DNA of 64,000 bases from Paragordius varius. Lineage: Eukaryota > Animalia > Nematomorpha. The notes beneath the pieces were generated by a model. The model saw nothing but the letters and a program-made list of their open reading frames with translations, made no database searches and was not told the DNA's origin. A program made the translations under genes and the position numbers. Location: NCBI GenBank assembly GCA_964247055.1, contig OZ176059.1, positions 3,641,730 through 3,705,729 of the forward strand, given 5' to 3'. This document shows, one piece after another, positions 1 through 64,000 of this stretch (its first letter is position 1; every line of letters begins with the position of its first letter).

Positions 1-3000
1 AAAATACGTATTTAAGCCTAAATAAAAGACCATTGTTTTTACCTATAAGATTATTTTTAAAATCCCGCACATAGACTTTACAAATCAAAAAAGAATCAGT
101 TACGTGCATTATTCAAGGTTGATTGTTAAAATAGAATTCTATAATATAAGAAATGAATAATGTGAAGCGCAAGTATCATTTTAAAATGACAAATACATAT
201 TTAAGATCAAATAAAAGACCAATTTTACCTATAAGATTAATTTTAAATCTTTCACATATACTCTACAAATCAAAAAAGAATTCGTTACGTGTATTATTTA
301 AAGTTAATTGTTGAATCATAAAATAGAATTATATAATATAAAAAATCAATAATGTTAAGCGCAAGTATCATTTTAAGACAAATACGTATTTACAAATAAA
401 AGATTAATATTTTTGCCTATAAGATTATTTTTAAATCCTTCACATAGACTCAACAAATCAAAAAAGAATTGGTTACGTGCATTATTTAAGGTTGATTCTT
501 AAAATAGAATTCTATAATATAAGAAATGAATAATGTGAAGCGCAAGTATCATTTTAAAATGACAAATACGTATTTAAGCTCAAATAAAAGACCAATTTTA
601 CCTATAAGATTAATTTTAAATCTTTCACATAGACTCTACAAATCAAAAAAGAGTTGGTTACGTGCATTATTTAAGGTTGATTGTTGAATCAAAATCATTA
701 TGAATATGAATTCTATACAACAATTCAATAATGTTAAGAGCAAGTATCATTTTAAGACAAATACGTATTTAAGCTCAAATAAAAGACCAATTTTACCTAT
801 AAGATTAATTTTAAATCTTTCATATAGACTCTACAAATCAAAAAAGAGTTGATTACGTGCATTATTTAAGGTTGATTGTTGAATCAAAATCATTATGAAT
901 ATGAATTCTAAACAACAATTCAATAATGTTAAGAGCAAGTATCATTTTAAGAAAATACGTATTTAAGCCTAAATAAAAGACCATTGTTTTTACCTATAAG
1001 ATTATTTTTAAAATCCCGCACATAGACTTTACAAATCAAAAAAGAATCAGTTACGTGCATTATTCAAGGTTGATTGTTAAAATAGAATTCTATAATATAA
1101 AATGATCAATGTGAAGCGCAAGTATCATTTTAAAATGACAAATACATATTTAAGCTTAAATAAAAGACCAATGTTTTTATCTGTAAGATTATTTTTAAAT
1201 CCTTCACATAGACTCAACAAATCAAAAAAGAATCAGTTACGTGCATTATTTAAGGTTGATTCTTAAAATAGAATTCTATAATATAAGAAATGAATAATGT
1301 GAAGCGCAAGTATCATTTTAAAATGACAAATACGTATTTAAGCTCAAATAAAAGACCAATTTTACCTATAAGATTAATTTTAAATCTTTCACATAGACTC
1401 TACAAATCAAAAAAGAGTTGGTTACGTGCATTATTTAAGGTTGATTGTTGAATCAAAATCATTATGAATATGAATTCAATACAACAATTCAATAATGTTA
1501 AGAGCAAGTATCATTTTAAGACAAATACGTATTTAAGCTCAAATAAAAGACCAATTTTACCTATAAGATTAATTTTAAATCTTTCACATAGACTCTACAA
1601 ATCAAAAAAGAGTTGGTTACGTGCATTATTTAAGGTTGATTGTTGAATCAAAATCATTATGAATATGAATTCTATACAACTATTCAATAATGTTAAGAGC
1701 AAGTATCATTTTAAGACAAATACGTATTTAAGCCTAAATAAAAGACCAATGTTTTTAACTATAAGATTGCATTTTAAAATCCCGCCCATAGACTTTAAAA
1801 ATCAAAAAAGAATCAGTTACGTGCATTATTCAAGGTTGATTCTTAAAATAGAATTCTATAATATAAGAATAATGTGAAGCGCAAGTATCATTTTAAAATG
1901 ACAAATACGTATTTAAGCTTAAATAAAAGACCAATGTTTTTACCTGTAAGATTAATTTTAAATCTTTCACATAGACTCTACAAATCAAAAAAGAGTTGGT
2001 TACGTGCATTATTTAAGGTTGATTGTTGAATCAAAATCATTATGAATATGAATTCTATACAACAATTCAATAATGTTAAGAGCAAGTATCATTTTAAGAC
2101 AAATACGTATTTAAGCTCAAATAAAAGACCAATTTTACCTATAAGATTAATTTTAAATCTTTCACATAGCTACAAATCAAAAATGAATTGGTTACGTGCA
2201 TTATTTAAGGTTGATTGTTGAATCAAAATCATTATGAATATGAATTCTATACAACAATTCAATAATGCTAAGAGCAAGTATAATTTTAAGACAAATACGT
2301 ATTTAAGCCTAAATAAAAGACCAATGCTTTTACCTATAAGATTGCATTTTAAAATCCCGCCCATAGACTTTAAAAATCAAAAAAGAATCAGTTACGTGCA
2401 TTATTTAAAGTTAATTGTTGAATCATAAAATACAATTCTATAATATAAGAAATCAATATTGTTAAGAGCAAGTATCATTTTAAGACAAATACGTATTTAA
2501 GCTCAAATAAAAGACCAATTTTACCTATAAGATTAATTTTAAATCTTTCACATAGACTCTACAAATCAAAAAAGAATTGGTTACGTGCATTATTTAAGGT
2601 TGATTGTTGAATCAAAATCATTATGAATATGAATTCTATACAACAATTCAATAATGTTAAGAGCAAGTATCATTTTAAGACAAATACGTATTTAAGCTCA
2701 AATAAAAGACCATTGTTTTTACCTATAAGATTATTTTTAAAATCCCGCACATAGACTTTACAAATCAAAAAAGAATCAGTTACGTGCATTATTCAAGGTT
2801 GATTGTTAAAATAGAATTCTATAATATAAGAAATGAATAATGTGAAGCGCAAGTATCATTTTAAAATGACAAATACATATTTAAGATCAAATAAAAGACC
2901 AAATTTACCTACAAGATTAATTTTCAATCTTTCACATAGACTCTACAAATCAAAAAAGAATTCGTTACGTGTATTATTTAAAGTTAATTGTTGAATCATA

Positions 3001-6000
3001 AAATAGAATTATATAATATAAAAAATCAATAATGTTAAGCGCAAGTATCATTTTAAGACAAATACGTATTTACAAATAAAAGATTAATATTTTTGCCTAT
3101 AAGATTATTTTTAAATCCTTCACATAGACTCAACAAATCAAAAAAGAATTGGTTACGTGCATTATTTAAGGTTGATTCTTAAAATGGAATTCTATAATAT
3201 AAGAAATGAATAATGTGAAGCGCAAGTATCATTTTAAAATGACAAATACATATTTAAGCTTAAATAAAAGACCAATGTTTTTACCTGTAAGATTATTTTT
3301 AAATCCTTCACATAGACTCAACAAATCAAAAAAGAATCTGTTACGTGCATTATTTAAGGTTGATTCTTAAAATAGAATTCTATAATATAAGAAATGAATA
3401 ATGTGAAGCGCAAGTATCATTTTAAAATGACAAATACGTATTTAAGCTCAAATAAAAGACCAATTTTACCTATAAGATTAATTTTAAATCTTTCACATAG
3501 ACTCTACAAATCAAAAAAGAGTTGGTTACGTGCATTATTTAAGGTTGATTGTTGAATCAAAATCATTATGAATATGAATTCTATACAACAATTCAATAAT
3601 GTTAAGAGCAAGTATCATTTTAAGACAAATACGTATTTAAGCTCAAATAAAAGACCAATTTTACCTATAAGATTAATTTTAAATCTTTCACATAGCTACA
3701 AATTAAAAATGAATTGGTTACGTGCATTATTTAAGGTTGATTGTTGAATCAAAATCATTATGAATATGAATTCTATACAACAATTCAATAATGTTAAGAG
3801 CAAGTATCATTTTAAGAAAATACGTATTTAAGCCTAAATAAAAGACCATTGTTTTTACCTATAAGATTATTTTTAAAATCCCGCACATAGACTTTACAAA
3901 TCAAAAAAGAATCAGTTACGTGCATTATTCAAGGTTGATTGTTAAAATAGAATTCTATAATATAAGAAATGAATAATGTGAAGCGCAAGTATCATTTTAA
4001 AATGACAAATACATATTTAAGATCAAATAAAAGACCAATTTTACCTACAAGATTAATTTTCAATCTTTAACATAGACTCTACAAATCAAAAAAGAATTCG
4101 TTACGTGTATTATTTAAAGTTAATTGTTGAATCATAAAATAAAATTATATAATATAAAAAATCAATAATGTTAAGCGCAAGTATCATTTTAAGACAAATA
4201 CGTATTTACAAATAAAATATTAATATTTTTGCCTATAAGATTATTTTTAAATCCTTCACATAGACTCAACAAATCAAAAAAGAATTGGTTACGTGCATTA
4301 TTTAAGGTTGATTAAAATAGAATTCTATAATATAAGAAATGAATAATGTGAAGCGCAAGTATCATTTTAAAATGACAAATACATATTTAAGCTTAAATAA
4401 AAGACCAATGTTTTTACCTGTAAGATTATTTTTAAATCCTTCACATAGACTCAACAAATCAAAAAAGAATCAGTTACGTGCATTATTTAAGGTTGATTGT
4501 TGAATCAAAATCATTATGAATATGAATTCTATACAACAATTCAATAATGCTAAGAGCAAGTATAATTTTAAGACAAATACGTATTTAAGCCTAAATAAAA
4601 GACCAATGCTTTTACCTATAAGATTGCATTTTAAAATCCCGCCCATAGACTTTAAAAATCAAAAAAGAATCAGTTACGTGTATTTAAAGTTAATTGTTGA
4701 ATCATAAAATACAATTCTATAATATAAGAAATCAATATTGTTAAGAGCAAGTATCATTTTAAGACAAATACGTATTTAAGCTCAAATAAAAGACCAATTT
4801 TACCTATAAGATTAATTTTAAATCTTTCACATAGACTCTACAAATCAAAAAAGAATTGGTTACGTGCATTATTTAAGGTTGATTGTTGAATCAAAATCAT
4901 TATGAATATGAATTCTATACAACAATTCAATAATGTTAAGAGCAAGTATCATTTTAAGACAAATACGTATTTAAGCTCAAATAAAAGACCAATTTTACCT
5001 ATAAGATTAATTTTAAATCTTTCACATAGACTCTACAAATCAAAAAAGAATTGGTTACGTGCATTATTTAAGGTTGATTGTTGAATCAAAATCATTATGA
5101 ATATGAATTCTATACAACAATTCAATAATGTTAAGAGCAAGTATCATTTTAAGACAAATACGTATTTAAGCTCAAATAAAAGACCATTGTTTTTACCTAT
5201 AAGATTATTTTTAAAATCCCGCACATAGACTTTACAAATCAAAAAAGAATCAGTTACGTGCATTATTTAAAGTTAATTGTTGAATCATAAAATAGAATTC
5301 TATAATGCAAGAAATCAATAATGTTAAGCGCAAGTATCATTTTAAGACAAATACGTATTTGAGCTCAAATAAAAGACCAATTTTACTTATAAGATTAATT
5401 TTAAATCTTTCACATAGACTCTACAAATCAAAAATGAATTGGTTACGTGCATTATTTAAGGTTGATTGTTGAATCAAAATCATTATGAATATGAATTCTA
5501 TACAACAATTCAATAATGTTAAGAGCAAGTATCATTTTAAGACAAATACGTATTTAAGCTCAAATAAAAGACCAATTTTACCTATAAGATTAATTTTAAA
5601 TCTTTCACATAGACTCTACAAATCAAAAATGAATTGGTTACGTGCATTATTTAAGGTTGATTGTTGAATCAAAATCATTATGAATATGAATTCTATACAA
5701 CAATTCAATAATGTTAAGAGCAAGTATCATTTTAAGACAAATACGTATTTAAGCTCAAATAAAAGACCAATTTAACCTATGAGATTAATTTTAAATCTTT
5801 CACATAGACTCTACAAATCAAAAATGAATCAGTTACGTGCATTATTTAAAGTTAATTGTTGAATCATAAAATAGAATTATATAATATAAGAAATCAATAA
5901 TGTTAAGCGCAAGTATCATTTTAAGACAAATACGTATTTAAGCTCAAATAAAAGACCAATTTTACCTATTTTAAATCTTTCACATAGACTCTACAAATCA

Positions 6001-7749
6001 AAAAAGAATTGGTTACGTGCATTATTTAAGGTTGATTGTTGAACAAAATCATTATGAATATGAATTCTATACAACAATTCAATAATGTTAAGAGCAAGTA
6101 TCATTTTAAGAAAATACGTATTTAAGCCTAAATAAAAGACCATTGTTTTTACCTATAAGATTATTTTTAAATCCTTCACATAGACTCAACAAATCAAAAA
6201 AGAATTGGTTACGTGCATTATTTAAGGTTGATTCTTAAAATAGAATTCTATAATATAAGAAATGAATAATGTGAAGCGCAAGTATCATTTTAAAATGACA
6301 AATACATATTTAAGATCAAATAAAAGACCAAATTTATCTACAAGATCAATTTTCAATCTTTCACATAGACTCTACAAATCAAAAAAGAATTCGTTACGTG
6401 TATTATTTAAAGTTAATTGTTGAATCATAAAATAGAATTATATAATATAAAAAATCAATAATGTTAAGCGCAAGTATCATTTTAAGACAAATACGTATTT
6501 ACAAATAGAAGATTAATATTTTTGCCTATAAGATTATTTTTAAATCCTTCATATAGACTCAACAAATCAAAAAAGAATTGGTTACGTGCATTATTTAAGG
6601 TTGATTCTTAAAATAGAATTCTATAATATAAGAAATGAATAATGTGAAGCGCAAGTATCATTTTAAAATGACAAATACATATTTAAGATCAAATAAAAGA
6701 CCAAATTTACCTACAAGATTAATTTTCAATCTTTCACATAGACTCTACAAATCAAAAAAGAATTCGTTACGTGTATTATTTAAAGTTAATTGTTGAATCA
6801 TAAAATAGAATTATATAATATAAAAAATCAATAATGTTAAGCGCAAGTATCATTTTAAGACAAATACGTATTTACAAATAAAAGATTAATATTTTGGCCT
6901 ATAAGATTATTTTTAAATCCTTCACATAGACTCAACAAATCAAAAAAGAATTGGTTACGTGCATTATTTAAGGTTGATTCTTAAAATAGAATTCTATAAT
7001 ATAAGAAATGAATAATGTGAAGCGCAAGTATCATTTTAAAATGACAAATACATATTTAAGCTTAAATAAAAGACCAATGTTTTTACCTGTAAGATTATTT
7101 TTAAATCCTTCACATAGACTCAACAAATCAAAAAAGAATCTGTTACGTGCATTATTTAAGGTTGATTCTTAAAATAGAATTCTATAATATAAGAAATGAA
7201 TAATGTGAAGCGCAAGTATCATTTTAAAATGACAAATACGTATTTAAGCTCAAATAAAAGACCAATATTACCTATAAGATTAATTTTAAATCTTTCACAT
7301 AGACTCTACAAATCAAAAAAGAGTTGGTTACGTGCATTATTTAAGGTTGATTGTTGAATCAAAATCATTATGAATATGAATTCTATACAACAATTCAATA
7401 ATGTTAAGAGCAAGTATCATTTTAAGACAAATACGTATTTAAGCTCAAATAAAAGACCAATTTTACCTATAAGATTAATTTTAAATCTTTCACATAGACT
7501 CTACAAATCAAAAAAGAGTTGGTTACGTGCATTATTTAAGGTTGATTTTTGAATCAAAATCATTATGAATATGAATTCTATACAACAATTCAATAATGTT
7601 AAGAGCAAGTATCATTTTAAGACAAATACGTATTTAAGCTCAAATAAAAGACCAATTTTACCTATAAGATTAATTTTAATCTTTCACATAGACTCTACAA
7701 ATCAAAAAAGAGTTGGTTGCGTGCATTATTTAAGGTTGATTGTTGAATC

Positions 7750-9640
7750 AAAATCATTATGAATATGAATTCTATACAACAATTCAATAATGTTAAGAGC
7801 AAGTATCATTTTAAGACAAATACGTACTTAAGCTCAAATAAAAGACCAATTTTACCTATAAGATTAATTTTAAATCTTTCACATAGCTACAAATTAAAAA
7901 TGAATTGGTTACGTGCATTATTTAAGGTTGATTGTTGAATCAAAATCATTATGAATATGAATTCTATACAACAATTCAATAATGTTAAGAGCAAGTATCA
8001 TTTTAAGAAAATACGTATTTAAGCCTAAATAAAAGACCATTGTTTTTACCTATAAGATTATTTTTAAAATCCCGCACATAGACTTTACAAATCAAAAAAG
8101 AATCAGTTACGTGCATTATTCAAGGTTGATTGTTAAAATAGAATTCTATAATATAAGAAATGAATAATGTGAAGCGCAAGTATCATTTTAAAATGACAAA
8201 TACATATTTAAGATCAAATAAAAGACCAATTTTACCTACAAGATTAATTTTCAATCTTTCACATAGACTCTACAAATCAAAAAAGAATTCGTTACGTGTA
8301 TTATTTAAAGTTAATTGTTGAATCATAAAATAAAATTATATAATATAAAAAATCAATAATGTTAAGCGCAAGTATCATTTTAAGACAAATACGTATTTAC
8401 AAATAAAAGATTAATATTTTTGCCTATAAGATTATTTTTAAATCCTTCACATAGACTCAACAAATCAAAAAAGAATTGGTTACGTGCATTATTTAAGGTT
8501 GATTCTTAAAATAGAATTCTATAATATAAGAAATGAATAATGTGAAGCGCAAGTATCATTTTAAAATGACAAATACATATTTAAGCTCAAATAAAAGACC
8601 AATTTTACCTATAAGATTAATTTTAAATCTTTCACATAGACTCTACAAATCAAAAAAGAGTTGGTTACGTGCATTATTTAAGGTTGATTGTTGAATCAAA
8701 ATCATTATGAATATGAATTCTATACAACAATTCAATTATGTTAAGAGCAAGTATCATTTTAAGACAAATACGTACTTAAGCTCAAATAAAAGACCAATTT
8801 TACCTATAAGATTAATTTTAAATCTTTCACATAGCTACAAATTAAAAATGAATTGGTTACGTGCATTATTTAAGGTTGATTGTTGAATCAAAATCATTAT
8901 GAATATGAATTCTATACAACAATTCAATAATGTTAAGAGCAAGTATCATTTTAAGAAAATACGTATTTAAGCCTAAATAAAAGACCATTGTTTTTACCTA
9001 TAAGATTATTTTTAAAATCCCGCACATAGACTTTACAAATCAAAAAAGAATCAGTTACGTGCATTATTCAAGGTTGATTGTTAAAATAGAATTCTATAAT
9101 ATAAGAAATGAATAATGTGAAGCGCAAGTATCATTTTAAAATGACAAATACATATTTAAGATCAAATAAAAGACCAATTTTACCTACAAGATTAATTTTC
9201 AATCTTTCACATAGACTCTACAAATCAAAAAAGAATTCGTTACGTGTATTATTTAAAGTTAATTGTTGAATCATAAAATAAAATTATATAATATAAAAAA
9301 TCAATAATGTTAAGCGCAAGTATCATTTTAAGACAAATACGTATTTACAAATAAAAGATTAATATTTTTGCCTATAAGATTATTTTTAAATCCTTCACAT
9401 AGACTCAACAAATCAAAAAAGAATTGGTTACGTGCATTATTTAAGGTTGATTCTTAAAATAGAATTCTATAATATAAGAAATGAATAATGTGAAGCGCAA
9501 GTATCATTTTAAAATGACAAATACATATTTAAGCTCAAATAAAAGACCAATTTTACCTATAAGATTAATTTTAAATCTTTCACATAGACTCTACAAATCA
9601 AAAAAGAGTTGGTTACGTGCATTATTTAAGGTTGATTGTT
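7750..9640. repeat. Tandem duplication of a 948-bp (5-monomer) higher-order unit
   Basis: The private variant TACGTACTTA occurs at 7821 and 8769 (948 bp apart) and the flanking monomer order is repeated. Boundaries are approximate. Confidence 0.8.
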
Positions 9641-12600
9641 GAATCAAAATCATTATGAATATGAATTCTATACAACAATTCAATAATGTTAAGAGCAAGT
9701 ATCATTTTAAGACAAATACGTATTTAAGCTCAAATAAAAGACCAATTTTACCTATAAGATTAATTTTAAATCTTTCACATAGACTCTACAAATAAAAAAA
9801 TAGTTGGTTACGTGCATTATTTAAGGTTGATTGTTGAATCAAAATCATTATGAATATGAATTCTATACAACAATTCAATAATGTTAAGAGCAAGTATCAT
9901 TTTAAGACAAATACGTATTTAAGCCTAAATAAAAGACCAATGTTTTTAACTATAAGATTGCATTTTAAAATCCCGCTATAGACTTTAAAAATCAAAAAAG
10001 AATCAGTTACGTGCATTATTCAAGGTTGATTCTTAAAATAGAATTCTATAATATAAGAATAATGTGAAGCGCAAGTATCATTTTAAAATGACAAATACGT
10101 ATTTAAGCTTAAATAAAAGACCAATGTTTTTACCTGTAAGATTAATTTTAAATCTTTCACATAGACTCTACAAATCAAAAAAGAGTTGGTTACGTGCATT
10201 ATTTAAGGTTGATTGTTGAATCAAAATCATTATGAATATGAATTCTATACAACAATTCAATAATGCTAAGAGCAAGTATAATTTTAAGACAAATACGTAT
10301 TTAAGCCTAAATAAAAGACCAATGCTTTTACCTATAAGATTGCATTTTAAAATCCCGCCCATAGACTTTAAAAATCAAAAAAGAATCAGTTACGTGCATT
10401 ATTTAAAGTTAATTGTTGAATCATAAAATACAATTCTATAATATAAGAAATCAATATTGTTAAGAGCAAGTATCATTTTAAGACAAATACGTATTTAAGC
10501 TCAAATAAAAGACCAATTTTACCTATAAGATTAATTTTAAATCTTTCACATAGACTCTACAAATCAAAAAAGAATTGGTTACGGGCATTATTTAAGGTTG
10601 ATTGTTGAATCAAAATCATTATGAATATGAATTCTATACAACAATTCAATAATGTTAAGAGCAAGTATCATTTTAAGACAAATACGTATTTAAGCTCAAA
10701 TAAAAGACCATTGTTTTTACCTATAAGATTATTTTTAAAATCCCAGCCATAGACTTTACAAATCAAAAAAGAATCAGTTACGTGCATTATTTAAAGTTAA
10801 TTGTTGAATCATAAAATAGAATTCTATAATGCAAGAAATCAATAATGTTAAGCGCAAGTATCATTTTAAGACAAATACGTATTTGAGCTCAAATAAAAGA
10901 CCAATTTTACTTATAAGATTAATTTTAAATCTTTCACATAGACTCTACAAATCAAAAATGAATTGGTTACGTGCATTATTTAAGGTTGATTGTTGAATCA
11001 AAATCATTATGAATATGAATTCTATACAACAATTCAATAATGTTAAGAGCAAGTATCATTTTAAGACAAATACGTATTTAAGCTCAAATAAAAGACCAAT
11101 TTTACCTATAAGATTAATTTTAAATCTTTCACATAGACTCTACAAATCAAAAATGAATTGGTTACGTGCATTATTTAAGGTTGATTGTTGAATCAAAATC
11201 ATTATGAATATGAATTCTATACAACAATTCAATAATGTTAAGAGCAAGTATCATTTTAAGACAAATACGTATTTAAGCTCAAATAAAAGACCAATTTAAC
11301 CTATGAGATTAATTTTAAATCTTTCACATAGACTCTACAAATCAAAAATGAATCAGTTACGTGCATTATTTAAAGTTAATTGTTGAATCATAAAATAGAA
11401 TTATATAATATAAGAAATCAATAATGTTAAGCGCAAGTATCATTTTAAGACAAATACGTATTTAAGCTCAAATAAAAGACCAATTTTACCTATTTTAAAT
11501 CTTTCACATAGACTCTACAAATCAAAAAAGAATTGGTTACGTGCATTATTTAAGGTTGATTGTTGAACAAAATCATTATGAATATGAATTCTATACAACA
11601 ATTCAATAATGTTAAGAGCAAGTATCATTTTAAGAAAATACGTATTTAAGCCTAAATAAAAGACCATTGTTTTTACCTATAAGATTATTTTTAAAATCCC
11701 GCACATAGACTTTACAAATCAAAAAAGAATCAGTTACGTGCATTATTCAAGGTTGATTGTTAAAATAGAATTCTATAATATAAGAAATGAATAATGTGAA
11801 GCGCAAGTATCATTTTAAAATGACAAATACATATTTAAGATCAAATAAAAGACCAAATTTACCTACAAGATTAATTTTCAATCTTTCACATAGACTCTAC
11901 AAATCAAAAAAGAATTCGTTACGTGTATTATTTAAAGTTAATTGTTGAATCATAAAATAGAATTATATAATATAATAAATCAATAATGTTAAGCGCAAGT
12001 ATCATTTTAAGACAAATACGTATTTACAAATAGAAGATTAATATTTTGGCCTATAAGATTATTTTTAAATCCTTCACATAGACTCAACAAATCAAAAAAG
12101 AATCTGTTACGTGCATTATTTAAGGTTGATTCTTAAAATAGAATTCTATAATATAAGAAATGAATAATGTGAAGCGCAAGTATCATTTTAAAATGACAAA
12201 TACGTATTTAAGCTCAAATAAACGACCAATTTTACCTATAAGATTAATTTTAAATCTTTCACATAGACTCTACAAATCAAAAAAGAGTTGGTTACGTGCA
12301 TTATTTAAGGTTGATTGTTGAATCAAAATCATTATGAATATGAATTCTATACAACAATTCAATAATGTTAAGAGCAAGTATCATTTTAAGACAAATACGT
12401 ATTTAAGCTCAAATAAAAGACCAATTTTACCTATAAGATTAATTTTAAATCTTTCACATAGACTCTACAAATCAAAAAAGAGTTGGTTACGTGCATTATT
12501 TAAGGTTGATTGTTGAATCAAAATCATTATGAATATGAATTCTATACAACAATTCAATAATGTTAAGAGCAAGTATCATTTTAAGACAAATACGTATTTA

Positions 12601-15368
12601 AGCTCAAATAAAAGACCAATTTTACCTATAAGATTAATTTTAATCTTTCACATAGACTCTACAAATCAAAAAAGAGTTGGTTACGTGCATTATTTAAGGT
12701 TGATTGTTGAATCAAAATCATTATGAATATGAATTCTATACAACAATTCAATAATGTTAAGAGCAAGTATCATTTTAAGACAAATACGTATTTAAGCTCA
12801 AATAAAAGACCAATTTTACCTATAAGATTAATTTTAAATCTTTCACATAGCTACAAATTAAAAATGAATTGGTTACGTGCATTATTTAAGGTTGATTGTT
12901 GAATCAAAATCATTATGAATATGAATTCTATACAACAATTCAATAATGTTAAGAGCAAGTATCATTTTAAGAAAATACGTATTTAAGCCTAAATAAAAGA
13001 CCATTGTTTTTACCTATAAGATTATTTTTAAAATCCCGCACATAGACTTTACAAATCAAAAAAGAATCAGTTACGTGCATTATTCAAGGTTGATTGTTAA
13101 AATAGAATTCTATAATATAAGAAATGAATAATGTGAAGCGCAAGTATCATTTTAAAATGACAAATACATATTTAAGCTTAAATAAAAGACCAATGTTTTT
13201 ACCTGTAAGATTATTTTTAAATCCTTCACATAGACTCAACAAATCAAAAAAGAATCAGTTACGTGCATTATTTAAGGTTGATTGTTGAATCAAAATCATT
13301 ATAAATATGAATTCTATACAACAATTCAATAATGCTAAGAGCAAGTATAATTTTAAGACAAATACGTATTTAAGCCTAAATAAAAGACCAATGCTTTTAC
13401 CTATAAGATTGCATTTTAAAATCCCGCCCATAGACTTTAAAAATCAAAAAAGAATCAGTTACGTGCATTATTTAAAGTTAATTGTTGAATCATAAAATAC
13501 AATTCTATAATATAAGAAATCAATATTGTTAAGAGCAAGTATCATTTTAAGACAAATACGTATTTAAGCTCAAATAAAAGACCAATTTTACCTATAAGAT
13601 TAATTTTAAATCTTTCACATAGACTCTACAAATCAAAAAAGAATTGGTTACGTGCATTATTTAAGGTTGATTGTTGAATCAAAATCATTATGAATATGAA
13701 TTCTATACAACAATTCAATAATGTTAAGAGCAAGTATCATTTTAAGACAAATACGTATTTAAGCTCAAATAAAAGACCATTGTTTTTACCTATAAGATTA
13801 TTTTTAAAATCCCGCACATAGACTTTACAAATCAAAAAAGAATCAGTTACGTGCATTATTTAAAGTTAATTGTTGAATCATAAAATAGAATTCTATAATG
13901 CAAGAAATCAATAATGTTAAGCGCAAGTATCATTTTAAGACAAATACGTATTTGAGCTCAAATAAAAGACCAATTTTACTTATAAGATTAATTTTAAATC
14001 TTTCACATAGACTCTACAAATCAAAAATGAATTGGTTACGTGTAATATTTAAGGTTGATTGTTGAATCAAAATCATTATGAATATGAATTCTATACAACA
14101 ATTCAATAATGTTAAGAACAAGTATCATTTTAAGACAAATAAGTATTTAAGCTCAAATAAAAGACCAATTTTACCTATAAGATTAATTTTAAATCTTTCA
14201 CATAGACTCTACAAATCAAAAATGAATTGGTTACGTGCATTATTTAAGGTTGATTGTTGAATCAAAATCATTATGAATATGAATTCTATACAACAATTCA
14301 ATAATGTTAAGAGCAAGTATCATTTTAAGACAAATACGTATTTAAGATCAAATAAAAGACCAAATTTACCTACAAGATTAATTTTCAATCTTTCACATAG
14401 ACTCTACAAATCAAAAAAGAATTCGTTACGTGTATTATTTAAAGTTAATTGTTGAATCATAAAATAGAATTATATAATATAAAAAATCAATAATGTTAAG
14501 CGCAAGTATCATTTTAAGACAAATACGTATTTACAAATAGAAGATTAATATTTTTGCCTATAAGATTATTTTTAAATCCTTCACATAGACTCAACAAATC
14601 AAAAAAGAATTGGTTACGTGCATTATTTAAGGTTGATTCTTAAAATAGAATTCTATAATATAAGAAATGAATAATGTGAAGCGCAAGTATCATTTTAAAA
14701 TGACAAATACATATTTAAGATCAAATAAAAGACCAAATTTACCTACAAGATTAATTTTCAATCTTTCACATAGACTCTACAAATCAAAAAAGAATTCGTT
14801 ACGTGTATTATTTAAAGTTAATTGTTGAATCATAAAATAGAATTATATAATATAAAAAATCAATAATGTTAAGCGCAAGTATCATTTTAAGACAAATACG
14901 TATTTACAAATAAAAGATTAATATTTTGGCCTATAAGATTATTTTTAAATCCTTCACATAGACTCAACAAATCAAAAAAGAATTGGTTACGTGCATTATT
15001 TAAGGTTGATTCTTAAAATAGAATTCTATAATATAAGAAATGAATAATGTGAAGCGCAAGTATCATTTTAAAATGACAAATACATATTTAAGCTTAAATA
15101 AAAGACCAATGTTTTTACCTGTAAGATTATTTTTAAATCCTTCACATAGACTCAACAAATCAAAAAAGAATCAGTTACGTGCATTATTTAAGGTTGATTC
15201 TTAAAATAGAATTCTATAATATAAGAAATGAATAATGTGAAGCGCAAGTATCATTTTAAAATGACAAATACGTATTTAAGCTCAAAAAGAAGACCAATTT
15301 TACCTATAAGATTAATTTTAAATCTTTCACATAGACTCTACAAATCAAGTTGGTTACGTGCATTATTT

Positions 15369-15835
15369 TTTTAGTTGTAAAATTATATTCAAAATCCTGC
15401 ATATAGACTCAACAATCAAATAAGATTCATTAACCAAATTAAAACGTATTTATTCATTGTGTTAAACATTGCATTATTTGCGGTTGATTGTTGAATCCAA
15501 AAATACTTTTAAGATGGATTCTAAAATAAAAATAATAAATAATGCGACAAGCAAGTATCAATTTAGGATGAATACGTATTGAAGTTAAAATAAAAGACCA
15601 ATGTTTTAGTTGTAATATTATATTCAAAATCCTGCATATAGACTCAACAATCAAATAAGATTCATTAACCAAATTAAAACGTATTTATTCATTGTGTTAA
15701 ACATTGTATTATTTGCGGTCGATTGTTGAATCCAAAAATACTTTTAAGATGGATTCTAAAATAAAAATAATCAATAATGCGACAAGCAAGTATCAATTTA
15801 AGATGAATACGTGTTTAAGCTCAAAAAAAGACCAA
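15369..15835. repeat. 235-bp divergent monomer cassette 1 (2 units)
   Basis: Unit TTTAGTTGTAAAATTATATTCAAAATCCTGCATATAGACTC...GACCAATGT. The 235-bp period is seen in ORF starts 17874/18109 and 32751/32986. Confidence 0.92.
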
Positions 15836-17788
15836 TTTAACCTATGAGATTAATTTTAAATCTTTCAGATAGACTCTACAAATCGAAAAAGAATTGGTTA
15901 CGTGCATTATTTAAGGTTGATTGTTGAATTAAAATCATTATAACAATTCAATAATGTTAAGAGCAAGTATCATTTTAAGACAAATACGTATTTAAGCTCA
16001 AATAAAAGACCAATTTTACCTATAAGATTAATTTTAAATCTTTCACATAGACTCTACAAATCAAAAATGAATCAGTTACGTGCATTATTTAAAGTTAATT
16101 GTTGAATCATAAAATAGAATTATATAATATAAGAAATCAATAATGTTAAGCGCAAGTATCATTTTAAGAAAATACGTATTTAAGCCTAAATAAAAGACCA
16201 TTGTTTTTACCTATAAGATTATTTTTAAAATCCCGCACATAGACTTTACAAATCAAAAAAGAATCAGTTACGTGCATTATTCAAGGTTGATTGTTAAAAT
16301 AGAATTCTATAATATAAGAAATGAATAATGTGAAGCGCAAGTATCATTTTAAAATGACAAATACATATTTAAGCTTAAATAAAAGACCATTGTTTTTACC
16401 TGTAAGATTATTTTTAAATCCTTCACATAGACTCAACAAATCAAAAAAGAATCAGTTACGTGCATTATTCAAGGTTGATTGTTAAAATAGAATTCTATAA
16501 TATAAGAAATGAATAATGTGAAGCGCAAGTATCATTTTAAAATGACAAATACATATTTAAGCTTAAATAAAAGACCAATGTTTTTACCTGTAAGATTATT
16601 TTTAAATCCTTCACATAGACTCAACAAATCAAAAAAGAATCTGTTACGTGCATTATTTAAGGTTGATTCTTAAAATAGAATTCTATAATATAAGAAATGA
16701 ATAATGTGAAGCGCAAGTATCATTTTAAAATGACAAATACGTATTTAAGCTCAAATAAAAGACCAATTTTACCTATAAGATTAATTTTAAATCTTTCACA
16801 TAGACTCTACAAATCAAAAAAGAGTTGGTTACGTGCATTATTTAAGGTTGATTGTTGAATCAAAATCATTATGAATATGAATTCTATACAACAATTCAAT
16901 AATGTTAAGAGCAAGTATCATTTTAAGACAAATACGTATTTAAGCTCAAATAAAAGACCAATTTTACCTATAAGATTAATTTTAAATCTTTCACATAGAC
17001 TCTACAAATCAAAAAAGAGTTGGTTACGTGCATTATTTAAGGTTGATTTTTGAATCAAAATCATTATGAATATGAATTCTATACAACAATTCAATAATGT
17101 TAAGAGCAAGTATCATTTTAAGACAAATACGTATTTAAGCTCAAATAAAAGACCAATTTTACCTATAAGATTAATTTTAAATCTTTCACATAGCTACAAA
17201 TTAAAAATGAATTGGTTACGTGCATTATTTAAGGTTGATTGTTGAATCAAAATCATTATGAATATGAATTCTATACAACAATTCAATAATGTTAAGAGCA
17301 AGTATCATTTTAAGAAAATACGTATTTAAGCCTAAATAAAAGACCATTGTTTTTACCTTAAAATCCCGCACATAGACTTTACAAATCAAAAAAGAATCAG
17401 TTACGTGCATTATTCAAGGTTGATTGTTAAAATAGAATTCTATAATATAAGAAATGAATAATGTGAAGCGCAAGTATCATTTTAAAATGACAAATACGTA
17501 TTTAAGCTTAAATAAAAGACCAATGTTTTTACCTGTAAGATTATTTTTAAATCCTTCACATAGACTCAACAAATCAAAAAAGAATCAGTTACGTGCATTA
17601 TTCAAGGTTGATTCTTAAAATAGAATTCTATAATATAAGAAATGAATAATGTGAAGCGCAAGTATCATTTTAAAATGACAAATACGTATTTAAGCTCAAA
17701 AAGAAGACCAATTTTACCTATAAGATTAATTTTAAATCTTTCACATAGACTCTACAAATCAAAAAAGAGTTGGTTACGTGCATTATTT

Positions 17789-18492
17789 TTTTAGTTGTAA
17801 AATTATATTCAAAATCCTGCATATAGACTCAACAATCAAATAAGATTCATTAACCAAATTAAAACGTATTTATTCATTGTGTTAAACATTGCATTATTTG
17901 CGGTTGATTGTTGAATCCAAAAATTCTTTTAAGATGGATTCTAAAATAAAAATAATCAATAATGCGACAAGCAAGTATCAATTTAGGATGAATACGTATT
18001 GAAGTTAAAATAAAAGACCAATGTTTTAGTTGTAAAATTATATTCAAAATCCTGCATATAGACTCAACAATCAAATAAGATTCATTAACCAAATTAAAAC
18101 GTATTTATTCATTGTGTTAAACATTGCATTATTTGCGGTCGATTGTTGAATCCAAAAATACTTTTAAGATGGATTCTAAAATAAAAATAATAAATAATGC
18201 GACAAGCAAGTATCAATTTAGGATGAATACGTATTGAAGTTAAAATAAAAGACCAATGTTTTAGTTGTAAAATTATATTCAAAATCCTGCATATAGACTC
18301 AACAATCAAATAAGATTCATTAACCAAATTAAAACGTATTTATTCATTGTGTTAAACATTGCATTATTTGCGGTCGATTGTTGAATCCAAAAATACTTTT
18401 AAGATGGATTCTAAAATAAAAATAATCAATAATGCGACAAGCAAGTATCAATTTAAGATGAATACGTGTTTAAGCTCAAAAAAAGACCAATT
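17789..18492. repeat. 235-bp divergent monomer cassette 2 (3 units)
   Basis: Three tandem copies of the 235-bp unit, with the same entry and exit junctions as cassette 1. Confidence 0.92.
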
Positions 18493-19140
18493 TAACCTAT
18501 GAGATTAATTTTAAATCTTTCAGATAGACTCTACAAATCGAAAAAGAATTGGTTACGTGCATTATTTAAGGTTGATTGTTGAATTAAAATCATTATAACA
18601 ATTCAATAATGTTAAGAGCAAGTATCATTTTAAGACAAATACGTATTTAAGCTCAAATAAAAGACCAATTTTACCTATAAGATTAATTTTAAATCTTTCA
18701 CATAGACTCTACAAATCAAAAATGAATCAGTTACGTGCATTATTTAAAGTTAATTGTTGAATCATAAAATAGAATTATATAATATAAGAAATCAATAATG
18801 TTAAGCGCAAGTATCATTTTAAGAAAATACGTATTTAAGCCTAAATAAAAGACCATTGTTTTTACCTATAAGATTATTTTTAAAATCCCGCCCATAGACT
18901 TTAAAAATCAAAAAAGAATCAGTTACGTGCATTATTCAAGGTTGATTCTTAAAATAGAATTCTATAATATAAGAATAATGTGAAGCGCAAGTATCATTTT
19001 AAAATGACAAATACGTATTTAAGCTTAAATAAAAGACCAATGTTTATACCTGTAAGATTAATTTTAAATCTTTCACATAGACTCTACAAATCAAAAAAGA
19101 GTTGGTTACGTGCATTATTTAAAGTTAATTGTTGAATCAT

Positions 19141-21280
19141 AAAATACAATTCTATAATATAAGAAATCAATATTGTTAAGAGCAAGTATCATTTTAAGAC
19201 AAATACGTATTTAAGCTCAAATAAAAGACCAATTTTACCTATAAGATTAATTTTAAATCTTTCACATAGACTCTACAAATCAAAAAAGAATTGGTTACGT
19301 GCATTATTTAAGGTTGATTGTTGAATCAAAATCATTATGAATATGAATTCTATACAACAATTCAATAATGTTAAGAGCAAGTATCATTTTAAGACAAATA
19401 CGTATTTAAGCTCAAATAAAAGACCATTGTTTTTACCTATAAGATTATTTTTAAAATCCCGCACATAGACTTTACAAATCAAAAAAGAATCAGTTACGTG
19501 CATTATTTAAAGTTAATTGTTGAATCATAAAATAGAATTCTATAATGCAAGAAATCAATAATGTTAAGCGCAAGTATCATTTTAAGACAAATACGTATTT
19601 GAGCTCAAATAAAAGACCAATTTTACTTATAAGATTAATTTTAAATCTTTCACATAGACTCTACAAATCAAAAATGAATTGGTTACGTGCATTATTTAAG
19701 GTTGATTGTTGAATCAAATTCATTATGAATATGAATTCTATACAACAATTCAATAATGCTAAGAGCAAGTATAATTTTAAGACAAATACGTATTTAAGCC
19801 TAAATAAAAGACCAATGCTTTTACCTATAAGATTGCATTTTAAAATCCCGCCCATAGACTTTAAAAATCAAAAAAGAATCAGTTACGTGCATTATTTAAA
19901 GTTAATTGTTGAATCATAAAATACAATTCTATAATATAAGAAATCAATATTGTTAAGAGCAAGTATCATTTTAAGACAAATACGTATTTAAGCTCAAATA
20001 AAAGACCAATTTTACCTATAAGATTAATTTTAAATCTTTCACATAGACTCTACAAATCAAAAAAGAATTGGTTACGTGCATTATTTAAGGTTGATTGTTG
20101 AATCAAAATCATTATGAATATGAATTCTATACAACAATTCAATAATGTTAAGAGCAAGTATCATTTTAAGACAAATACGTATTTAAGCTCAAATAAAAGA
20201 CCATTGTTTTTACCTATAAGATTATTTTTAAAATCCCGCACATAGACTTTACAAATCAAAAAAGAATCAGTTACGTGCATTATTTAAAGTTAATTGTTGA
20301 ATCATAAAATAGAATTCTATAATGCAAGAAATCAATAATGTTAAGCGCAAGTATCATTTTAAGACAAATACGTATTTGAGCTCAAATAAAAGACCAATTT
20401 TACTTATAAGATTAATTTTAAATCTTTCACATAGACTCTACAAATCAAAAATGAATTGGTTACGTGCATTATTTAAGGTTGATTGTTGAATCAAATTCAT
20501 TATGAATATGAATTCTATACAACAATTCAATAATGCTAAGAGCAAGTATAATTTTAAGACAAATACGTATTTAAGCCTAAATAAAAGACCAATGCTTTTA
20601 CCTATAAGATTGCATTTTAAAATCCCGCCCATAGACTTTAAAAATCAAAAAAGAATCAGTTACGTGCATTATTTAAAGTTAATTGTTGAATCATAAAATA
20701 CAATTCTATAATATAAGAAATCAATATTGTTAAGAGCAAGTATCATTTTAAGACAAATACGTATTTAAGCTCAAATAAAAGACCAATTTTACCTATAAGA
20801 TTAATTTTAAATCTTTCACATAGACTCTACAAATCAAAAAAGAATTGGTTACGTGCATTATTTAAGGTTGATTGTTGAATCAAAATCATTATGAATATGA
20901 ATTCTATACAACAATTCAATAATGTTAAGAGCAAGTATCATTTTAAGACAAATACGTATTTAAGCTCAAATAAAAGACCATTGTTTTTACCTATAAGATT
21001 ATTTTTAAAATCCCGCACATAGACTTTACAAATCAAAAAAGAATCAGTTACGTGCATTATTTAAAGTTAATTGTTGAATCATAAAATAGAATTCTATAAT
21101 GCAAGAAATCAATAATGTTAAGCGCAAGTATCATTTTAAGACAAATACGTATTTGAGCTCAAATAAAAGACCAATTTTACTTATAAGATTAATTTTAAAT
21201 CTTTCACATAGACTCTACAAATCAAAAATGAATTGGTTACGTGCATTATTTAAGGTTGATTGTTGAATCAAAATCATTAT
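19141..21280. repeat. 777-bp (4-monomer) higher-order repeat, ~2.8 copies
   Basis: AAAATACAATTCT marker at 19141, 19918 and 20695. ORFs at 19725/20502 and 19661/20438 are 777 bp apart. Confidence 0.88.
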
Positions 21281-23495
21281 GAATATGAATTCTATACAAC
21301 AATTCAATAATGTTAAGAGCAAGTATCATTTTAAGACAAATACGTATTTAAGCTCAAATAAAAGACCAATTTTACCTATAAGATTAATTTTAAATCTTTC
21401 ACATAGACTCTACAAATCAAAAATGAATTGGTTACGTGCATTATTTAAGGTTGATTGTTGAATCAAAATCATTATGAATATGAATTCTATACAACAATTC
21501 AATAATGTTAAGAGCAAGTATCATTTTAAGACAAATACGTATTTAAGCTCAAATAAAAGACCAATTTAACCTATGAGATTAATTTTAAATCTTTCACATA
21601 GACTCTACAAATCAAAAATGAATCAGTTACGTGCATTATTTAAAGTTAATTGTTGAATCATAAAATAGAATTATATAATATAAGAAATCAATAATGTTAA
21701 GCGCAAGTATCATTTTAAGACAAATACGTATTTAAGCTCAAATAAAAGACCAATTTTACCTATTTTAAATCTTTCACATAGACTCTACAAATCAAAAAAG
21801 AATTGGTTACGTGCATTATTTAAGGTTGATTGTTGAACAAAATCATTATGAATATGAATTCTATACAACAATTCAATAATGTTAAGAGCAAGTATCATTT
21901 TAAGAAAATACGTATTTAAGCCTAAATAAAAGACCATTGTTTTTACCTATAAGATTATTTTTAAAATCCCGCACATAGACTTTACAAATCAAAAAAGAAT
22001 CAGTTACGTGCATTATTCAAGGTTGATTGTTAAAATAGAATTCTATAATATAAGAAATGAATAATGTGAAGCGCAAGTATCATTTTAAAATGACAAATAC
22101 ATATTTAAGATCAAATAAAAGACCAAATTTACCTACAAGATTAATTTTCAATCTTTCACATAGACTCTACAAATCAAAAAAGAATTCGTTACGTGTATTA
22201 TTTAAAGTTAATTGTTGAATCATAAAATAGAATTATATAATATAAAAAATCAATAATGTTAAGCGCAAGTATCATTTTAAGACAAATACGTATTTACAAA
22301 TAGAAGATTAATATTTTTGCCTATAAGATTATTTTTAAATCCTTCACATAGACTCAACAAATCAAAAAAGAATTGGTTACGTGCATTATTTAAGGTTGAT
22401 TCTTAAAATAGAATTCTATAATATAAGAAATGAATAATGTGAAGCGCAAGTATCATTTTAAAATGACAAATACATATTTAAGCTTAAATAAAAGACCAAT
22501 GTTTTTACCTGTAAGATTATTTTTAAATCCTTCACATAGACTCAACAAATCAAAAAAGAATCTGTTACGTGCATTATTTAAGGTTGATTCTTAAAATAGA
22601 ATTCTATAATATAAGAAATGAATAATGTGAAGCGCAAGTATCATTTTAAAATGACAAATACGTATTTAAGCTCAAAAAGAAGACCAATTTTACCTATAAG
22701 ATTAATTTTAAATCTTTCATATAGCTACAAATTAAAAATGAATTGGTTACGTGCATTATTTAAGGTTGATTGTTGAATCAAAATCATTATGAATATGAAT
22801 TCTATACAACAATTCAATAATGTTAAGAGCAAGTATCATTTTAAGAAAATACGTATTTAAGCCTAAATAAAAGACCATTGTTTTTACCTTAAAATCCCGC
22901 ACATAGACTTTACAAATCAAAAAAGAATCAGTTACGTGCATTATTCAAGGTTGATTGTTAAAATAGAATTCTATAATATAAGAAATGAATAATGTGAAGC
23001 GCAAGTATCATTTTAAAATGACAAATACGTATTTAAGCTTAAATAAAAGACCATTGTTTTTACCTTAAAATCCCGCACATAGACTTTACAAATCAAAAAA
23101 GAATCAGTTACGTGCATTATTCAAGGTTGATTGTTAAAATAGAATTCTATAATATAAGAAATGAATAATGTGAAGCGCAAGTATCATTTTAAAATGACAA
23201 ATACATATTTAAGCTTAAATAAAAGACCAATGTTTTTACCTGTAAGATTATTTTTAAATCCTTCACATAGACTCAACAAATCAAAGAAGAATCAGATACG
23301 TGCATTATTTAAGGTTGATTCTTAAAATAGAATTCTATAATATAAGAAATGAATAATGTGAAGCGCAAGTATCATTTTAAAATGACAAATACGTATTTAA
23401 GCTCAAAAAGAAGACCAATTTTACCTATAAGATTAATTTTAAATCTTTCACATAGACTCTACAAATCAAAAAAGAGTTGGTTACGTGCATTATTT

Positions 23496-23963
23496 TTTTA
23501 GTTGTAAAATTATATTCAAAATCCTGCATATAGACTCAACAATCAAATAAGATTCATTAACCAAATTAAAACGTATTTATTCATTGTGTTAAACATTGCA
23601 TTATTTGCGGTTGATTGTTGAATCCAAAAATACTTTTAAGATGGATTCTAAAATAAAAATAATAAATAATGCGACAAGCAAGTATCAATTTAGGATGAAT
23701 ACGTATTGAAGTTAAAATAAAAGACCAATGTTTTAGTTGTAAAATTATATTCAAAATCCTGCATATAGACTCAACAATCAAATAAGATTCATTAACCAAA
23801 TTAAAACGTATTTATTCATTGTGTTAAACATTGCATTATTTGCGGTCGATTGTTGAATCCAAAAATACTTTTAAGATGGATTCTAAAATAAAAATAATCA
23901 ATAATGCGACAAGCAAGTATCAATTTAAGATGAATACGTGTTTAAGCTCAAAAAAAGACCAAT
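23496..23963. repeat. 235-bp divergent monomer cassette 3 (2 units)
   Basis: Same unit and junctions as cassette 1. Confidence 0.92.
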
Positions 23964-26275
23964 TTAACCTATGAGATTAATTTTAAATCTTTCAGATAGA
24001 CTCTACAAATCGAAAAAGAATTGGTTACGTGCATTATTTAAGGTTGATTGTTGAATTAAAATCATTATAACAATTCAATAATGTTAAGAGCAAGTATCAT
24101 TTTAAGACAAATACGTAATTAAGCTCAAATAAAAGACCAATTTTACCTATAAGATTAATTTTAAATCTTTCACATAGACTCTACAAATCAAAAATGAATC
24201 AGTTACGTGCATTATTTAAAGTTAATTGTTGAATCATAAAATAGAATTATATAATATAAGAAATCAATAATGTTAAGCGCAAGTATCATTTTAAGAAAAT
24301 ACGTATTTAAGCCTAAATAAAAGACCATTGTTTTTACCTATAAGATTATTTTTAAAATCCCGCACATAGACTTTACAAATCAAAAAAGAATCAGTTACGT
24401 GCATTATTCAAGGTTGATTGTTAAAATAGAATTCTATAATATAAGAAATGAATAATGTGAAGCGCAAGTATCATTTTAAAATGACAAATACATATTTAAG
24501 ATCAAATAAAAGACCAAATTTACCTACAAGATTAATTTTCAATCTTTCACATAGACTCTACAAATCAAAAAAGAATTCGTTACGTGTATTATTTAAAGTT
24601 AATTGTTGAATCATAAAATAGAATTATATAATATAAAAAATTAATAATGTTAAGCGCAAGTATCATTTTAAGACAAATACGTATTTACAAATAGAAGATT
24701 AATATTTTTGCCTATAAGATTATTTTTAAATCCTTCACATAGACTCAACAAATCAAAAAAGAATTGGTTACGTGCATTATTTAAGGTTGATTCTTAAAAT
24801 AGAATTCTATAATATAAGAAATGAATAATGTGAAGCGCAAGTATCATTTTAAAATGACAAATACATATTTAAGCTTAAATAAAAGACCAATGTTTTATTT
24901 TTAAATCCTTCACATAGACTCAACAAATCAAAAAAGAATCTGTTAAGTGCATTATTTAAGGTTGATTCTTAAAATAGAATTCTATAATATAAGAAATGAA
25001 TAATGTGAAGCGCAAGTATCATTTTAAAATGAAAAATACGTATTTAAGCTCAAATAAAAGACCAATTTTACCTATAAGATTAATTTTAAATCTTTCACAT
25101 AGACTCTACAAATCAAAAAAGAGTTGGTTACGTGCATTATTTAAGGTTGATTGTTGAATCAAAATCATTATGAATATGAATTCTATACAACAATTCAATA
25201 ATGTTAAGAGCAAGTATCATTTTAAGACAAATACGTATTTAAGCTCAAATAAAAGACCAATTTTACCTATAAGATTAATTTTAAATCTTTCACATAGACT
25301 CTACAAATCAAAAAAGAGTTGGTTACGTGCATTATTTAAGGTTGATTTTTGAATCAAAATCATTATGAATATGAATTCTATACAACAATTCAATAATGTT
25401 AAGAGCAAGTATCATTTTAAGACAAATACGTATTTAAGCTCAAATAAAAGACCAATTTTACCTATAAGATTAATTTTAAATCTTTCACATAGCTACAAAT
25501 TAAAAATGAATTGGTTACGTGCATTATTTAAGGTTGATTGTTGAATCAAAATCATTATGAATATGAATTCTATACAACAATTCAATAATGTTAAGAGCAA
25601 GTATCATTTTAAGAAAATACGTATTTAAGCCTAAATAAAAGACCATTGTTTTTACCTTAAAATCCCGCACATAGACTTTACAAATCAAAAAAGAATCAGT
25701 TACGTGCATTATTCAAGGTTGATTGTTAAAATAGAATTCTATAATATAAGAAATGAATAATGTGAAGCGCAAGTATCATTTTAAAATGACAAATACATAT
25801 TTAAGCTTAAATAAAAGACCAATGTTTTTACCTGTAACATTATTTTTAAATCCTTCACATAGACTCAACAAATCAAAAAAGAATCAGTTACGTGCATTAT
25901 TCAAGGTTGATTGTTAAAATAGAATTCTATAATATAAGAAATGAATAATGTGAAGCGCAAGTATCATTTTAAAATGACAAATACATATTTAAGCTTAAAT
26001 AAAAGACCAATGTTTTTACCTGTAACATTATTTTTAAATCCTTCACATAGACTCAACAAATCAAAAAAGAATCAGTTACGTGCATTATTTAAGGTTGATT
26101 CTTAAAATAGAATTCTATAATATAAGAAATGAATAATGTGAAGCGCAAGTATCATTTTAAAATGACAAATACGTATTTAAGCTCAAAAAGAAGACCAATT
26201 TTACCTATAAGATTAATTTTAAATCTTTCACATAGACTCTACAAATCAAAAAAGAGTTGGTTACGTGCATTATTT

Positions 26276-26743
26276 TTTTAGTTGTAAAATTATATTCAAA
26301 ATCCTGCATATAGACTCAACAATCAAATAAGATTCATTAACCAAATTAAAACGTATTTATTCATTGTGTTAAACATTGCATTATTTGCGGTTGATTGTTG
26401 AATCCAAAAATACTTTTAAGATGGATTCTAAAATAAAAATAATAAATAATGCGACAAGCAAGTATCAATTTAGGATGAATACGTATTGAAGTTAAAATAA
26501 AAGACCAATGTTTTAGTTGTAAAATTATATTCAAAATCCTGCATATAGACTCAACAATCAAATAAGATTCATTAACCAAATTAAAACGTATTTATTCATT
26601 GTGTTAAACATTGCATTATTTGCGGTCGATTGTTGAATCCAAAAATACTTTTAAGATGGATTCTAAAATAAAAATAATCAATAATGCGACAAGCAAGTAT
26701 CAATTTAAGATGAATACGTGTTTAAGCTCAAAAAAAGACCAAT
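26276..26743. repeat. 235-bp divergent monomer cassette 4 (2 units)
   Basis: Same unit and junctions as cassette 1. Confidence 0.92.
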
Positions 26744-29700
26744 TTAACCTATGAGATTAATTTTAAATCTTTCAGATAGACTCTACAAATCGAAAAAGAA
26801 TTGGTTACGTGCATTATTTAAGGTTGATTGTTGAATTAAAATCATTATAACAATTCAATAATGTTAAGAGCAAGTATCATTTTAAGACAAATACGTTAAG
26901 CTCAAATAAAAGACCAATTTTACCTATAAGATTAATTTTAAATCTTTCACATAGACTCTACAAATCAAAAATGAATTGGTTACGTGCATTATTTAAGGTT
27001 GATTGTTGAATCAAAATCATTATGAATATGAATTCTATACAACAATTCAATAATGTTAAGAGCAAGTATCATTTTAAGACAAATACGTATTCAAGCTCAA
27101 ATAAAAGACCAATTTAACCTATGAGATTAATTTTAAATCTTTCACATAGACTCTACAAATCAAAAATGAATCAGTTACGTGCATTATTTAAAGTTAATTG
27201 TTGAATCATAAAATAGAATTATATAATATAAGAAATCAATAATGTTAAGCGCAAGTATCGTTTTAAGACAAATACGTATTTAAGCTCAAATAAAAGACCA
27301 ATTTTACCTATTTTAAATCTTTCACATAGACTCTACAAATCAAAAAAGAATTGGTTACGTGCATTATTTAAGGTTGATTGTTGAACAAAATCATTATGAA
27401 TATGAATTCTATACAACAATTCAATAATGTTAAGAGCAAGTATCATTTTAAGACAAATACGTATTCAAGCTCAAATAAAAGACCAATTTTACCTATAAGA
27501 TTAATTTTAAATCTTTCACATAGACTCTACAAATCAAAAAAGAGTTGGTTACGTGCATTATTTAAGGTTGATTGTTGAATCAAAATCATTATGAATATGA
27601 ATTCTATACAACAATTCAATAATGTTAAGAGCAAGTATCATTTTAAGAAAATACGTATTTAAGCCTAAATATAAGACCATTGTTTTTACCTATAAGATTA
27701 TTTTTAAAATCCCGCACATAGACTTTACAAATCAAAAAAGAATCAGTTACGTGCATTATTCAAGGTTGATTGTTAAAATAGAATTCTATAATATAAGAAA
27801 TGAATAATGTGAAGCGCAAGTATCATTTTAAAATGACAAATACATATTTAAGATCAAATAAAAGACCAAATTTACCTACAAGATTAATTTTCAATCTTTC
27901 ACATAGACTCTACAAATCAAAAAAGAATTCGTTACGTGTATTATTTAAAGTTAATTGTTGAATCATAAAATAGAATTATATAATATAAAAAATTAATAAT
28001 GTTAAGCGCAAGTATCATTTTAAGACAAATACGTATTTACAAATAAAAGATTAATATTTTTGCCTATAAGATTATTTTTAAATCCTTCACATAGACTCAA
28101 CAAATCAAAAAAGAATTGGTTACGTGCATTATTTAAGGTTGATTCTTAAAATAGAATTCTATAATATAAGAAATGAATAATGTGAAGCGCAAGTATCATT
28201 TTAAAATGACAAATACATATTTAAGCTTAAATAAAAGACCAATGTTTTTACCTGTAAGATTATTTTTAAATCCTTCACATAGACTCAACAAATCAAAAAA
28301 GAATCTGTTACGTGCATTATTTAAGGTTGATTCTTAAAATAGAATTCTATAATATAAGAAATGAATAATGTGAAGCGCAAGTATCATTTTAAAATGAAAA
28401 ATACGTATTTAAGCTCAAATAAAAGACCAATTTTACCTATAAGATTAATTTTAAATCTTTCACATAGACTCTACAAATCAAAAAAGAGTTGGTTACGTGC
28501 ATTATTTAAGGTTGATTGTTGAATCAAAATCATTATGAATATGAATTCTATACAACAATTCAATAATGTTAAGCGCAAGTATCATTTTAAGAAAATACGT
28601 ATTTAAGCCTAAATAAAAGACCATTGTTTTTACCTATAAGATTATTTTTAAAATCCCGCACATAGACTCTACAAATCAAAAAAGAATTCGTTACGTGTAT
28701 TATTTAAAGTTAATTGTTGAATCATAAAATAGAATTATATAATATAAAAAATCAATAATGTTAAGCGCAAGTATCATTTTAAGACAAATACGTATTTACA
28801 AATAGAAGATTAATATTTTTGCCTATAAGATTATTTTTAAATCCTTCACATAGACTCAACAAATCAAAAAAGAATTGGTTACGTGCATTATTTAAGGTTG
28901 ATTCTTAAAATAGAATTCTATAATATAAGAAATGAATAATGTGAAGCGCAAGTATCATTTTAAAATGACAAATACATATTTAAGCTTAAATAAAAGACCA
29001 ATGTTTTATTTTTAAATCCTTCACATAGACTCAACAAATCAAAAAAGAATCTGTTACGTGCATTATTTAAGGTTGATTCTTAAAATAGAATTCTATAATA
29101 TAAGAAATGAATAATGTGAAGCGCAAGTATCATTTTAAAATGAAAAATACGTATTTAAGCTCAAATAAAAGACCAATTTTACCTATAAGATTAATTTTAA
29201 ATCTTTCACATAGACTCTACAAATCAAAAAAGAGTTGGTTACGTGCATTATTTAAGGTTGATTGTTGAATCAAAATCATTATGAATATGAATTCTATACA
29301 ACAATTCAATAATGTTAAGAGCAAGTATCATTTTAAGACAAATACGTATTTAAGCTCAAATAAAAGACCAATTTTACCTATAAGATTAATTTTAAATCTT
29401 TCACATAGACTCTACAAATCAAAAAAGAGTTGGTTACGTGCATTATTTAAGGTTGATTTTTGAATCAAAATCATTATGAATATGAATTCTATACAACAAT
29501 TCAATAATGTTAAGAGCAAGTATCATTTTAAGACAAATACGTATTTAAGCTCAAATAAAAGACCAATTTTACCTATAAGATTAATTTTAAATCTTTCACA
29601 TAGACTCTACAAATCAAAAAAGAATTGGTTACGTGCATTATTTAAGGTTGATTGTTGAATCAAAATCATTATGAATATGAATTCTATACAACAATTCAAT

Positions 29701-30969
29701 AATGTTAAGAGCAAGTATCATTTTAAGACAAATACGTATTTAAGCTCAAATAAAAGACCATTGTTTTTACCTATAAGATTATTTTTAAAATCCCAGCCAT
29801 AGACTTTACAAATCAAAAAAGAATCAGTTACGTGCATTATTTAAAGTTAATTGTTGAATCATAAAATAGAATTCTATAATGCAAGAAATCAATAATGTTA
29901 AGCGCAAGTATCATTTTAAGACAAATACGTATTTGAGCTCAAATAAAAGACCAATTTTACTTATAAGATTAATTTTAAATCTTTCACATAGACTCTACAA
30001 ATCAAAAATGAATTGGTTACGTGCATTATTTAAGGTTGATTGTTGAATCAAAATCATTATGAATATGAATTCTATACAACAATTCAATAATGTTAAGAGC
30101 AAGTATCATTTTAAGACAAATACGTATTTAAGCTCAAATAAAAGACCAATTTTACCTATAAGATTAATTTTAAATCTTTCACATAGCTACAAATTAAAAA
30201 TGAATTGGTTACGTGCATTATTTAAGGTTGATTGTTGAATCAAAATCATTATGAATATGAATTCTATACAACAATTCAATAATGTTAAGAGCAAGTATCA
30301 TTTTAAGAAAATACGTATTTAAGCCTAAATAAAAGACCATTGTTTTTACCTTAAAATCCCGCACATAGACTTTACAAATCAAAAAAGAATCAGTTACGTG
30401 CATTATTCAAGGTTGATTGTTAAAATAGAATTCTATAATATAAGAAATGAATAATGTGAAGCGCAAGTATCATTTTAAAATGACAAATACGTATTTAAGC
30501 TTAAATAAAAGACCAATGTTTTTACCTGTAAGATTATTTTTAAATCCTTCACATAGACTCAACAAATCAAAAAAGAATCAGTTACGTGCATTATTCAAGG
30601 TTGATTGTTAAAATAGAATTCTATAATATAAGAAATGAATAATGTGAAGCGCAAGTATCATTTTAAAATGACAAATACATATTTAAGCTTAAATAAAAGA
30701 CCAATGTTTTTACCTGTAAGATTATTTTTAAATCCTTCACATAGACTCAACAAATCAAAAAAGAATCAGTTACGTGCATTATTTAAGGTTGATTCTTAAA
30801 ATAGAATTCTATAATATAAGAAATGAATAATGTGAAGCGCAAGTATCATTTTAAAATGACAAATACGTATTTAAGCTCAAAAAGAAGACCAATTTTACCT
30901 ATAAGATTAATTTTAAATCTTTCACATAGACTCTACAAATCAAAAAAGAGTTGGTTACGTGCATTATTT

Positions 30970-31672
30970 TTTTAGTTGTAAAATTATATTCAAAATCCTG
31001 CATATAGACTCAACAATCAAATAAGATTCATTAACCAAATTAAAACGTATTTATTCATTGTGTTAAACATTGCATTATTTGCGGTTGATTGTTGAATCCA
31101 AAAATACTTTTAAGATGGATTCTAAAATAAAAATAATAAATAATGCGACAAGCAAGTATCAATTTAGGATGAATACGTATTGAAGTTAAAATAAAAGACC
31201 AATGTTTTAGTTGTAAAATTATATTCAAAATCCTGCATATAGACTCAACAATCAAATAAGATTCATTAACCAAATTAAAACGTATTTATTCATTGTGTTA
31301 AACATTGCATTATTTGCGGTCGATTGTTGAATCCAAAAATACTTTTAAGATGGATTCTAAAATAAAAATAATAAATAATGCGACAAGCAAGTATCAATTT
31401 AGGATGAATACGTATTGAAGTTAAAATAAAAGACCAATTTTTTGTTGTAAAATTATATTCAAAATCCTGCATATAGACTCAACAATCAAATAAGATTCAT
31501 TAACCAAATTAAAACGTATTTATTCATTGTGTTAAACATTGCATTATTTGCGGTCGATTGTTGAATCCAAAAATACTTTTAAGATGGATTCTAAAATAAA
31601 AATAATCAATAATGCGACAAGCAAGTATCAATTTAAGATGAATACGTGTTTAAGCTCAAAAAAAGACCAATT
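30970..31672. repeat. 235-bp divergent monomer cassette 5 (3 units)
   Basis: Three tandem units with the same junctions. Confidence 0.92.
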
Positions 31673-32665
31673 TAACCTATGAGATTAATTTTAAATCTTT
31701 CAGATAGACTCTACAAATCGAAAAAGAATTGGTTACGTGCATTATTTAAGGTTGATTGTTGAATTAAAATCATTATAACAATTCAATAATGTTAAGAGCA
31801 AGTATCATTTTAAGACAAATACGTATTTAAGCTCAAATAAAAGACCAATTTTACCTATAAGATTAATTTTAAATCTTTCACATAGACTCTACAAATCAAA
31901 AATGAATCAGTTACGTGCATTATTTAAAGTTAATTGTTGAATCATAAAATAGAATTATTTAATATAAGAAATCAATAATGTTAAGCGCAAGTATCATTTT
32001 AAGAAAATACGTATTTAAGCCTAAATAAAAGACCATTGTTTTTACCTATAAGATTATTTTTAAAATCCCGCACATAGACTCTACAAATCAAAAAAGAATT
32101 CGTTACGTGTATTATTTAAAGTTAATTGTTGAATCATAAAATAGAATTATATAATATAAAAAATCAATAATGTTAAGCGCAAGTATCATTTTAAGACAAA
32201 TACGTATTTACAAATAGAAGATTAATATTTTTGCCTATAAGATTATTTTTAAATCCTTCACATAGACTCAACAAATCAAAAAAGAATTGGTTACGTGCAT
32301 TATTTAAGGTTGATTCTTAAAATAGAATTCTATAATATAAGAAATGAATAATGTGAAGCGCAAGTATCATTTTAAAATGACAAATACATATTTAAGCTTA
32401 AATAAAAGACCAATGTTTTATTTTTAAATCCTTCACATAGACTCAACAAATCAAAAAAGAATCTGTTACGTGCATTATTTAAGGTTGATTCTTAAAATAG
32501 AATTCTATAATATAAGAAATGAATAATGTGAAGCGCAAGTATCATTTTAAAATGAAAAATACGTATTTAAGCTCAAAAAGAAGACCAATTTTACCTATAA
32601 GATTAATTTTAAATCTTTCACATAGACTCTACAAATCAAAAAAGAGTTGGTTACGTGCATTATTT

Positions 32666-33369
32666 TTTTAGTTGTAAAATTATATTCAAAATCCTGCATA
32701 TAGACTCAACAATCAAATAAGATTCATTAACCAAATTAAAACGTATTTATTCATTGTGTTAAACATTGCATTATTTGCGGTTGATTGTTGAATCCAAAAA
32801 TACTTTTAAGATGGATTCTAAAATAAAAATAATAAATAATGCGACAAGCAAGTATCAATTTAGGATGAATACGTATTGAAGTTAAAATAAAAGACCAATG
32901 TTTTAGTTGTAAAATTATATTCAAAATCCTGCATATAGACTCAACAATCAAATAAGATTCATTAACCAAATTAAAACGTATTTATTCATTGTGTTAAACA
33001 TTGCATTATTTGCGGTCGATTGTTGAATCCAAAAATACTTTTAAGATGGATTCTAAAATAAAAATAATAAATAATGCGACAAGCAAGTATCAATTTAGGA
33101 TGAATACGTATTGAAGTTAAAATAAAAGACCAATGTTTTAGTTGTAAAATTATATTCAAAATCCTGCATATAGACTCAACAATCAAATAAGATTCATTAA
33201 CCAAATTAAAACGTATTTATTCATTGTGTTAAACATTGCATTATTTGCGGTCGATTGTTGAATCCAAAAATACTTTTAAGATGGATTCTAAAATAAAAAT
33301 AATCAATAATGCGACAAGCAAGTATCAATTTAAGATGAATACGTGTTTAAGCTCAAAAAAAGACCAATT
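32666..33369. repeat. 235-bp divergent monomer cassette 6 (3 units)
   Basis: Three tandem units with the same junctions. Confidence 0.92.
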
Positions 33370-36078
33370 TAACCTATGAGATTAATTTTAAATCTTTCAG
33401 ATAGACTCTACAAATCGAAAAAGAATTGGTTACGTGCATTATTTAAGGTTGATTGTTGAATTAAAATCATTATAACAATTCAATAATGTTAAGAGCAAGT
33501 ATCATTTTAAGACAAATACGTATTTAAGCTCAAATAAAAGACCAATTTTACCTATAAGATTAATTTTAAATCTTTCACATAGACTCTACAAATCAAAAAT
33601 GAATCAGTTACGTGCATTATTTAAAGTTAATTGTTGAATCATAAAATAGAATTATTTAATATAAGAAATCAATAATGTTAAGCGCAAGTATCATTTTAAG
33701 AAAATACGTATTTAAGCCTAAATAAAAGACCATTGTTTTTACCTATAAGATTATTTTTAAAATCCCGCACATAGACTCTACAAATCAAAAAAGAATTCGT
33801 TACGTGTATTATTTAAAGTTAATTGTTGAATCATAAAATAGAATTATATAATATAAAAAATCAATAATGTTAAGCGCAAGTATCATTTTAAGACAAATAC
33901 GTATTTACAAATAGAAGATTAATATTTTTGCCTATAAGATTATTTTTAAATCCTTCACATAGACTCAACAAATCAAAAAAGAATTGGTTACGTGCATTAT
34001 TTAAGGTTGATTCTTAAAATAGAATTCTATAATATAAGAAATGAATAATGTGAAGCGCAAGTATCATTTTAAAATGACAAATACATATTTAAGCTTAAAT
34101 AAAAGACCAATGTTTTATTTTTAAATCCTTCACATAGACTCAACAAATCAAAAAAGAATCTGTTACGTGCATTATTTAAGGTTGATTCTTAAAATAGAAT
34201 TCTATAATATAAGAAATGAATAATGTGAAGCGCAAGTATCATTTTAAAATGAAAAATACGTATTTAAGCTCAAATAAAAGACCAATTTTACCTATAAGAT
34301 TAATTTTAAATCTTTCACATAGACTCTACAAATCAAAAAAGAGTTGGTTACGTGCATTATTTAAGGTTGATTGTTGAATCAAAATCATTATGAATATGAA
34401 TTCTATACAACAATTCAATAATGTTAAGAGCAAGTATCATTTTAAGACAAATACGTATTTAAGCTCAAATAAAAGACCAATTTTACCTATAAGATTAATT
34501 TTAAATCTTTCACATAGACTCTACAAATCAAAAAAGAGTTGGTTACGTGCATTATTTAAGGTTGATTTTTGAATCAAAATCATTATGAATATGAATTCTA
34601 TACAACAATTCAATAATGTTAAGAGCAAGTATCATTTTAAGACAAATACGTATTTAAGCTCAAATAAAAGACCAATTTTACCTATAAGATTAATTTTAAA
34701 TCTTTCACATAGACTCTACAAATCAAAAAAGAATTGGTTACGTGCATTATTTAAGGTTGATTGTTGAATCAAAATCATTATGAATATGAATTCTATACAA
34801 CAATTCAATAATGTTAAGAGCAAGTATCATTTTAAGACAAATACGTATTTAAGCTCAAATAAAAGACCATTGTTTTTACCTATAAGATTATTTTTAAAAT
34901 CCCAGCCATAGACTTTACAAATCAAAAAAGAATCAGTTACGTGCATTATTTAAAGTTAATTGTTGAATCATAAAATAGAATTCTATAATGCAAGAAATCA
35001 ATAATGTTAAGCGCAAGTATCATTTTAAGACAAATACGTATTTGAGCTCAAATAAAAGACCAATTTTACTTATAAGATTAATTTTAAATCTTTCACATAG
35101 ACTCTACAAATCAAAAATGAATTGGTTACGTGCATTATTTAAGGTTGATTGTTGAATCAAAATCATTATGAATATGAATTCTATACAACAATTCAATAAT
35201 GTTAAGAGCAAGTATCATTTTAAGACAAATACGTATTTAAGCTCAAATAAAAGACCAATTTTACCTATAAGATTAATTTTAAATCTTTCACATAGCTACA
35301 AATTAAAAATGAATTGGTTACGTGCATTATTTAAGGTTGATTGTTGAATCAAAATCATTATGAATATGAATTCTATACAACAATTCAATAATGTTAAGAG
35401 CAAGTATCATTTTAAGAAAATACGTATTTAAGCCTAAATAAAAGACCATTGTTTTTACCTTAAAATCCCGCACATAGACTTTACAAATCAAAAAAGAATC
35501 AGTTACGTGCATTATTCAAGGTTGATTGTTAAAATAGAATTCTATAATATAAGAAATGAATAATGTGAAGCGCAAGTATCATTTTAAAATGACAAATACG
35601 TATTTAAGCTTAAATAAAAGACCAATGTTTTTACCTGTAACATTATTTTTAAATCCTTCACATAGACTCAACAAATCAAAAAAGAATCAGTTACGTGCAT
35701 TATTCAAGGTTGATTGTTAAAATAGAATTCTATAATATAAGAAATGAATAATGTGAAGCGCAAGTATCATTTTAAAATGACAAATACATATTTAAGCTTA
35801 AATAAAAGACCAATGTTTTTACCTGTAACATTATTTTTAAATCCTTCACATAGACTCAACAAATCAAAAAAGAATCAGTTACGTGCATTATTTAAGGTTG
35901 ATTCTTAAAATAGAATTCTATAATATAAGAAATGAATAATGTGAAGCGCAAGTATCATTTTAAAATGACAAATACGTATTTAAGCTCAAAAAGAAGACCA
36001 ATTTTACCTATAAGATTAATTTTAAATCTTTCACATAGACTCTACAAATCAAAAAAGAGTTGGTTACGTGCATTATTT

Positions 36079-36547
36079 TTTTAGTTGTAAAATTATATTC
36101 AAAATCCTGCATATAGACTCAACAATCAAATAAGATTCATTAACCAAATTAAAACGTATTTATTCATTGTGTTAAACATTGCATTATTTGCGGTTGATTG
36201 TTGAATCCAAAAATACTTTTAAGATGGATTCTAAAATAAAAATAATAAATAATGCGACAAGCAAGTATCAATTTAGGATGAATACGTATTGAAGTTAAAA
36301 TAAAAGACCAATGTTTTAGTTGTAAAATTATATTCAAAATCCTGCATATAGACTCAACAATCAAATAAGATTCATTAACCAAATTAAAACGTATTTATTC
36401 ATTGTGTTAAACATTGCATTATTTGCGGTCGATTGTTGAATCCAAAAATACTTTTAAGATGGATTCTAAAATAAAAATAATCAATAATGCGACAAGCAAG
36501 TATCAATTTAAGATGAATACGTGTTTAAGCTCAAAAAAAGACCAATT
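36079..36547. repeat. 235-bp divergent monomer cassette 7 (2 units)
   Basis: Same unit and junctions. Lies 9803 bp from cassette 4, with a matching context. Confidence 0.92.
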
Positions 36548-39500
36548 TAACCTATGAGATTAATTTTAAATCTTTCAGATAGACTCTACAAATCGAAAAA
36601 GAATTGGTTACGTGCATTATTTAAGGTTGATTGTTGAATTAAAATCATTATAACAATTCAATAATGTTAAGAGCAAGTATCATTTTAAGACAAATACGTT
36701 AAGCTCAAATAAAAGACCAATTTTACCTATAAGATTAATTTTAAATCTTTCACATAGACTCTACAAATCAAAAATGAATTGGTTACGTGCATTATTTAAG
36801 GTTGATTGTTGAATCAAAATCATTATGAATATGAATTCTATACAACAATTCAATAATGTTAAGAGCAAGTATCATTTTAAGACAAATACGTATTCAAGCT
36901 CAAATAAAAGACCAATTTAACCTATGAGATTAATTTTAAATCTTTCACATAGACTCTACAAATCAAAAATGAATCAGTTACGTGCATTATTTAAAGTTAA
37001 TTGTTGAATCATAAAATAGAATTATATAATATAAGAAATCAATAATGTTAAGCGCAAGTATCATTTTAAGACAAATACGTATTTAAGCTCAAATAAAAGA
37101 CCAATTTTACCTATTTTAAATCTTTCACATAGACTCTACAAATCAAAAAAGAATTGGTTACGTGCATTATTTAAGGTTGATTGTTGAACAAAATCATTAT
37201 GAATATGAATTCTATACAACAATTCAATAATGTTAAGAGCAAGTATCATTTTAAGACAAATACGTATTCAAGCTCAAATAAAAGACCAATTTTACCTATA
37301 AGATTAATTTTAAATCTTTCACATAGACTCTACAAATCAAAAAAGAGTTGGTTACGTGCATTATTTAAGGTTGATTGTTGAATCAAAATCATTATGAATA
37401 TGAATTCTATACAACAATTCAATAATGTTAAGAGCAAGTATCATTTTAAGAAAATACGTATTTAAGCCTAAATATAAGACCATTGTTTTTACCTATAAGA
37501 TTATTTTTAAAATCCCGCACATAGACTTTACAAATCAAAAAAGAATCAGTTACGTGCATTATTCAAGGTTGATTGTTAAAATAGAATTCTATAATATAAG
37601 AAATGAATAATGTGAAGCGCAAGTATCATTTTAAAATGACAAATACATATTTAAGATCAAATAAAAGACCAAATTTACCTACAAGATTAATTTTCAATCT
37701 TTCACATAGACTCTACAAATCAAAAAAGAATTCGTTACGTGTATTATTTAAAGTTAATTGTTGAATCATAAAATAGAATTATATAATATAAAAAATTAAT
37801 AATGTTAAGCGCAAGTATCATTTTAAGACAAATACGTATTTACAAATAAAAGATTAATATTTTTGCCTATAAGATTATTTTTAAATCCTTCACATAGACT
37901 CAACAAATCAAAAAAGAATTGGTTACGTGCATTATTTAAGGTTGATTCTTAAAATAGAATTCTATAATATAAGAAATGAATAATGTGAAGCGCAAGTATC
38001 ATTTTAAAATGACAAATACATATTTAAGCTTAAATAAAAGACCAATGTTTTTACCTGTAAGATTATTTTTAAATCCTTCACATAGACTCAACAAATCAAA
38101 AAAGAATCTGTTACGTGCATTATTTAAGGTTGATTCTTAAAATAGAATTCTATAATATAAGAAATGAATAATGTGAAGCGCAAGTATCATTTTAAAATGA
38201 CAAATACGTATTTAAGCTCAAATAAAAGACCAATTTTACCTATAAGATTAATTTTAAATCTTTCACATAGACTCTACAAATCAAAAAAGAGTTGGTTACG
38301 TGCATTATTTAAGGTTGATTGTTGAATCAAAATCATTATGAATATGAATTCTATACAACAATTCAATAATGTTAAGAGCAAGTATCATTTTAAGACAAAT
38401 ACGTATTTAAGCTCAAATAAAAGACCAATTTTACCTATAAGATTAATTTTAAATCTTTCACATAGACTCTACAAATCAAAAAAGAGTTGGTTACGTGCAT
38501 TATTTAAGGTTGATTTTTGAATCAAAATCATTATGAATATGAATTCTATACAATTCAATAATGTTAAGAGCAAGTATCATTTTAAGACAAATACGTATTT
38601 AAGCTCAAATAAAAGACCAATTTTACCTATAAGATTAATTTTAAATCTTTCACATAGCTACAAATTAAAAATGAATTGGTTACGTGCATTATTTAAGGTT
38701 GATTGTTGAATCAAAATCATTATGAATATGAATTCTATACAACAATTCAATAATGTTAAGAGCAAGTATCATTTTAAGAAAATACGTATTTAAGCCTAAA
38801 TAAAAGACCATTGTTTTTACCTTAAAATCCCGCACATAGACTTTACAAATCAAAAAAGAATCAGTTACGTGCATTATTCAAGGTTGATTGTTAAAATAGA
38901 ATTCTATAATATAAGAAATGAATAATGTGAAGCGCAAGTATCATTTTAAAATGACAAATACGTATTTAAGCTTAAATAAAAGACCAATGTTTTTACCTGT
39001 AAGATTATTTTTAAATCCTTCACATAGACTCAACAAATCAAAAAAGAATCAGTTACGTGCATTATTCAAGGTTGATTGTTAAAATAGAATTCTATAATAT
39101 AAGAAATGAATAATGTGAAGCGCAAGTATCATTTTAAAATGACAAATACATATTTAAGATCAAATAAAAGACGAAATTTACCTACAAGATTAATTTTCAA
39201 TCTTTCACATAGACTCTACAAATCAAAAAAGAATTCGTTACGTGTATTATTTAAAGTTAATTGTTGAATCATAAAATAGAATTATATAATATAAAAAATT
39301 AATAATGTTAAGCGCAAGTATCATTTTAAGACAAATACGTATTTACAAATAAAAGATTAATATTTTTGCCTATAAGATTATTTTTAAATCCTTCACATAG
39401 ACTCAACAAATCAAAAAAGAATTGGTTACGTGCATTATTTAAGGTTGATTCTTAAAATAGAATTCTATAATATAAGAAATGAATAATGTGAAGCGCAAGT

Positions 39501-42500
39501 ATCATTTTAAAATGACAAATACATATTTAAGCTTAAATAAAAGACCAATGTTTTTACCTGTAAGATTATTTTTAAATCCTTCACATAGACTCAACAAATC
39601 AAAAAAGAATCTGTTACGTGCATTATTTAAGGTTGATTCTTAAAATAGAATTCTATAATATAAGAAATGAATAATGTGAAGCGCAAGTATCATTTTAAAA
39701 TGACAAATACGTATTTAAGCTCAAATAAAAGACCAATTTTACCTATAAGATTAATTTTAAATCTTTCACATAGACTCTACAAATCAAAAAAGAGTTGGTT
39801 ACGTGCATTATTTAAGGTTGATTGTTGAATCAAAATCATTATGAATATGAATTCTATACAACAATTCAATAATGTTAAGAGCAAGTATCATTTTAAGACA
39901 AATACGTATTTAAGCTCAAATAAAAGACCAATTTTACCTATAAGATTAATTTTAAATCTTTCACATAGACTCTACAAATCAAAAAAGAGTTGGTTACGTG
40001 CATTATTTAAGGTTGATTTTTGAATCAAAATCATTATGAATATGAATTCTATACAACAATTCAATAATGTTAAGAGCAAGTATCATTTTAAGACAAATAC
40101 GTATTTAAGCTCAAATAAAAGACCAATTTTACCTATAAGATTAATTTTAAATCTTTCACATAGCTACAAATTAAAAATGAATTGGTTACGTGCATTATTT
40201 AAGGTTGATTGTTGAATCAAAATCATTATGAATATGAATTCTATACAACAATTCAATAATGTTAAGAGCAAGTATCATTTTAAGAAAATACGTATTTAAG
40301 CCTAAATAAAAGACCATTGTTTTTACCTTAAAATCCCGCACATAGACTTTACAAATCAAAAAAGAATCAGTTACGTGCATTATTCAAGGTTGATTGTTAA
40401 AATAGAATTCTATAATATAAGAAATGAATAATGTGAAGCGCAAGTATCATTTTAAAATGACAAATACGTATTTAAGCTTAAATAAAAGACCAATGTTTTT
40501 ACCTGTAAGATTATTTTTAAATCCTTCACATAGACTCAACAAATCAAAAAAGAATCAGTTACGTGCATTATTCAAGGTTGATTGTTAAAATAGAATTCTA
40601 TAATATAAGAAATGAATAATGTGAAGCGCAAGTATCATTTTAAAATGACAAATACATATTTAAGCTTAAATAAAAGACCAATGTTTTTACCTGTAAGATT
40701 ATTTTTAAATCCTTCACATAGACTCAACAAATCAAAAAAGAATCAGTTACGTGCATTATTTAAGGTTGATTCTTAAAATAGAATTCTATAATATAAGAAA
40801 TGAATAATGTGAAGCGCAAGTATCATTTTAAAATGACAAATACATATTTAAGCTTAAATAAAAGACCAATGTTTTATTTTTAAATCCTTCACATAGACTC
40901 AACAAATCAAAAAAGAATCTGTTACGTGCATTATTTAAGGTTGATTCTTAAAATAGAATTCTATAATATAAGAAATGAATAATGTGAAGCGCAAGTATCA
41001 TTTTAAAATGAAAAATACGTATTTAAGCTCAAATAAAAGACCAATTTTACCTATAAGATTAATTTTAAATCTTTCACATAGACTCTACAAATCAAAAAAG
41101 AGTTGGTTACGTGCATTATTTAAGGTTGATTTTTGAATCAAAATCATTATGAATATGAATTCTATACAACAATTCAATAATGTTAAGAGCAAGTATCATT
41201 TTAAGACAAATACGTATTTAAGCTCAAATAAAAGACCAATTTTACCTATAAGATTAATTTTAAATCTTTCACATAGACTCTACAAATCAAAAAAGAATTG
41301 GTTACGTGCATTATTTAAGGTTGATTGTTGAATCAAAATCATTATGAATATGAATTCTATACAACAATTCAATAATGTTAAGAGCAAGTATCATTTTAAG
41401 ACAAATACGTATTTAAGCTCAAATAAAAGACCAATTTTACCTATAAGATTAATTTTAAATCTTTCACATAGACTCTACAAATCAAAAAAGAATTGGTTAC
41501 GTGCATTATTTAAGGTTGATTGTTGAATCAAAATCATTATGAATATGAATTCTATACAACAATTCAATAATGTTAAGAGCAAGTATCATTTTAAGACAAA
41601 TACGTATTTAAGCTCAAATAAAAGACCATTGTTTTTACCTATAAGATTATTTTTAAAATCCCAGCCATAGACTTTACAAATCAAAAAAGAATCAGTTACG
41701 TGCATTATTTAAAGTTAATTGTTGAATCATAAAATAGAATTCTATAATGCAAGAAATCAATAATGTTAAGCGCAAGTATCATTTTAAGACAAATACGTAT
41801 TTGAGCTCAAATAAAAGACCAATTTTACTTATAAGATTAATTTTAAATCTTTCACATAGACTCTACAAATCAAAAAAGAGTTGGTTACGTGCATTATTTA
41901 AGGTTGATTTTTGAATCAAAATCATTATGAATATGAATTCTATACAACAATTCAATAATGTTAAGAGCAAGTATCATTTTAAGACAAATACGTATTTAAG
42001 CTCAAATAAAAGACCATTGTTTTTACCTATAAGATTATTTTTAAAATCCCAGCCATAGACTTTACAAATCAAAAAAGAATCAGTTACGTGCATTATTTAA
42101 AGTTAATTGTTGAATCATAAAATAGAATTCTATAATGCAAGAAATCAATAATGTTAAGCGCAAGTATCATTTTAAGACAAATACGTATTTGAGCTCAAAT
42201 AAAAGACCAATTTTACTTATAAGATTAATTTTAAATCTTTCACATAGACTCTACAAATCAAAAATGAATTGGTTACGTGCATTATTTAAGGTTGATTGTT
42301 GAATCAAAATCATTATGAATATGAATTCTATACAACAATTCAATAATGTTAAGAGCAAGTATCATTTTAAGACAAATACGTATTTAAGCTCAAATAAAAG
42401 ACCAATTTTACCTATAAGATTAATTTTAAATCTTTCACATAGCTACAAATTAAAAATGAATTGGTTACGTGCATTATTTAAGGTTGATTGTTGAATCAAA

Positions 42501-45310
42501 ATCATTATGAATATGAATTCTATACAACAATTCAATAATGTTAAGAGCAAGTATCATTTTAAGAAAATACGTATTTAAGCCTAAATAAAAGACCATTGTT
42601 TTTACCTTAAAATCCCGCACATAGACTTTACAAATCAAAAAAGAATCAGTTACGTGCATTATTCAAGGTTGATTGTTAAAATAGAATTCTATAATATAAG
42701 AAATGAATAATGTGAAGCGCAAGTATCATTTTAAAATGACAAATACGTATTTAAGCTTAAATAAAAGACCAATGTTTTTACCTGTAAGATTATTTTTAAA
42801 TCTTTCACATAGACTCTACAAATCAAAAAAGAGTTGGTTACGTGCATTATTTAAGGTTGATTGTTGAATCAAAATCATTATGAATATGAATTCTATACAA
42901 CAATTCAATAATGTTAAGCGCAAGTATCATTTTAAGAAAATACGTATTTAAGCCTAAATAAAAGACCATTGTTTTTACCTATAAGATTATTTTTAAAATC
43001 CCGCACATAGACTCTACAAATCAAAAAAGAATTCGTTACGTGTATTATTTAAAGTTAATTGTTGAATCATAAAATAGAATTATATAATATAAAAAATCAA
43101 TAATGTTAAGCGCAAGTATCATTTTAAGACAAATACGTATTTACAAATAGAAGATTAATATTTTTGCCTATAAGATTATTTTTAAATCCTTCACATAGAC
43201 TCAACAAATCAAAAAAGAATTGGTTACGTGCATTATTTAAGGTTGATTCTTAAAATAGAATTCTATAATATAAGAAATGAATAATGTGAAGCGCAAGTAT
43301 CATTTTAAAATGACAAATACATATTTAAGCTTAAATAAAAGACCAATGTTTTATTTTTAAATCCTTCACATAGACTCAACAAATCAAAAAAGAATCTGTT
43401 ACGTGCATTATTTAAGGTTGATTCTTAAAATAGAATTCTATAATATAAGAAATGAATAATGTGAAGCGCAAGTATCATTTTAAAATGAAAAATACGTATT
43501 TAAGCTCAAATAAAAGACCAATTTTACCTATAAGATTAATTTTAAATCTTTCACATAGACTCTACAAATCAAAAAAGAGTTGGTTACGTGCATTATTTAA
43601 GGTTGATTGTTGAATCAAAATCATTATGAATATGAATTCTATACAACAATTCAATAATGTTAAGAGCAAGTATCATTTTAAGACAAATACGTATTTAAGC
43701 TCAAATAAAAGACCAATTTTACCTATAAGATTAATTTTAAATCTTTCACATAGACTCTACAAATCAAAAAAGAGTTGGTTACGTGCATTATTTAAGGTTG
43801 ATTTTTGAATCAAAATCATTATGAATATGAATTCTATACAACAATTCAATAATGTTAAGAGCAAGTATCATTTTAAGACAAATACGTATTTAAGCTCAAA
43901 TAAAAGACCAATTTTACCTATAAGATTAATTTTAAATCTTTCACATAGACTCTACAAATCAAAAAAGAATTGGTTACGTGCATTATTTAAGATTGTTGAA
44001 TCAAAATCATTATGAATATGAATTCTATACAACAATTCAATAATGTTAAGAGCAAGTATCATTTTAAGACAAATACGTATTTAAGCTCAAATAAAAGACC
44101 ATTGTTTTTACCTATAAGATTATTTTTAAAATCCCAGCCATAGACTTTACAAATCAAAAAAGAATCAGTTACGTGCATTATTTAAAGTTAATTGTTGAAT
44201 CATAAAATAGAATTCTATAATGCAAGAAATCAATAATGTTAAGCGCAAGTATCATTTTAAGACAAATACGTATTTGAGCTCAAATAAAAGACCAATTTTA
44301 CTTATAAGATTAATTTTAAATCTTTCACATAGACTCTACAAATCAAAAATGAATTGGTTACGTGCATTATTTAAGGTTGATTGTTGAATCAAAATCATTA
44401 TGAATATGAATTCTATACAACAATTCAATAATGTTAAGAGCAAGTATCATTTTAAGACAAATACGTATTTAAGCTCAAATAAAAGACCAATTTTACCTAT
44501 AAGATTAATTTTAAATCTTTCACATAGCTACAAATTAAAAATGAATTGGTTACGTGCATTATTTAAGGTTGATTGTTGAATCAAAATCATTATGAATATG
44601 AATTCTATACAACAATTCAATAATGTTAAGAGCAAGTATCATTTTAAGAAAATACGTATTTAAGCCTAAATAAAAGACCATTGTTTTTACCTTAAAATCC
44701 CGCACATAGACTTTACAAATCAAAAAAGAATCAGTTACGTGCATTATTCAAGGTTGATTGTTAAAATAGAATTCTATAATATAAGAAATGAATAATGTGA
44801 AGCGCAAGTATCATTTTAAAATGACAAATACGTATTTAAGCTTAAATAAAAGACCAATGTTTTTACCTGTAAGATTATTTTTAAATCCTTCACATAGACT
44901 CAACAAATCAAAAAAGAATCAGTTACGTGCATTATTCAAGGTTGATTGTTAAAATAGAATTCTATAATATAAGAAATGAATAATGTGAAGCGCAAGTATC
45001 ATTTTAAAATGACAAATACATATTTAAGCTTAAATAAAAGACCAATGTTTTTACCTGTAAGATTATTTTTAAATCCTTCACATAGACTCAACAAATCAAA
45101 AAAGAATCAGTTACGTGCATTATTTAAGGTTGATTCTTAAAATAGAATTCTATAATATAAGAAATGAATAATGTGAAGCGCAAGTATCATTTTAAAATGA
45201 CAAATACGTATTTAAGCTCAAAAAGAAGACCAATTTTACCTATAAGATTAATTTTAAATCTTTCACATAGACTCTACAAATCAAAAAAGAGTTGGTTACG
45301 TGCATTATTT

Positions 45311-45780
45311 TTTTAGTTGTAAAATTATATTCAAAATCCTGCATATAGACTCAACAATCAAATAAGATTCATTAACCAAATTAAAACGTATTTATTCATT
45401 GTGTTAAACATTGCATTATTTGCGGTCGATTGTTGAATCCAAAAATACTTTTAAGATGGATTCTAAAATAAAAATAATAAATAATGCGACAAGCAAGTAT
45501 CAATTTAGGATGAATACGTATTGAAGTTAAAATAAAAGACCAATGTTTTAGTTGTAAAATTATATTCAAAATCCTGCATATAGACTCAACAATCAAATAA
45601 GATTCATTAACCAAATTAAAACGTATTTATTCATTGTGTTAAACATTGCATTATTTGCGGTCGATTGTTGAATCCAAAAATACTTTTAAGATGGATTCTA
45701 AAATAAAAATAATCAATAATGCGACAAGCAAGTATCAATTTAAGATGAATACGTGTTTAAGCTCAAAAAAAGACCAATTT
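45311..45780. repeat. 235-bp divergent monomer cassette 8 (2 units)
   Basis: Same unit and junctions. Confidence 0.92.
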
Positions 45781-48488
45781 AACCTATGAGATTAATTTTA
45801 AATCTTTCAGATAGACTCTACAAATCGAAAAAGAATTGGTTACGTGCATTATTTAAGGTTGATTGTTGAATTAAAATCATTATAACAATTCAATAATGTT
45901 AAGAGCAAGTATCATTTTAAGACAAATACGTATTTAAGCTCAAATAAAAGACCAATTTTACCTATAAGATTAATTTTAAATCTTTCACATAGACTCTACA
46001 AATCAAAAATGAATCAGTTACGTGCATTATTTAAAGTTAATTGTTGAATCATAAAATAGAATTATTTAATATAAGAAATCAATAATGTTAAGCGCAAGTA
46101 TCATTTTAAGAAAATACGTATTTAAGCCTAAATAAAAGACCATTGTTTTTACCTATAAGATTATTTTTAAAATCCCGCACATAGACTCTACAAATCAAAA
46201 AAGAATTCGTTACGTGTATTATTTAAAGTTAATTGTTGAATCATAAAATAGAATTATATAATATAAAAAATCAATAATGTTAAGCGCAAGTATCATTTTA
46301 AGACAAATACGTATTTACAAATAGAAGATTAATATTTTTGCCTATAAGATTATTTTTAAATCCTTCACATAGACTCAACAAATCAAAAAAGAATTGGTTA
46401 CGTGCATTATTTAAGGTTGATTCTTAAAATAGAATTCTATAATATAAGAAATGAATAATGTGAAGCGCAAGTATCATTTTAAAATGACAAATACATATTT
46501 AAGCTTAAATAAAAGACCAATGTTTTATTTTTAAATCCTTCACATAGACTCAACAAATCAAAAAAGAATCTGTTACGTGCATTATTTAAGGTTGATTCTT
46601 AAAATAGAATTCTATAATATAAGAAATGAATAATGTGAAGCGCAAGTATCATTTTAAAATGAAAAATACGTATTTAAGCTCAAATAAAAGACCAATTTTA
46701 CCTATAAGATTAATTTTAAATCTTTCACATAGACTCTACAAATCAAAAAAGAGTTGGTTACGTGCATTATTTAAGGTTGATTGTTGAATCAAAATCATTA
46801 TGAATATGAATTCTATACAACAATTCAATAATGTTAAGAGCAAGTATCATTTTAAGACAAATACGTATTTAAGCTCAAATAAAAGACCAATTTTACCTAT
46901 AAGATTAATTTTAAATCTTTCACATAGACTCTACAAATCAAAAAAGAGTTGGTTACGTGCATTATTTAAGGTTGATTTTTGAATCAAAATCATTATGAAT
47001 ATGAATTCTATACAACAATTCAATAATGTTAAGAGCAAGTATCATTTTAAGACAAATACGTATTTAAGCTCAAATAAAAGACCAATTTTACCTATAAGAT
47101 TAATTTTAAATCTTTCACATAGACTCTACAAATCAAAAAAGAATTGGTTACGTGCATTATTTAAGGTTGATTGTTGAATCAAAATCATTATGAATATGAA
47201 TTCTATACAACAATTCAATAATGTTAAGAGCAAGTATCATTTTAAGACAAATACGTATTTAAGCTCAAATAAAAGACCATTGTTTTTACCTATAAGATTA
47301 TTTTTAAAATCCCAGCCATAGACTTTACAAATCAAAAAAGAATCAGTTACGTGCATTATTTAAAGTTAATTGTTGAATCATAAAATAGAATTCTATAATG
47401 CAAGAAATCAATAATGTTAAGCGCAAGTATCATTTTAAGACAAATACGTATTTGAGCTCAAATAAAAGACCAATTTTACTTATAAGATTAATTTTAAATC
47501 TTTCACATAGACTCTACAAATCAAAAATGAATTGGTTACGTGCATTATTTAAGGTTGATTGTTGAATCAAAATCATTATGAATATGAATTCTATACAACA
47601 ATTCAATAATGTTAAGAGCAAGTATCATTTTAAGACAAATACGTATTTAAGCTCAAATAAAAGACCAATTTTACCTATAAGATTAATTTTAAATCTTTCA
47701 CATAGCTACAAATTAAAAATGAATTGGTTACGTGCATTATTTAAGGTTGATTGTTGAATCAAAATCATTATGAATATGAATTCTATACAACAATTCAATA
47801 ATGTTAAGAGCAAGTATCATTTTAAGAAAATACGTATTTAAGCCTAAATAAAAGACCATTGTTTTTACCTTAAAATCCCGCACATAGACTTTACAAATCA
47901 AAAAAGAATCAGTTACGTGCATTATTCAAGGTTGATTGTTAAAATAGAATTCTATAATATAAGAAATGAATAATGTGAAGCGCAAGTATCATTTTAAAAT
48001 GACAAATACGTATTTAAGCTTAAATAAAAGACCAATGTTTTTACCTGTAAGATTATTTTTAAATCCTTCACATAGACTCAACAAATCAAAAAAGAATCAG
48101 TTACGTGCATTATTCAAGGTTGATTGTTAAAATAGAATTCTATAATATAAGAAATGAATAATGTGAAGCGCAAGTATCATTTTAAAATGACAAATACATA
48201 TTTAAGCTTAAATAAAAGACCAATGTTTTTACCTGTAAGATTATTTTTAAATCCTTCACATAGACTCAACAAATCAAAAAAGAATCAGTTACGTGCATTA
48301 TTTAAGGTTGATTCTTAAAATAGAATTCTATAATATAAGAAATGAATAATGTGAAGCGCAAGTATCATTTTAAAATGACAAATACGTATTTAAGCTCAAA
48401 AAGAAGACCAATTTTACCTATAAGATTAATTTTAAATCTTTCACATAGACTCTACAAATCAAAAAAGAGTTGGTTACGTGCATTATTT

Positions 48489-48958
48489 TTTTAGTTGTAA
48501 AATTATATTCAAAATCCTGCATATAGACTCAACAATCAAATAAGATTCATTAACCAAATTAAAACGTATTTATTCATTGTGTTAAACATTGCATTATTTG
48601 CGGTTGATTGTTGAATCCAAAAATACTTTTAAGATGGATTCTAAAATAAAAATAATAAATAATGCGACAAGCAAGTATCAATTTAGGATGAATACGTATT
48701 GAAGTTAAAATAAAAGACCAATGTTTTAGTTGTAAAATTATATTCAAAATCCTGCATATAGACTCAACAATCAAATAAGATTCATTAACCAAATTAAAAC
48801 GTATTTATTCATTGTGTTAAACATTGCATTATTTGCGGTCGATTGTTGAATCCAAAAATACTTTTAAGATGGATTCTAAAATAAAAATAATCAATAATGC
48901 GACAAGCAAGTATCAATTTAAGATGAATACGTGTTTAAGCTCAAAAAAAGACCAATTT
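48489..48958. repeat. 235-bp divergent monomer cassette 9 (2 units)
   Basis: Same unit and junctions. Lies 3178 bp from cassette 8. Confidence 0.92.
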
Positions 48959-51354
48959 AACCTATGAGATTAATTTTAAATCTTTCAGATAGACTCTACA
49001 AATCGAAAAAGAATTGGTTACGTGCATTATTTAAGGTTGATTGTTGAATCAAAATCATTATGAATATGAATTCTATACAACAATTCAATAATGTTAAGAG
49101 CAAGTATCATTTTAAGACAAATACGTATTTAAGCTCAAATAAAAGACCAATTTTACCTATAAGATTAATTTTAAATCTTTCACATAGACTCTACAAATCA
49201 AAAATGAATTGGTTACGTGCATTATTTAAGGTTGATTGTTGAATCAAAATCATTATGAATATGAATTCTATACAACAATTCAATAATGTTAAGAGCAAGT
49301 ATCATTTTAAGACAAATACGTATTCAAGCTCAAATAAAAGACCAATTTAACCTATGAGATTAATTTTAAATCTTTCACATAGACTCTACAAATCAAAAAT
49401 GAATCAGTTACGTGCATTATTTAAAGTTAATTGTTGAATCATAAAATAGAATTATATAATATAAAAAATCAATAATGTTAAGCGCAAGTATCATTTTTAG
49501 ACAAATACGTATTTAAGCTCAAATAAAAGACCAATTTTACCTATTTTAAATCTTTCACATAGACTCTACAAATCAAAAAAGAATTGGTTACGTGCATTAT
49601 TTAAGGTTGATTGTTGAACAAAATCATTATGAATATGAATTCTATACAACAATTCAATAATGTTAAGAGCAAGTATCATTTTAAGAAAATACGTATTTAA
49701 GCCTAAATAAAAGACCATTGTTTTTACCTATAAGATTATTTTTAAAATCCCGCACATAGACTTTACAAATCAAAAAAGAATCAGTTACGTGCATTATTCA
49801 AGGTTGATTGTTAAAATAGAATTCTATAATATAAGAAATGAATAATGTGAAGCGCAAGTATCATTTTAAAATGACAAATACATATTTAAGATCAAATAAA
49901 AGACCAAATTTACCTACAAGATTAATTTTCAATCTTTCACATAGACTCTACAAATCAAAAAAGAATTCGTTACGTGCATTATTTAAGGTTGATTGTTGAA
50001 TCAAAATCATTATGAATATGAATTCTATACAACAATTCAATAATGTTAAGAGCAAGTATCATTTTAAGACAAATACGTATTTAAGCTCAAATAAAAGACC
50101 AATTTTACCTATAAGATTAATTTTAAATCTTTCACATAGACTCTACAAATCAAAAAAGAGTTGGTTACGTGCATTATTTAAGGTTGATTTTTGAATCAAA
50201 ATCATTATGAATATGAATTCTATACAACAATTCAATAATGTTAAGAGCAAGTATCATTTTAAGACAAATACGTATTTAAGCTCAAATAAAAGACCAATTT
50301 TACCTATAAGATTAATTTTAAATCTTTCACATAGACTCTACAAATCAAAAAAGAATTGGTTACGTGCATTATTTAAGGTTGATTGTTGAATCAAAATCAT
50401 TATGAATATGAATTCTATACAACAATTCAATAATGTTAAGAGCAAGTATCATTTTAAGACAAATACGTATTTAAGCTCAAATAAAAGACCATTGTTTTTA
50501 CCTATAAGATTATTTTTAAAATCCCAGCCATAGACTTTACAAATCAAAAAAGAATCAGTTACGTGCATTATTTAAAGTTAATTGTTGAATCATAAAATAG
50601 AATTCTATAATGCAAGAAATCAATAATGTTAAGCGCAAGTATCATTTTAAGACAAATACGTATTTGAGCTCAAATAAAAGACCAATTTTACTTATAAGAT
50701 TAATTTTAAATCTTTCACATAGACTCTACAAATCAAAAATGAATTGGTTACGTGCATTATTTAAGGTTGATTGTTGAATCAAAATCATTATGAATATGAA
50801 TTCTATACAACAATTCAATAATGTTAAGAGCAAGTATCATTTTAAGACAAATACGTATTTAAGCTCAAATAAAAGACCAATTTTACCTATAAGATTAATT
50901 TTAAATCTTTCACATAGCTACAAATTAAAAATGAATTGGTTACGTGCATTATTTAAGGTTGATTGTTGAATCAAAATCATTATGAATATGAATTCTATAC
51001 AACAATTCAATAATGTTAAGAGCAAGTATCATTTTAAGAAAATACGTATTTAAGCCTAAATAAAAGACCATTGTTTTTACCTTAAAATCCCGCACATAGA
51101 CTTTACAAATCAAAAAAGAATCAGTTACGTGCATTATTCAAGGTTGATTGTTAAAATAGAATTCTATAATATAAGAAATGAATAATGTGAAGCGCAAGTA
51201 TCATTTTAAAATGACAAATACGTATTTAAGCTTAAATAAAAGACCAATGTTTTTACCTGTAAGATTATTTTTAAATCCTTCACATAGACTCAACAAATCA
51301 AAAAAGAATCAGTTACGTGCATTATTCAAGGTTGATTGTTAAAATAGAATTCTA

Positions 51355-51357
51355 TAA
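51355..51357. other. Left target-site duplication (TAA)
   Basis: The empty monomer reads TTCTATAATATAAGAAATG. The filled site reads TTCTA-TAA-[element]-TAA-TATAAGAAATG. Confidence 0.85.
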
Positions 51358-52355
51358 CACAGTGTGCAAAATTGGGGGTATTTATTTTCTCAGGATATTA
51401 TATTAAGCTTAATATGACCGTTGTGACATAGACATCCTAAAAATATAAGGATAAAAAAAATTGTCAATGTAGAAAATTTTTTTTTCACTTTTACCATATA
51501 TGGATATATTCGGAAAAAATCAATTTATTTGCATAATACTTGATCAAAAATTATAAAACTTATATATAATATAAATAATATTAAATAAATATTATTTGCA
51601 AATTTTGGCTCAATATGAATGGATAGATTTAAAATAAACGTCAATTTATTAAATCCAACTAAATTTATCCCTTTATATTAGTAACATAAAAAATACTTGA
51701 TGAAAATCAATATAATATGCGCCAAAATTTAAGTTTAACTTTATATGTTAATATAAATATTACTTATATATAATAAAAATTAGGTTTTAACTAAGTTAAA
51801 AATTTTTGAAATTTTTTATTTTACTAAAATAAAATTAAATTTTTTTAATATCAACTGTAATATAATCATGTCTGGTGATTATAAATATAACCATATGGAT
51901 TTTTTTACCTGGATTTTTGAATTGTAGATGATATTGACTGTTGCTTTACCCTGATATGATGGTATATTTTATAATAATTATAGATAAATATATTTGGAAT
52001 TTAGATAAAACATTGAAAAACCAATGTAATCCATTGTGAAAATCATATTTTAAAGACAAATTTGCTAATCACAAGCAAACATCCACCAGAAAATTATATT
52101 TTGATACATTATGTTCATTGTGTAATAAATTAATATATTTAATTTTTTTAATATAAAATTGTTTACTTGTTTTTATACGAATGTGGGCAAGGTCCATCCA
52201 AAGATTTCTATTAGTTTTAATGTTGAGTTCTGCCAAAGAATCGGTTTCTCTTAAATTACCCATTCTAATTTAAATAAAACTCCTCCATAGATTGCTATTT
52301 TTTGTTATGTTGAGTTATGCCAGTATTCAGGCACATAATTATTTTAGGTTCATTT
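51358..52355 (+). repeat. Left inverted arm (998 bp)
   Basis: Reverse complement of 52819-53801. The inner 917 bp differ from the right arm by 5 substitutions and one 4-bp indel (manual comparison). The outer 81 bp are more divergent. Confidence 0.95.
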
Positions 52356-52818
52356 GCTTCTTAAGCCATCGCAAACAACCTATCCTACTTCGGGTATATG
52401 AAATTCAACTCGTTGAAAGTTCTTGATATTGAGAAAGTCTTTTTGCCAAAATATTAATAACATGAAATACCCGATTAAAATAGTTTATAAAATGATTATC
52501 AACACCTTTTAAAAGATTTAAATATAAGAATTTGAAGAAATGGTATTCAAAAAAAAATTAAAAGGGCTGCAAAATCTTGTCTCATGAACCGTGCAACATA
52601 CTATAACTATAAAAACTTGCAGACATTTATATTAAAAATAAGTATGACATAAAATTTAATTGATAATTCAGGGCCATAAATAAGCTTTTAGAGCCCAAGT
52701 TTTGGTAAAACTGATGTATACTTCGTTAACACTTTCTTTTGCCATAAACCGTTTTTTAAAAAATCATTCAAGAAAAAACTGGCCGTATTCATAAGATTTT
52801 TTTAAATTTTACATTTCT
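52356..52818. other. Unique 463-bp loop/spacer of the foldback element
   Basis: Arm complementarity stops at GGTTCATTT (52355) / AAATGAACC (52819). The sequence between is non-repetitive and has no ORF in the track. Confidence 0.9.
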
Positions 52819-53801
52819 AAATGAACCTAAAATAATTATGTGCCTGAATACTGGCATAACTCAACATAACAAAAAATAGCAATCTATGGAGGAGTTTTAT
52901 TTAAATTAGAATGGGTAATTTAAGAGAAACCAATTCTTTGGTAGAACTCAACATTAAAACTAATAGAAATCTTTGGATGGACCTTGCCCACATTCGTATA
53001 AAAACAAGTAAACAATTTTATATTAAAAAAATTAAATATATTAATTTATTACACAATGAACATAATGTATCAAAATATAATTTTCTGGTGGATGTTTGCT
53101 TGTGATTAGCAAATTTGTCTTTAAAATATGATTTTCACAATGGATTACATTGGTTTTTCAATGTTATATCTAAATTCCAAATATATTTATCTATAATTAT
53201 TATAAAATATACCATCATATCAGGGTAAAGCAACAGTCAATATCATCTACAATTCAAAAATCCAGGTAAAAAAATCCATATGGTTATATTTATAATCACC
53301 AGACATGATTATATTACAGTTGATATTAAAAAAATTTAATTTTATTTTAGTAAAATAAAAAATTTCAAAAATTTTTAACTTAGTTAAAACCTAATTTTTA
53401 TTATATATAAGTAATATTTATATTAACATATAAAGTTAAACTTAAATTTTGGCGCATATTATATTGATTTTCATCAAGTATTTTTTATGTTACTAATATA
53501 AAGGGCTAAATTTAGTTGGATTTAATAAATTGACGTTTATTTTAAATCTATCCATTCATATTGAGCCAAAATTTGCAAATAATATTTATTTAATATTATT
53601 TATATTATATATTTTATAATTTTTGATCAAGTATTATGCAAATAAATTGATTTTTTCCGAATATATCCATATATGGAAAAAGTGAAAAAAAAATTTTCTA
53701 CATTGACAATTTTTTTTATCCTTATATTTTTGAGATGTATATGTCACAAGGGTTATATTAAGCTAGGTATGATATCTTGAGTAAATTTGTTGCACACTGT
53801 G
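52819..53801 (-). repeat. Right inverted arm (983 bp)
   Basis: Reverse complement of 51358-52355. The mirrored 64-aa ORFs (52069-52263 minus, 52911-53105 plus) differ at two residues. Confidence 0.95.
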
Positions 53802-53804
53802 TAA
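53802..53804. other. Right target-site duplication (TAA)
   Basis: CACTGTG is followed by TAA and then the interrupted monomer resumes (TATAAGAAATGAATAATG). Confidence 0.85.
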
Positions 53805-54849
53805 TATAAGAAATGAATAATGTGAAGCGCAAGTATCATTTTAAAATGACAAATACATATTTAAGCTTAAATAAAAGACCAATGTTTTTACCTGTAAGAT
53901 TATTTTTAAATCCTTCACATAGACTCTACAAATCAAAAAAGAATTGGTTACGTGCATTATTTAAGGTTGATTGTTGAACAAAATCATTATGAATATGAAT
54001 TCTATACAACAATTCAATAATGTTAAGAGCAAGTATCATTTTAAGAAAATACGTATTTAAGCCTAAATAAAAGACCATTGTTTTTACCTATAAGATTATT
54101 TTTAAAATCCCGCACATAGACTTTACAAATCAAAAAAGAATCAGTTACGTGCATTATTCAAGGTTGATTGTTAAAATAGAATTCTATAATATAAAAAATG
54201 AATAATGTGAAGCGCAAGTATCATTTTAAAATGACAAATACATATTTAAGATTAAATAAAAGACCAAATTTACCTACAAGATTAATTTTTAATCTTTCAC
54301 ATAGACTCTACAAATCAAAAAAGAATTCGTTACGTGTATTATTTAAAGTTAATTGTTGAATCATAAAATAGAATTATATAATATAAAAAATTAATAATGT
54401 TAAGCGCAAGTATCATTTTAAGACAAATACGTATTTACAAATAAAAGATTAATATTTTTGCCTATAAGATTATTTTTAAATCCTTCACATAGACTCAACA
54501 AATCAAAAAAGAATTGGTTACGTGCATTATTTAAGGTTGATTCTTAAAATAGAATTCTATAATATAAGAAATGAATAATGTGAAGCGCAAGTATCATTTT
54601 AAAATGACAAATACATATTTAAGCTTAAATAAAAGACCAATGTTTTATTTTTAAATCCTTCACATAGACTCAACAAATCAAAAAAGAATCTGTTACGTGC
54701 ATTATTTAAGGTTGATTCTTAAAATAGAATTCTATAATATAAGAAATGAATAATGTGAAGCGCAAGTATCATTTTAAAATGAAAAATACGTATTTAAGCT
54801 CAAATAAAAGACCAATTTTACCTATAAGATTAATTTTAAATCTTTCACA

Positions 54850-57800
54850 TAGACTCTACAAATCAAAAAACAGTTGGTTACGTGCATTATTTAAGGTTGA
54901 TTTTGGAATCAAAATCATTATGAATATGAATTCTATACAACAATTCAATAATGTTAAGAGCAAGTATCATTTTAAGACAAATACGTATTTAAGCTCAAAT
55001 AAAAGACCAATTTTACCTATAAGATTAATTTTAAATCTTTCACATAGACTCTACAAATCAAAAAAGAGTTGGTTATGTGCATTATTTAAGGTTGATTGTT
55101 GAATCAAAATCATTATGAATATGAATTCTATACAACAATTCAATAATGTTAAGAGCAAGTATCATTTTAAGAAAATACGTATTTAAGCCTAAATAAAAGA
55201 CCATTGTTTTTACCTATAAGATTATTTTTAAAATCCCGCACATAGACTTTACAAATCAAAAAAGAATCAGTTACGTGCATTATTCAAGGTTGATTGTTAA
55301 AATAGAATTCTATAATATAAGAAATGAATAATGTGAAGCGCAAGTATCATTTTAAAATGACAAATACGTATTTAAGCTTAAATAAAAGACCAATGTTTTT
55401 ACCTGTAAGATTATTTTTAAATCCTTCACATAGACTCAACAAATCAAAAAAGAATCAGTTACGTGCATTATTCAAGGTTGATTGTTAAAATAGAATTCTA
55501 TAATATAAGAAATGAATAATGTGAAGCGCAAGTATCATTTTAAAATGACAAATACATATTTAAGCTTAAATAAAAGACCAATGTTTTTACCTGTAAGATT
55601 ATTTTTAAATCCTTCACATAGACTCAACAAATCAAAAAAGAATCAGTTACGTGCATTATTTAAGGTTGATTCTTAAAATAGAATTCTATAATATAAGAAA
55701 TGAATAATGTCAACGCAAGTATCATTTTAAAATGACAAATACGTATTGCTCAAATAAAAGACCAATTTTACCGATAAGATTAATTTTAAATCTTTCACAT
55801 AGACTCTACAAATCAAAAAAGAGTTGGTTACGTGCATTATTTTTTTAGTTGTAAAATTATATTCAAAATCCTGCATATAGACTCAACAATCAAATAAGAT
55901 TCATTAACCAAATTAAAACGTATTTATTCATTGTGTTAAACATTGCATTATTTGCGGTAGATTGTTGAATCCAAAAATACTTTTAAGATGGATTCTAAAA
56001 TAAAAATAATTAATAATGCGACAAGCAAGTATCAATTTAGGATGAATACGTATTGAAGTTAAAATAAAAGACCAATGTTTTAGTTGTAAAATTATATTCA
56101 AAATCCTGCATATAGACTCAACAATCAAATAAGATTCATTAACCAAATTAAAACGTATTTATTCATTGTGTTAAACATTGCATTATTTGCGGTCGATTGT
56201 TGAATCCAAAAATACTTTTAAGATGGATTCTAAAATAAAAATAATCAATAATGCGACAAGCAAGTATCAATTTAAGATGAATACGTGTTTAAGCTCAAAA
56301 AAAGACCAATTTAACCTATGAGATTAATTTTAAATCTTTCAGATAGACTCTACAAATCGAAAAAGAATTGGTTACGTGCATTATTTAAGGTTGATTGTTG
56401 AATTAAAATCATTATAACAATTCAATAATGTTAAGAGCAAGTATCATTTTAAGACAAATACGTTAAGCTCAAATAAAAGACCAATTTTACCTATAAGATT
56501 AATTTTAAATCTTTCACATAGACTCTACAAATCAAAAATGAATTGGTTACGTGCATTATTTAAGGTTGATTGTTGAATCAAAATCATTATGAATATGAAT
56601 TCTATACAACAATTCAATAATGTTAAGAGCAAGTATCATTTTAAGACAAATACGTATTCAAGCTCAAATAAAAGACCAATTTAACCTATGAGATTAATTT
56701 TAAATCTTTCAGATAGACTCTACAAATCAAAAAACAGTTGGTTACGTGCATTATTTAAGGTTGATTTTGGAATCAAAATCATTATGAATATGAATTCTAT
56801 ACAACAATTCAATAATGTTAAGAGCAAGTATCATTTTAAGACAAATACGTATTTAAGCTCAAATAAAAGACCAATTTTACCTATAAGATTAATTTTAAAT
56901 CTTTCACATAGACTCTACAAATCAAAAAAGAGTTGGTTATGTGCATTATTTAAGGTTGATTGTTGAATCAAAATCATTATGAATATGAATTCTATACAAC
57001 AATTCAATAATGTTAAGAGCAAGTATCATTTTAAGAAAATACGTATTTAAGCCTAAATAAAAGACCATTGTTTTTACCTATAAGATTATTTTTAAAATCC
57101 CGCACATAGACTTTACAAATCAAAAAAGAATCAGTTACGTGCATTATTCAAGGTTGATTGTTAAAATAGAATTCTATAATATAAGAAATGAATAATGTGA
57201 AGCGCAAGTATCATTTTAAAATGACAAATACGTATTTAAGCTTTAATAAAAGACCAATGTTTTTACCTGTAAGATTATTTTTAAATCCTTCACATAGACT
57301 CAACAAATCAAAAAAGAATCAGTTACGTGCATTATTCAAGGTTGATTGTTAAAATAGAATTCTATAATATAAGAAATGAATAATGTGAAGCGCAAGTATC
57401 ATTTTAAAATGACAAATACATATTTAAGCTTAAATAAAAGACCAATGTTTTTACCTGTAAGATTATTTTTAAATCCTTCACATAGACTCAACAAATCAAA
57501 AAAGAATCAGTTACGTGCATTATTTAAGGTTGATTCTTAAAATAGAATTCTATAATATAAGAAATGAATAATGTGAGCGCAAGTATCATTTTAAAATGAC
57601 AAATACGTATTGCTCAAATAAAAGACCAATTTTACCGATAAGATTAATTTTAAATCTTTCACATAGACTCTACAAATCAAAAAAGAGTTGGTTACGTGCA
57701 TTATTTTTTTAGTTGTAAAATTATATTCAAAATCCTGCATATAGACTCAACAATCAAATAAGATTCATTAACCAAATTAAAACGTATTTATTCATTGTGT

Positions 57801-60085
57801 TAAACATTGCATTATTTGCGGTAGATTGTTGAATCCAAAAATACTTTTAAGATGGATTCTAAAATAAAAATAATTAATAATGCGACAAGCAAGTATCAAT
57901 TTAGGATGAATACGTATTGAAGTTAAAATAAAAGACCAATGTTTTAGTTGTAAAATTATATTCAAAATCCTGCATATAGACTCAACAATCAAATAAGATT
58001 CATTAACCAAATTAAAACGTATTTATTCATTGTGTTAAACATTGCATTATTTGCGGTCGATTGTTGAATCCAAAAATACTTTTAAGATGGATTCTAAAAT
58101 AAAAATAATCAATAATGCGACAAGCAAGTATCAATTTAAGATGAATACGTGTTTAAGCTCAAAAAAAGACCAATTTAACCTATGAGATTAATTTTAAATC
58201 TTTCAGATAGACTCTACAAATCGAAAAAGAATTGGTTACGTGCATTATTTAAGGTTGATTGTTGAATTAAAATCATTATAACAATTCAATAATGTTAAGA
58301 GCAAGTATCATTTTAAGACAAATACGTTAAGCTCAAATAAAAGACCAATTTTACCTATAAGATTAATTTTAAATCTTTCACATAGACTCTACAAATCAAA
58401 AATGAATTGGTTACGTGCATTATTTAAGGTTGATTGTTGAATCAAAATCATTATGAATATGAATTCTATACAACAATTCAATAATGTTAAGAGCAAGTAT
58501 CATTTTAAGACAAATACGTATTCAAGCTCAAATAAAAGACCAATTTAACCTATGAGATTAATTTTAAATCTTTCAGATAGACTCTACAAATCAAAAAACA
58601 GTTGGTTACGTGCATTATTTAAGGTTGATTTTGGAATCAAAATCATTATGAATATGAATTCTATACAACAATTCAATAATGTTAAGAGCAAGTATCATTT
58701 TAAGACAAATACGTATTTAAGCTCAAATAAAAGACCAATTTTACCTATAAGATTAATTTTAAATCTTTCACATAGACTCTACAAATCAAAAAAGAGTTGG
58801 TTATGTGCATTATTTAAGGTTGATTGTTGAATCAAAATCATTATGAATATGAATTCTATACAACAATTCAATAATGTTAAGAGCAAGTATCATTTTAAGA
58901 AAATACGTATTTAAGCCTAAATAAAAGACCATTGTTTTTACCTATAAGATTATTTTTAAAATCCCGCACATAGACTTTACAAATCAAAAAAGAATCAGTT
59001 ACGTGCATTATTCAAGGTTGATTGTTAAAATAGAATTCTATAATATAAGAAATGAATAATGTGAAGCGCAAGTATCATTTTAAAATGACAAATACGTATT
59101 TAAGCTTTAATAAAAGACCAATGTTTTTACCTGTAAGATTATTTTTAAATCCTTCACATAGACTCAACAAATCAAAAAAGAATCAGTTACGTGCATTATT
59201 CAAGGTTGATTGTTAAAATAGAATTCTATAATATAAGAAATGAATAATGTGAAGCGCAAGTATCATTTTAAAATGACAAATACATATTTAAGCTTAAATA
59301 AAAGACCAATGTTTTTACCTGTAAGATTATTTTTAAATCCTTCACATAGACTCAACAAATCAAAAAAGAATCAGTTACGTGCATTATTTAAGGTTGATTC
59401 TTAAAATAGAATTCTATAATATAAGAAATGAATAATGTGAGCGCAAGTATCATTTTAAAATGACAAATACGTATTGCTCAAATAAAAGACCAATTTTACC
59501 GATAAGATTAATTTTAAATCTTTCACATAGACTCTACAAATCAAAAAAGAGTTGGTTACGTGCATTATTTTTTTAGTTGTAAAATTATATTCAAAATCCT
59601 GCATATAGACTCAACAATCAAATAAGATTCATTAACCAAATTAAAACGTATTTATTCATTGTGTTAAACATTGCATTATTTGCGGTAGATTGTTGAATCC
59701 AAAAATACTTTTAAGATGGATTCTAAAATAAAAATAATTAATAATGCGACAAGCAAGTATCAATTTAGGATGAATACGTATTGAAGTTAAAATAAAAGAC
59801 CAATGTTTTAGTTGTAAAATTATATTCAAAATCCTGCATATAGACTCAACAATCAAATAAGATTCATTAACCAAATTAAAACGTATTTATTCATTGTGTT
59901 AAACATTGCATTATTTGCGGTCGATTGTTGAATCCAAAAATACTTTTAAGATGGATTCTAAAATAAAAATAATCAATAATGCGACAAGCAAGTATCAATT
60001 TAAGATGAATACGTGTTTAAGCTCAAAAAAAGACCAATTTAACCTATGAGATTAATTTTAAATCTTTCAGATAGACTCTACAAAT
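54850..60085. repeat. 1864-bp higher-order repeat, ~2.8 copies, each with one 2-unit 235-bp cassette (55843-56311, 57707-58175, 59571-60039)
   Basis: Private marker AAAAAACAGTTGG with the C at 54871, 56735 and 58599. ORFs at 55928/57792/59656 are 1864 bp apart. Confidence 0.93.
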
Positions 60086-61456
60086 CAAAAAAGAATTGGT
60101 TACGTGCATTATTTAAGGTTGATTGTTGAATCAAAATCATTATGAATATGAATTCTATACAACAATTCAATAATGTTAAGAGCAAGTATCATTTTAAGAC
60201 AAATACGTATTTAAGCTCAAATAAAAGACCAATTTAACCTATGAGATTAATTTTAAATCTTTCACATAGACTCTACAAATCAAAAATGAATCAGTTACGT
60301 GCATTATTTAAAAATTGTTGAATCATAAAATAGAATTATATAATATAAGAAATCAATAATGTTAAGCGCAAGTATCATTTTAAGACAAATACGTATTTAA
60401 GCTCAAATAAAAGACCAATTTTACCTATTTTAAATCTTTCACATAGACTCTACAAATCAAAAAAGAATTGGTTCGTGCATTATTTAAGGTTGATTGTTGA
60501 ACAAAATCATTATGAATATGAATTCTATACAACAATTCAATAATGTTAAGAGCAAGTATCATTTTAAGAAAATACGTATTTAAGCCTAAATAAAAGACCA
60601 TTGTTTTTACCTATAAGATACTTTTTAAAATCCCGCACATAGACTTTACAAATCAAAAAAGAATCAGTTACGTGCATTATTCAAGGTTGATTGTTAAAAT
60701 AGAATTCTATAATATAAGAAATGAATAATGTGAAGCGCAAGTATCATTTTAAAATGACAAATACATATTTAAGATCAAATAAAAGACCAATATTTTTACC
60801 TGTAAGATTATTTTTAAATCCTTCACATAGACTCTACAAATCAAAAAAGAGTTGGTTACGTGCATTATTTAAGGTTGATTTTGGAATCAAAATCATTATG
60901 AATATGAATTCTATACAACAATTCAATAATGTTAAGAGCAAGTATCATTTTAAGACAAATACGTATTTAAGCTCAAATAAAAGACCAATTTTACCTATAA
61001 GATTAATTTTAAATCTTTCACATAGCTACAAATTAAAAATGAATTGGTTACGTGCATTATTTAAGGTTGATTGTTGAATCAAAATCATTATGAATATGAA
61101 TTCTATACAACAATTCAATAATGTGAAGCGCAAGTATCATTTTAAAATGACAAATACGTATTTAAGCTTAAATAAAAGACCAATGTTTTTACCTGTAAGA
61201 TTATTTTTAAATCCTTCACATAGACTCAACAAATCAAAAAAGAATCAGTTACGTGCATTATTCAAGGTTGATTGTTAAAATAGAATTCTATAATATAAGA
61301 AATGAATAATGTGAAGCGCAAGTATCATTTTAAAATGACAAATACATATTTAAGCTTAAATAAAAGACCAATGTTTTTACCTGTAAGATTATTTTTAAAT
61401 CCTTCACATAGACTCAACAAATCAAAAAAGAATCAGTTACGTGCACTATTTAAGGG

Positions 61457-63406
61457 TTTGGGTTAGGGTTAGGGTTAGGGTTAGGGTTAGGGTTAGGGTT
61501 AGGGTTAGGGTTAGGGTTAGGGTTAGGGTTAGGGTTAGGGTTAGGGTTAGGGTTAGGGTTAGGGTTAGGGTTAGGGTTAGGGTTAGGGTTAGGGTTAGGG
61601 TTAGGGTTAGGGTTAGGGTTAGGGTTAGGGTTAGGGTTAGGGTTAGGGTTAGGGTTAGGGTTAGGGTTAGGGTTAGGGTTAGGGTTAGGGTTAGGGTTAG
61701 GGTTAGGGTTAGGGTTAGGGTTAGGGTTAGGGTTAGGGTTAGGGTTAGGGTTAGGGTTAGGGTTAGGGTTAGGGTTAGGGTTAGGGTTAGGGTTAGGGTT
61801 AGGGTTAGGGTTAGGGTTAGGGTTAGGGTTAGGGTTAGGGTTAGGGTTAGGGTTAGGGTTAGGGTTAGGGTTAGGGTTAGGGTTAGGGTTAGGGTTAGGG
61901 TTAGGGTTAGGGTTAGGGTTAGGGTTAGGGTTAGGGTTAGGGTTAGGGTTAGGGTTAGGGTTAGGGTTAGGGTTAGGGTTAGGGTTAGGGTTAGGGTTAG
62001 GGTTAGGGTTAGGGTTAGGGTTAGGGTTAGGGTTAGGGTTAGGGTTAGGGTTAGGGTTAGGGTTAGGGTTAGGGTTAGGGTTAGGGTTAGGGTTAGGGTT
62101 AGGGTTAGGGTTAGGGTTAGGGTTAGGGTTAGGGTTAGGGTTAGGGTTAGGGTTAGGGTTAGGGTTAGGGTTAGGGTTAGGGTTAGGGTTAGGGTTAGGG
62201 TTAGGGTTAGGGTTAGGGTTAGGGTTAGGGTTAGGGTTAGGGTTAGGGTTAGGGTTAGGGTTAGGGTTAGGGTTAGGGTTAGGGTTAGGGTTAGGGTTAG
62301 GGTTAGGGTTAGGGTTAGGGTTAGGGTTAGGGTTAGGGTTAGGGTTAGGGTTAGGGTTAGGGTTAGGGTTAGGGTTAGGGTTAGGGTTAGGGTTAGGGTT
62401 AGGGTTAGGGTTAGGGTTAGGGTTAGGGTTAGGGTTAGGGTTAGGGTTAGGGTTAGGGTTAGGGTTAGGGTTAGGGTTAGGGTTAGGGTTAGGGTTAGGG
62501 TTAGGGTTAGGGTTAGGGTTAGGGTTAGGGTTAGGGTTAGGGTTAGGGTTAGGGTTAGGGTTAGGGTTAGGGTTAGGGTTAGGGTTAGGGTTAGGGTTAG
62601 GGTTAGGGTTAGGGTTAGGGTTAGGGTTAGGGTTAGGGTTAGGGTTAGGGTTAGGGTTAGGGTTAGGGTTAGGGTTAGGGTTAGGGTTAGGGTTAGGGTT
62701 AGGGTTAGGGTTAGGGTTAGGGTTAGGGTTAGGGTTAGGGTTAGGGTTAGGGTTAGGGTTAGGGTTAGGGTTAGGGTTAGGGTTAGGGTTAGGGTTAGGG
62801 TTAGGGTTAGGGTTAGGGTTAGGGTTAGGGTTAGGGTTAGGGTTAGGGTTAGGGTTAGGGTTAGGGTTAGGGTTAGGGTTAGGGTTAGGGTTAGGGTTAG
62901 GGTTAGGGTTAGGGTTAGGGTTAGGGTTAGGGTTAGGGTTAGGGTTAGGGTTAGGGTTAGGGTTAGGGTTAGGGTTAGGGTTAGGGTTAGGGTTAGGGTT
63001 AGGGTTAGGGTTAGGGTTAGGGTTAGGGTTAGGGTTAGGGTTAGGGTTAGGGTTAGGGTTAGGGTTAGGGTTAGGGTTAGGGTTAGGGTTAGGGTTAGGG
63101 TTAGGGTTAGGGTTAGGGTTAGGGTTAGGGTTAGGGTTAGGGTTAGGGTTAGGGTTAGGGTTAGGGTTAGGGTTAGGGTTAGGGTTAGGGTTAGGGTTAG
63201 GGTTAGGGTTAGGGTTAGGGTTAGGGTTAGGGTTAGGGTTAGGGTTAGGGTTAGGGTTAGGGTTAGGGTTAGGGTTAGGGTTAGGGTTAGGGTTAGGGTT
63301 AGGGTTAGGGTTAGGGTTAGGGTTAGGGTTAGGGTTAGGGTTAGGGTTAGGGTTAGGGTTAGGGTTAGGGTTAGGGTTAGGGTTAGGGTTAGGGTTAGGG
63401 TTAGGG
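61457..63406 (+). repeat. Telomere, (TTAGGG)n; 324 perfect repeats at 61463-63406
   Basis: Uninterrupted TTAGGG for 1944 bp after one TTTGGG unit. The G-rich strand is the + strand, so this is a right chromosome end. Confidence 0.99.
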
Positions 63407-63832
63407 TTGGGATTAGGGTTAGGGTTAGGGTAGGGTTAGGGTTAGGGTGTAGGTTAGGGTTAGGGTTAGGGTTAGGGTTAGGGTTAGGGTTAGGGTTAGG
63501 GTAGGGTTAGGGTTGGTGGTATGTAGGGTTAGGGTTAGGGTTAGGGTTAGGGTTAGGGTTGGGTTAGGGTTTGGGGTTAGGGTTAGGGTTGGGTTGGGGT
63601 TGGGGTTGGGGTTAGGGTTAGGGGTAGGGTTAGGGTTAGGGTTAGGGGGTGGGGTTGGGGTTAGGGTTGGGTGAGGGTTAGGGGTTGGGTGAGGGGTGGG
63701 GGAGGGTAGGTTAGGGTTAGGGGGAGGGGGGGTTGGGTAGGGTTAGGGTTAGGGGTGTGGTGGGGTTGGGGGTGGGGGTGGGGGTGGGGGTGGGTAGATA
63801 GGGCGTGAGGGGAAGAAGAAGAGGAGGGTGGT
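63407..63832 (+). repeat. Degenerate telomeric/G-rich tail (probably low-coverage consensus)
   Basis: TTAGGG progressively decays to TTGGG, TAGGG, TGGGGG and G-runs, then GAAGAAGAAG. Confidence 0.7.
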
Positions 63833-64000
63833 AAGTTAAAAGTTAAAGTTCAAGTTAAAGTTAAAGTTAAAGTTAAAGTTAAAGTTAAGTTACAGTAAAG
63901 TTAAAGTTAAAGTTAAGTTAAGTTAAGTTAAGTTAAAGTTAAAGTTAAAGTTAAAGTTAAAGTTAAAGTTAAAGTTAAAGTTAAAGTTAAAGTTAACGTT
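63833..64000 (+). repeat. (TTAAAG)n / (TTAAG)n terminal tract, probably miscalled telomere
   Basis: Hexamer-period repeat that retains TTA, at the very end of the window and distal to the telomere. Confidence 0.6.

Follow-up and report, generated by a model that had tools for sequence, protein, structure and literature searches.

In the satellite array of a Paragordius varius contig sits an insert of 2444 bp (51358-53801 of the window, by which we mean the whole 64-kb stretch of DNA analyzed here), and this insert derives from a Chapaev3 DNA transposon: it is young, non-coding and of the foldback type. It has 12-bp tips that begin with CAC, a 3-bp duplication of the target (TSD) of the TWA type, about 20 young copies in the genome, a transposase-bearing relative that shares its ends and, between its two ends, an offset of 10-11 bp, which is to say one helical turn. 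This 12/23-like asymmetry looks like an old trait of the whole Chapaev3 group. How might such an element move, and what would its unequal ends be doing? We think it reasonably likely that this is a non-autonomous cut-and-paste element moved in trans, and that an asymmetric synapse prefers unequal ends, in a 12/23-like manner built from different parts. In other words, the element probably works like a 12/23 system, yet it stands outside the RSS/RAG and Transib families.

The array around the insert is AT-rich (24% GC), is made of units of about 188 bp and runs up to a TTAGGG telomere at 61453; its intact monomers, which serve as empty sites and lack the duplicate, identify the TSD of the window copy as TAA. 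Most of the copy is a long inverted repeat, with arms of 972 bp (97.9% identical) around a 463-bp center. A long open reading frame (ORF) was looked for in the window copy and none was found, which rules out a coding role for it. The transposon is present in only one satellite unit of the window, and its parts are collected in the table.

Table 1. Parts of the element and its flanks, in window coordinates
Feature	Position	Strand	Remarks
Left TSD, TAA (3 bp, TWA type)	51355..51357	+	Duplicate absent from empty satellite monomers
12-bp TIR of the long-type end	51358..51369	+	Starts CAC; contains the heptamer look-alike
Zone where the long end has its 11 additional bases	51370..51383	+	By alignment, exact gap placement ambiguous; indel in the same place in outside families
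Long-end zone with end-specific sequence (positions 1-81)	51358..51438	+	Differs from the short end at 10 diagnostic sites; probably native 3' end
Equivalent of the distal Chapaev3 motif, position 73	51430..51445	+	Weak match, profile score 2.1, second-best site
Left inverted-repeat arm, 972 bp	51384..52355	+	97.9% identical to the right arm; homologous to what follows the transposase stop codon in the 6-kb relative
Central unique segment, non-coding	52356..52818	.	Orientation varies between copies; resembles (70-77%) the 3' untranslated region of relatives with a transposase
Right inverted-repeat arm	52819..53786	-	
Equivalent of the distal Chapaev3 motif, position 62, short end	53725..53740	-	Weak match, profile score 3.4, best site
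Short-end zone with end-specific sequence (positions 1-70; holds the 12-bp tip 53790-53801)	53732..53801	-	Probably the retained native 5' tip
Right TSD, TAA	53802..53804	+	

A first-pass annotation had read these ends as RSS-like, with a perfect heptamer, spacers of 23 and 12 bp and a 4/9 match to the nonamer. CACAGTG does stand at both tips (51358-51364 on the plus strand and 53801-53795 on the minus strand) and nowhere else in the 64-kb window; a single heptamer is close to what chance would give in the window (about 1.7), unlike an inverted pair of them with 970-bp arms and a TSD, which is not chance-like. The identical tip, however, extends over 12 bp and not 7. The subterminal block that begins at 51388 and 53782 is indeed 40/50 identical and offset by exactly 11 bp, and this difference is solid, but the labels “12” and “23” hinge on where the block is taken to begin. 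As for the nonamer, the 4/9 match holds at the 12-spacer end but falls to 2/9 at the 23-spacer end; at 12 or 23 (+/-1) bp past the heptamer, an A-rich nonamer scores 1-2/9 at the long end, which has no A-tract there, and 2-4/9 at the short end.

Could these nonetheless be true RSS signals (heptamer, 12/23 spacer and nonamer) of a Transib/RAG-like transposon, which would make them substrates for RAG1/2? The two perfect heptamers with their 11-bp offset invite the thought, as do the AA at positions 5-6 of the short-end nonamer and the RAG1-like fold of a modeled homologue of the transposase. Against these stand the 2/9 nonamer of the long end, a TSD that is 3 bp and never 5, and a transposase of the Chapaev3 type that aligns to RAG1 only from residue 458, and we regard the idea as extremely improbable. 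Moreover, CACAGTG occurs in none (0/53) of the motif-bearing Chapaev3 ends from outside this genome, most of which start with CACTGG; the heptamer is therefore family-specific and the ends are not RSSs. Set against the usual Chapaev3 end, CACTG(G), the perfect heptamer is a variant peculiar to this family. The RSS reading thus fails in its details: the nonamer is missing, the TSD is 3 rather than 5 bp, and the distal conserved site lies at about 62/73 rather than 20/31. Because 3-bp TSDs occur in some Transibs, TSD length alone is not decisive, and it is TSD, nonamer and transposase type that rule out membership in Transib/RAG. What is common to these ends and the RSS is layout only—a tip, a spacer whose length varies by one helical turn and a distal site.

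Is the offset, then, an accident of one copy, the chance 11-bp indel that the first-pass annotation itself had raised? A pattern for the family's ends, run against the genome (110.6 Mb in 44 contigs), found 44 ends in two length classes, and the reversed control pattern had 0 matches. The inner block begins at offset 37 in 22 short ends and at 48 (21) or 47 (4) in long ends, with small deletions in three ends among the loci examined. Among 20 long/short pairs, the difference is 11 bp in 15 and 10 bp in 2 (2 more have deletions, and 1 has lost a tip); their TSDs are 3 bp in 16, of which 12 are TWA, 4 bp in 2 and 5 bp in none. The offset recurs in the genome's copies and, as set out below, at 10-11 bp across divergent Chapaev3 families, which rules out the single-copy indel. 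The first-pass annotation had also said that symmetric or variable spacers in other copies would count against its reading: 17 of the 20 pairs keep 10-11 bp, but the genome does hold two symmetric pairs, both without a TSD. The long/long pair (C2:12917025-12922359, L022/L023) has flanks that are inverted duplicates of each other over 1.4 kb (98% alike); here, arm copying ran past the transposon tip into host DNA. The short/short pair (C8:1323662-1326048, L047/L034) has unrelated flanks and a netrin-like exon next to it; it is as expected of a recombination product, possibly a rearrangement breakpoint between two copies. The two copies with 4-bp TSDs are at C2:1651654 and C2:12566698 (TTTG and TTTA), 4 bp being the TSD length of the sister Chapaev group.

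The copies of 2.1-2.4 kb have arms of 790-970 bp at 92-99% identity, and within full-length copies the arms are 95-100% alike; still, the ten diagnostic differences persist within the first 81 bp. Conversion has entered this end-specific zone in some copies (at all ten sites in C3:1063156), and no copy flanked by a TSD has lost the gap. A gap this close to the tip is difficult for conversion to cross on mechanical grounds, so its survival alone is no proof of selection. Two longer copies, C3:858202 and C6:8910984, were considered as transposase carriers and rejected, since their length is due to nested insertions; in the first (C3:858202-863300, L005/L036), a LINE-like element with endonuclease and reverse-transcriptase pieces is nested in the center. 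Another copy (L008:724-1571) lies inside a broken hAT-like transposase gene with what looks by eye like a BED-finger-like start.

Who, then, carries the transposase? A 6-kb copy at C5:8125668-8131666 has 511 terminal bp in common with the window copy (91% identity), its inner stretches being 70-77% alike, and its exons read as the C-terminus of a Chapaev3 transposase. Searches were run exon by exon rather than with a joined gene model. Pfam and PDB sequence searches gave nothing significant; the last exon (L026:152-340) alone matches 107 proteins, many of them 540-620 aa, which align with it on the K.H....H and GER.HQ motifs, as in the published Garfield_BM. A candidate for the autonomous transposase, which the first-pass annotation had wished to see identified, thus lies in a relative with the same ends. 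A profile places transposase residues 177-547 on both arms of this copy, head to head (the N-terminal Chapa zinc finger is present in homologues; the profile covered 177-547 only). Both of its tips therefore lie 3' of a transposase gene. The window copy is thus a folded-back stretch of 3' sequence, and the roughly 70 bp of its short tip probably represent the native 5' end. The long arms would have formed when the 3' arm was copied over the 5' interior, a homogenization that spared the first 70-81 bp of each end.

In the parts of the literature available to us, Chapaev3 elements (Garfield, Merrow, Conan, Chapaev3_AC; PMC4079192, PMC3014272) are marked by CAC ends, a TIR of 11-19 bp, a 3-bp TWA TSD and a transposase of about 550 aa with an H(4)H motif region. 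The window copy has the CAC start with a short TIR, the TWA TSD and, in the relative with the same ends, a Chapaev3-type DDE transposase; it differs from the elements described there in being a long-arm foldback derivative and in having CACAG rather than CACTG tips. Galileo foldbacks (PMC3573991) likewise extend their TIRs from internal sequence and include chimeric copies without a TSD, but Galileo belongs to the P superfamily and has a 7-bp TSD where the window family has 3 bp; unlike in Galileo, most of the transposase gene can become part of the arms here, with the outermost 70-81 bp remaining specific to each end. Elsewhere in this genome, the transposase exons of many other Chapaev3 families stand in head-to-head inverted pairs (e.g., C2:7416773/7417705, C1:10079161/10079882, C3:8019396/8021627 and C4:4441359/4443234), so foldback formation is a genome-wide habit.

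We then looked beyond this genome, at 80 Chapaev3 loci from a metagenome scan plus more from protein look-ups (scans of viral and bacterial contigs held no relatives). Among the 5' ends, 22 have a motif like GCTGAWTYCRAA that begins at position 63; among the 3' ends, it begins at 73 in 15 and at 72-75 in a few. Each family was then represented by a single element (pairwise transposase identity 31-66%, median 48%), and we measured offsets by a motif-free correlation of both ends together with a motif profile. The offset was 10 or 11 bp in 12 of the initial 19 families, including L064, which is not significant alone; two families fetched later as a held-out test (L147/L148 and L150, the latter from the moth Mythimna loreyi) were both 62/73, which brings the count to 14 of 21. 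It is 13 of 15 among families with an ORF of at least 477 aa, and offsets of 7, 9 and 14, like one ambiguous case, come from decayed copies only. Three families are symmetric: L078 and L140 (both with a TSD) and L145 (with an intact ORF). Excluded were L097 (63/63), probably two neighboring elements of different families, and L142-L144, which have no usable ends.

The extra bases always lie directly behind the 12-13-bp tip, as in the window copy. The spacer is only 35-38% identical between families and tends to be an A/T run at the long end. Here the first-pass annotation had proposed to test whether the offset and a CTCARGATAT block are both conserved while the spacer varies: the offset is kept and the spacer turns over, but CTCARGATAT is not conserved outside the family. 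The long end is the 5' one in L073 and L146, and L146 mirrors the window copy in its homogenized arms, its 11-bp tip offset and its TAA duplication. The distal motif scores 2-3 in the window family against 12-23 in the others, and a genome-wide pattern for the GCTGA distal motif did not find it in this genome's own Chapaev3 ends (3 hits versus 1 for the control).

One might still imagine a neutral indel in a founder, copied into every family member, with the likeness to other families being coincidence. The copies do come from a recent founder (arm identity 94-99.6%), and the distal motif is weak in the window family. But 14 of the 18 asymmetric outside families are at 10-11 bp, an agreement of about 1e-12 under uniform offsets of 1-25 and independent families (kinship makes this figure too small), the indel is in the same place in those families, and the two held-out families fit the prediction. 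The neutral-founder account, which we hold to be very unlikely, is already largely refuted. The claim of RAG-related, 12/23-type ends divides: what stands is an offset that is family-wide, recurs in Chapaev3 and goes with a transposase type whose model folds like RAG1, and what does not are the details of the RSS.

That fold was modeled on a homologue, P0030 (pLDDT 92), and not on the Paragordius varius enzyme itself. The model has a RAG1-type RNase H fold with a large insertion domain; its best match is RAG1 (Z 19.0, rmsd 3.6-3.8 over 366-369 residues, RAG1 458-1008), followed by BbRAG1L (Z 18.4), HzTransib (12.6), the P element (12.0) and Hermes (9.7). The alignment leaves out RAG1 before residue 458, and with it most of the nonamer-binding domain. 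The N-terminal 135 residues of the model resemble a ZAD zinc finger, at modest scores (Z 5.9 and 4.9), and a low-confidence linker (134-154) joins them to the core. In the model, then, a ZAD-like zinc finger stands where RAG1 has its nonamer-binding domain. ZAD domains dimerize. The nonamer-binding dimer of RAG1 pivots on a flexible linker and thereby enforces the 12/23 rule (10.1101/2023.08.20.553239).

Let us imagine how these parts might work together. A Chapaev3 transposase of the same genome would move the window copy in trans, its RAG1-like core cutting at the tips, while its N-terminal zinc-finger domain, as a dimer tethered by a flexible linker, would, if the model is a guide, grip the distal sites at 62-63 and 73. 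One helical turn would keep both distal sites on the same face of the DNA and so give an asymmetric synaptic complex; the N-terminal dimer could tilt toward the short end, and the synapse would then prefer one long and one short end. We infer this pairing rule from the ends and the model.

Selection could also have kept an inherited offset for some other purpose: the ends might be bound independently, the extra turn serving a bend, a host-factor site or a terminator/promoter, and symmetric pairs might transpose perfectly well. Symmetric elements with a TSD (L078, L140) and one with an intact ORF (L145) are what such independent binding would allow, the orientation is not fixed, as L073 and L146 tell us, and an A/T-run spacer could simply bend the DNA. 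We think this unlikely: the distal motif holds its positions while the spacer sequence turns over, all the symmetric families have extended TIRs, which suggest secondary overwriting, L140 is nested in a clade that includes an offset-10 family, and neither symmetric pair in the Paragordius varius genome has a TSD. As for L145, its element (L145:15-2391) stands for a divergent, Chapaev3-like family whose 540-aa ORF is intact, whose tips read CACG and whose ends are symmetric, and it offers a natural control for pairing.

Where would an asymmetric synapse leave Chapaev3 among its relatives? For Kapitonov and Koonin, Chapaev3 belongs to the Transib superfamily as a distant clade (PMC4411706); other authors assign it to CMC. 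One-turn asymmetry has been described in five Transib families (Transib5, Transib2_AG and TransibN1-3_AG; PMC1131882) and in Subgroup I Transibs (PMC9435367), and a 2021 review names some Transibs as the only known transposons with 12/23 asymmetry (PMC8355894). Those Transibs (PMC1131882, PMC9435367) have CAC tips, a one-turn end difference and a RAG1-type fold, as here, but the rule for them is a 5-bp TSD and an A-rich nonamer at about 30-38, whereas the window family has a 3-bp TSD and no nonamer, and the conserved distal site of Chapaev3 lies about 40 bp further inward than the Transib nonamer. RAGL-A of Ptychodera has a 10-bp end asymmetry (10.1101/2023.08.20.553239), and the ProtoRAG TIRs are 27/31 (PMC8289069). 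With these two and with RAG1/RAG2, Chapaev3 has in common the catalytic core fold (Z 18-19) and an order of tip, short A-rich stretch, length-asymmetric spacer and distal site; unlike RAG1/RAG2, it has no nonamer, and the ZAD-like domain replaces the nonamer-binding domain. Nor is a RAG2 gene seen in the intact outside elements, where a single transposase ORF of about 550 aa in 2.1-3.1 kb leaves no room for one. In the covered part of the Chapaev3 literature, we found no description of the 10-11-bp offset or the 63/73 motif.

Published asymmetric ends have so far come from some Transib and RAGL transposons, and Chapaev3, a branch that lies farther off, pairs the shared catalytic fold with other DNA-binding parts. 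A conserved one-turn offset there would mean either that asymmetric recognition is much older than the RSS or that it evolved twice on one scaffold. The boldest version, which we put forward tentatively and think rather doubtful, is true one-turn pairing through a hinged dimeric ZAD-like finger, without RAG2, inherited from the ancestor that Chapaev3, Transib and RAG have in common; the 12/23 principle would then predate the nonamer and its binding domain. Material for such tests exists in many intact single-gene Chapaev3 elements of 2.2-2.7 kb (e.g., L063, L066, L068 and L150); the 63/73 motif predicts which end bases matter for mutation, and offset and motif together make a practical rule for annotating Chapaev3 ends.

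Two smaller observations deserve mention. One clade of outside families (L075, L096, L107 and L073) has two copies of the distal motif at each end, spaced by 24 bp (39/63 and 49/73), which points to two putative binding sites that shift together. And in the window itself, positions 1-61452 are subtelomeric satellite, with units of 175-198 bp, variants of 235 bp scattered among them and, at a higher order, a repeat of about 7.35 kb; positions 61453-64000 hold about 385 TTAGGG repeats, a short G-rich stretch and, at the contig end, about 29 copies of AAGTTA that are perhaps an artifact of long-read basecalling.
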